DNA of 57,374 nt, filler included, from Platydemus manokwari (lineage: Eukaryota), in the NCBI GenBank assembly GCA_037951405.1. It is 6 parts of 6 records of this genome, joined end to end, with 100 filler letters (N's around TTAATTAATTAA, not from the genome) between each part and the next. Parts side by side here need not be neighbours in the genome. Positions count along the whole stretch, not along the records: positions 46,601 to 57,374 come from JBBMOY011106331.1; 5 more parts are not named here. One strand, written 5' to 3'. Position numbers and translations under genes: made by a program. The first letter of the stretch is position 1; each line of letters begins with the position of its first letter. Below, piece after piece: positions 1-57,374 of this stretch. Under the pieces are notes generated by a model. That model saw only the letters and a list, made by a program, of their open reading frames with translations, was not told where the DNA came from and did not search any database.

Positions 1-1905
1 TCCTTATTATTATTAATATTATTATTACTATCACTATTATTGCTATTATTAATGATTGGATAATATTCTCAATAAAATTTGATAATACAATATCTAATCA
101 ACTCACAACATGAATTACATGATAATAAAACACCATAGATGAAATACCAATTTATAAACAATGTCGATATTGTCACAAACATAATCATTTTACATTTTGT
201 ATTTCAAAACGTTCCATATCATATAACAATAATAATAATAATAATTTCTTGAGTTTGTCTAAAGGGAATTTTACCACAAGTTGAAAAGAAAAACAAATCG
301 TCCAACAAGAATTAATATAAATGTCAAGTTCACGGTGATTACAACATTTTGTTTAAATACTAATTCTGTAAAATTTGAAAGAACTTTTAAAACCAATACA
401 ATTTCCGTCATTCCGTATAATGGTGACTATACAGAGCGACTCAACCATCACATTTTTGCTGATAAATTATCATTTTAAATAACAGTATTTTGTTTTAATG
501 TTTACATCAGACATTGAAAAATCAATTTCATATATTTTGCGATAACCAAGAAAACCGGTAAAATATCATGATATATTGTTCCAATATATGAAAGACTGAA
601 TGCAATATATTATATTGACAGATATTGCAAACAATGCGGTGATGGGATAAAGCTAGATCAACATTCGTTAGTAACAACAATATATTTTTACCCCGGCAAC
701 GATGCCAATTCCACCATGTCGAGTGTTGAAAAAAGTTGAATTCAATTGGAGAACAAATTTTACGGAGTAATTCTAAATGGAATCGGTTTATTATCAATAA
801 TTCATTGCCAATGACTTTCAAACAATGGATTTGAGAGAGAAATTGATGTTTCACAAAACCATTGATTTCATCGAATATTACATTGGAATTTTATAGAATG
901 GCTATTTTGGATTTTATTCTCGATGTGCGTCACATAACGATCGTAAGCATAGACGCGTGAATCGACACAACACTTGTTGAAAATGCTCGACGTCGATATT
1001 AGAGCACTTTATTCGATGTGATAATGGATATCAGAATGTGCCGATAAAACTATTGTCAATCCTTACATATTATTTACTGACAGATATATTTGGTTGTCAT
1101 TTCTATTCATCAGAATTGCAGAGCATGTCGTAACAACTGTTTTGTATAAATTGTGATTCATATATTGATTTATGTGTAACTATATTTTTTGAAATAAAAT
1201 TGTAGTGAATGAATCAGAATTAAAGATAAAAAGGCTTTAATCAATAAAAGACAATAATAATCATAACCATAATAGTATATTATTTCTAATATTAGCTTTT
1301 CAAACAAACGATTACGTAATCTACATAATAAGAAAAAACTCAGTTATGCTAAACAACTTTTAAAGGCAACTAAAAATTATTTTTACAAAGACATCAACTG
1401 TATTGTCAATTATTTGTTGTAAAATAAAGAATATAATTAAAATATCAGAGCTAACTATTGAGATTATAATAAAATGACTACAGATTTGGGAACAAAACAT
1501 CTTTGAACCAAACAATTAATAAGCCAATCAAAATCTCGGGAACCCATAATTCATAAGAATTAATTCATTACGATACTCTAATTTTAACTTGGTATTATGA
1601 TATGAATAGGACTATCTAAAATATATGTAGTAAATCAATGAATGGAGTTATTATAAAATTTATTCGATGCTTAAAATAGCAATGGAAATGAACTGATATA
1701 ACAAATCACAAACTCACAACAGCCTACGTATTTTGTTTTTGTTGACGTTAATTGATGGAAATAGTTCCCAATCTCAAGGGAAACTTATCATATTAAAACG
1801 ACTCCAAAATCAATGCCCATCAACACCGCAGGGAAATGATATGATTTACTAATAAAAAACAAGTCCCCAAATCAATAGCTACCATTCTAATTTAATGTTG
1901 AATTG

Positions 1906-2124
1906 TTATCCAAGAATTACATTTGTTTCTTTAATTTTTCGTTGGTTTTTATCATATATTGTCATACATGGAACACTTACGTTCACCGGTTTGTGATGTC
2001 GTAACGATGCAGTCGCAGAACAATTGACCAAATCAGTGGTGGATAAGGAATTGCCTTGATTGTCAGTATTGTCAGTCGGATATTGGTGCATCATATTGGA
2101 CTGTATGACCGATCTAGGCATTGT
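1906..2124 (-). CDS. Possible terminal coding exon of an unidentified gene
   Basis: Acceptor ttttctAG lies directly before a 72-codon open frame (TMPRSVIQSNMMHQYPTDNTDNQGNSLSTTDLVNCS...KETNVILG*), which is more GC-rich than its flanks. No homology recognised. Confidence 0.3.
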   Translation of the reverse strand, partial: TMPRSVIQSNMMHQYPTDNTDNQGNSLSTTDLVNCSATASLRHHKPVNVSVPCMTIYDKNQRKIKETNVILG

Positions 2125-5100
2125 CTAGAAAATTATTGATTAAATTCTCTCACGACAAGAAACGATCAACGTCAACCCAAATGAAATTAATGAATACAGC
2201 AATTTATCATATAAAAGCACACAGATCCTCTTTAATTCTTTCGTTCCAATCTCAACATTAATATCAATTTATGTGATCTTGAAGAGATGGGGAAACAATT
2301 TCTTTTTTCATAAAAAAGAGCTAAATGAAATAATTTCAACGAACGCCAATAAATTAAAAAATCTTGGTACTGGGCTTCTTCAATGAGTAATGACAAACAT
2401 TCCCATAATGATATTGGTTTCGTGGATAGATATCCAACTGACGAACTGATAGGACATCTACTCTCGGGATTGAATTCTCCTAGGAGGCGAAAAATATCGA
2501 AACCAATGAAGTGAAAATCAAACATCATTTTTCCTGATGGAGAATTTATTCACTAATTATTTTGTTTTATTTTTTGATGTGTTCTCGGTGTGATTTGATA
2601 TCGGTTTTTATTATTTAGAAAATATGAGACAAAATCTGATTCCCGAGTTAATTAAAGAACGCCAGTATAATGGACAGTTAAAATCGACAATGAGAGATGT
2701 GTGGCATTGCACCTACATGCCTAATCACAGTTGGTAATTACACGCACGCACAAACACACACACACACAGACGTGAAATACAAATTGCTATTCGATCAGAA
2801 TTTTTTGAATAGTAGAATCAGAATTAGGCCGATCGATTATTCAATCGTGATTTAATTATTCCGATGGAAAGAATCGATAATCCCATTGCATAATTTGAGA
2901 TGTTTTACGCTAAAATATCGATGTTTTAATATTTTAGAAATCATCCTCTGTTTTATTATCAAAATCCTCATGCGGAAATTGCAACAATCCCATAGATAAT
3001 GTCAACACCCGCGTTAAATATGTTTTCATTAAATTTTCAACAACATTTTAACGATTTTCAGTAATATTTTTTTCCCTCGATGTTCCATCAGTCATTTGTA
3101 CGAAATTAGCACGATATAGTGTTTGTGTTTGAAACCAGGTGAGAGAAGACAGGGTGTGAGGAGCACAAAAAACCGATTTGGGTTTTTTTTTCCTCACTGA
3201 AAGTTTTCAGCTTATTAAAAAAAATGCGTAAAAAGTTGATTTCAAAAATATTTTCTCCATCGATTGTCGTTTGAAAAAATTTTCTCTGTCACCCCCTGAC
3301 GATAGGACGAATGTTGGACTTGATTTAGTTTTTCACGGGAAATTAATCAAATGGACGCCGATATATTCACTGAATCGAAAACCAAAAGGGAGAAAAGAGT
3401 GAACTATTTGGGTAAAATAAACAAAACACATTCGTATTGGTTATATTTATTTGTTTCGTCATTGATAACAATGGATAAAACAAAACAACCGTGACACAGT
3501 ATACCGATGGCAATATATATTTTAAAAAATTGATGGATTATTGATTAAAATGAATATTTTTATTGGTTAACTATATTGGCGATTGCTTGAGGAATCGATG
3601 ATATTTTTCCCAGTGTTTTCTTTTGTACGAGCTTTTGAATGAAATATTTTTGACTTGCTCTAATTAAATCATGTTGCAAAGCTTTGATATATTTTTTGCG
3701 TTTGTCAAAATGAAATGAACATCAAACAAAGATCTTTCATTGAATGTTGATAAAATAAGTGTTTCCTTTTCTCTGTGGGAAAAAAATATATGATAAATTG
3801 TATTGATATTTGTAGAATAAGATCGATACACACACATTTGATGATGATGAACCATTGAATGATCGAAACAAGTGTGTGAATTGTAAATATTGTTTTCTGA
3901 TGATTTATCAACCTATTACTGTTAAAGGGGCAAAATATTTACTGTGACACAAGAAACGATAAAACAAATGAGGAAGAAAAATTAAAAGGACACATAAAAT
4001 AATGAAGTTCTATTTAAAATGCATTATGGCTACAAGCATTTACCATCAGCTATTCGCCAAACACTTTTAGTTCTTTCAACTAAATTAGAAAAGGATTTGT
4101 TCTAAGCTGGTGAAACAGGTCTTCTGACTGAGTTAATAAGGCAGACCAGGATAATTTATTCACCTTCCACGAAAAGATTTATTCACCAATTTTCAAAATT
4201 TTGAAACGAGATATGCATGAATGCCTTCAATATTTTCCCAATTGTTTCCATGGGCTCCTTATTTTACCAAATATATATTCCCCTTATTATGATGAATATG
4301 CTTAGATGATTATTTTATAAGAAATACTTTTTTGTTTTGGATTCTAATGATAATTTATTTTTATTCGACCTGATAGAAAATGTACCTTTTTTGTGGAAAT
4401 GTGCTTCAGATCACTTAATATCCTTCAATCAATCTTTACATAAGTATGAATATGAAACTTATCATAACAGATTTATTCGCATTTATTCATTAACTGATGA
4501 GTAGAGTAATTTTCGATACGAATTTTAACTATGAAAATCAATTCTCCAATTTCCTTTCAAAATTCTTCCTCTAGCACTTTCTTTAGAAATATCTCATTCC
4601 TTGATTTTTTTTAACATCCGTACCTTCATTCCTTACTATGACGCAAAAAAATAGTTCACATAAAAGGAAACTTAAATTCATCCAAACGCACAATTGGTTC
4701 TTCAAAATAAGAACCAGAACTTCCTGTGGGGGTTTTGAATTTGTTGTTAAAATTAGATAAACAATTTTTATCAAACAAACTGAAGCGACATCGATTTTAA
4801 GGAAATGTTAAATCTGATTTGAAAGACGGGGGTGAACATTTTTGGAAAATAATAATAATATTTATTATTATTAATAATAATTTTTAAAGGTTATTATAAT
4901 AATCGAATTATTTTGTGACTATTTGAAAATCAATAAATATTTAAATGATAATTTTAAATAAAATGATCAATTTTATTTTGTTTAAATATATTGATTGAAT
5001 ATACTTTTGTGGTTTGAAGTTTAAAGATTCGTATTGAATTCATGTTTAAAGAAATTGAAGTTATCGATATGAAATGAACATTAATTTGTGCCAATTTAGA

Positions 5101-5924
5101 AAATATCGATCATAATCAACATATGGGTGATAATTTTGACACTAATCTTTAATATCACGGTCCGTAATACTCATCATGAATAACGAAATAGTTTAAGTAG
5201 CCAAGACGTCTTCAACACAACCGCTCGTTTTGATCTTTCAAATATTCTAATATCGCGCCAATATTTTTGCATTTAGTTTTGTGAATATCAAGCTTCAGAT
5301 AAGTTTGTTCCAATATCAATATAACAGCCATAACAGCTCAGCACACACACAGATCTCTATTAGATACACACATACACCAGACCATAATCATATATGAAAG
5401 GAAATGGTCAACCTATTTGTTATTAATTATATTGGCTCGCAATATTTCGCTCTTTGAAATTCATTTCCTTAATAAACTCATCTGACAGAATTCATCTAAA
5501 ATCGAAAAAAAGAAATTGTGACAGAAATTATCATTTCAAAAGCAGCTTTGTATAACTCTATTAATTTAAGTTTGGCCAGTGTCATTATCGTTACAAAGAG
5601 TGACTATTTCTCTGATGGCGTCAAGAGGCTACGACAGCAGGCAAGTGTTAAAAATAAAATGATACACTATAGATGTGAATTTGGAAATGAAATGTTTCTA
5701 TTATTTGTTAAAATAGTTTCTATGGGTATTTTAATGTAGATGAAAAATAATTATTTTGGCATATAATTTTATTCTGATCGATATATAATACAAAAATGTA
5801 TTATTATAATGAATTAATAATATTATGATCATTATTATTATTATTATAATTATTTATTAATATTATCATTATTATTATCAGTTAGATAATATTGCTTATA
5901 AGAAAGATATTTCATTGAATAAGT

Positions 5925-6920
5925 GCATAAAAGATAATGGCCCAATTTTTATGGCTTATCGATTTGCCTTGGGACTAACAGATTTGATCAAGCACGAGAT
6001 CCCCACAACAAGGGAACTCATTGCACAGGACCGCTAAAGGCAACCAAAAAATTTAGGAACCAAAATTCAAGAGTTGATAGAAAATCTTTCAGAAAGTAAT
6101 GTCGCAACTGCTTCCAAAAGGCCTTGGAATTCTCCATTGGTCGATGTTCCTCAGAAAGTTGGATTGATCAGAATGTGTTTAGACTTCAGAAAATTAAACG
6201 AACAAACTGAAAATTTTCTTTTCCGGTGCCTGGTATCCAAACTTTATTGGACTCAGTGTATGGCACAACATTCTTCTCCATGATAGATTTAAGCCAGGTA
6301 TGGTGCTTCAAAATCACGCTCACTGATCGAGATAGAGTCTTCGAAAGAAGGGAAATGAAGGAATTAGCAATAAGTTTTGGAATAAAACAAGAATTAACCT
6401 CCTCATACCAACATCATGCAAATGACCTAGCCTAAAGGATAATTAGGAGGGTCCGGGACATGGTGGTAAAAACGTTGGCATCAGAAAAAACTGGCTTGGG
6501 ATAAATTAATACCTTCGACAGTATTTATCATCAATGCAACATATCAAAGCTCAATTCGACATTATCCTTTTGAAATTTTGTTTGGACAACGAATTAATAT
6601 GCATGGGTTACGGTTAAATGAACCAAGCCACCACGACAAGATCGTCAAAGAAACAGAGAACCAGTTAAAATCGGTGGGTACAAATTTAAGAAAATTTGAT
6701 GCTGAAAAAAGAGGTTGTCGAATTTTCGCGGCTGAAGAAGAAGTTTTAGTAAAGAAAGAATCACACAAGATAAAGAAGAACGGAGATAGTTATGAAAGTC
6801 ATCACATAATTTTGAAATTTTTAATCCCACATTAAGTTCTTCTTGATTTCCAGGGACAGACAAAACCTCGAATAATTCAATGACTGAAAAGGATCTCAAA
6901 AACAATGTGAGAGGCAAATA
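5925..6920 (+). mobile_element. Ty3/Gypsy LTR retrotransposon pol relic, internally deleted (RT N-terminus fused to integrase core and C-terminus)
   Basis: RT start LGLTDLIKHEI...PWNSPLVDVPQKVGLIRMCLDFRKLNEQT...FFSMIDLSQ is followed immediately by integrase core LTDRDRVFE...FGIKQELTSSYQHHANDLA*R...INATYQSSIRHYPFEILFG. Frameshifts and stops are present. Confidence 0.9.
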
Positions 6921-7236
6921 AGGTAATATTGGAAGTTCAATTTGTTTAAATATTCTGAACAACTTGCTTTTTCAAATTTTAATAAATCTTTGTAATGGAA
7001 TTAAAGGACGTTTTTACTNNNNNNNNNNNNNNNNNNNNNNNNNNNNNNNNNNNNNNNNNNNNNNNNNNNNNNNNNNNNNNNNNNNNNNNNNNNNNNNNNN
7101 NNNNNNNNNNNNNNNNNNNNNNNNNNNNNNNNNNNNNNNNNNNNNNNNNNNNNNNNNNNNNNNNNNNNNNNNNNNNNNNNNNNNNNNNNNNNNNNNNNNN
7201 NNNNNNNNNNNNNNNNTTGCTATGACTCAAACATAC

Positions 7237-9544
7237 CGGCCGAATTGTATCTGTCAGTTTTCAACGCCAACTCTGCATATTTATCAGCCTGTTGGAGATT
7301 CCCTTCAAGAAAATAAAGAAACGATAAATTAGTCGATGCTGCTGAGGCGACTTTAGTATCTTTTCGTTCGAAGGATTTCAATGTTTCGATTGCCTGAACA
7401 TATCCATTTTAAAAACCAAATCATGTGATGAAATGAATATCAACAATATTTGTTTCGGGAAACATGAGCAAATAGATAATCGAAATATTGTTGTGCAAAT
7501 ATTTATGGTTTTAATATAATGATTTATTATTAAAATTGACAAATATTTACAATAATTTTTTGTTTAAACTTATCCAAGTTTTCAAAAATACGCAATAAAT
7601 AGTTTAACGAAATATTTGATTTTAAAACAATCCATCACAATCAGATAAGCGGTGATCAACAATCTTGCTTACTATATTTCATTCCTATTTTATTTCAACG
7701 ATTTATTTACCAGATATAAAATTACATTTTCTGTATTTGATTTGAAAAAACATCAAAATTTAATGGAAAAAACATTTTTTATTTTATTAAACCGCCAAAC
7801 TACAAAGACAATTCTATCACAATTTATAAATATATGGGGTTCGCTGAATTTATTAGAAAATTAATGTACTGCGATCCCAGTCCAGTTTAGGATAAAATGA
7901 AATTTCATTCTATTATTTCTGAAAGAGAAAAAGATTCATTGTTTAAATTTCGTAGAATTTTGTGTTTCCTTGAACACCATTTTTTTGTTTTAATAGTTTC
8001 AAATTATCCAAAGTTTGACTCTTTACTTTCGAAAATAGGTGATTCAAAGCTAATGCGAAATTCACTCGATGAGAGATTCTGGTCATTACTTATATTGAGT
8101 CGCATTTCAACTGTCCATAAAAGAAATTTCAATTTGTTCAGTGATGTTAACGAAATAAAATACTACTTATTAATTGATTATCGATTAAGTTGACATTAAA
8201 ATAAATGATATTAGCTCACCAGAGAGCTATTTATAGAATGTAATTTGGAAATGTGAATTGATTTTCATTCATAAATATTTATTTATATTTGTACATATTG
8301 TTAACGTAAACATTTTGAACATTGACGAAATAAACTTGAACAAATGCCAATTGAGGAATTTAGTTTTTTAAATACACGTTTGTCAGAACATGTAAAAATA
8401 TCAATTTAAATAGATAAAATGCGGAAAGACCAAAATTTATCATTATAAGCAAATATATTTATATAGGTGTTGATCGATGAAATAAAAATTATTTCACCGT
8501 TAAAAGTAACAAACAATGGAATACATATTTTTCAATTTTATCACTAATAATCAAAAATATTCTTAATTTACTTGCAGATTTACTCACTATGAACCATTGA
8601 AAGCAATAAAAATGGATTGGAATAGTAGATGATCACATTTATCTTGCAAATCACTTATTGGATTCTATTACATTATTGAGGAAAAACAGCAGAATGATAG
8701 AGAATATGGAAATAAAACACATTATTAACGATTGTTAATGACCGTTTGAGTGGATATATAATATAAAATCTTCAACGTATTACCCATGGCGTCTTATTAT
8801 ATTTTTTTAATCAAAATATCAGCTCCACTGATAGATATATGCGGTTTCATTTGGTGAATCAGTATTTATAATGATCTATAATCAATTATTCAATATAATT
8901 TTAAACAATCCAGGTTTCATTAATAATTGGTTTGGTATGGTTTTGTATTTCTTCTCAATCAATTTTTCGATAAATAAATGAGTAGATAAATCAATTTACC
9001 AGTTAACTAATCTATAGTTCAATAAATTCATCGATTAAATGATCATTCTCAAACGTATACGTTTGGCAAATCAGCGTTGTTTTATTGTTGAAAATCGAAA
9101 TCAATTTTAACGGTATAATGGTTGAAAATATGATTCATCATTTCAAGCATAACAAATGAATAAAGATAACAAAAACTAAACATCAAACATTGCAAAATAA
9201 AATAGCATAAAGAGACGCTGGAAAATCCCATCAAAGCCCATAATCTCACCTTTAAATGTAGAGAACCGTTGGAACCCTGATTTACAAAGACAATATAAAC
9301 AAACATTGTAAAAGTGATTAAAAATAAATAAATAATAATCAATATTTATGTTAATACTTGATTGAAATCTTTCTGTTTGAGATACATGATTGCTTTATCG
9401 ATTTCAAGACAATGTGCAACTTCATTGTAGAGTGACATTTTCACTTGATCTATACACCAATCATATCCAATACTGAAATTCGTTTCTATAGCAGGAGCAA
9501 TGATTTTAGCACCCATTTTAATACAATTTTCGGCAATTGTTTTT
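7237..9544 (-). CDS. IFT88: Intraflagellar transport protein 88, two internal exons (9358-9544 and 7237-7393); gene incomplete in this contig
   Basis: Exon 9544-9358 reads KTIAENCIKMGAKIIAPAIETNFSIGYDWCIDQVKMSLYNEVAHCLEIDKAIMYLKQKDFNQ. Exon 7393-7237 reads AIETLKSFERKDTKVASAASTNLSFLYFLEGNLQQADKYAELALKTDRYNSA. These match consecutive IFT88 TPR-region sequence, with AG/GT boundaries and compatible phase 0. Confidence 0.93.
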
Positions 9545-9772
9545 CTAAATAAGTTATCAATATTATAAATATATTTATAATATAAAATAATAATCGATTT
9601 CATAAGAATATAAGTGATCATAGACTTTAGAGAATTGCTAATATAAAATAAATTATATATTTAAATATAATTATAAAATGATTATTATGTTAATGTTATT
9701 TTAATTATTAAAAGGGATTCATGAGTGATTTTATTAATTCTGAAAATTTAAATGATGCAACTCTCGTTAATA

Positions 9773-9843
<71 letters not shown>
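9773..9843. repeat. (AAT)n microsatellite at contig end
   Basis: Perfect AAT run of about 23 units ending at the spacer. Confidence 0.95.
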
Positions 9844-9943
9844 NNNNNNNNNNNNNNNNNNNNNNNNNNNNNNNNNNNNNNNNNNNNTTAATTAATTAAN
9901 NNNNNNNNNNNNNNNNNNNNNNNNNNNNNNNNNNNNNNNNNNN
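9844..9943. other. Artificial contig-joining spacer
   Basis: N44-TTAATTAATTAA-N44, exactly 100 bp. Confidence 0.97.
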
Positions 9944-12900
9944 GTATATATTTAAAGATAACAGATTATCAGAAGAGAAGTACTCTAACCTAATTTCATT
10001 ACTATGGCTTCATTTTATAATTAAATCTATAACTACATTTTTGTTAATTTCACGCCAAAATTTATTCATATCAAATTGTTAATTTTAGAGAGTGATTGTG
10101 TGACCTAATTGGATCTCATTTTTGTTTCATCACTGTGGTTGCAAATGACTCGGTTTCCTAGATTGATGGAGTACGTGGAAAGGTTAAAACCAAAATTTTA
10201 AAGCTGTAAAACATTCAATAAAAGGGATAATTGATTTTATAGGTTTTATCTAAGTCGAGTTAGAAATTAAGTAATAGATCAGATATTAATTTTGTTTTTA
10301 TTTTGTAATTATGGTCTTTGGTGTTGTCACTTTAGTTTTGAACAAGAAATAAGAAACGATGTTGAAATCGTCAAATTTTGTTTCTTAATAAATTATTTGT
10401 GATCCTTAATTTTAATTTTATAAAAATATTTATCAGTTTGTGCCGCTTGATTTACTGAGGGAGTTTCTATGACGACAGAATTTTTTGTATGTACCCTGTA
10501 CAAGTAAAAATAAAAATTACATTTTTTATGTCGAGTAGCGGCAATGTAGAATAGTAAAACTAAGTTCCTATTCTAATCACAGAGCTTCATTAACATTTGT
10601 GAAATTTTCATTGGTAGATTTCTCTTAAATATGCAAGAAATCTTTATACGATTTCCGCAGCTACATGCTTTCAACCTGTATCAAACCTGACAATAAAAAT
10701 GTATATTTATTTTAATTGTGAATCTACTTAACTAATTCCTAAAATATCTAAATAACCCAATGTTTATAGTTCCTGTAATAAATATATCAAGTATCTTTCG
10801 ATTTACATCTCGAATTAAAATAAGAAGTCCTTGATTTCATTTACCTCCTAAATGGTATACTTTAATACAGATTTTATTTAATTTTTGATTTCAAACTGCT
10901 AAAATTGTTTTCAGATAATAAAATCAAAAATTCAATATTTTTAATCAATATATAATCATACTATTTTTAATATTAATTCAACAAATTAAAACTTTTATTT
11001 TAGGATTCCTTTTCGTAACTTTATTTTCATTTTTATGGTTATTATTTTGTAAAATATCACAATAAACCTCACTTAAAACTCATCTGACAGATCATTTATT
11101 GAATACACTAATTTTTGATTTCATAACAAAGTACGAATATTTAGTTAGCTATTTGCAGTCACCTCTCTTTGTTTGATGCTTTCAATCGGTCTTATTATGA
11201 ATTGTAAATCAATGAATAATTCCTTTTTCTTTAATGATAAACTTCTAACAAAGATCGTAATTTATGTTGTTTTAACGATTCTCTTAATCATTTTGGATAG
11301 TCGGTAGATTTTGTGTGATATTTTCGTTGCCATAACTACATCTTTTTATAAAAAGGCATCACAATACTTATTAAATTTTTAATGTCAAATATTAAATGTC
11401 AATTCTCTATCTTTCCATTAATGCTTGAGTTGTAACATGCAAAAACATGCACAAAACTAAGCAGAGTTTTTGAAGTTGTTTTATAAATAATTCAACAGTT
11501 TGTAAAGATGGTTATTATAGTCATAGAAATGAGCTTTATCAATTCCAAAAGATAGTCTATCAATGGATAATCTGTTCATGAATTCCAATTTATCGAACGA
11601 CTGAGTCTACTGACAGTAGTATTGATCCTTACGAGCCAATGATGATCGTATGGATAGTTACACGATATCCTAGCTTTTGTTGTAGTTATTTTAATCTGTT
11701 AGCGACTTATGGCGTTGGAGAATTTTGATTTTGAGTTTTAATTTCATGTCATCAAATATGTTACAATGGATTTTTAGTGGAATAATTCTAAAATATGAAT
11801 TCATCAAATAATACCGGATCGATAAGCAGCAGAACAACGTCGAACGAGTTGTTTAATAGTTTCACCACAAAATATAAAAGAAAAATTGTTAATTTAAATA
11901 ATTGTTTAATTATAATTTATCGAAAATATTATATGTAATTCATCAACATTCTATTTTTATATTTGTTTGTTTTAATGAATGCGATAGACAACATTATTTG
12001 AGACTGGAAATAAAAAATATTTATTAAGATTATTTTCGCATTGATTTATACATTGTTTGATTGTTTCAATGTCGATTATAATAGAAGGCAGTTTTTGTTT
12101 TTTTTTAAAATTGAAAAATCGAAATTTCAGTTTTTTTAATTTTAATTCAATATAATTTCAAATGCCAAAATTTAAAATCATTCTCATAAATCATTGATGG
12201 TTTTCAATTTGTTTTACTTTATCCAAATAAATTGACACGAATGCATCATTCAGATTATCAAAACTTTGAACAATATATTGGTTATCGATTGATATTATTA
12301 TTATTTTTATAATAATAATAATTATTATTTTTGTTATCATGTTTGCTCTTTTCACTGCTATTGCTATTACTATTATTACTAATAGTTTATTATTAATAAA
12401 ACATTATATATATATATATATATATTGAAAGTAACAATAAAAGATAATTGATTCCATATCTAACATTATTGTCTGCTATTAGTATTCGCGATAATTTATT
12501 ATTTTTCCTTCAACAACTCTCCTTGAAGTGATTTACGAAAATTTCTTACTTTAGAATAATGCTTAAACAAAAGGAAATTAATAACTGATTCGAGGTCAGC
12601 AGTTTATAATTTAATTAGGAAAGAAAAATAAATTACTATTCTTCAATTATCTTTACGGTATAAAAAATTGCTAAAGAAAATTGAAAAAAAAATTTGTTTT
12701 TGTTTGAATTATTTGATGATGTTGATAAATTGCACTTTTACTGATGAATAGTAATCGACTATTGTCAGGAAAAACGAAGTATTTTGCGACGGTAATATTT
12801 TCTCACAAAAGCTTAACAAAATTAACAGCCCTTGTCGATTTATAATCGACATGATAATGCTATATAAACTGAAATCGAAAAGAACCATGTAAAATTGTAG

Positions 12901-15900
12901 GATTGATATTAAAAAATTGATGACATTTGTCTACATCACTATTGCGTGATTGCAGCGGAGAAAAAAATGTAATTTATTGTGATGTCTTACAAGTATTTCG
13001 TTAGAAATTTTTTATTCAGCATTTTGTCTTGTACTTTTATCTGGTATATTTGATGGGAATATTCAATCACAAAAATATAAATGCTGGCGGCAATTTTGGC
13101 TGACAATCATGGATATTTAATAAAATGATTTTTATACATAAACTGTACGTCACTATTATTAAAAATAACAATGAGGAAAATCCTTAGCTGTCTTCAACTT
13201 TTTAATTTTTAATTTTCATTTACTCCTGTTCTTCAAGAAGTTGATAATTCTTATAAATGTGATAATTAAGCACCGATAATTTATAAATTCTGCGACTATA
13301 AATGCTTGACAAAATCTGCACAGATCAAGCTTAGCAGATAATGTCTAGCAAAACCGGTAGAATATAGAAATAGTAGTGTTGTAATTTTGTCGACAGCATT
13401 GAGAGGAAATCGTTTTGTACGAGTATCATTTTAATGGAATTCAGTAAATGAATTCAGTAAACAAAAATAGACAAATAAAACGATTCAATTAATTACAATA
13501 TCACCATTTCACTTCTTTTCAGTCAAGTGTATTCAAAAATGACCTCAAGTCAACTGTCTATAATCCACTGTAAAAGAAATGTTTATTGTAACTTCAAGAG
13601 AACTCTTACCAACTATTTTCTAGTTCGAGGGCACTTATGTTGAAATTTTAAATCTCCATTTATATCTGTCTTGTTTGATATGAAGTCAATAAAATTGTAG
13701 AGAAAGTTGGACTTTATTTTACTGATATGAATATTGGCATTATTTTATGCAATCACTGATAAGAATGAGCGACTGTGTGTGTGTGTGTTAATGTATGGAT
13801 GTACTCAATTAACATAAAAAACAATGAAATATGGTTCATGAAGATTGTGTGATTTAGTTTATTTACAATCCAGATTTCTTGTTCTTGCCCTCTATATACT
13901 TTCATGGTGCCAAAGACCACTGCATATTTAAAAGTTGAACTATTAATACTGTTTATTTATTTTTAATATCTATCGGCAAATATTCTCTCAAATTATATGA
14001 ACTTTAAAAAGTTGTTTAAAAGTTTATGCTCAAGAATTCTTTGTCGAAAAGATAAGAAATCAATATCAATTTTTAGAATTTTGACTTATAACTCGTAATC
14101 ATAACACAATAACGTCAAAAACATCAATACTGGACATATCAATATAAGATAACATTAACTGAGTCAAATGAACACCAAAATATCAAGATTAATACAGATA
14201 ATACTTATTTTAAAATATTTTTAGAAAAATTAATTACTAGAAGGAGTTTCATAAAAATGTGAATTTTTAACTAAACATGATATTGAAGGTGTAATTGATG
14301 ACCGAATAAATTCATAAATGTAATAATCAAAAACTAATAACATAAAATAGTATAAGGAAATACACCAATTAATGTGCACGAAATCTAAGAAAATACAGAG
14401 AATACTAGCTGGATTTAAAACAATTTAAACTCATTATGTGCCTTCGACGTGTTAGTCTTTGAAAAAACAAGAATTGTGAAGAAGAATCTCTAATCTGATA
14501 GACTAATGGAAAAAGAATACATGATGTATTTCTGGTTTGTTGTTTTTGTTTAGTTTAGTCTCAGATTTTATTCTTAATTTTGTGGTAGATCAATGTCGTC
14601 TTATCAGCCTCACGCTGTTCTAACCAAACCCAAGGTACAATTCTAAACCTTATTGTCATATTATTTTCTTTATTTGACTCCTGATTCCCCAAAATATAAA
14701 TTTAAAGGGCATTAGATCTAGCGAATCTGAGAAAATAGTAAAATGAACTATTCAATTTTCGAGATTTCATTGAAAAGGTTTTGGGATTCCAACATCAAGT
14801 ATCATTAATAATTGTTTTGAAATTGGCTTTAAATAACTAATTAAAAAAAAATTAGCCAAAGATACTTGGACAATTGTGTAGTAAATTTTTCAACAAGCAG
14901 TTGATGAAATTTTGCTAGTAATCAGATATCATTAAGAAAAAATAATAAGAAAACACTTGAACGATAAAAGTAAATTAATCTTCCATCATTTTATAGGTGG
15001 AATTGACATTATGAAGGCTTATGAAATAAAGACGGTTAAAGTTCGCATGAATACAGATCGTTTAAGGAAATAAATTTGGTGATATTTTTTTCTCTCGAAA
15101 TTTGACTATTGTTGAAAGCTTTGATATTTCATGATATTCTATCAGCAGAGAATTTTAAGCATATTGAAAACTTGTGTAGAAAGAAAGATAAATCAAGGAG
15201 GAACGAAAGATATCTTAAGGAGCTCGGAAACAAAACGCTATTTTTATAAATTCTACAAATTCGTAAGCTTGAAGAAGATTTCTAAAAGATATTTCTTTTT
15301 CATTCCAAGTTAGTTATTAAATATGATATATAAAACGAATAGGTCACATGTCTTCTTGACTTTTGAAAAAGTATTGAAGCGTGGACTGTTTAGAATCAAT
15401 GAATAACCAAATAACCAAAATATGAGAAAGTTTAATTTTGGTAATCTATTAGCGTAAATCAAGTAGATATCTGAACATTGGGATTTTTGAGTATCAATCA
15501 ATTGAATCCTTAACAGAGTACTTTTGCCAGAAATTAACAAAATCTCAACAATATTAGAACCAAGGTAAAATCAATATTTTTCTTAATAATAATGTTATAA
15601 TTTAATATAATCAACCGAAAAGGACAATGAAAAATACTGATGAAAAATAATGGCTACATCTAAGTACAGTAGGAATCACTTACTGGTTTATACTATCGCA
15701 TGATATTCTTGTATTTTAGCAAAGAATCAAAAATCCAGTTCAACAGTAATATCATAATTTAGTCTCGCTGAAAAAGGTCAAATTATCTTTTTTGAAACGA
15801 GTGCTCTTCAAATCTTTATAGTATATCATTATCAATAAAATTAATAATTGACAAAATAATATTAAATTAAAAAGTTCTTTTCTTTTTCGCATTTAAATTT

Positions 15901-18760
15901 AGACTGAAATTAATAACATTAATAAAACTTAAAAAGAAAAGCTTTATTAAATAATAAAAATCATTAAACTTCATTGAGATTGGCAATTATTTTTTTTAAA
16001 CATTCACATTTACGATAGTTGATGACTTTATTGATAAACGTCTTGGCTATTTTTATATCTTATCAGTGTTTTAATTAATCAATATCAGCTACCTGTTGAT
16101 TACCAGATATCGTTTATATTTATCTTTATATATGTACATTACATATAAATGTTAAATACTAGCAGATTAATTTTATGATTTTTAGTGGATAATGTTAGTT
16201 AGACAGAAAATTAATCTCATATGTATCCATTGTTAATTTTTGTGAGAGGTGCATCAAATGCATAAGTAAGATACGATCTTACTACACATGGTCAAGCTCT
16301 AGAATTAGATGACAAGAAAATAGAGTTAGTTTGTCGTCAGTTTGAATCCACATATTATAAATGTTTCTCTAATGTTGTAGGATAAGAAGTACTGATGATA
16401 TCGAAGGATTCAATGCTGTTGAGATTGTGAATGGTTCAATAAGTAACGTCCATAACCTTTACAATGATAACTACTTCATAATTCAGTTTCAATATTCTAA
16501 AATATATTATAATACTTCTGATATTATGTTTTTGATGTTTTTACTAGTTCATCGGACGTTAGGTAAAATTATTAATGATCCCAATTTAATAATTCCACTA
16601 AAAAACAGCAAATATTTTTAAAAAATAACAAAGAAATTCGGTTTGAAACTAAATAGTGACAATTATCGATTTCATATGATAACAAACTTATCAATATCCA
16701 AAGAAAAATTCATAATTTATTTATTTTTGATATTATTCATATATTTGAGTTGATGTCTAGCAAAAAGTTAATTAAAACATTATCGATTTTTTATATATAC
16801 TTTATTGTAATATGTTTATCAAAGATTTACTCCAATCAGTAGATTATTCTCAAACATCACAGTCAATTGAATTATTTTGCTTCTAGCATGAAATTGATTT
16901 TTTGTTCCTTTAATAAATTGACAACATTTTTGAAAAATATTTTAAAATAATCATCAAGAGCAGCAAATACGCTTATACTAATCATTGTCAGGGTGTTTAA
17001 GTTTGATTTTTAATTTCGAATGTACTGCGAAATTATTTTATAATAATATGAATTATCATTTACCTTTCTACTTGAATTTAATATATAATTTTAAATAATG
17101 ATCATTTAATACTACGAAAATAATGGAATTTCAAATTACATATATGGAGCATGAAATTCTTTATATATTTTTACATAATTTTGATATAAAAAATTTGAAA
17201 AATCTCACCACAAACTATAATTTAAATTTGTAATATCAACGGAATATGATAATTTAATATTAGATGATTTGCAAAATAAATTACTATAAGTAATTTCAAT
17301 TTGAAAGCTATCATCGCGTAATTGTATTACTTTATACTTTGTTTATTTTACTTTCAAGCCATTACTATCGCTACATATTTATATTTTTAAAAATCATTTC
17401 AATGATCATAAGATGAAATTTCATAAGTTTTGATTGGTCATCTGTTGACGGTTTGGTTATAAGTTGTAGCTAAGTTCATACCAATGTCTTCATAGTAATG
17501 AATAATCTGGCAAATCCTTATACCTGTTCTACATCTAAGACTTTTCGATTATATTTATATCGCTATAACTTGTGCATTATTCATCCCATATTTTACAACA
17601 AGAAATTTTCTCTTAATCTATTTAATTGTCGTTGAGAAAGTTTGAAATTATCTTTAAGATGATTATGTAAAAAGAAATCGATAAAAACCCTTTATAAATC
17701 GTAATTCGAAAATTCGTTCCCTTACAAGGGCCCATAAATACCAAAATACTCTATATGTAACTCAATAATTTGATTATATCGAATGGCGACATCGAACCAA
17801 CAGCTATCCGACTGTAAATTGTTACTAAATCAAATAAATATCACCTTATACGTACTATTTTATAAATGATAATTTGCAAAGTTGTACTGGGTTTCACAAT
17901 AAGTCGATTTACATTTTGTATTTGCAAGCATCATTAAAATAGAACTCAACTATTGATGGTTGGATTTCAAAAGCTATTTCAAAAGAAAAGTGTTGAAAGA
18001 AAAATTCTTGTTTCAAAAAGGGTAATATTTGAGATTTAAAGAAATTAATAATTGGAGTCACTAAAGATGGGAATGTATTTGATAAATATTTACTTCCTAT
18101 TTAGAAAATTTTAAATTACAAATTTTATTTATTAAAATATCTTTCAATAGTATCAAGATAATAAATTTATATATAAATAAGAAATCCAAAATATAACATT
18201 AATATGAACGTTTATATTTTCATATATTGCCATGATATAATTTTAAAAAAATAGTTTTAGAAATTAAGAAAAACTAACAATGAATTTTGTTATTTTTATT
18301 TTGTCTGAAGAATAATTTTTTTTAATTAGAAATTGATAATCTTGTTAATTTGATGTCTGCGATTCACAGTTTTGGAACCAGTGCAGTATATGGGTTTGTT
18401 AATTTCATTTTTCAGAAACTTGAAAATAAGAATTTTGAACTTTTCCTTGAATTATTGTTATTATATTAATATATTACTAAAAAACGATAATTTAAGTAAT
18501 ATAATTAGTTTTTCAATCAAAAAGGAATTAAATTATGACATTATTTATTCAAATAACCAATTGAATTATTATAATTTAATCTAACTATTTTGAATGAGCA
18601 TTTTATTTGAACTTTATTTCGTAAATAGTAATTAATTTATTATTTTAGATATTATGAAATAATAGTTATTTATAATAATTTTCATTTTTCTTATCATATA
18701 TTTTATCCTATATGTCTTATATGTTATTATTATTATTATTATTATTATTAATATTATTAT

Positions 18761-18860
18761 NNNNNNNNNNNNNNNNNNNNNNNNNNNNNNNNNNNNNNNN
18801 NNNNTTAATTAATTAANNNNNNNNNNNNNNNNNNNNNNNNNNNNNNNNNNNNNNNNNNNN
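18761..18860. other. Artificial contig-joining spacer
   Basis: N44-TTAATTAATTAA-N44. Confidence 0.97.
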
Positions 18861-21800
18861 TTAAATGATTTGGTAAAACAAAAACTTTAAACAACTAAAA
18901 AACATGAATAACTTTTGACTCAGCCTAATATATATAAATCGATGGAACCAATCGCTGATAGATTATTTACATCAAATATATTATTAATATATTCGCACTG
19001 ATTGTGACTGTTGGGAATTTGTTATCAGCATCGTTATACGAGTGATATAATGCTCTTCATTCAATATTTATTTGTCATATCCAATGAAGCATTTTATCTG
19101 GTTTACAGAGTTCCAAAACTGTACATATTTGATAGCTTCTCAACATTAACATTCGATGAAGCTCGTGAGTAAGGCATTCATANNNNNNNNNNNNNNNNNN
19201 NNNNNNNNNNNNNNNNNNNNNNNNNNNNNNNNNNNNNNNNNNNNNNNNNNNNNNNNNNNNNNNNNNNNNNNNNNNNNNNNNNNNNNNNNNNNNNNNNNNN
19301 NNNNNNNNNNNNNNNNNNNNNNNNNCAATAGGATATCTTTTTTAGTCGTTATCATGTATGTTGGAAAAATGCCTTAAACAAAACACATGGTATTGTATGA
19401 TTGTTTCAGTTCAGAATAACGAAATAAGCTCACTTATTGATTTATTTAGACGGTTCGATACAAAAATTGTGCAGCAGTTTTTTGAAGATTTCAACAAAGA
19501 ATCAAATAAAAAATAATGTTCTACAGACAAGTAGGAAGTTCAGAACCTATTTTGTCAATGCCATACTGTAATAATTATCCTTCAAATACATAAACGAGCT
19601 AGATCAACGTCAGTAGTACGAGAACATCACGAAAACATCTTTTCATCCCAAATCTATTTTGATTCATAACATCTCCAATAACAATGGTATCCGTTTTATT
19701 TATGGTTTAGAAATAAATTTTGATGAATGAAAAATCGAAACTCAAATGGACAACGACAATATTTTTTCAAATAAAACAAACCGATAATAAGATAATGTCC
19801 TCAAAATAACAAAAAAATTGTGATAATGGATGACTTGGAAGATTTTATAAAGCAAGATATTTTATAAAAAATATCCGTTCTTAGATAGTGATTATTGGCA
19901 AAAAGTTTCCAAGAGTAATCGAACGAGAGCTTCAATTACTATAAAATTAAAATTAAAATTGTAGAATCCTGAGATGTCTTCATTTTTCAAGGAGATCATA
20001 TCGATGGTGTGTACCAAGGTGATTAGGTAATGACTATCGAAAGTATAAAGGCAAAGCTAATGAAAGAATGACTATTTATCAACTCAATAATGAGTGCATA
20101 TTTTCAAATAAGTGTTCCATTCAACATTCAGATAAAAAATAAATAAAAATAAAAAATAAAAAATTACGAAATTATAATCTAAACAAATCATATGGGTGTA
20201 ATTTCGATTCCATATTGATATTTTATTGATAGGATCACGTGTAGTTCGGTTAAATAATATGAAATCTTTATCTTATCTGTGAGCCACCCACGTAAGTAGT
20301 TAAATTCTCTTTTATTTCTTTCGGAATTCGCTTGGAAAAAAAGAACCATTCGAGTAAGCGCAAAGGAACGGAAAGAATAATTCACAGTCAGAAATATTTA
20401 TCAATAGCTTGCACCAGTAATAGAAAATCTACCCCAAGATCGGATTGGATTAACCTTGCACCTTTTATTTAGAGCGACATGTAATTGAAAAGATATAAAA
20501 CATATAAACGAATATATCGTTGAGTTCTAAAGAATTGAGGTCTGCAATTTATATTCCACTAAATCGAGCTGATTTGTAGGTATATAAACAGTTCCAAAAC
20601 ACATAAAAATACTTCATAAATCAAATACAAAAACATTTTAATACTAGGCTCCCAACTGGCGGTTAGTCATTTTTAGACCAGTATTTATACTTGAGACTTG
20701 CTCTTAACTTCTGACTAACATTTAGATTTGGTCTTTCCTTTTTCAAGTTTCAACTGGATTTATTGATTTTGTGTTCTCGGGATTTGTCAATCCCTATGGG
20801 CGAGTTACTGCAGGGGTTATGTTCATTTTTTGGAATTAGAGTCCTCAATGTAAGTCTTCTGTAAGTGGTTGGCTGTAATGCCTTTATGATTGTGTGGGCA
20901 TGCATATGCTTGAAGTGCCAAAACAAGTGTTTCACAAAATGTGAAAAATCAATAAATAAAATATTTAAATGATATTGAGACGTGAAACTCATAAGCAAAT
21001 TCATGTATCAATGTTAAGTGCATCTGTAGACAAATTTATGAATGTCTAGAGTGGGTTTCATTTTGCTAATTGGAACATGAATCTTATCATAAATAGATAT
21101 CATATTCACTGGATACAGCTATCCAATTTGGATTGATTATAAATCCAAATTTATTTACGACATTATTTAAAATTTTATGAATATTGTCAGCAGTTATTGA
21201 TGTCGTTTATTCCACAATGTCCCAATGATATTGATTTATAGAAGGCTCAATGTACTGCACATACTTTGTCAAATGATAAAAGGTTTCGTTGAGTTTCCCT
21301 GCCGTTGTGAATAAAATAAAAATCAATAAGTTAGAACTTTTTCTCTATCTTTATTGAGCACATGTGACCATTTATCAAAATTCTTTTCCTTTGTTAACGA
21401 TAAAACAAATTTAAGAGGTTCAACTAACAAAAGTATATTTAAGCTAAAATATTCAAACACATTATTTAAAGGTATTTTAATTTATTTATTATATTTAAAA
21501 TAATTATAAAACTTTAATAGTTGATGGATTTATGATCCCGTACCACCTAGGTGATCATGTTTCTCTTTCGTTTGATTTGTGATAAGGTTTGCATGTTCTG
21601 ATATTTGTCAAATTATTATTTCAATGGCTGCCAAATCGATATTGACTAAAACCCATTCAACGATTATAAATAACTCGATATTTATTATAACAATTATTAT
21701 TGAATATGCCGTCCAGTTTGCCATTTTCATGACAATTACAGCAGTTTATTGAGTCCCTTGTCATCAATGTCTAGTGTACTCCACTTTTCTCTTAGGTTTT

Positions 21801-22689
21801 CAAAATTTTCAGTTCGTCCAACTTGTATATCTAATATTGAAGTGCAAACATTTCAACCTGAAATAATAACACCTTTTCCGAGTTAATATGAAGCAAAAAT
21901 TTGACTGCATTTAGATATTCAAGATCGATAATTGTCAAAAGAAATATATTTTCCGACCGAGTAAATACAAAATAAATTTTCATCCTTTACATAATTTATT
22001 TCTGTCTTATCAAATATTCCATATATATTTTCAACGGTTATCATTTATTTAATTATTTACAAATATAACTTGGCTGATTTCATCAATTAATTCGTAACGT
22101 TTATCATTTCAACCTGCTTAATGTCCCAAATCAGAGTTAATCTTTACAAATCATTATAATGAATTTACAGAGAAATCAAAATAACATTGATGATGCTTGA
22201 CAAAGTACTCATTAACGTGATCATTCATTGATAGATCAAGAATAAAAATGAAAGAAATTTTGCAATTTTGTTTTAATGAATTCATGAATTAATGTTGATA
22301 TTTCGATCAGAATTCATAAAGATCAGATTTAAAATGATTATGAAATGAATCCTTGGATTGAATGGTTTAAATGAGTTGTTTATTTATTGGATTCTGTTTA
22401 ATTCATAATATAATTATTGATGTTATTATAATTATTATTTTATCATTATTTACCTAATATTTATTATTATTATTATTTTTGTTATTTTTATTATTATAAT
22501 TATTACTATTACTATTATTATTATTATTATTATCTTTATCATAATTGTTTTAATTATCGATATAATTATAATATCGATGTTATAATTATTTAGATTATTA
22601 TCGATTTATTATAAGATTTATTAAAATACAAGTTTGGAATCATTTTTGACCTGTCTGGGTCAGAAAGCTTTTGTTTTGTGACTTCATTG

Positions 22690-23245
22690 GTTTAGTAAAG
22701 GCACGACCTGTTACAATGTTGCTTTTGTCTTTCATTCATTTTGGCTCTCTTGGATTTGGAACAAATTAAATGTTTTATAGATTCGATGAAATCTATCAAA
22801 ACACCTGTAGAGTGGAAATGCCAAATTTTCGCTGAGTGTTCAATGTTTCCTATTGCACATTGTTTGACCAGGTTTCGGATTTTTGTTTTTGCACTCCAAC
22901 GTTTTCTAAATTGCTTAAGTTGATGCCGGAACTGTACCGACAGAGCCTATAGTGCAGGTTAAAAGCTTACTATTAAAGTTTGGCCTATTTCTAAAATCGG
23001 TGGAGTGATTTATATTATTTTTGATCGTTTTCCCAAAGTGTTTCAACGTATCAATCGGACATTTCATCTCTGCAAGAAAAATATTTTTCTTCTCAACATT
23101 GGTTATTATCAAATCGATATTCTCTTTGGTATTTGGTAACAAGGAACACATCTGGTTGACCACTACAGTGATGCACTTTGAACGGAGACACTCAACAATT
23201 TTGTTTAGACATGCCTCATGACGAGCAGTTTGTAATTTTTTGTTT
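22690..23245 (-). mobile_element. 3' fragment of an RLE-type (R2/NeSL/Utopia-like) non-LTR retrotransposon: restriction-like endonuclease domain
   Basis: TARHEACLNKIVECL...KENIDLIITNVEKKNIFLAEMKCPID...TIGSVGTVP fits the RH...(P)D..(D/E)xK(C)P...GSxG pattern. After a frameshift it reads IRNLVKQCAIGNIEHSAKIWHFHSTG, like NeSL-clade C-termini. Confidence 0.75.
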
Positions 23246-25965
23246 GGGTTATTATCGATATTATTATTAATTAAAATATGATTAACTTTATCATAATTAT
23301 TATAATAATCCTTATTGTTTAAATAAGAATGGTAACAATATTTGTTAACATCAATTTATTGTTGGCATTATTATTGATACCATTGTGGTCATTGGTAATA
23401 TTAACTATTATTTTTATATTTATATTTTCTGTTTATCGTTCACATCGAAACAAACCTATAAAGTTTGTTTGTTCCATAGCTTTAAAATTATAATATAATT
23501 ATTTATAAAATCTCTAAACTGGTGTAGAAGCGAATCATAAAGAATATCGTTGGTTCTCAATTTTGATAATCATGGACTCTCGTGATTATTCTTCTAAAAC
23601 GAACTATTTAGTAAGAGAAATATAGGAATTCCCTGAAAGGTGAAAATCTTCTCGAAATAGACGTCTTTCAGCTTGAACGAAGGATAAGAAATTACATCCC
23701 GTTGAACCCAATATTGACGTGAATGGCCAAACAGGAATGATATGGAGATACATTCAATGGAACCCAATATCAAACATCCACATAAAATTGAATCATCAAC
23801 ACATTTTATCCTATTTTTAACACTTATCTATCCCATGGTACTTATATCTGATTTCCATGGACTATTCTGAAATATCGTCTAAAATATGACAGCCAATTCC
23901 TTCAACATCACAAGAAACTCATTGATAGTTTACTCTATCATTGATATTGACAAAGCGTTGTGACAAAAATGGAAAATTCCTTTTCCAGTCCCATAAACGA
24001 AATTCAACAACGAAGAACAATTTCGTCGGTAGAGAAATGTTAATCATTTTCGTCGCATTAAGAGAAGTTGATTATTGACTTTAATTTGCGTTTGATGTTT
24101 TAGCGTTCTTCGTTATTTGCTATTAAAATAGGCTGCTATAGCTCATAGAGATAATACTCAAACGATAAAAGTTTCCATCATTAATATGAAATTACTTGTT
24201 TCGGTTTTATTATGTGATGATTTTGAAAATAATTATTTGTACATCAAGAATCATTACAACAAAAATATTACAGATTAAAAGAAAGAATTTCAATTTGCCG
24301 GAATTAATTATTTGGGATTCCGTGTTATTGTTGGATTGATTAAATGAGTTTTTCCTTGACACGATGAGGAAAATATGAAAGATGTAAAATCAATTATTTA
24401 TTTATTTGTTTCAAATAAACCAGTTATGATTTATCTGTTAGATTTCTTTCACTTGGTTTCATTAGGCGGCTCGGATTAGTTATATTATATTCCCTGATAA
24501 TGTTCCCATATAACTGATTCTCATTTTCATTGATGTTTCCGCTGTTGACTTCTTTTGAAAAGGTATTTACCGTCGATATTATACATCAAGAGAATATAGT
24601 TTAAAAATGTTCTTTCAGTGGTAATTATAAGATTTTCTGGTTGGACCAATTATTATACTAATAAGTAATGAATATACGACTTTTTCACTAACACTTATCA
24701 AGTGACACTCGTGATGTCTCATTATTATTGCAGGAAGAACTATTATTACTTAACAAACATCTTTCTCGATTCCTTTAATTTGGTCCCTGATTAAAGCTTC
24801 CATAGTATAAACAAACAGCCGTATCTAATTACCCAATAAAATTATTAAATTATTTGTGTTGTACTTACTCACGGAAGTTTGAAAGATCTGCATAAATTGT
24901 TAGCTTTATACTTCATTAAATTAAGGTAAATGAACAGCGAGAAAAAGTCTTCTTACATAAAATTTAGAATAAATCGTCTATGCAGCGAATATATTAATGT
25001 CCGAACAGTCAATAGTTCGACAAAGTTGCAGTCATGGATTCGTTATTGGATTTGTAGGTGACTACAGGTTGCAAATAATAAAAAAAAGATGTTTCCATTG
25101 ACAATGTTTTAATCAGTCTTTAGAATTAACGAATTCAAAATTCGATCTGAAACTAAGCAGTGGAAAATAGCTCTGACTACTCATCGAAGATACAGTTCTA
25201 TATAAACGCTCTATCATAGTCGATTTTTTACTTGTAATCAATCATATTGTGATAGTATTTGATGTTGAATTTTTTAAGTTAGAATACCAATCTAGTAATC
25301 CCAGCAACGAATTACTCTGCTAGTATTAATCTTAATATCATTGGGTTATTTATAATTGATAAAAGCATTTAACAAGGCTTCTACATTACAATAAAAACCA
25401 AACCGTATCGATGAAATCCTTTATGAACCGACTACAACAGAATCTCAAGAATCTCATTTTGCTAATAAACTAGGAAGTAAATTAGTTCATTAAATAAGAT
25501 TTTGATAAGCTTTAATCTCTGCGCCCTGCTCAGTGTAATTCAGTAAATAACATACATTTTGTTTAGAGCAATTTGTAAAGAGAACGAAAGAATTAACCAA
25601 CTCGAACACTGACTGTTTCGTCTAAATTAGAATAGGGAAAATATAATTCCTTTATAAAATTATTCTATTAAGGTGACCATTAATAGATTTGAGCTATCAA
25701 TGTAATTCATCTAACAGGACATCACTGACACGATTTCACTGTCATTCCCATCTCCATTATTTACCATCAATTCAGGTAACAAATTCTGGTGGAGATTTTT
25801 CGTCAATGGCTTTGATGAAAAGAAAACAATTCTTGTCATACTTTTTAAAACGATATCGTGATATGTTCAGCTTTCTAATTTTTGAACAATAAATTCATGT
25901 GGTGAGATGAGAATTTTAAAATTATCACTGTGGGAATAAAGATAAAAGATAAAGCTATTTCCCAC

Positions 25966-26679
25966 CTCCAAAATAACTGCCATCAGAAAGACTAGTAACT
26001 ACTTCTCCATCCTTTGTAATGATATCGACAATACCTTCTTGAATGAAGTACATTTTCGTTCCGAGTGTTCCTTCTTTAATAATTAAATCCCCTGGTTGAA
26101 ATACTTCGTACATTAGTTTGGAAACTACTTCTGATACGAATGATTGATCAGCGTAAGTGAAAAATGGTACAGCCGCCACGAGAGCACGGCAATTATAATT
26201 GATAACTTGCTGAATTAGAAGCAGACAATGATACAAAATAAAATAATTAGTCTAACCTCTCTGAGGCATTCATTTAGCTCCGTCAAAATTTGGTCTTCAT
26301 TGAACATTTTCCCCTGATATCTGTGCTCATAATAGTTTGCAATTCGCTGTCTCAATGCTCTGGGGAGTTTTCGATATGTCATATATTCTTCCACTTGCTT
26401 GAACTGAACGACAAATAAATAACCAAATGATACTCATCAATGATAAATTCTGATTTATACCTTTTCCCGATATAGTCTTTTAGACGTATCGAATGATTGG
26501 ATTAGTGCTGCTGCGTGGCCAACGAACAAAGCATAACAAGTGGCTCCAGTAATCATACTGATAATTGTTATCCATGCTTCTGAAATACTGGTCGGTGGAA
26601 ACCTCCCATACCCAATGCTAAGCATGTGAGACATAGCTTTGAAAAGAGACCAAGTATACTGTTCAAACCAGTCGGAATG
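25966..26679 (-). CDS. HCN: Hyperpolarization-activated cyclic nucleotide-gated channel, three internal exons (26461-26679 pore-S6; 26257-26403 C-linker; 25966-26209 CNBD N-half)
   Basis: [29 protein letters not shown]...[29 protein letters not shown] | [36 protein letters not shown]...LRE | [17 protein letters not shown]...[26 protein letters not shown]...LSDGSYFG. The introns are 57 and 47 nt, GT-AG. Confidence 0.96.
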
Positions 26680-27654
26680 CTTAGATGAAAATATATGATT
26701 GTGGGTATCAAAAAAATCTCTATATCGTTTATATAAGAATCGAAAGACAGTCGCTAATGTATGGTTGATGGATTATGTGTAGATGAAAGCTCATAGGAAT
26801 TAATAATAAAGAATAGGAAAGTTTATTTAGCGGTGAAGAGAAAGGACATAATAAAAATCTGAACTTGCATTACTTGAAAACATCGTCAGAAGCATAGATT
26901 ATAGATAGAAATATATCCCTGGAAATATCGATTTTATTATTCTTTTTTAACATAATTTAATAATATTTATATTTATCGACCGTTTAACATTTTTTACGTT
27001 ACGAATAAAGTAGTTCGTACTACTTTGAGAATATTTTTTGATTCTAAAATGTTTGGAAAAATTATTTAAAATATTTTTTGAGATAAAAAGATATTATTTT
27101 GTATTTAAATCTTAGAGAACTTTTAGTGAACGAGCTACCGCCAACAAAAGGTAATTTTGTTATTGATATTTCTGGTTGTGGTCGTTATGTGAGAATAAGG
27201 AGAGTTGATAACTGAATCAATTGCTATACCACTAGTATAATAATTGATAGGTTTAATATTATAGATTCATGTCATTTAACACACGTGACCACCATCTTTC
27301 TCTACTTGATAATGACCAAGTGTTTAAGTAGTATTTTTGAAATTTTGTTTAAACCAGCATATCCTGCCCCGTGATAAATATAACTATGATGTCAATTATT
27401 TCGACAAATAATAAATTAATTTTGTAAAATTCCTTACAAAGTCACTGCTGATGAATATGAACGGCATTAAACCCATATCGATGTTTATCCAGAGAAGATT
27501 TTAACATGATTGACGAATTAGATAGAGCTTATTGTAAGAAAAATACCTTTTTAAACATATCCCAGGTATAACCGAGATTACAATAATAAGCAAGAAGTCA
27601 ACAAAGTACGATAATCGAAAGGATTAAAGAAACCTGCTGAAAATGAGATAATAA

Positions 27655-27754
27655 NNNNNNNNNNNNNNNNNNNNNNNNNNNNNNNNNNNNNNNNNNNNTT
27701 AATTAATTAANNNNNNNNNNNNNNNNNNNNNNNNNNNNNNNNNNNNNNNNNNNN
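27655..27754. other. Artificial contig-joining spacer
   Basis: N44-TTAATTAATTAA-N44. Confidence 0.97.
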
Positions 27755-27762
27755 AAAATATT

Positions 27763-27835
27763 CGATCCTAGCAGGACTCGAACCTGCAATCTTCTGATTC
27801 GAAGTCAGACGCCTTATCCATTGGGCCATATTTCC
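27763..27835 (-). tRNA. tRNA-Arg (anticodon TCG), probably a pseudogene because the acceptor stem is disrupted
   Basis: GGAAATA TGGCCCAATGGATAAGGCG TCTGA-CTTCGAA-TCAGA AGATT GCAGG-TTCGAGT-CCTGC TAGGATC G, then TTTT. D, anticodon and T arms and A/B boxes are intact. The acceptor 5' strand GGAAATA has 3 mismatches to TAGGATC. Confidence 0.88.
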
Positions 27836-27863
27836 TAGTATTTTCTGCTTCATTGTGTTATAT

Positions 27864-28421
27864 TAGTGATTCCCAAAGTTGTCGCTGCAAGGATCCAGAA
27901 GGTCGGTGGTAAATACAAGCTCATTTTGGGGCAATAAATTAACCGTAAATTTTTTGTGTTAGACCAGTGGGTCCAGAGGGTCAGTGGTCATTTGGGGGCG
28001 ATAATACTATACGAATGTAAGAAAATGATTATTAAAAATTTTGATGTATCTCGTTTGATCAAAACGCTTAATTTGTCTTTAAACAACGTACTGTAGGTTC
28101 TCACTAATTTTTATTGAAGTATAATCGCGCACTCAATGCTAGTGCTTGTGCGCTTTGTCGCTTGCAACGCCGAAGCCTGTTAGTAGAAAGGTAGTTTTTC
28201 TGAGATTCCCCGTAATGATTAACTGAAATAAAACTAAAAGAAGTTAGTTTGTTGTGATATTACGAGAAGTTAAAATTAAGTAACAAAAGATAGTAACATT
28301 AAGATTTTTTATAAATTGCTACTAAAAGTCAAAAAAATTTGGTGCGGGTTAATTTTGGGGGCGCTAAGTAATATTTATTCTGAAAAGGGGGCGGTACACC
28401 AGAAAAGTTTGGGAATCACTG
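27864..28421. mobile_element. Non-autonomous hAT (Charlie-like) MITE, 558 bp
   Basis: Terminal inverted repeats TAGTGATTCCCAAAGTT ... AAGTTTGGGAATCACTG. The 8-bp flanks TGTTATAT / CGTTGTAT match at 6/8, consistent with a decayed TSD. No ORF inside. Confidence 0.8.
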
Positions 28422-28689
28422 CGTTGTATCAACAAAATCAATAAATAATTTTTTTCTAGTATTTTCTGATTCATAAAGTGATATATTTTAGAAAGTAATA
28501 ATAAGTCACGAACAATAGAATTTTTCCAGTTAAATATTGATAAATATTGTGTGGCAAAACAAGGTAAAAGATACAGTTCAGATAAATTGAGATAATTAAT
28601 AATTTATTTTGTCATTCCTCGAATACGCTAATGAATTAGCACCACTGAGTTATCCAATTAGTAATTGAAATATATCTTACTATAATTTT

Positions 28690-28794
28690 GATCTTTAAAT
28701 AGCTCAGTATGTGTCAGAAAAGGATCATTAAATAGCTCAGTATGTGTCAGAAAAGGATCTTTAAATAGCTCAGTATGTGTCAGAAAAGGATCTT
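28690..28794. repeat. 33-bp minisatellite, about 3.2 copies, probably intronic in TMEM144
   Basis: Unit GATCTTTAAATAGCTCAGTATGTGTCAGAAAAG x3 (one substitution in copy 2) plus GATCTT. No spacers between copies. Confidence 0.95.
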
Positions 28795-28914
28795 ACACTT
28801 ATTAGATCATGTTTACAGAATTATTATTATTAACAATAATAGTTTTATTATAATTATAATGATTTTGATATGTAATTAAAATGCTTTTAATATTTTTATA
28901 TGATATATTTTCAG

Positions 28915-29321
28915 ATATTACGTACATTTTACCACAGTGTACCGGAATTTACCTTGGAAGCTCCATGTACTTTATTATATATTGCATAATTAAACGTAAT
29001 AAGCCGCATATTAATCCCAAATGTATTTTGCCTGCACTAGCATCAGGGTTTATTTGGTTCATAGCATATATTGGTTATTTCATTGCAAATGAAGCTTTGA
29101 GTGCGGCTATTTGTCAGCCCATTGTATCAGCTTTACCTGGATTGCTCAGTATAATTATTACAACTTTATTTTTTAAAGAAATACGGGTATCATTATGTCC
29201 TTTGGTATTGATATTATTTATATTTTTTTATCAGGGATTAAAGAATTATATGATTATCCTGGTTGGAATTATAATAACATTTACTGGAGTAATATTAATC
29301 GCACTATCTAAAATTTATTGA
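28915..29321 (+). CDS. TMEM144: Transmembrane protein 144-like (DMT superfamily), last two exons (28915-29186, 29235-29321)
   Basis: ITYILPQCTGIYLGSSMYFIIYCIIKRNKPHINPKCILPALASGFIWFIAYIGYFIANEALSAAICQPIVSALPG...FKEIR | GLKNYMIILVGIIITFTGVILIALSKIY* matches the TMEM144 C-terminus (FIANxxLS...FKEIKGxxNY...SKI). Intron is 48 nt, GT-AG. Confidence 0.88.
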
Positions 29322-32300
29322 GAATGTTAATTTTTGATTTAATAAAGATCTGTTTTTCTTGATTAACGAAGGCTTCATTCAATTTATTATTTGATTAATA
29401 TAATGTACTCTCACGAATGTTTTCATTCAAACCGTAAATAAGAAAATTATTAGACTACTATTAGTTTCAGCTTACCAACTTACAAACTGTGTATCTAAAG
29501 TGGTTAATATAATAAAATTAATTATTGGATTTGGACATTGGATTCTTTGAAGACGACAAAATCATTTTAGAATTTCAAGGAAAACTATGGCTCTAAATAT
29601 TCCATTAATTCAATTTCCCTAAATTTCAAGATAGTCAATGATGGGTTCATAAAAAATGATTTGGAATCTTAGCTATTTAAAACCAGATGAAGTTGAAAAT
29701 ATGATTGGGACTATATTCCCATAAATGACTTTTTTACAAGATGTTGGGTGACATTTGTTTTGGATGATAAGTGAGGCATAGATGAAGAGATAAAGAGTTA
29801 AAATGTTCAACGAATTTGACCTTTTCATTTTAGTCTATTGGTTTAGGAATTTTTTATGACATTGAAAGGAAACTCTGGAACAAAATCTCAAACAACATCA
29901 TCTATTTTTAAATTCATCAATTATTGAGGAATCTTCATCTGAAATATCTAACTAAAAAATAAAATTCTTCACATATTATCCTATTTTTAAAGATAGTTGG
30001 TGAAACCAGGAGTAGCATTTGCCTGCAGTACATAGAACACTTGCTATTTTTGTGTATGTAATATTTTTGTGAATTTTGTCTTCATAATTTTCATCATTAT
30101 TAATTTTTAATACATGGATTTCGGTAATATTTAATCGATATTTTAGCATTATCATCGGGTTAAAAATTTTTGGATTTTTTTAACATTAGTCAATTTGGGT
30201 TACACTACGCAACCTTCCAAAAGAAATCATATTTTTGGAGTGAGATATTTTAGTAAAGAACTTCCTCATTCCAATTATATATTTCTATTATTACATGTCA
30301 TCAAGTTGTACCTTTTTTAATAAACTGAAAGTTCAACCTTTAATATGGAACTAAATATTTACTTCGCCAAGCTCTGTTAAATCTTGGCAATTTATATACA
30401 AATTGATGAGAAAATTATAAAAAATACTTTTATACAAATTTAAATGCAGTAATTGGGAGAAAAATAAAATAAAAATTTAACCCATGACTTGACTCAGTAT
30501 TCGTTTAATCAAATTAAGTTTCCATATTAGTTATTAATGGTCAAAGTTCTCAAATAACACTTGACTTCTTTTTAAACCACTTTTCCGTTGACCTTTATTC
30601 CATTAAAGTTTGGTTACAGTAGTTCCCAACACTGGTTGTTATCATGGTGTAACACAAAAAATTCCTCGCATCACATATTTGTACTAATTTATGTGTTATC
30701 GATTAAAAAACAAAATTTATTGATTTTCAGTTACTGTTATATTATATATCGGATTTAATTGATACACTTCCAAACTGCTAAGTCGGATATTGGTGGAAAT
30801 ATCCACACCTCAACCCTATTATTCCATACGTCTACGTATATTTTTAATAAAAAATTTGAAATTTCATTAATAATTCCATAATTTAAATAATTTTTGTCTT
30901 GTAGCGGTAAGTTAAAAAGTCAATACATTGTTTACCAATAGTTATGTTAACGTTATTAGAATAGATGGTTAGGAGGAGGTTTTATTTATAAATATATGTA
31001 TTAGTGTGTATTAATGACAATTTTCGTTGTGACTTGTATCAATAAACAACAACAACAAATCTTATTTAAATACTTGAGCGAATTAAACTGAACAATTTTT
31101 AATTTATTTCTTTCAATTGACTGTAGTACCAGATGCTATCGTCGATTTCATTGTCCTGATAGTTCTTTGATATTTTTCCTTATGTGGCTTTAATTTTAAT
31201 GAACGTCTAATAAGCACAATGTATTTTTATTTGTTTTCTAAGACATAGTTAAGATCACAACCAAATTAAATTAAATTTTTAAAACAAGATGAAATCATAT
31301 ATTTCCCAATAGTTGCCAATCAACTTCGTCAAATGTGCTTACTTCTTGCTCTTTTATGAAATGAGTTTCCAATATAGTTGCTGTTTATGTTTATTATCTA
31401 CAGTCTAAAGAAAACCATCAGACTTTCTTGAAGATTTGCGTTGCTTATTCTTGCACTTTTTAAAATAATTAAAAGATTTAACAGGTGAAAATTTTCTGAA
31501 AAATACATGGCTTACTGCTCAAGTAGAAAACCTCAAAACGGTATATTGAGAAAAATGCGAAACGAAGGGACAAAAATTAATGAAATAGTTAAACTAATAC
31601 TACTCACGGTTAAAAAATTTTCCTATTGTTTGCAATTATTTAACTGAAAAGTAGGATTCTATTCATACCATATCTTTGAAAAGTGTTGACAATAAGCTTC
31701 TGTTAAATGTCACCTTTAAAATGGTAGATTTCTGGTATTGCTCGGTAATATATTTCTACTGCGATTTAGCATTTATTTCGTATCATTTTCGTATACTGTG
31801 TTTTATGTTCGTGTTATATCGTTCTCATATGCCTTATTGGTATTATATTCTCGTTATATTCTTTATTGCCTATCTTCTGTTTACACAAAATTTATTAATT
31901 TATTTGTTTATTGATGTACCTTTTCACTTTTGTATTGCATCTTTTTGAACGAACTTCATACAAAATCAGAGTAAGAAAGTTTTTCGAAAAACCTCTAAGT
32001 CTGTTATAATCTTAAGTTGACTGTGCAAATTTATAAAAAAAAACTAGCTACAATAGAAACACAATGTGAAAGAATCAGAAAAAATGATGATATAATCTCA
32101 TAGTAGCAAGTGATAAAGAAAGAATTATGAGAATCAACTCAAAGATAAAATAGTATTTTAAACAATTATGTAAACTAGTTAGAAATAAGTAATATGATTC
32201 TTTTGAAACGGAAATTAAATTTTATGCCAATTAACCAATCTAAAGAAATTTATATTACATTAGATGGAAATACAGATAAATAAAGACACTTAAGATTTTT

Positions 32301-32526
32301 AAATTTTAAATTAAATTATAAATTTTTTAAATTAATTTATTTAAATACAAATATTATTTTTAGTAACCCTAGTTTCCATATTGCACATGTAGAAAATTTT
32401 TTTTAATTATAAGGTAGGAAATAAAATTACATAAAATACCAATTATATCATAATCAAGTTTCTCTTACCAAATATTAAAATGTGTTTTAATAATATTGAA
32501 AAATCTTTATTTAAAATTGTCATTTT

Positions 32527-33085
32527 ATGGGTAGATCGAGAAGTCCGAAACGTAAATAAATAATTTTATAATTAAATATAATTTCATTTTTTTAAGGTAG
32601 GCATTCCAGATCTCGGTCTAGAGAACGTCATAGAGACAAAAAGCGAGATAGAGATCGAGATAGAGATAAAAGAAAAGATAGACACAGAAGTAAATCAACG
32701 TCTAGGTCACGAAGACGTCGTTCGCGAGAACGTTTACCTGATGGACGTTTAAAGAACTATGTAAGAAGATCTTCATCAAGCTCATCCTCAAGAGAGAGAG
32801 AAGAAAAGGCTGCAAATGAAAAGAAAAATGAAATTTATGGTTGCCGTATTTGAAATTTTAAATTTGTAGTATTTAAATATTAGTTTAGAAAAATCATTAG
32901 AAGGCAAGACTGCTGAAGAAATTGAAATGTATAAAATTATGGGGTTTGGATCTTTTGATTCGACAAAAGGTAAACATGTAGAAGGGAATGACATTTATGT
33001 AGCAGATATACAAAAAAGACGAAAATATCGACAGTACATGAATCGAAGAGGTGGTTTTAATCGGCCGTTAGATCGTGTTGATTAA
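32527..33085 (+). CDS. SNRNP27: U4/U6.U5 tri-snRNP 27 kDa protein, complete; exons 32527-32551, 32597-32839 (donor could be 32845), 32889-33085
   Basis: RS-rich N-terminus [28 protein letters not shown]... and C-terminus [31 protein letters not shown]...[29 protein letters not shown] lies about 20 nt after the stop. Confidence 0.95.
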
Positions 33086-33809
33086 ATGCCATTTTAACTT
33101 GTATAGAATAAATTTCTTTGTCATTATAAGTTGAAACATATTTTTAGAATTCTTCAGAGTTGATTAAGGATAGTGAAAGATTCCTAGTATGAAAGTTAAA
33201 GGGTTTATCAATAATGATTGAAATGAATTTAGTCTAATCTGATGATTTATTTGTAAATAAAGTTGTTATGTATTTCATTTTAGAATTTAAAATCAATCTT
33301 TAACCAAGATTATCTTTCCATTACTCGTAATTTGGTATCGAAGATTTTTAATAAATATAATCTTTCCGTGTATATGTTTGGTGTCTCATAATTATATTTA
33401 TGAAAACCTTCGTGAACTTTAATAATCGGTAGTAATTGAAGATAACTTTAATTAGTGATTGATAATTAATCGTGATCATTTATTAAACCACTAAATCTAA
33501 TTACGAGAAAGACAATGGTTCAATTATGAATTTTGCTCAACGATAAGTTTTATTAGATTTTTATTTACGTAATTCTATTGAACTAGTATTTTGTTATACT
33601 GCATTAAAAAATTAAGTATGATCTTCAAATACAATATTTGACTTAAATTGAAAAAAGGTCTTTGGACCCAATTTTTATTGTAATGATTTTTCAGACAGTT
33701 TAATATTAAAATTAATTTTTAATGAGAACTTTATGAAAATTTTACTTAATTTAATTTTAATTGAAAAAGAATTATAGTAGATAAATTATTTTACACAACA
33801 GCATTAACA

Positions 33810-34615
33810 ATTCATTGGCGATTCCAAAGCCCTTCAATATTCTGATTAGAAATATCTCGGTTATCCCGGTTCACAAAACACTTCAAATGATTTACAGTGG
33901 ACATTGAAGGGGGTTAACTATCTCGAACATTATGATGTTTCCCGGTATTACCCATCTACAATTAAATAATAAGTAATATTTTAAATATTAAATTTCTGTG
34001 ATTATTGCTTCTAGTATTGCTGAGCATCGATTTATAAATGAGAATAAGAAACAATTCCTCTTATTGTGTCTTTCAAGTTCTCCAATGACTCAAATATCTG
34101 ATTTGCAATGGGCCACTGTTATATCTGGATACTTCAAAATAGGTTTCATCAATTCCAATAACGATATTTCAGCCACTGATCATTTTTCGATGCCGGCCTT
34201 TTTCTTCATGGGGTTCATATCGACAATTTTTGTATCCTCATAAATAATTTAAAATACCTAGTTTTGTTTCAATAAAAAATTGTACCATTTCATGCTCATT
34301 GGTTTGCTGACAGAGGTCATTTGGTGACACTTTTTGGTGGCTCCAGTGAACCACAAATAATTTAAGTTCAGAATATCGAAAAGGAAAATGAGCGAATTAT
34401 TGAGTAAAGCCCCTATTGGATTTTAGGAACTTGTATGGAATCTCTACCTGTACATGGCCTCATCGACAGGTTCATGACCTATATATCCAATCTATTAAAT
34501 GGACTCATAAATGTCCTTGTTTTAATTTAAAATACAATCACCTAGCTCCTAACATGCTTTAATTATTTCCACATCCCTGTAAAATGACTATAAATTTTGT
34601 GATAACCGTCCATTT
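33810..34615 (-). mobile_element. Merlin / IS1016-like (ISXO2-type DDE) transposase pseudogene
   Basis: Broken frames give DILNLNYLWFTG...SKPMSMKWYNF, NIVIGIDETYFEVSRYNSG, I*VIGELERHNKRNCFLFSFINRCSAILEAII, WVIPGNIIM and TVNHLKCFVNRDNRDISNQNIEGLW. These correspond to the Merlin motifs VEIDES..RKYNRG, WVFGGxER, PGTII and TVNHS..FV..TQxIExxW. Confidence 0.85.
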
Positions 34616-34760
34616 GCTTCTTATATTAAAAAGGATCCTCGCTAATTTTTTTTCAAATAAATGACCAATAAAAACTAAAAATAGAGTGACAGACAAAAAT
34701 AGATTAAAATGAATCTTAAAATAGAATTAAATTAATAAAGATATTGAAAATAATCATCAC

Positions 34761-34769
34761 ATAATAATG

Positions 34770-34822
<53 letters not shown>
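34761..34822. repeat. (AAT)n microsatellite
   Basis: About 20 AAT units with one interruption. Confidence 0.95.
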
Positions 34823-34824
<2 letters not shown>

Positions 34825-36538
34825 ACATATCTTAAAATAGTTTTAAAAATAAATAAAATAGTAAACACACAAAGAAATACTAATATATATAAGAGGGAAT
34901 TTAGTTATTAAATTCGCCCTTATAAGAGAAAGTAAAATTAGGTCAATAATTTGATTTGACAAGCTAAACAAACTAATCTTATCAAATTACCGATAAACCA
35001 GCGATTCGAAGAAATTATCACTTCACTGGAAATTAGATACCAACTGTCAAACCAGCAATTTGAAGAATCTAATCATTCGTTTAATCTCTCGCGATAAATT
35101 GTTAGTTCTGCAAACTATATAAGGAACTCACGAAGAACCAGATCGACGAACAAAAAATGGAGAAAAATAACTGAACTAGTCCAGTATATCGACCCAATAA
35201 ATCGTCTGGACCAAATATCTAGTATATTTCGGCCCCATAGTAATCACAAAAAAATCCAAGATTTAGTAATAAAATATTCATTCATAGTTACGTAGATAAC
35301 GCATTATTACTTTAAACTAGATTTTTCTATAAAGTAATATTATATAAATTATTCGAGTAAACATTTTATCACAATTGCTATTATTTTAACATTCTATTTA
35401 ATAATCATAATTGCTATTGTTTTATCTCAAACCCTTACACATCACAAAGATTCTGGCTTGAACTCAGTTCAACTAGAAGGTTAAAATATCTAAAATACTA
35501 AAATAGTAAACCAATTCAAAATAGTGATTACGGTGTCATTAGGCCTAACCACCAACAAAATCACTGAGGATTCTTACTGGCAAGGCCATAAGAACCCGAA
35601 TAAAAACATCACTCTAGGTTTATACAGCCTGAACAAATTATCAATTAAAAAGCGCTCCCCTTAAAAAGTCCTGGTTATCTGTTATAATATTTTATTATCA
35701 ATCAATATTGTCAATACATTTGTAAAATATCGATTTTATCAATATGCTGTAATTATGGACTCCAAACTTTCCGCATTTCTGCTTCGGACTGGAAATAAAA
35801 GCATTGATTTATCCATAAACTTTGTATCTCAATAATTAAATAAAAAAATATAATTTTATATTTTATGAAGATTCTTACCATTTTGTCAAGATTTAGTTTC
35901 TCGTGAATGTCATTGGATACTCATGAATTCTTAAAGTATATTCCTATTTAAATCACAACATCAGTGACATCATCATCTATATAAATCTTTGAATTTTCAA
36001 GAAATCTTTAGAGTATTTCCGTAACTTCATTTTTTCTGGCAGTTTATCCAACATGTCGATAAAAACTTTATTTTATCAACTAATTGTAAAAATAAATAAT
36101 ATTTATCCAGTTTCACATAGTTTTCATTCTCCGGGATATTTTTTTTACTTTCCGTATTTTATTACGGAACTTCAGTTGACACTATTTACAGCTTAAATCA
36201 GTCTCAGAACTATTTTAACCTTTAAGTTGTATTTCAACTTCGAACCTGATATTTTTTCTTCTCGATTGTTCAATCGCTTAGGCGAGCATAACAACGTTAC
36301 AGAATGTTTTAACGTTTCCATTTAACTTATTAAGCAACACCGCCGGAAACGTTTTTTTCATTTTATTATTTCACTTCAGACTAATAATTATTACTACTCT
36401 ATAATCCCGAGTATAAGCTGCAGCTAATACGTACATAAGGGCAACATTTTTGAATTGCAGCTAATACCAGGTGTGTCGGTAATTCCTTTCCGGTTTTTTC
36501 GCTAAACAAAAAAAAACAAAACACAAACAAAACAAAAT

Positions 36539-36638
36539 NNNNNNNNNNNNNNNNNNNNNNNNNNNNNNNNNNNNNNNNNNNNTTAATTAATTAANNNNNN
36601 NNNNNNNNNNNNNNNNNNNNNNNNNNNNNNNNNNNNNN
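36539..36638. other. Artificial contig-joining spacer
   Basis: N44-TTAATTAATTAA-N44. Confidence 0.97.
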
Positions 36639-39600
36639 GAAAGTTCAAGGAAGTGGGTGGAATATATTTGAGATAGGAAGCATAATAATAAATATTTCAA
36701 AGATAAATGTTCTTGTAGGTCGAAGTTAGTTACCTTTACCTTTTCGAAGTAATTCTATAGTAAATGTAGAAAAATATGATAAGAGATGTTTTCTATATTC
36801 AATATTAGCACACTTATTCCCAATTTCTTCTAGATCTAATCCAAATAGACCAGGACATTACAATAGACATTTTAATGCAATAAATATAAAGGATTTATCT
36901 TTTCCAACACCAATTCAATAAATCAAGAAGTTTGAGAAAAATAATAATTTTAAAATAAATGTTTGTGAATTGACAAAAAATATCGCAAGTAAAAAATATA
37001 AATGGAAATAACATTCGAAAATATTCCGAAAGTAAAGATTATCAAATTCAACCAATTTATATATCTCGGAGAGAAGGTTATACTCAAAATATAAAACTTC
37101 TATAATTAGAAAAAGAAAGAATAACACACTATGTTTATATAAAAAACTTTAAAAAGTTATTAAAAGGTGATATAAGTTATAGATTAAGAAATGATGACAA
37201 TCTAAACATCTGTGAAAGATGTTGATCCTATTTTGTAAAAGAAAACGGTTTTATAAATCATCAAAGAATTTGTGGCAAAAACGGAAAAAAAATTGTAAAA
37301 TTGGCTATGCCTTTAAAATATAAAGATTCAAAAGTATGTAATAAATGTAGAGAGAAAGAAGAATGTAATTGTGATATTCTAAAGTTTAAAGGATATAATC
37401 ATCAAGTAATGCTTTCTTTTATAATAGTATCTGATATTGAATGTTTGAATATTCCAGTTGATATTCAAAAGGAGGAGAATACAAGAGATAAATTTAATCA
37501 TAAACCACCATGTGTTTATCTGAAACTAATATCAAGATATCCAGATTTAATAAGAAATGAAGAAAGATTTTATTGTGGAGAAAATGGCATAACGGAATTT
37601 GCAAGATATATCCTTGAGAATGAAAATAGATTTAAAGAAATATTAAACACTAAATTACAAATAGATATGACTGAAGAAGATGAAATTAATTATAAAAATT
37701 AAAACACCTGTATTTATTGCAAAGAAAAAATAATAAAAAACAAAGTGAAAGACCATGATCATTATTTACAACATAATAATTACAGAGGAGCAGCATGTTC
37801 TGAATGTAATTTAAAAGCAAGACAACCAAAAGACTTTCCATTTTATTTTCATAATGGATTTAAGTATGATTTCCATCTAATAATAAAAGATCTAGCAAGA
37901 GAAATAAATCAAATTGAAAGGCTAAAAGATTTAAATATATTACCGCTAACAGAAGAAATTTATATTTCCTTCAATTATTGATGTATAAGATTTACGGATA
38001 GTTTAAGATTATTTCAAAACTCATTACATAAAATAAGTAAATCAATGAAAGATGAAGAATTTATAGAGTTAAGAAAAGAATTCACTGATGAAAACCTAAA
38101 ATTGATGAAAGCTAAAGGAGTTTATCCTCATCAATATATTTCTTCTTTTAACACATTAAATGAATTAAATTTACCACCGATTGAAGCATTTTATTCTCAT
38201 CAATATTAAGAAGGAATAACAAATGAAGAATATAAAAGAGCAAAAGATATCTGGAATAAATTCAATTGTAAAAACTTATGGGATTATACAATCTTATATT
38301 TAAAACAGGATGTTAACATTCTAGCTGATGCAATTGAATCTTTTAGACCTAATTATATAAAACAAAGAAATCTAGATCCAGCCCATTATGTTTCATCCCC
38401 ATCTTTAACATGGGAATCAGGATTAAAAGAGACAAACATAGAACTAGAATTACTAAAAGATCAATCAATGTGTGAAATTATAGAAGAAGAAATAAGAGGT
38501 GGTATTTCATCAGTAATGGGAAGAAGACACGTAAAAGCTAATAACAAACTTACTAATAAAGGATATCAAAATTTTAGAATTCTAGATAAGTTTGAATTTG
38601 AAGCAATAATGAAAAAAATTAAAACAAAAAGCAACCCAGATTTCTCTGAGATGCTTAAACCAAACTATTTAATGTATTTAGATGCTAATAACTTATATGG
38701 TTGGGCAATGTCCGAGCCTTTACCTTTTAATAAGTTTAAATGGGTTTCTGATAAAACTTTGTTATTTTAACTTAAATTTAAATATTCTTGAAAACCATAT
38801 CATGTCAATTAAAAGAGAATCTTCAAAAGGAATGATTTTAGAGATTGAACTTGAATACACGAATGAAAGTTAAATGTAGATAAAGGATTTCCCATTAGCC
38901 CCAGAAAAAAAGACAGTGGATTTTAACATGTTTGGTGAAGGACAGAAAGAAAAGATAATTCAAGAAAAGATTGTGTTAAGTGAATTACTTATTTGTGATC
39001 AAACTGATAAAACAAATTATGTTGTTCACTATAGAAATCTTCAGTTTTATTTAAAACAGGGAATGAAAATCAAAAGAGTAAATAGAATATTAAAGTTTCA
39101 ACAAAAACCATGGTTAAAAGAATATATTCAAATGAATACAGATCTAAGAACCAAAGGCACAAGTGACTTTGAAAAAGATATCTGGAAACTTATGAATAAT
39201 TCTTTCTTTGGAAAAACGATGGAAAATATAAGAAAAAGAGAAAACATAAAACTGTTCTCATCTTCAAATAAAGCAAGAAAACAAAATACAAAACCAAACT
39301 TTAAAAGATTCACAAGGTTTTCCGATAATTTATTCGAAATTCATTATCTTAAAGGGCAAGTAAAACTCAATAAACCTATTTATTTAGGATTCTGTGCCTT
39401 GGAACTAAGTAAGTTATTGATGTATGAGTTTTATTATTATAGATTAAAGCTAAAATGGAAAGAGAACATTGAATTTCCATATATGAACACAGACTCCTCA
39501 ATGCTAAATATAAAAACTAAAGATCTTTATGATGATATTTTGAATGATGAAGACTTAAGAAAAGACTTAGACTTCTCAGATTATCCTAAAAATCATCAAT

Positions 39601-39890
39601 TATTTGATACAAAAAATAAAAAAGTTTCAGGCTAATTTAAAGATGAATTTAATGGAATGATTTTCAATGAATGGATAGCAATTAAATCAAAAAATTATTG
39701 CTACGTTTTAAATGAAGGATGCTTCAAGTCAAAAGACAAAGGAATCTAGTAAAGGAATGTAGTAATAAAAACAATTATCAAAATACAGCTTTTATATTCA
39801 GGTATTAAAAACAAATAAATGAGCTCTACTTTACTTTGATCAAAAAGGATTTATTTGCTAGGATTGAATTAATACTAAACCGTTCGGTAT
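36639..39890 (+). pseudogene. Polinton/Maverick-type protein-primed family B DNA polymerase with inserted endonuclease VII domain, disrupted
   Basis: In order: GSGW, CFLYSILAHL, ExoI IVSDIEC, Endo VII CIYC..KDHDHYLQHNNYRGAACSECNL, ExoII FHNGFKYDFHLII, KGVYPHQY, ExoIII YLKQDVNILAD, IRGGIS, motif A YLDANNLYGWAMS, motif B KLMNNSFFGK, motif C YMNTDS. Many stops and frameshifts; no introns seen. Confidence 0.93.
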
Positions 39891-40460
39891 TTTATTCAGC
39901 CACATTAAATTTTTATTCACAATTTTTTTTCTATTTTTTGTTATAATTTTTTATAATAATTTTTGAAATATAATTTCTACGCGTTTTCATCAATCTCGTC
40001 TCACTTGACCTTTTAACCTGAACAGACTTTTCCACCAAAATATCAAAAACGTCGTTGTTGATTATATTCGAAAAGTTCATTATAATTGTTTAATAAAATT
40101 ATAATATTAACGACATAAGAGCATTTGTCATTATTGTTATTATTGATTTATTTTAACAGTCAGCAAAAATTAATAGATTATCAATTTTATTTATAGATTA
40201 AAAAACAGATCAATATAAACATTTAAATAATTTAATTAATCGAAACAATGAAAAAATATTAATATAAAATTGATAATATTATTAAATAGGTTAAATGATA
40301 TTGATATTTATGCACATTTATATAAAGAAAATAATAAATTACAAAACCACAACATTTATTTATCAACCACGCAAGCAATTCAGTACACTGTAATATTATC
40401 CAACTTGTTTATTTCAAGATACGACTCACCCACTACCACTTGTCTGTTCAGTCAGTTGTT

Positions 40461-40466
40461 TATAAA
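40461..40466 (+). promoter_or_regulatory. Putative TATA box of peptide gene A1
   Basis: TATAAAGGTTGACTATT upstream of A1 is conserved as TATATAAGGTTGAGTATT upstream of paralog A2 (46340-46323), at nearly the same distance from the ATG. Confidence 0.5.
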
Positions 40467-40492
40467 GGTTGACTATTAGCCTACAAAATTCA

Positions 40493-40826
40493 ATGATGAA
40501 ATCCGTTATTATTCTCTCTCTATTAATTGTGTTATTCAAATGTCACGAAGCAATTGAAGAAGTGAATTCTGATGAGACTGAGTTTGAAGATCTGTCAATG
40601 AAAGAATTGGAAGATGGTTTGTTTGATTTATTCATTCGAATAATAATTGATTTTAGATTTAGAAGAACAAGTCGAGATTCAAGAAAAACTTTTAGGTAAA
40701 TGTAAACCGAAAGTTTATAAATGTCCAAATCATCTGAAATATAATTGCAAAATATGCGTTTTTAAACGAAAACGCAAGGGATTATTTTGTAAAAAAACCG
40801 GTCATATAATTTGTATTCATAGATAA
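40493..40826 (+). CDS. Secreted cysteine-rich prepropeptide A1 (97 aa; exons 40493-40616, 40657-40826)
   Basis: MMKSVIILSLLIVLFKCHEAIEEVNSDETEFEDLSMKELED|DLEEQVEIQEKLLGKCKPKVYKCPNHLKYNCKICVFKRKRKGLFCKKTGHIICIHR*. One 40-nt phase-1 GT-AG intron. The structure is supported by the paralog at 45971-46307. Confidence 0.88.
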
Positions 40827-41699
40827 TAAATATTGGTACAGTTATGTGTGATTTTGTTTTAATTTTTAAGCACTTGTTCTAATTAATAAATATTCGATGT
40901 TTTAGATATTTCTTATATTCTCATAAAATGACTACATTTTATTTATTGGATAATATTAGTGCGACCTTATTTCAAAATCCAATTGCACCGCAATTATGAT
41001 GTGGTGTTTGCAGACCCTTTAAATGATTCTGTTGTGTAATATGTTTTAAAATATATTTTCATTAGCAAAACATTTAAGGATATCTCTAATATTTTAATAA
41101 ATCTTTTATATATACTAGTAAAATAGCATTAAAATTTGTTCTTCACAAAACTACAAAATGTTGTGATTGAATGAGAAAAATTATTAGTTGATTGTTTTAT
41201 ATAATTGTTTCGTGGCATTTGAAGAACACGATTAATAGACAGAGACTAATAGCGAATTTCATCATTGGACTTTGTAGTCTAATAGTCTAAATGGCGCGAT
41301 GATAGATAGTGGTAATTATTAATTATAGCTGGTAATATATATATATATATTTTCTTCAATAATAACTGTATGTAATAAGTCATGTTACTTATTTAAATTG
41401 TTCGAATCTTAATACATTTTTTGAGTTCCGGTTTTTCTCACTACTGTAGTAGTTTTTTTTGTTTATTATTCTCTACCGATAATAGCTTCTTGACTCTAAA
41501 TATTTCTTAGCTGTGGGGACTTATAGCAATGACGGCATACTATGAAAAAAACATTTTTACAGTGCCCCTTAGCAATTGAAGAATTGAAAACAATTGACAC
41601 AAATAAAAATTTAAAAGTGCCATTCAGAATTTAAAAATCGCAATAAATTTAGCCCGATTATCAAAAATGAAATGATCAGTCTTGTCGTTGTCCACGGTT

Positions 41700-43730
41700 A
41701 ATTTAAGAAAGACATCGGTATGATGATTATAAAACTCCAAGTCAATTTTTATTTTCCTGTTTTTCTGGCAGCGAACTGAGTTTTGGTCCACTATGTTGCT
41801 GCAGATGATGATTTCTCAGTGAGCAGTTTGTCTGATATCCAGAGTAGCGCAGTTTTTAAGTCTTTTGAGTTGGTCACTCGGTGTTTGACGACATTAGTGA
41901 TATTATTTCGATGAAAGTTATGAAGTCATGATCCGGACTCATGAGGTATCTGAAGACTCCAACTATGCTTGTGACACAGTATTCCATTAGAGAAGTGGTA
42001 AGTCCGATTACGCCAAGTTTTGTTGGAGTGTAGAGAAAATTGTTCTTACTGGACTTTGAGCCGTTCATATTTAGAATTTTCCGTGAGATTAAGCCAATTT
42101 TCTTCTCAAATGATTGAATTAGTTGGCCGTGTTGGTCTGTAATTAATTTTTGTCAAACCAAATTTGTGGTTTTGATCTGCTGAATTCTGAGATGGAACGG
42201 TAATCTCGAGTGAAGGAATGTGTTGTAGGCCTGGAACTTCTGCGAAGGATGTAGTCTGAAGTCTGCAATAGCTTCGAAATCTGTGATAATTGATTCCAGT
42301 AGGTGTTCTTCATATATGGCTTGAATCATCTTGATGTAATTTTGTATTACAACCCTTTTTGTTGAGGTTGTACCATATGAAGTTGTGCGGCAGACTTGGA
42401 AAAGCTTCCTTGAAATCAATATTCAATCTCTGCGATGGTGATATCTTTTAGGTTTGAATTGTCCTCGTGTCTTAGAAGGTTTGGATATAAGTGCGCTGGT
42501 AGTTGAGACGGTCCCGGTTTGGAATAATGATCAATAATTTCTTTTAAACTTGGGATAGATGTTGGATTCGTTAATGGCATAATGCTCCGTATTGTTTTTT
42601 GGGCTCCTTTAGGAATTTATTCCGAAGCATGTAATCCGAAGTTGATTGATCACAAAATGGAGCACTGATGGTTAGGAATCTGGTCTGGTCTGTTGCAGTA
42701 ATTGCAGTTCTAGCAGAAGTGAGCATTTGTAATTCATTTGGGGAGGATTTTCATTTTTTAATTGTGTCAATATTTTCCATAGAAGGACGAGATTTGATAT
42801 CGTTTTGTTGATATCGTTTCTGAGTTGGGGCAAGACTGGAGCGAAGAAGACTAGAGAGTTACTTGCATAGTCCAGTAAGTGTTGAATGACAAAACAGTCC
42901 ACAGTCTGGTGAGTTCAGTTGCATCGGTAGGTCCTGTAAAGAAAATTCTGACATGTAGATGGTCTCTGTGACATCAATCAGATTCTGGAGGATGTAGTCA
43001 AGCTTGTTCGTGCTTCGAGAGAGGTGCTTCGTTGCCGGATCGATAAAGAATCTGCTTTGTTTGCTCGGACCTGCAATATATAGGTTCCAATGGGTGTTAT
43101 TCCATTGGATTAATCAGAAGGCACATCTCCAAGTTGCAAGTTTGTGGAATGGAAACGACTTATAGAATAATTGGTAATCGCTGTTTTGGATTGCTTTTGC
43201 CGGTTGAGATTTAATAAATATGTTGAAATCCATATCTGAAAGCTTGTTGGTTTGGTAGGCTTTTATAGCGGCACTCGATAGTTATTGTGACGTTAGGTCT
43301 TTGGTGGACAGAGAGGGAGTGCATTGATATCCGTATTGTTTGCTGAGTTGGTTGATCTTTGGAATTCAAGATGATATTTCAGACCAGTGACAGAGCGGAT
43401 AAAACCACAGAAGCATTACACTGCAAATTCTGATGAAATGTTGATGTTGATCATTTGATTGAAATGTCTTGCACAATTATGGTATTGGCAAATGGAAATC
43501 TGTACATTTTTGGGCACAAATTACGTTTCGCATTCGTCAATGAGGTTCGAAATGGCATCGTTTTGAGTAGCTCCTCCGTATAGTTTCGATAGATAGTGAC
43601 ATATTTGGATTTGTATTTGAGAAGGGTTTGATGTGGTTTGATTTTCTGGAGTAATATTTTCTTGTGTTGAGTTTTGAATAAAAAATAAAGAACACAATCC
43701 AATTATAGTCGATATAAGAACAAGAAATCA
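41700..43730 (-). mobile_element. Degenerate non-LTR retrotransposon RT region (probably RLE-type clade)
   Basis: Fragments LDYILQNL (post-QG motif), LLDYASNSLVFFA (decayed YADD), NYKC and FLYTPTKLGVIGL (LYxP..GGLGL motif). GC content is higher than the flanks. Many stops. Confidence 0.55.
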
Positions 43731-45970
43731 ATCATTAGAAAGAACTTCAGTTAATAAAGGTAATGCTGTTATTTCCCAATTAAGAATTCAAAAATAATAA
43801 TAAAATGGCTCCAGATCTTATGTATGTCAGAATAATACAAAGACAACGAGTTGGTGAAACACGATGAAATTAAAGTATTTAGCCCTAAGAACCAACCAAT
43901 AAATAATAGTCCTATATTTTGTGGCAGCTCCTGCTTTCAGTGGTCAATTACAAGAAATAGTAAGGCAAATTAGTGACCTTGATATTCAGAGAGGAACGTA
44001 TTTCACATGAAATCATGCCAAGACCGTGATCAATACATAAAAAAATTGAAGAAAAGAGCATCAACTTTTGCGCATCAGAGGAATCACAAAAATTAATTGA
44101 AAATATATCATAATGATTGGTCTCGTGGTAGTAATGCGAGTGATCATTTAGTTTAAAGTAAAAATAACGAAACAGCTTTTAACAAGAACATTGTAAACAA
44201 GTATCAATTTTTTCAGTTTAAATAATAGCCTTAATTCGCCATTACGTTTTTTTGTACAGGTTCATTTGTCGTGATAATGCATGATTTTCAGCATATAATT
44301 TTATTTAATAACGACATATATTAGGCTATCTACTGAACAAATTCAATCAATAAATTACTGAATATTGATTTTTGAATAAAATCAATCTCGGATTTGAGAA
44401 GACAATAAAATAGCTGTGGTTAGAATTTGTGATGAAGTGTGTTTGACAACCATGAATTGCAATTCTTTACAGTACAAAATATGATGTGTTGATCAATGAC
44501 TGAATACCACAAAATAAAAATGGTTTAGCACCTTATAATCTTTATTTTAGCATCATTGTATGTCTATGCAATCATAAACACATAGCAACCAACAAGTCCA
44601 AGAGGACGTAAATATAAGATTCGAATTTCAAAATGAAAAGGACTGCACAATAACATACATTTTGGTCAATTATTTTAATAAAATGTCAGATTTTATTACG
44701 AAAAAAGAAGATAAAAAGTAATACTTCCATGGTGAGATTGTAACTCTACTCTGTTTAAAACCTCACTTGAAATTATACTAAATTTTATATCGCAGAACAA
44801 GTCAAATAATTAAAAGGTTGTATATATATATATTATCAAAATAGACGAACTTGATACTTCCATAATGAAGTTTATGTGGAACAAAATATTAATTGCAAGA
44901 GGTAGAGCATTGTATCATATTTGCATGATAACATATTCAACCAAAGGTTTAAGAATCCTTATAATTAGTAGAGGGATATAAAATGATTTGATTGATTTTA
45001 ATCATTATAAAGAAATTTGTAATCAATATATTGATATCTTTGTTTTAATATAAAGCCAAATTAAATCAGTGTGAGCATGCGATTCAAAAGACACTCCTCC
45101 ACTCAATCAGCAGTTATATTATTGATAAAGTTCTCTCATAATTTTCCTTATATAAAACATACCAATGAAAACATTATTCTTTAAATTCCATTCGTTATTT
45201 GTCATCAAGTTTGAATTTTACAATCATTGCTTAAACTGAAAATTCGAATAACGTATTCATATATACGCATTTTAATTATTTTTAGAAATTTTTTATTGCG
45301 AATCTTGATCGAGCATATAAAACAGTAAATATATTTTAAATTTTAATAACTTAATGTCCACAAATTTTTAATAATTTAATAAAATTTCTAAACATGTCGG
45401 ACTTATATTTTTTAAATTAAATTATAATTAAATTATTATTAAATGTGTTCCTTTAAATTTCCACATACTGCATATCAAAATGATGTTCTTTTACCATTTT
45501 AATCAACACATCCTTCAAAGATTATTCGCATATTAAATTTCAATAGCAAGTTCAGTATTGTTTGACCAATACAATTCATTATTAATGCTGATGGGGACAA
45601 TGATGAAAGGGACAAAAGAACAGTGACTGTTTCGGTTTTCAGAATCACTGTATTGTTTGTTCATTATTGATGTTGAAGATTTTAATTATTTATGATTAAA
45701 CATTTTCAAATCAATTTTAAAGCATAACATTTAAGACCCATAGTTAATAAGCTGAAACTATATCAAAATGGTTATAATACACTACAATGCAGATTTCATG
45801 TAAATAGATTTTTTCTCTTAATATGATGGTAAATATATTTGATTAAGATTCCGCATTTTATCCAAATTTAATAAAAAAAATAAAATTTTAAGTATTTATT
45901 AATTAAAACAAATGTTTTATTATACAACTAGCTAAATTGTGTTGTCCTAATGACAAAATGCTAATAGCTT

Positions 45971-46307
45971 TTAATGTTTTGGAATGCAGATGGCAGTACC
46001 TACTCTGACACAATTTGATCCTTCGAGTTTGGTATTAAAATAACATTGTTTACACTCATCTTCCCTAGATCTTGCACATTGCACAAATTTCCGACCACAT
46101 TCAGGTAAACGCTTTTCCAAATGCTCGCCTCGTTCTTCGTAGTCTATAATCTAATTAAAATACAACAAGTAATTTAAATATACCGTCTGTCATTTCTTTC
46201 ATAGTCAGCTCTTCAGATTCACTTTCGTCAGCATCGATTTCGTCAATTGCTTCGTGACAATTAAAGAACACAAACATTAAACAGAAAATAATGGCTACTT
46301 TCATCAT
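45971..46307 (-). CDS. Secreted cysteine-rich prepropeptide A2 (98 aa; exons 46184-46307, 45971-46143)
   Basis: MMKVAIIFCLMFVFFNCHEAIDEIDADESESEELTMKEMTD|DYEERGEHLEKRLPECGRKFVQCARSREDECKQCYFNTKLEGSNCVRVGTAICIPKH*. Same 124-nt exon 1, 40-nt intron and Cys spacing as A1. Confidence 0.88.
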
Positions 46308-46500
46308 TAAATTATATCGACCAATACTCAACCTTATATATAATTAATTGGCTAAGTACAAAGGTTGTGTGTCAACTGTAACTGAATCACAGTATAAAGA
46401 AAATCACAATATGAATGTTCAAAAATAATATTGGGTGTATAACCTTAAAATTTCGATTTGATAAAAGATGTCGCTGGGAGTATTGCTTGCATATAATGTC

Positions 46501-46600
46501 NNNNNNNNNNNNNNNNNNNNNNNNNNNNNNNNNNNNNNNNNNNNTTAATTAATTAANNNNNNNNNNNNNNNNNNNNNNNNNNNNNNNNNNNNNNNNNNNN
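46501..46600. other. Artificial contig-joining spacer
   Basis: N44-TTAATTAATTAA-N44. Confidence 0.97.
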
Positions 46601-46884
46601 ATGATTTGCTACAGCACACACACAAGTGTTTACATCTGGTGTCAAATTCCGGTTATTAAGTTATAGACCCAATAGTTTATCAGTTTCTAAATTGGTTTTA
46701 ACCAGCCCCATTTATATACTGCATTTTGCAATTCCTACACAAAATAACTCTGCTTTATTTAAATCGCCTTTTTTTAATAATCTTCTTTATTATCAGTGAT
46801 CCTCTTAACCGAATTCATAAATTTTTTTTTCATCATTACTAATTTTTTTAAAAAATAAAATTTAAAAGAAGCTCCGAAATAAAG

Positions 46885-47550
46885 TTAATCTTGAATAGCA
46901 CACATTTACTCCTCTCTAGTTAATATTTCAACATCTTTTTCTTTTAATATATAACAATAAGCATTACATTCATAATCAGAATCTGTTGCAATAGCCATTG
47001 TTTGATTACAACCATTTGTTATTAATTTCTCATCTTGATCACTGACATTAAAACAAAATAATGAATGACATATTTAATTTTAGTTTGTTTCCAAATTATT
47101 TACATACAGTGATATAAGCTAAATAGGGTTTTATTTGGCTGTTGTTTGTTATATGAAATTACATTTTATTCTTTGGACAATTAGAGCTATTTATTGATTA
47201 TTTCCAATTTTTTGAATAAACTTTGAACTATTTCTGATGTATTCAATTTCATATTTGAATCCTGCAATTATATCTTTTTGTCCATCATTAATGAAGCTAC
47301 CATGCATGTTGGATATTGATCATTTCGGAATACCAATAAAATTTAAATAATTTACCTGAATAGGTTCACCAGTATTGAATATTTCTAATAAACTTAATTC
47401 ATTTTCTAGATTTCAAGCTACTTCTGGACTACAAAATTCTGATGATTTAATAGTTAATTTTCCTTCACCGTTTGTACCTTAAAAAGTTCTTTATTATTCA
47501 TATTCCAATTTAAAGTTAACCTTGTCATCATTAGGTTTAATAATAATTTA
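46885..47550 (-). pseudogene. Probable Polinton/Maverick major capsid protein, C-terminal relic
   Basis: KLTIKSSEFCSPEVA*NLENELSLLEIFNTGEPIQVNY...IIAGFK...SLFCFNVSDQDEKLITNGCNQTMAIATDSDYECNAYCYILKEKDVEI resembles, from memory, the C-terminal half of Polinton MCPs (P.V.L...L.....G.P...; LF..D.S.Q.E.L...AYC.IL). Stops are present. Confidence 0.55.
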
Positions 47551-47711
47551 TAACTTTTTAAAAATCAAAAAAATTATTATAAAGGAAAGATTCCTTTATA
47601 AATTTTACAAGATTTTCTTCTTTTAAAACGTACAATATCTTATCCGTATCCGAAAATATATTTTGATGATGCATTTAGAATGTTTTTTTCTTTATTTATT
47701 TAAAAGGTTGA

Positions 47712-48160
47712 TTAGGACGATGCGAAATGGTATCAGAGTAACTGGTTTGGGATAAATATTTGGGATAGAATTTATCATCAATGCAACATATGAGAGTTCA
47801 ATTCAACATTCTCCTTTTGAAATATTGTTTGGACAAAGAATTAATATGCGTAGGTTACGACTAAATGAACCATGTCACCAAGACCAGATAATCAATGAAA
47901 CGGAAAAACAACTAAAATCAGTAACTACAAACTTAAGGAATTGATGCTAAAAAAATAGGTTCTAGAATTTTGGTGGTTGAAGAAAAAGTTTTAGTGAAGA
48001 AAGAACCACACAAGATAAAGGAGAGCAGAGGTTGTTATAAAGGTCCTCAGAGAATTTTGATCTTTTTAGGCCCACATCAAGTGCTTCTTGATTTCCAGGA
48101 CAGCCAAGACCTCGAAGAATTGAGTGGCTAAAGCTGATCTCAAAAACCACTGGAGAATGA
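47712..48160 (+). mobile_element. Gypsy integrase C-terminal relic, same family as 5925-6920
   Basis: Colinear nucleotide similarity to about 6480-6915 (TTTATCATCAATGCAACATAT...TTGTTTGGACAA.GAATTAATATGC...AAGAAAGAA.CACACAAGATAAAG...CTTCTTGATTTCCAGG). Confidence 0.88.
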
Positions 48161-51100
48161 AGTTGGATAAAAATAAATTTCAACGGAAACAACCGATGTT
48201 TTTACTACAATAAATTTCATTCAAGTACTGGTGTTTGTCCTTTGTAACCTAATAAAAATCCTGAAATTATTCAAGAATTGATGAAAAAATATAATGATAG
48301 AAAAATGATCTTAAAGGAAAAATCAAAAATCAAAGTTTTGAATCGAATAAGAATAAATTAAAAAAGAATTTTGACATATATAAGATTTTAATGTGTTATG
48401 CCAATTGAGGAAGTTTGTAAAACTTGTAACTTATAGATTGACTGATTTAAAATGTGTTAAAAAGTTTTATTAAATTGAATTGATTAGAATAATTTTTCTA
48501 TGGTTAAATTTTTGTGACTCAGTCGTAGTGATAATAAGAGACGAAATGATTGTAGGAATTCAAATCAGAAGCAAAATATATTTTCTAAAGATATATTTCT
48601 AAAAGCTTGAATGAGAATTATTTTATCTGATGAAGAAAACATCGTAGATTACAAATCTGTTTTCAAAATTAAAATCGTAATATAATTCGAGAAAACATTC
48701 GATTTTAAAGTTTCAAAAATATAATAATATTAAAAACAAATTTAAATTATCTATTTATAATAGTAAGTAATTTATTAATTAAAAAGAATACAAAATGGGT
48801 TTATTTAACACTAACCGTATTTGTTTTATTATTATTATTTAATAGTATGACGGCAGTTCATTTTGTATTCCTTTAGTTTATGTTTCTTTAAGTCATATTA
48901 GTATGTTAGGAACGCATCTTTATGGGCACTTTAACGCGTTAAACAATCGCCATTTTTATCAACAAAACCAAAAATTGTATTTATCTTGACCTATAAATCT
49001 AACATTTTATTTTAAATTAGTTTTCTCAAGGGTATCATTATGTCAAAAATTATTATGAGAAGGATCTTTATCTTTTTAAATTATATACAGTAAATATTAT
49101 TGTTTTCACAACCTTTATTTATCTAAGAATTTTCGAGTAAAAACTGTGTCGAATAATGTTATGAAAAAAATTATATATGAAAGTTTGATTATAAATTTAT
49201 TGAAGAAATATATTTACAAATCATGTAGCTTTATTTATTAAATAAAAAGATATTGATTTTATAAAAAATTAATATAAAAATTAAACATTTTAAAGCTATT
49301 TTATTGAACACGTACATTGCCTTTCAATTCCCACTATACGGTCTAGAAGTACATCTTCTTAATTTTCAATCTCAATCCATGGAGATAAAACATTATGGTT
49401 TGGATCAATTAGATTGAGTCCTTTATTTGGATTAAATGGATTGTGATTACAAATTCTGTCATTATAATTGATAGATTTGTCATTGCACAGTGTTATTTTA
49501 GAAGATGTTTTATTCATTCCATTACGATTTATTGAGGATTCATTGGAGATATGTATTGGAGGTAAAATTGGATGACTGATTTTGATATACGTTGACGGAA
49601 TTTTTAAACTCAAAGTTTTCAATGAAGTTCTTTGACGAATTGAAGACTTAAACATTAAACGATAATTATTTGGTAAATGAATGAGAGAAAAGCCCATTGA
49701 CATTTCCTATGAAAGCAATTGATAATTAAATTAACCAATGGGTTTATTGAAATCACTGGTAATGAAAAAATATTTCCTGCAACATTGAATCATACAATAC
49801 AGTAATAAGATTTATATGCATTTGAAATGTGATTGAAAACTATAGTTTTAATTTCCAATTATCTATAAATTAATAATATTATCTATAAGTTATAACTATA
49901 ATTACAAAATAATAATAATATTAGGTTTAGGTTAGGTAGCATTTTAGTCTATTAGGCCGTTTCACAGGGTTTAGAATGTACACTAGACCAAAGAAAACAA
50001 ATTGTGCAGTGTACACTATCAACACAACACTAATTTATTTAAGGCATATACGGCCAATCGGAAACATGTTGCATACATAAAATGTTTATACGAAAATAAA
50101 CAATTAGCACTGCTTCAGACATAAACTAGATGGTACATCAACCCATTGGTACACAATTACAATAATATCTGTTGGGTAGATCACAAAAACAATCAAAATG
50201 TTCACAGGAATCATAGAAATAATTCCGAAATGGTTTATACACAGCTTCGATAGCGCTTGTGTCAGTAGTCAATCAAATTCTTTCGATATATCAGTCCTTT
50301 TTAGGACTTAGTAATGGCATAGAAAAGAAACATCGAAATTCGCCAATGACAGAAAAGACAAGAAAATTTTCTAACAGATTAACTTTATTAAATGAAACAA
50401 AAAAGGATTTCGACACACTCTGTTTGATTTTATCACTATTTGTGATCGAGATTTCATCAAATCTGTGATAATCTACTGATTATTTTATTAAGAGATTTGG
50501 CAATAGTCTCATTGAACTTGTTAATATAATATGATAGTCTCATAATCACATTGTATTTGAATAATTCTATTTATTTTGACTCCGACCTCGTTCCTAATTA
50601 AAACAGCCAAGAGAAAATTTAAAGTTAAAAATAAAATATTTATTTAAATTATTATTTTTAAACATTGTTTATAATATTTCTCTTTACAAATTATTTTAAT
50701 TTTATCATTTCTCATGTAATGAGTAGTATGAAATAAAAATATGAGTTATTTATAATTTTTACTCACATGCACAAATTGGTGGGTTAAGGAGCATTCATTA
50801 CCCTTTAAAAATCCCGTAATCTTTAATATCTATATTACAGAACTTGTATTTGAATAATTATTTAAGAGTTAGGAATTGATAAAAATAATTTTTTAACAAC
50901 TTTTATCGAAATAGATTTTTATTAGCACTGAGAGACTTAATAAGTATAGGAGTCTACTGACCATTTATAAGTTGTTTGTAATTATTATTTTAAATACTTG
51001 CACATTTCACTTCAGAAACACATTATTTGTAGATCATCGTGAAAACCTGAAAAAATAAGTCAGGAACTTATTTTAAATATAATATTGAGCTTGAGATTAT

Positions 51101-51250
51101 TAATGAAGCGAGTCTATTCTATCATTCGACAGTGTTTTGTCAAATAACTGGTAGAACAAATCATTATTTTTATAAAATAAACAATATAAATGGCTTTAGC
51201 TTATATTTTATACCAGAACACCTTTAAAAGTAATGTCTTCATTGATAATT

Positions 51251-51616
51251 TCAGGTTTTTCCCGTTTGTACACACCGACCATCAATGCAAACAGGACATG
51301 GACTCACCAGCATGCATTCAGTATCATATAAGGCTAGATATAAAATATTTCTTCAAAAATATCAATAGTAACGTTATTGATATATTTTCATTAATATTAA
51401 AATTTATTTGTGACAAACATTAGGTATTATATTTATATATAATTCAATCTGACCAGTTGTCGTCGTGTCTTCAGAACGAATAACATTTCCATGACAATCT
51501 TCTAACCTATAGAATATTCAATATATAATCTATATCTATTGTAAATGATCGATAATTAATTACTTCAGCAACATTGATATAACAATAACCAATACCAGAC
51601 GCATATTGATTTTCAT
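51251..51616 (-). CDS. Small secreted 4-Cys peptide B1 (62 aa; exons 51564-51616, 51454-51506, 51251-51333)
   Basis: MKINMRLVLVIVISMLLK|LEDCHGNVIRSEDTTTTA|LYDTECMLVSPCPVCIDGRCVQTGKT*. GT-AG introns of 57 nt (phase 2) and 120 nt (phase 1). TATAAA at 51659-51654. Paralog at 54471-54898. Confidence 0.82.
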
Positions 51617-52289
51617 GTAGACGATATAACTAAATTACTTGACAAATGTTGCATTTATAAGAGTTTAAAAATATCCAGAAAAATATCGTTTAAACTCTAA
51701 CCAATAAGAAAGTTAAACTCAAATCAACTTGATGGCAATACGTTGCCAGATTAATTTTAAATTAAATTTCGATTAAGTTCTTGAAAGATTAAGTTTAAAG
51801 TTGTTTACAAAATTATTTTTTACTAACAAAGCTTAGCTCAAAGACAATATTCTATAACAATTAATTGTTTTACTTAAGTCTGAAAATATTGATTGGAATT
51901 TGGTGATGTCTGTTATAATTCATGATCTATGAGGATAGACATATGGCTAGATAATTCTACCAACATCTGACTTTTTACAGAGCCATACCGTAGGCCGCGT
52001 GTATTATTTACAGTTAATTACTTAATAATTTTTTCTACAAATACTAAGATGACAATGTAATTAAATAATGCTTTATGGATTGCTTCGTGGGATCGTGTCA
52101 ACATTATTAATAATTTAAATATAGGTAAGATTAAAATTAATAATTAAGAAATATTTTTAAATGATTATAAAAAAACAATAAAAAATATTTTAAAACTGAT
52201 TTTTTATAAAAGATAAAAATTTAAAAATAAAAGATTGTTGAAAATAATCGAATATTTGTTTAAAATGGATGTATCATAAATACATATTA

Positions 52290-53170
52290 TTAGTTCGGTG
52301 AAATTAAACATGAAAATGAAGAAGTTTTTGCAAGTAACATGGCGACCACACATGTGGATGAGATCCTTAGTTCGCTGTTGCCAGAAAGATTCAAAATGGT
52401 TGATAATGTCAAAGTGTAATCGATATTCTGAGGATGGGAAAATCTTGAAGCACGTCCAATGCGATGATATATTAACGCGGTTGGACGACGGCTTAATGAA
52501 CAATTTTAGACGATAGATACCAAGATGGGGTGTCAGTGCATACTGAGGAAGGCCTTTGGCCAAAGGAAATCCTTCACTCAGGATTCGACGGAGGTCTTGA
52601 AGTTTAAAAGTAAAGCCGCACCGTGTATTTTAAAAAGATGTATAAACTAGTGGAAGACAGATTGTCTCACAATATAACTAAAGAGGAGTTAACTGCTTTA
52701 TAATTAGAGAAGCAAATTCAGATGAGAGACATTGAGGAAGTGGATCAAATAAAAGAAACCGCAAAAAAGCTAGATAAATTTAGAAATAAGGAAAGAGAAG
52801 CAAACACTATGGTAGTAGAGAAATGGGCCACCAGAGGGCAACCAAAAGCTAGGCCTCCGGAAAGGAAGGTGGGGAATAATACCTTCTATAATTACCGAAA
52901 ACCAGGGAACATCGTAACAAATTGTAAAAGCGAGAAAGTAGGCTACATAGCGAGAAATTGTCCAAATGCCAGATGTCAAAACCGAGAACAATCACGAGAT
53001 TGAATGTTATACGAATCTAGAAAGAAAAGACAACAAACGTCCAACTACCATTAAGGGACATCAATAAACCATCGAAGATTTGGAGAGAGTCAGAGTACCA
53101 TTGGAAGAGATTCAATGAATGTAAATAGACAGAATTTCAACGAACAAAATTACAGAATGGTAAACTGAAA
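52290..53170 (+). mobile_element. Gypsy-type gag relic
   Basis: Decayed zinc knuckles FYNYRKPGNIVTNC, EKVGYIARNCP and RCQNREQS, preceded by a charged helical region. Stops and frameshifts are present. Confidence 0.7.
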
Positions 53171-54470
53171 TAATAGACAAGTAGTGGCGGTTGAACAATA
53201 ATCGGATTTTTATATATACATTTAATGTGTAAAAATTTAAAGCCAATTATAATTGTTAGCCGCTGCCATTTTAAAAAACACACATTAAAATCGAACTAAA
53301 ATCTATTTAAATACAACAAAGTTGATTGGGTTTCCATATTAAAAAAAATTAGATCAATATTGTATGAATCTTTTAAAAAATCTGGGCATTGCACACATTT
53401 ATCGAGATATTTACATTTCAACTCAGTTGAATTTTATTTATCCTCTCGTACTATCTGAAATTCTGAACGGATTTAGAGTAGTGCTTTTTATAATATGTAT
53501 ATCTAATAGATGGATTCTGTCAGATGCTTTAGGACGAATGGATCTCAAATACATCATTGGGATTTTGATTTGATCACAGATCTTGAAATAAACTAATTTA
53601 TCGCTTTATACTGTTGATGTGCAATTTTACTACGAAATTATCACTTGTTGTCCGCTATGTTCAATTTATTCAACATAAAGATATTTGGAAGGCTTTTTCC
53701 CGACTTACTCACACTGTTTTCGGGCATTTTTAGTAAAACTGTCATTTAAATCTACACTTTTGGATGTACATATGATTGGTAGCGGTGCTCTTGAACTTAA
53801 AATTTTCGATGCCACTATTCATCTATTTACAAATAACATTAAGGATGGGTTAATTGTCTCTTTTATAAGAATACAAAAACACCTGGCATAATCTAAATAG
53901 GTATTCTATTACAGTCTGCACATCTTCATGATGAGGAAATAAACCTAGATATGTAGTATCACATGCCATTGTAACTTTCTAAGTTAGTATGCCGACATTT
54001 ATTATATCTCATACGTGAAAATCTTATGCCATGTGGATCTTCAGTAAAACAGATTTGTGCACTTCTTAATCTACTCTGACTTCCACATATATCTTAGATG
54101 TTTACAAATCAATTAAAAGCCAAGAACGAAACTTCTGCATAGAAACAATGTAGAATCATTTTAGACATCAAGTATACCTAAATTCGAATCAATATTTTAA
54201 AATCTATAAGCAATAATTTTTAAAATATTTCTTTACTTAAAAATTCTTTACTTATTCCAATGATCTATGTTATCAATAAAGATTATTCAAGAATTTTCAA
54301 GCTAAATGTAAAACAGATTTTAACTTTCATGGTAAATATTATTTAATATGAGACTGAATTGTTCATTGCTATTTTCCTTTCATTAAACTTAAAACTTGTC
54401 GTTGATTTAATAATAAAAAGAAATAATGGAAATTATAAATTTTATTCGAAATTATATTTTCGTCGAATTC

Positions 54471-54898
54471 CTATGGAGTTTGTGTTGATTCTACACATCG
54501 ACCATTGATACAGAAAGGGCACGGTCTCTTCATCATACATTCATTCTCATGGTACACAACTGAAAATTATCAAAAACGATATAAATATTTAATCACAGTA
54601 ATTAAAGTAGAAAAAATTTATAATTTAGATTTTTTTATTAAATAAATAATTTCCAGAACATATTTACACTTTATTTGTGATTAAATATTCTGTAAATTAC
54701 AAATATTTTAATCTAACTGTATTCAGTAGGCTTTGTTGTGGGTGGCGTGAACATATCAGTATAGCGAATGTACCTGGCTTGATAGTTTTGAAATCTGTAA
54801 AAATAATATTAAAATTAAAATTCGAATATCAAATTGCCTACAAAATATTACTTCAATATAATAGATATCAAAACTATTATTATCACACGTTTATACAT
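54471..54898 (-). CDS. Small secreted 4-Cys peptide B2 (70 aa; exons 54852-54898, 54718-54794, 54471-54559)
   Basis: MYKRVIIIVLISIILK|FQNYQARYIRYTDMFTPPTTKPTEYI|VYHENECMMKRPCPFCINGRCVESTQTP*. Introns of 57 nt (phase 2) and 158 nt (phase 1). TATAAA at 54940-54935; AATAAA about 25 nt after the stop. Confidence 0.84.
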
Positions 54899-56444
54899 TA
54901 TAAACAATAGATTCATTCAAATAGAATTAACTGTTTTATAGACGACAAAATCATAAAAAATAATAATCATGCTCTCTTTAAAAGTTAAACTCAATCCAAC
55001 TTAGCAACAGAGCGTTACCAGATTTATTTCTAAATGTCGACCGTTATAACATATTTAGACTTGAGTTCTTGAAAAGATTAACTAAATAATTGATTTATTT
55101 ATCCGATATTTAATTTCTTTGAATTGTTTGGGTTAATAATTTTTGTCGTTGAGAATAAAACCCTGATATTGTAGGAATCCACGGAAATAATAAAGAATAT
55201 GTTTATTCATGTCTCAATATTTTTATCAGATCAAATGAATGTGTTTCTGGAATTTGTTTTTCAAATAGATGAGCATTACAAAATATTTATTCACCAATTT
55301 TGATTTGATTGTAATGATCAGCAGCAATTTGTGAATAAAAATGAAGAAAATTATTTCAAGTTGACCTGAACAGAAATGCATTCTTGGAATATTTTATTTC
55401 GCCGGTTTAGTAATAAAGAATGCATTTATCAAACCTCAATTACAGTCAGCAAATATGTATGAATTAAAAATAAAGACCATGTGATCGAATCTTGGAATAT
55501 AATATCTAACAGACTTTTATAATACGTCATTGTAATTTGCTCAGTACTTTTTGGAATATTAAATATTTCAATTTTTGATATAATATGATAATTACGATTG
55601 TTGAAGTATCCATTGAGGTTTCCATTTAATATATTCATAATTATTTTCAAAATAATATTCAATTTTTCTAAATAAATAAAATCTTTTTAAATCTCCTGAA
55701 AATCCCAATGAAAAAAATATCCTTTAAATGCCTATGCTGAAATGCCAAATTTGTGAGAGTCCTTTCAAACCATTCAAGCTTTAAAAGCCCATGATAAATT
55801 CAAAAGCCTATAGCAAAATATAACGCTTCTATTATCATGATTATGATTATTTTACTATTAATAATAATAATAATAATAAAATTTTAAAATTAATAAGTTC
55901 CTTCATAAGATTTAATTTAAATTATTTGTTTTCCCTAATTAAAAAAGTACACACAATCTTGTAAATCTTTTGAAATATAATTTACATCATATTGCTTAGC
56001 TCTTTCATCAATTCTTTTAAAATTGGTGGAATATATAATTTTTCAGTTTCATTATAATTATTGATTATTTCACCATTATTTTCTAAATGTTCTTGAAGAT
56101 TCGTAGCTGGTAAAAACTATTATCTTTCAATATTAGTTCGGATTATATCTTAAGCAATCATTAGAGATGACTAACCCCTTCATGACCACCAACGTTTATT
56201 TTCTGAACACCATACATAATTTGCGGCGGATTGTCCTTATATTCTTCCATCGTTTATACTAGAGACCAGTGATTATCTGAGTGCCTTCAAAGATATCTCA
56301 GTTTCATTTAATAGATATAAACTTTTCAAATGAAATTCTCCCGAATGACAACCAGTAGAAAAGTTATTTAAAACATTATTATTTGTAAATCTATATCCTC
56401 ATTATAAAAGGAAATCAAGTTTCTTAGACACATAATACATGAAT

Positions 56445-57140
56445 AAGATATCAAAACTGACTCGAATATGATTAAGGCAATCGAAAAGTTTGAAAGACAA
56501 AAACTCAATAAAAAATTTAAGAAGCTTCTTAGCGATTTGTAGCTTCTACAGTAGATTTATACAAGACCATTCTAGAGCTTTCCAACATTATGTGAAAAGA
56601 ATAACCATGAATTAATGTGGTACGAAGCATTTGATAAGGCATTTCAAGAAATGAAAAAGACATTGACATGATTGCCATTTTAACATTCCGTGATTTATTC
56701 TAGACATCGTCGCAAGCTTTGGCACAATAGGATGATGAAAGATGAACGGAAGGATTAACAAGAAAATTAACGTGTAATCACATACGGATCACATGCAATG
56801 AGCTAACATGTGAAAGGATATCGCATCACTAGGAAAGAATTACTGGCGAGATATTATTTCTCACTGCTTTTCAAAAATTCCCTGTATGGCAAAAGATTCA
56901 CACTTAGAATGGATAACAAAGCAATTACATTCATGCTAAAAATAAGAAATCCGATAATACTATGATTTCAATTATGGTCGAATTATTTAAGCACTTTTGA
57001 TATAAACATGATATTTAAAAAGAGTGTTAATCACGAAAATGCAGATATGCTCTCAAGAAAGGCATGTGAAATATGTTCCCAATGCTTGACAAAACATGAG
57101 AATGCAAAGAAAAGAAATATGAAAACAGAATACCAACCAT
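56445..57140 (+). mobile_element. Gypsy pol relic (RT thumb/connection and RNase H)
   Basis: IKTDSNMIKAI...LRSFLAICSFYSRFI...AFQEMKKTLT...FILDIVAS...VITYGSHAMS...ITRKELLA...LYGKRFTLRMDNKAI...HENADMLSR. Confidence 0.9.
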
Positions 57141-57374
57141 AATGTCAGAGAATAAAGGAAAAGAATGACAAATAAACAATAAATAAATAGAAAATATTAA
57201 AAAATGGAATATTTATTTTTTGATATTTTTCAGCTATCCATTTCGATACTGAATGTATGTTACGCAGTCCGTACCGTTACCTAGTCTGTGATTGATGTGT
57301 ATTAGGTTGTTGGGAAAATAATGGCCGTTTGTAAACGTATACTTTAAAATACTATAACTCGCTTTAAAATGAAC

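Follow-up and report, generated by a model that had tools for sequence, protein, structure and literature searches.

Two small genes on opposite strands of a stretch of Platydemus manokwari DNA (GCA_037951405.1; 57,374 nucleotides, hereafter the window) raise the question of what kind of product they encode, and whether that product belongs to any described family. We suggest, at a probability of roughly 0.5, that these genes, A and B, together with a truncated copy that we call fragment C, represent a family of secreted peptides with three disulfides that is lineage-restricted and most likely serves host defence. The family would be new but its kind is familiar, and its novelty is moderate.

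The initial annotation described two intact two-exon genes, each with a 124-nt first exon and a 40-nt phase-1 intron, and our analysis recovered the same coordinates (Table 1). It had also stated that both leaders end in CHEA and that the first exons are identical at 23 of 41 residues, and both statements were reproduced on recomputation. The two introns are identical at 24 of 40 positions, and the first exons of A and B are the best two signal-peptide-like ATG open reading frames of the piece. Contrary to the earlier remark that the mature domains are missing from the ORF track, both second exons are present as short ORFs at a 40-aa threshold.

Table 1 Features of genes A and B and of fragment C, in positions of the whole window
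Feature	Position	Strand	Description
Gene A core promoter block	40461..40492	+	TATAAA at 40461-40466; putative role, from position and conservation
Gene A	40493-40826	+	spliced product of 97 aa
Gene A exon 1	40493-40616	+	124 nt; MMK start, hydrophobic leader to CHEA, first part of acidic pro-region
Gene A intron	40617-40656	+	40 nt, GT..AG, phase 1
Gene A exon 2	40657-40826	+	end of pro-region, 42-aa six-Cys domain, stop codon
Gene A conserved 3' block	40868..40892	+	AATAAA at 40885-40890, 59 nt past stop
Fragment C, truncated third copy	41203-41287	-	5' flank and leader-coding part only; convergent with gene A
Gene B conserved 3' block	45893..45917	-	AATAAA, ~70 nt past stop
Gene B	45971-46307	-	spliced product of 98 aa
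Gene B exon 2	46143-45971	-	end of pro-region with KR site, 45-aa six-Cys domain, stop codon
Gene B intron	46183-46144	-	40 nt, GT..AG, phase 1
Gene B exon 1	46307-46184	-	124 nt; MMK start, hydrophobic leader to CHEA, acidic pro-region
Gene B core promoter block	46308..46340	-	TATATAA at 46340-46334

Similarity between the two genes extends into their flanks. In a blastn comparison of A against B it starts exactly at 40461, that is, at the TATAAA of gene A, which lies ~32 nt upstream of the ATG and so leaves almost no room for a 5' UTR in this gene. The 3' block of A is 88% identical to that of B over 25 nt. The TATA and AATAAA blocks are thus conserved between A and B, and the remaining flanks have diverged. 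Because length, intron phase, promoter block and poly(A) block are common to both genes, and because an independent 91-aa protein, P0123, carries the whole layout, the likeness of A and B is more than chance. Judged from their sequences, A and B are genuine paralogues that are spliced and code for protein.

A third copy, fragment C, was absent from the initial annotation. It matches the 5' end of A at 87% identity over 85 nt and B at 78% over 64 nt; it comprises 22 codons in which CHET replaces CHEA, and it has no pro-region, intron or cysteine exon. Fragment C is certainly a dead partial copy. Within 6 kb, the locus thus holds a duplicated gene, a mature part that has diverged fast and a copy that has been lost. 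We considered whether A and C, as an inverted repeat, bound a small mobile element, and rejected this, as no target-site duplication was seen and B has the block without a partner.

P0123 is the sole true relative recovered in a profile search of 1.84 billion representatives, a restricted distribution that agrees with the earlier description of the family as lineage-specific; a word-based protein search with P0123 returned itself alone. It consists of a signal, an acidic pro-region and a C6C6C2C10C7C domain, the last being 48% identical to the domain of A (E = 6e-9) and 32% identical to that of B (E = 8e-5). The spliced product of A aligns with P0123 from the leader to the C-terminus, gap-free across the exon junction, with a score of 173; the unspliced read-through scores 49, and 500 shuffles give 33.5 +/- 6.6. 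Since the alignment crosses the junction without a gap, the splice model of A has support from outside the window. Exons were joined only for such tests of the splice model, and single exons were used for the searches and for the family and structure runs.

The precursors of both genes consist of a hydrophobic leader, an acidic pro-region of ~35 residues and, at the C-terminus, a domain whose six cysteines have the spacing C-x6-C-x7-C-x2-C-x10-C-x7-C, a framework that occurs only at A and B in the six frames of the whole piece. The hydrophobic leader, the pro-region and the even number of conserved C-terminal cysteines that generically mark secreted cysteine-rich prepropeptides were found in A, B and P0123 alike, and the secretory layout first proposed for A and B, with an acidic pro-region and a six-cysteine domain, recurs in P0123, where x6 replaces x7 in the second loop. 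The leader end H-E-A places a histidine at position -3, which is a non-classic cleavage context. Net charge in A is -13 for the pro-region and +14 for the mature part, the six-cysteine domain holding 14 lysines and arginines and no aspartate or glutamate; in B the corresponding values are -11 and +3. The domains have isoelectric points of 10.1 (A), 8.7 (B) and 9.9 (P0123), as opposed to about 4 for the pro-regions, such that strong cationic character (pI about 10) is confined to A and P0123, B being weakly cationic. Neither A nor B contains tryptophan, and P0123 contains one.

A dibasic site, which had been listed among the features of the layout, could not be upheld as such: KR precedes the cysteine domain in B only, and is found in neither A nor P0123. 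Cleavage of the pro-region is thus putative: between pro-region and domain, neither a dibasic site nor any other site recognisable as a cleavage point is conserved, and the acidic part may therefore stay attached to the domain.

Divergence between the two genes is uneven along their length. Only 14 of 42 residues of the cysteine domain are identical between A and B, six of these being the cysteines; the initial annotation had given 15 of 44, likewise with six cysteines. The six cysteines are invariant in all three sequences, and between A and B all six are retained at a dS of about 0.68. For this one pair of genes (42-55 codons), dN/dS amounts to 0.38 for the prepro part as against 1.01 for the cysteine domain, in line with the proposal of a conserved prepro and a variable mature region. 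When P0123 is taken as the outgroup, which is an assumption, 9 changes in the cysteine domain are unique to B and 2 are unique to A.

We sought described families at several levels. In Pfam, searched up to E = 10 with the peptides of exon 1 and exon 2 and with P0123, nothing rose above noise and neither a defensin nor a Kazal domain was found; the single zinc-finger-type match was Sina_RING, with an E value of 0.18 that falls below its cut-off. Sequence and profile searches of the PDB (profiles A2 and A4, and P0123) gave no significant match. AlphaFold2 modelling of the 44-aa domain, based on three sequences, yielded a strand-helix-strand-strand arrangement at medium confidence (mean pLDDT of 76), and the domain is thus predicted to be compact, with a strand, a short helix and a two-strand hairpin. 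Foldseek, run with two models against the PDB and one against BFVD, found nothing below E = 1. No candidate emerged when the exon 2 ORF of A was used in a word-based protein search, metagenome scans with a protein pattern and with a degenerate DNA pattern drawn from the leader region found nothing, and a scan of viral contigs was likewise negative; nor was a peptide relative present in either of two loci, L001 and L002, that hold relatives of the polymerase encoded nearby. Literature searches with peptide strings, with the UniParc number UPI0006027642 and with the cysteine spacing uncovered nothing relevant, the sole match to the spacing being the fungal Zn2Cys6 transcription factors, which we rejected as their motif differs. 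The initial annotation had not recognised the cysteine framework, and the Pfam, PDB sequence, Foldseek (PDB and BFVD), metagenome and viral scans likewise yielded no described family. We therefore regard A, B and P0123 as matching none.

Several well-known peptide types share part of this design. Defensins resemble A and B in having 40-45 residues, six cysteines, a cationic character and a helix on a beta-hairpin, the last as modelled for the 44-aa domain. In the precursors of mammalian alpha-defensins, an anionic pro-region balances the cationic mature peptide. However, the C-x3-C...C-x-C spacing of the cysteine-stabilised alpha-beta defensins of insects, plants and fungi is absent from A, B and P0123, and we rejected this class because of the spacing and because no defensin appeared in Pfam or among PDB sequence or fold matches. 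A beta-defensin-like (trans-defensin) assignment was rejected as well, since that type requires a terminal CC and none of the three sequences has adjacent cysteines. The framework of A and B also has no CC pair of the kind found in knottins, and the Foldseek matches include no knottin. The loop order of Kazal inhibitors is C-x6-C-x7-C-x10-C-x2-C-x17-C; the first two loops are similar in length to those seen here, but the later loop order differs and Pfam gave no Kazal match at E up to 10, and a Kazal-type inhibitor was rejected.

A likeness in mode of working is offered by antimicrobial peptides of Hydra. Periculin, arminin and HyCWR combine a signal peptide with a bipartite negative and positive charge and a cysteine pattern (PMC10945409), and the paralogues of each family lie in clusters and have no homologues beyond the genus (PMC10945409). 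HyCWR has six cysteines in a non-defensin spacing, lacks a conventional cleavage site and is rich in tryptophan (PMC10945409). Like A and B, the Hydra families have a signal peptide, an acidic part followed by a cationic one, a family-specific cysteine pattern, clustered paralogues and a narrow lineage, whereas the richness in tryptophan of HyCWR sets it apart from A, B and P0123. This likeness is drawn from descriptions and does not imply membership; there was no Hydra member among the search matches. Clustered orphan secreted proteins of 67-108 aa provide another parallel: in the available part of their description, these have a conserved signal peptide, a diverged remainder and six cysteines in near-identical spacing, and their genes are clustered within 20 kb. 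Their role is given there as symbiont control, and that part of the description mentions no acidic pro-region; there is no sequence match between these proteins and A or B.

Based on these features, we propose the following mechanism. The signal peptide would direct the precursor into the secretory pathway. Three disulfides would be expected among the six invariant cysteines of the 40-45-residue domain. In A and P0123, the cationic domain is charge-matched almost one for one by the acidic pro-region, an arrangement seen in many host-defence peptides, by which a membrane-active cationic peptide is kept neutral until release. It is because of this matching that host defence or microbe control appears to be the most likely role. 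Gene B would be a duplicate in which the mature domain changed fast and most of the charge was lost. The analysis itself establishes how the genes are built, the layout of their products, the pattern of conservation and the lack of known relatives; we infer secretion, disulfide formation, pro-region removal and an antimicrobial role from sequence features.

The alternative that the products are venom components, or predatory or defensive toxins made in a gland or stinging cell and aimed at the ion channels or receptors of another animal, seems to us unlikely. Many animal toxin precursors do combine a signal, an acidic pro-region and a variable disulfide-rich mature peptide, and the conserved prepro, the mature dN/dS of about 1 and the KR processing site of B would all fit. 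However, no toxin family was matched in Pfam, among PDB sequences or by fold, A and P0123 are so rich in lysine and arginine that they look more like defence peptides directed at membranes, and the family is small here, 10 kb holding two intact copies and the whole library a single further relative. Somewhat less likely again is endogenous signalling, in which the six-cysteine domain of a hormone, a neuropeptide-like factor or a reproductive or developmental cue would bind a receptor of the animal itself. The prohormone-like layout, KR in B and the 48% identity between the domains of A and P0123, as expected under receptor constraint, speak for such a ligand, but the mature domain of B diverged at an about neutral rate, which would be unusual if the receptor were fixed, the distribution is very narrow and the extreme cationic charge would be unneeded.

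We consider it very improbable that A and B are non-functional, whether as chance ORFs, decaying pseudogenes or passengers of mobile-element debris. The genes do sit between a decayed virus-like transposon polymerase gene and an unidentified GC-richer block, copy C is dead, and the protein collection holds no product of A or B. Against this, both frames are intact across a shared intron, all six cysteines are retained and the prepro dN/dS is low, as described above, conservation extends to the promoter and poly(A) blocks, P0123 is a full-length relative from elsewhere, and no similarity to the peptides was found in the related element locus L002. We assign the lowest likelihood of all to the cysteine domain binding zinc inside the cell, as a relative of zinc fingers, rather than forming disulfides. 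This idea arises from a short C-x2-C-[FY]-K-x-K-x-K-G-like stretch shared with C2H2 and AN1 zinc fingers, from two C2H2 zinc-finger repeat proteins (P0121 and P0122) returned by the profile search, and from a weak likeness of P0123 to AN1 zinc fingers (E = 0.6-0.8). Yet these library matches are repeats that each cover 16-23 residues, the paired histidine ligands that follow the cysteines in C2H2 and AN1 fingers are absent, PDB matches were not significant and no zinc-finger family passed its Pfam threshold, while A, B and P0123 all start with a hydrophobic leader. A C2H2 or AN1 zinc finger was accordingly rejected.

Returning to the host-defence reading, we tentatively put forward a more specific version, to which we give somewhat less than even odds: the six-cysteine domain would be an undescribed disulfide framework and fold of a new lineage-restricted host-defence family, with the recent duplicate B, freed from the cationic constraint, acquiring another target. 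If so, this locus would show in miniature how defence peptides are born, diverge and, in fragment C, die. Should our main reading hold, the peptides would add one more orphan family to the large class of lineage-specific secreted cysteine-rich peptides, one whose cysteine spacing and predicted fold are without a match in Pfam or the PDB. New scaffolds directed at microbes or channels often come from families of this sort, which also serve as markers of recent gene birth. No general concept is changed by this family, and its value lies in being catalogued and in being a candidate for structural and expression work.

The host DNA at this locus is AT-rich. The neighbouring decayed polymerase ORF has relatives in cnidarians, spiders, crinoids and a fungus.

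The two peptide genes, A and B, are convergent and lie 5.1 kb apart in AT-rich DNA (the piece examined, positions 36639-46500, has ~25% G+C). The two-exon architecture given to both in the initial annotation was confirmed (see the table), and the two genes agree in the length of exon 1 and in the length and phase of the intron despite a nucleotide identity of only 73% over 245 nt (blastn; dS ~0.68). Their products, 97 aa for A and 98 aa for B, begin with a leader that starts with MMK and continues through a hydrophobic core of 13-14 residues to CHEA; among the ATG ORFs of the piece, none surpasses them in hydrophobicity at the N-terminus. Next comes an acidic stretch (residues 21-55; net charge of -13 in A and -11 in B), and after it an end domain with the spacing C-x6-C-x7-C-x2-C-x10-C-x7-C. 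This shared framework was likewise borne out, and in all six frames of the piece it is absent outside A and B. The statement that the ORF track shows neither mature domain was incorrect, as both second exons are seen as short ORFs once the threshold is set to 40 aa.

Features of the piece, with coordinates along the whole stretch
Feature	Position	Strand	Remarks
Protein-primed family-B DNA polymerase gene, decayed	36712-39746	+	Upstream of gene A
Gene A, exon 1	ATG at 40493	+	Coding, 124 nt
Gene A, intron	40617-40656	+	40 nt, GT..AG, phase 1
Gene A, exon 2	From intron end to stop codon 40824-40826	+	
Fragment C, truncated copy	41203-41287	-	85 nt
Stretch resembling gene A exon 1	41571-41588 (wider 41554-41588)	+	18 nt
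GC-richer block	41640-43700		38-41% G+C (41640-43640)
Gene B, exon 2	46143-45971	-	
Gene B, intron	46183-46144	-	40 nt, GT..AG, phase 1
Gene B, exon 1	46307-46184	-	124 nt

Similarity between the flanks of A and B is confined to two blocks at functional positions, a TATA block at which the similarity begins exactly (40461; 46340) and a second block, 25 nt long, that surrounds AATAAA 59-70 nt past the stop codon. Between A and B, dN/dS is 0.38 in the leader and pro-region and 1.01 in the mature domain outside the cysteines, all six of which are kept, in agreement with the conserved prepro part and variable mature part described earlier. The TATA stands only ~32 nt ahead of the ATG in both genes (40461-40495; 46340-46305), so their 5' UTRs would be almost absent, an arrangement uncommon among animal genes. 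Taken together, the 40-nt GT..AG introns, the TATA and AATAAA signals and the low G+C content would suit a eukaryote with small introns, probably an invertebrate animal.

A profile built from the two exon 2 peptides and scored against 1.84 billion representative proteins gave three matches. One, P0123, is a singleton UniParc entry of 91 aa, located on no recorded contig, in which a leader and an acidic stretch precede a C-terminal C-x6-C-x6-C-x2-C-x10-C-x7-C; its identity is 48% with the A domain (BLASTP E 6e-9) and 32% with B (E 8e-5). Exons were joined by script only, while database searches and structure prediction were run exon by exon. Spliced A aligns with P0123 from the leader to the last cysteine, gap-free at the exon junction, with a score of 173; shuffled sequences score 33.5 +/- 6.6 and the unspliced read-through scores 49. 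We regard this alignment as the best stand-in for transcript evidence at present. The other two matches, P0121 and P0122, are C2H2 zinc-finger repeat proteins matched over 16-23 residues only and were rejected as spurious; we judge the resemblance to be due to chance. Their repeats are insect-style and matched through a C-x2-C-[FY]-K-x-K-x-K-G stretch, and automated searches with the peptide family will always pick up such repeats as contaminants.

No described family was found to account for the cysteine framework that the initial annotation had not recognised. In Pfam (E up to 10), the four exon peptides matched nothing above noise and P0123 nothing at all, and PDB sequence searches with two profiles matched nothing. 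A word-based protein search turned up no relatives of either A or P0123, two metagenome scans and one viral scan for relatives were empty, and the literature held nothing relevant on the peptide strings, the UniParc number of P0123 or the cysteine spacing. AlphaFold2 reached a pLDDT of 62 on the exon 2 peptide and 76 on the 44-residue domain (three sequences), in which it predicted a strand and a short helix together with a long two-strand hairpin. Foldseek with the predicted models found nothing below E = 1 in PDB and BFVD; because it is weak on such small domains, a new fold is not established by this result. None of the libraries searched describes this family, which falls within a very common class, the lineage-specific secreted cysteine-rich prepropeptides.

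Two of the three six-cysteine domains are extremely basic (A, pI 10.1, with 14 K+R and no D/E; P0123, pI 9.9), that of B is weakly basic (pI 8.7, net +3), and the pro-regions of A and P0123 have a pI of ~4. The acidic pro-region would thus act as an intramolecular charge neutraliser of the basic domain, as in many host-defence peptide precursors. A dibasic KR precedes the cysteine domain only in B, and E-K-L-L stands before the first cysteine in A and P0123; removal of the pro-region is therefore only presumed, and the acidic segment may remain on the peptide. When P0123 is taken as the third sequence, nine changes in the cysteine domain are unique to B and two to A (chi-square 4.45), which suggests that B evolved faster than A, but only if P0123 is a true outgroup.

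Based on these features, we propose by analogy that the peptides serve in host defence (probability about 0.5). Hydra antimicrobial families are described in like terms, with charge distributed in two parts, a cysteine pattern, paralogues in clusters and a distribution restricted to the genus (PMC10945409), and aphid BCR peptides show a similar pattern of conserved leader, diverged mature part and fixed cysteine spacing (PMC3574423). The earlier reading as secreted toxin or host-defence peptides is partly supported: it keeps its prepropeptide layout and its lack of a described family, but the dibasic site is not conserved. That the peptides are toxins, which the same layout would fit, is unlikely, and that they are signalling molecules slightly more so. 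Zinc binding by the six-cysteine domain is very improbable; the AN1 zinc-finger matches of P0123 in PDB (E 0.6-0.8) are not significant and lack the His ligands. Equally slight is the chance that A and B are not genes at all, as their shared structure, flanking blocks, constraint and outside relative argue that the models are real.

The pair of intact genes stands, but a truncated third copy had gone unlisted. Repeat search and blastn revealed fragment C, which repeats the 5' end of A in inverted orientation at 87% identity and is 78% identical to B over 64 nt. It encodes a leader with CHET instead of CHEA and ends there, with no pro-region, intron or cysteine exon downstream; this partial duplicate is dead and arose after A and B had split. 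A further short stretch, 94% identical to the leader-end coding part of A exon 1, is either a tiny remnant of the family or chance similarity in AT-rich DNA.

A and B sit in repeat-rich DNA, and no functional link between the peptide genes and the transposon remnant was seen. Rfam gave no match over the whole piece. In the GC-richer block, which has a strong plus-strand GC skew, ORFs do not exceed 88 aa and Pfam gave no significant match; a decayed retroelement in minus-strand orientation is possible, but this is no more than an impression. For one 239-aa ORF of the polymerase remnant, 2489 relatives reach E <= 0.001 (44-62% identity among the 120 matches listed), and the few named among the matches listed belong to cnidarians, a spider, a crinoid and a fungus, besides one record catalogued under Bartonella. 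In the outside locus L002 (4025-18338, 36% G+C), the polymerase adjoins an A32-type packaging ATPase, and we therefore assign the remnant to a Maverick/Polinton-like, virus-like transposon. This locus also encodes a 645-aa protein that matched a tyrosine recombinase weakly, and contains no relative of the peptides. Compared with its L002 relative, the remnant shows homology over all three frames, with at least two frame changes and eight in-frame stops. One part of it gave a weak Endonuclease_7 match (E 0.002), and no other genes of such an element were recognised in the piece. The closest polymerase relative among the matches listed is on L001, a metagenome contig of 2337 nt (62% identity), which, at 23% G+C, is as AT-rich as the window.

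Follow-up and report, generated by a model that had tools for sequence, protein, structure and literature searches.

Small secreted disulfide-rich peptide families, whether they act in host defence, in venoms or as effectors, share a recurrent organization: precursors of 60-70 amino acids in which a hydrophobic N-terminus encoded by a separate exon is followed by a variable spacer and, at the C-terminus, by a cysteine module; tandem paralogues accompanied by a pseudogene; and the lack of sequence-detectable relatives. Duplication and loss are the usual mode of change of host-defence, venom and effector peptide families. Among the beta-hairpin antimicrobial peptides (AMPs) with two disulfides, tachyplesin, gomesin and androctonin are strongly cationic and carry two cysteines per strand (C-x3-C-x4-C-x3-C or similar). 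The alpha-KTx toxins of scorpions, such as LaIT6 (PMC12542817), have six cysteines (C-x5-C-x3-C-x10-C-x4-C-x-C) with a CxxxC/CxC pairing that defines their fold.

The locus described here belongs to a window of 57,374 nucleotides (filler included) from Platydemus manokwari (assembly GCA_037951405.1) and lies in its last, 10.8-kb piece (positions 46,601 to 57,374, record JBBMOY011106331.1). Its organization is that of the small secreted disulfide-rich families. Unlike these families in general, it shows no dibasic processing site before the cysteine core and its products are acidic to neutral instead of cationic. It also differs from the conotoxin-type families: conservation is highest in its cysteine module and lower in the divergent signal and spacer, the reverse of the conotoxin-type pattern. 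With a probability of roughly 60%, the locus can be viewed as a family of secreted disulfide peptides that is restricted to one lineage, co-regulated and shaped by birth and death.

The initial annotation proposed two genes of three exons each, both on the minus strand, and re-reading of the sequence found all eight intron boundaries to be correct. The features of the two models are as follows.

51616-51251, minus strand: gene 1, whole model (coding span), three exons
51654-51659, minus strand: gene 1 TATAAA, starting 43 nt before the ATG
51564-51616, minus strand: gene 1 exon 1 (coding part), with the ATG, two basic residues and an 11-residue hydrophobic stretch, ending in phase 2
51507-51563, minus strand: gene 1 intron 1, 57 nt, GT..AG
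51454-51506, minus strand: gene 1 exon 2, a Thr-rich acidic linker with a fifth cysteine, ending in phase 1
51334-51453, minus strand: gene 1 intron 2, 120 nt, GT..AG
51251-51333, minus strand: gene 1 exon 3 (coding part and stop), four-cysteine core
54898-54471, minus strand: gene 2, whole model (coding span), three exons
54935-54940, minus strand: gene 2 TATAAA, starting 42 nt before the ATG
54852-54898, minus strand: gene 2 exon 1 (coding part), with the ATG, K-R and an 11-residue hydrophobic stretch, ending in phase 2
54795-54851, minus strand: gene 2 intron 1, 57 nt, GT..AG
54718-54794, minus strand: gene 2 exon 2, a Tyr/Thr/Pro-rich linker, ending in phase 1
54560-54717, minus strand: gene 2 intron 2, 158 nt, GT..AG
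54471-54559, minus strand: gene 2 exon 3 (coding part and stop), four-cysteine core
54441-54446, minus strand: gene 2 AATAAA poly(A) signal, 25 nt past the stop

Once joined, both frames are open, as had been claimed, and translate into precursors of 62 (gene 1) and 70 amino acids (gene 2). The 57-nt phase-2 intron announced after exon 1 and the phase-1 intron announced after exon 2 are found in both genes. TATAAA is present upstream of both ATGs, but the distance of 37-38 nt given for it needs correction, the gap being 37 nt in gene 1 and 36 nt in gene 2. Both genes are indeed missing from the ORF track because none of their exon frames exceeds 37 codons. Gene 2 has a further in-frame ATG at 54916, 18 nt upstream of the modelled start, and its AATAAA has as counterpart in gene 1 only a variant poly(A) signal, TATAAA. 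The fifth cysteine of gene 1, located in exon 2 within E-D-C-H-G, makes the cysteine total of this precursor odd (five, not four).

In both genes, the N-terminus consists of two basic residues followed by 11 hydrophobic ones and lacks a clear c-region, in which small residues would occupy -1 and -3, except for a conserved I-S. Such a basic-then-hydrophobic N-terminus is most likely a signal for entry into the secretory pathway. The product might instead be unsecreted, as an uncleaved membrane anchor or a cytosolic protein in which zinc or another metal is bound by the C-terminal cysteines, those of the C-P-x-C knuckle included, and disulfides are not formed. No canonical signal-peptidase site is visible past the hydrophobic stretch, C-P-x-C is a classical zinc-knuckle motif and a few weak PDB rows align P-C-P-x-C with the zinc site region of inositol-pentakisphosphate 2-kinase (E about 3), all of which would fit this alternative. 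However, the PDB rows in question lack significance, a hydrophobic stretch of 11 residues is typical of the core of a signal peptide but too short to cross a membrane, and an intron right after the hydrophobic exon is a common layout of secreted-peptide genes. Furthermore, zinc ribbons need two knuckles whereas a single CxxC is present; a zinc ribbon or zinc knuckle mini-domain was rejected on the same grounds, as two CxxC/CxxH with a loop between them are needed and the two cysteines outside C-P-x-C are isolated. An unsecreted or metal-binding product appears improbable.

The exon 3 cores read as annotated in both genes, with the spacing C-x5-C-x2-C-x4-C, and have in common E-C-M-x3-P-C-P-x-C-I-(D/N)-G-R-C-V. 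In a local tblastn on the 10.8-kb piece, exon 3 of one gene recovers the other at E 2.4e-9, and a filter combining TATAAA, an ATG and a hydrophobic stretch retains both gene starts together with one weaker, unrelated minus-strand site (50214). Because of these two results, the resemblance of the two models, and of their exons 3 in particular, can be taken as exceeding chance. The first introns are only 47% identical despite their equal 57-nt length, positions and phases. The proposal that the core was kept under selection while signal and linker diverged held up in a comparison of gene 1 with gene 2 that rests on 17 core codons (pS 0.67 versus pN 0.15, Fisher p 0.003): synonymous sites are near saturation whereas replacement sites are not, and 12 of the 17 residues are identical, half of these 12 (6) being encoded with synonymous changes. 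The cysteine core is thus under purifying selection.

A third, decayed copy of exon 3 was found by tblastn and sequence comparison near the end of the piece, in the opposite orientation.

57234-57301, plus strand: third copy of exon 3, decayed, with acceptor and phase kept

This copy has lost two cysteines and carries an in-frame TGA at 57293-57295; an exon 1, an exon 2 and a promoter block were looked for and none was found. Compared with gene 2, it shows a pN of 0.36, higher than its pS of 0.23, as expected from relaxed evolution. On account of this ratio, the stop codon and the two lost cysteines, it can be considered an unselected copy, a dead and inverted pseudogene. Its decay bears on the hypothesis that the two gene models are themselves non-functional, either as parts of a decaying duplicated segment or as exons built by eye from the frequent GT and AG of AT-rich DNA. 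The donor sites (GTAATT, GTCAGA, GTAATA and GTTAGA) are weak against the usual GTRAGT consensus, retroelement debris is found throughout the locus and one copy is clearly dead, as this hypothesis would predict. Yet the intact pair is quite unlike the dead copy, which serves as the local example of decay: the core residues mentioned above are kept despite near-saturated synonymous sites, and so are all four cysteines, the splice sites, the phases and the promoter block in both copies. Very little credence is given to non-functional models, and both genes look like real, selected paralogues.

The conserved promoter block lies upstream of both TATA boxes and was delineated by direct repeat and sub-block searches.

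51709-51757, minus strand: gene 1 upstream (promoter) block, conserved, 76% identical to 54981-55029 (direct repeat D1)
54981-55029, minus strand: gene 2 upstream (promoter) block, conserved

This 49-nt block is the best direct repeat of the 10.8-kb piece. Its two sub-blocks are found, within the piece, only upstream of both genes and with an equal spacing of 22 nt, for 0.02 and 0.04 occurrences expected by chance.

Both genes are found at unique depth (about 13-18) in DNA contigs from an independent set, which shows them to be single-copy. Gene 2 is 100% identical in these contigs, as is the 51222-51504 part of gene 1, which includes all of exon 3 and intron 2 and the greater part of exon 2. 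The two genes are separated by a repeat.

52053-53342, no strand assigned: high-copy repeat between the genes, outside both gene models, delimited by contig depth
52704-53000, plus strand: decayed gag-like ORF with a zinc-knuckle remnant, within the repeat

Contig depth in this repeat is about 50 in the lowest bin, otherwise reaches hundreds and peaks at 8000, compared with 13-16 for the two genes. Relatives of the gag-like ORF were searched for and none was found; the repeat is a retroelement fragment. A contig joint in X1, from 51561 to 53252, has a 25-nt side, too short an anchor in AT-rich DNA. A tRNA scan found none, and an Rfam scan returned a single chance-level row (a CRISPR-DR50 repeat at E 0.94).

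Two separate AlphaFold runs on the exon 3 frame predicted, with low to moderate confidence (pLDDT about 66), a short helix at E-C-M and a hairpin that turns at (D/N)-G; two of the four cysteines are on this predicted hairpin, one per strand. Gene 2 contains C-I-N-G-R-C, which is the C-terminal beta-hairpin of the alpha-KTx toxins, the earlier C-x5-C-P segment is similar in both, and the models likewise place a helix before a hairpin. Unlike these toxins, the module has four cysteines (C-x5-C-x2-C-x4-C) and no CxC, and the resemblance is to be taken as a lead only. Insect-type defensins and CS-alpha/beta scorpion toxins, which require six cysteines and a helix CxxxC paired with a strand CxC, are ruled out by the same count, the CxxC and the lack of CxC, and neither exon 3 matches a toxin or defensin model of Pfam (E up to 10). 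Inhibitor cystine knots (PF07740) and cyclotides (PF03784) were rejected, as six cysteines in a knotted core of three disulfides are needed and the conserved module has four; the Atlas feature score for this lead (0.78) is below the informative level, and the knottin and cyclotide rows of the Atlas convey no more than "small Cys peptide". The module resembles the two-disulfide beta-hairpin AMPs by its four cysteines in about 16 residues and its predicted hairpin. Past the hydrophobic N-terminus, K+R versus D+E amount to 3 versus 7 in gene 1 and 6 versus 5 in gene 2, and net charges of about -4 and +1 speak against an AMP of the classical cationic kind; with one cysteine per predicted strand in addition, the tachyplesin/gomesin type was not retained.

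The initial annotation did not recognize the family, and the searches agree with it: no assignment was obtained in Pfam, NCBIfam, PDB sequences, the ESM Atlas, a set of 1.84 billion proteins or any of three contig collections. Up to E 10, neither exon 3 frame matches any family of Pfam; a DsbB row (Pfam/NCBIfam) is noise (E 0.076, 13 bits versus a cut-off of 157). The best score of the ESM Atlas feature search is 0.81, below the recognition threshold, PDB sequences gave only rows at E > 1, and Foldseek matched the exon 3 model to nothing in the PDB. A HMMER profile of the two exons 3 has a sole match among the 1.84 billion proteins, the repeat protein P0001, which it matches five times; it was rejected because these matches cover profile positions 2-13, a partly intron-derived N-terminal stretch outside the cysteine core. 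Back-translated patterns pointed to a GC-rich bacterial surface-protein gene in a metagenome (L001), with a chance P-C-P-V-C-I-N-G-H-C-V, and to 11 residues in a Mycobacterium contig (L002), also rejected as chance, and found nothing in viral contigs. Beyond the 10.8-kb piece, no relative was thus found in the searched libraries, which is weak evidence since the queries were a single exon, i.e. exon 3 frames of 31-34 residues.

The genes could also be real members of a peptide family described before (e.g. from venom, immunity or symbiosis) in this organism or its relatives, missed because of the short queries. The profile search needs about 41 bits for significance in 1.84 billion proteins, more than the 38.9 bits that the paralogues score mutually, unannotated eukaryotic contigs seldom yield calls of spliced mini-genes, and the six-residue string C-I-N-G-R-C is known from alpha-KTx toxins. 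Nevertheless, exon 3 queries have no match in Pfam, NCBIfam, PDB sequences or the Atlas, and the cysteine framework is unlike that of every named family compared, which makes membership of a described family unlikely.

Returning to the lineage-restricted family of secreted peptides, the following model can be drawn. The locus consists of two intact genes in tandem and an inverted copy that is dead. Both intact genes have a TATA promoter of their own, three short exons and the upstream regulatory block that they share. Exon 1 would supply the N-terminus that leads to the secretory pathway, exon 2 a fast-evolving Thr/Pro-rich spacer, and exon 3 the functional part, a module of roughly 25 residues. 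This module would begin with a short helix bearing the first cysteine and continue with the P-C-P loop and a beta-hairpin, in which the (D/N)-G turn lies between x-C-I and R-C-V. Once in the endoplasmic reticulum, the four cysteines would pair into two disulfides. The mature peptide would then bind a target outside the cell, and the family would change by duplication and loss. The anatomy of the genes, their paralogy, the purifying selection on the core, the promoter block, the single-copy status and the pseudogene have been established above, while transcription, splicing, secretion, disulfides, extracellular action and a biological role are inferred. Tentatively, and at somewhat less than even odds, this could be an undescribed family of extracellular effectors (toxin, host-defence or signalling) confined to a single lineage, turned on by a dedicated and conserved promoter module and having a new minimal two-disulfide fold of framework C-x5-C-x2-C-x4-C.

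For now, the locus counts as a single orphan family among the numerous ones of peptides. Should the genes be expressed, they would provide a compact, easily synthesised two-disulfide scaffold without recognisable relatives, and such scaffolds are raw material for research on toxins, antimicrobials and signalling peptides. The case also shows how families of three-exon mini-genes slip past ORF-based and prokaryote-style gene calling. Its internal controls (the intact pair, the dead third copy and the conserved block upstream) make the locus a small system for the birth-and-death evolution and co-regulation of peptide genes.

Two neighbouring minus-strand mini-genes, each with three exons, stand exactly where the initial annotation had placed them, and their status as real, selected, paralogous genes is well supported. 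That observation is confirmed, and extended by a common promoter block and a pseudogene copy, all lying in the part of the window that was analysed (46601-57374, 27% G+C, hereafter the piece):

51616-51251, minus strand: gene 1; exon 1 51616-51564, exon 2 51506-51454, exon 3 51333-51251; introns of 57 and 120 nt; product of 62 aa
54898-54471, minus strand: gene 2; exon 1 54898-54852, exon 2 54794-54718, exon 3 54559-54471; introns of 57 and 158 nt; product of 70 aa
51709-51757 (gene 1) and 54981-55029 (gene 2), minus strand: 49-nt upstream block, from a direct-repeat comparison of the piece
57234-57301, plus strand (inverted relative to the genes): decayed copy of exon 3, from a codon alignment with gene 2

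Every intron has GT..AG borders, and in both genes the phase is 2 for the first intron and 1 for the second. Exon 1 encodes two basic residues, then 11 hydrophobic ones, and ends with a conserved I-S-x-x-L-K, while exon 2 is a divergent spacer rich in Thr, Pro and Tyr in which I-R-x-x-D is the only alignable trace between the genes. The claimed core E-C-M-x3-P-C-P-x-C-I-(D/N)-G-R-C-V is read in exon 3 of both. Two corrections are needed: gene 1 has a fifth cysteine, located in exon 2, and gene 2 has an additional in-frame ATG at 54916, which probably falls outside the mRNA, given how near it is to the TATA box. TATAAA begins 43 nt (gene 1) and 42 nt (gene 2) before the ATG; AATAAA is found 25 nt past the stop of gene 2, and gene 1 has only TATAAA at the equivalent place. 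The longest exon frame reaches 37 codons, and the plus-strand ORFs that overlap the exons are antisense artefacts.

On several counts, the pair is beyond chance. A search of the piece with the exon 3 of one gene retrieves that of the other (E 2.4e-9), and filtering both strands for TATAAA, an ATG and a hydrophobic stretch returns the two gene starts and one weaker site. The copies are old: intron 1 (47% identity) and the upstream and downstream flanks (49%) are about as similar as unrelated AT-rich DNA. Twelve of the 17 core residues are identical, six of them with differing synonymous codons, and the core gives pS 0.67 (7/10.5 synonymous sites changed) versus pN 0.15 (6/40.5 replacement sites; Fisher p 0.003, Nei-Gojobori, 17 codons). 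Splice-site positions and phases are conserved between the genes, and so is the size of intron 1 (57 nt). This pattern is the signature of purifying selection at the protein level and not of a recent duplication, in line with the earlier proposal that the peptide is selected despite the divergence of the signal and linker regions.

The best direct repeat of the whole piece is noncoding: the 49-nt block (76% identity), which ends 51 nt (gene 1) and 42 nt (gene 2) upstream of TATAAA. On the gene strand it includes AATCTGGYAACG and AAGTTG-NN-TTGAGTTTAACTT, with an equal 22-nt spacing at both genes; in the piece, both exact sub-blocks are confined to these two places (chance expectation 0.04 and 0.02). 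The first sub-block of gene 1 belongs to the palindrome TGGCAA-cgta-TTGCCA. Since neutral sites are near saturation, the block looks like a retained candidate cis-regulatory module common to both genes, which would imply that they are co-regulated.

The only public run containing the stretch, X1, consists of DNA contigs. It carries a second haplotype of the gene 1 promoter (51604-51793) with 11 substitutions and a 7-nt insertion, TATAAA being intact; within the block, the changes are a substitution at 51734 and the 7-nt insertion behind 51756, and both exact sub-blocks are unchanged. A 1905-nt contig carries gene 2 at 100% identity, and another is 100% identical over 51222-51504, which in gene 1 takes in exon 3, intron 2 and the greater part of exon 2. 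Around the border of intron 1 and exon 2 in gene 1 (51506-51531), the covering contig differs at four places, and the difference at 51506 would turn the exon-junction Lys into Asn. In the interval that separates the genes, contig depth over 52053-53342 climbs to between hundreds and 8000, versus about 14 for unique DNA, and this stretch contains a decayed gag-like ORF with a zinc-knuckle remnant (52704-53000, plus strand), for which a word-based protein search found no relative. This segment is therefore a fragment of a high-copy retroelement, and the genes, whose depth of ~13-18 is at the unique level, are not part of a repeat. The DNA comes from a eukaryote that is AT-rich and has spliceosomal introns and plentiful remains of LTR retroelements. 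An integrase-C-terminus-like frame of LTR-retroelement pol, recognized by eye only, occurs at 47756-47941 (plus strand). Elsewhere, a 55-codon open frame with six cysteines and without Pfam match (46909-47073, minus strand) may belong, as one exon, to a different small cysteine-rich protein, or be due to chance.

The family had not been recognized in the initial annotation, and the 31- and 33-residue third-exon frames, the only queries used, gave no usable match in Pfam, NCBIfam, PDB sequences, Atlas features or Foldseek. A profile search of 1.84 billion representatives found no relative, its sole match, a repeat protein, being rejected as spurious; in metagenome, viral and prokaryotic contigs, pattern scans turned up nothing beyond chance occurrences inside bacterial genes. 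This lack of relatives is of limited value, because the two third exons reach just 38.9 bits when compared with one another, too few for significance in a search of 1.84 billion, and because protein libraries seldom contain the products of spliced mini-genes. A text search for the hexapeptide C-I-N-G-R-C matched scorpion alpha-KTx toxins only. One of these, LaIT6, has the hexapeptide as its C-terminal hairpin, with C-x5-C-P-K-P-C ahead of it (PMC12542817). The local resemblance is notable, but the six-cysteine CxxxC/CxC framework that defines alpha-KTx toxins is absent from both peptides, so they do not qualify as members. Knottins, cyclotides, two-disulfide hairpin AMPs and zinc ribbons were each rejected on a defining feature. 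In its behaviour the locus resembles tandem, fast-evolving genes for secreted cysteine peptides in general, but its cysteine framework is its own, as judged from a severely limited search for relatives.

The earlier interpretation is partly supported, namely as regards real, selected and paralogous genes; that they are expressed, and that their products work as secreted disulfide peptides, is a prediction. Two AlphaFold runs, on a two-sequence alignment and on gene 2 alone, give matching models (pLDDT about 66), in which a short helix at E-C-M is followed by a P-C-P loop and then by a two-stranded hairpin made of x-C-I, a (D/N)-G turn and R-C-V. Asn-Gly and Asp-Gly classically form type I' turns. 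Such a two-residue turn would set the third and fourth cysteines opposite each other, beside the turn-flanking pair, so that a cross-strand bond between them, together with a first-second bond, is one plausible pairing. Counted from the end of the hydrophobic stretch, one product is acidic (3 basic versus 7 acidic residues) and the other neutral (6 versus 5), which misfits cationic AMPs that act on membranes and points to a peptide that binds a target. Taken together, the following model is favoured. The common promoter block would switch both genes on together; the signal would be removed from the secreted precursor, the spacer possibly being trimmed or O-glycosylated; and the C-terminal module, held together by its disulfides, would bind an extracellular target. 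Defence, venom, symbiosis and signalling are candidate roles.

The third copy of exon 3 keeps the acceptor (tttttcag), the phase and a first half reading F-D-T-E-C-M-L-R-S-P. Its second half aligns codon for codon with gene 2, without indels; the second and third cysteines are lost, most other core residues there are changed, and the Arg codon CGA of gene 2 has become TGA (57293-57295). With pN 0.36 and pS 0.23 relative to gene 2, this copy shows relaxed evolution. Neither a first or second exon nor a promoter block belonging to it was found in the piece. Just upstream are LTR-retroelement pol fragments (56807-57139, plus strand), namely an RNase H-like domain (PF17917, E 9.5e-5) and, after it, a frame similar to an integrase N-terminus; like the frame at 47756-47941, they are interrupted by stops or frameshifts. 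As its intron tail also resembles that of gene 2, the dead copy is a later branch of the gene 2 lineage, and this peptide family therefore evolves by birth and death.
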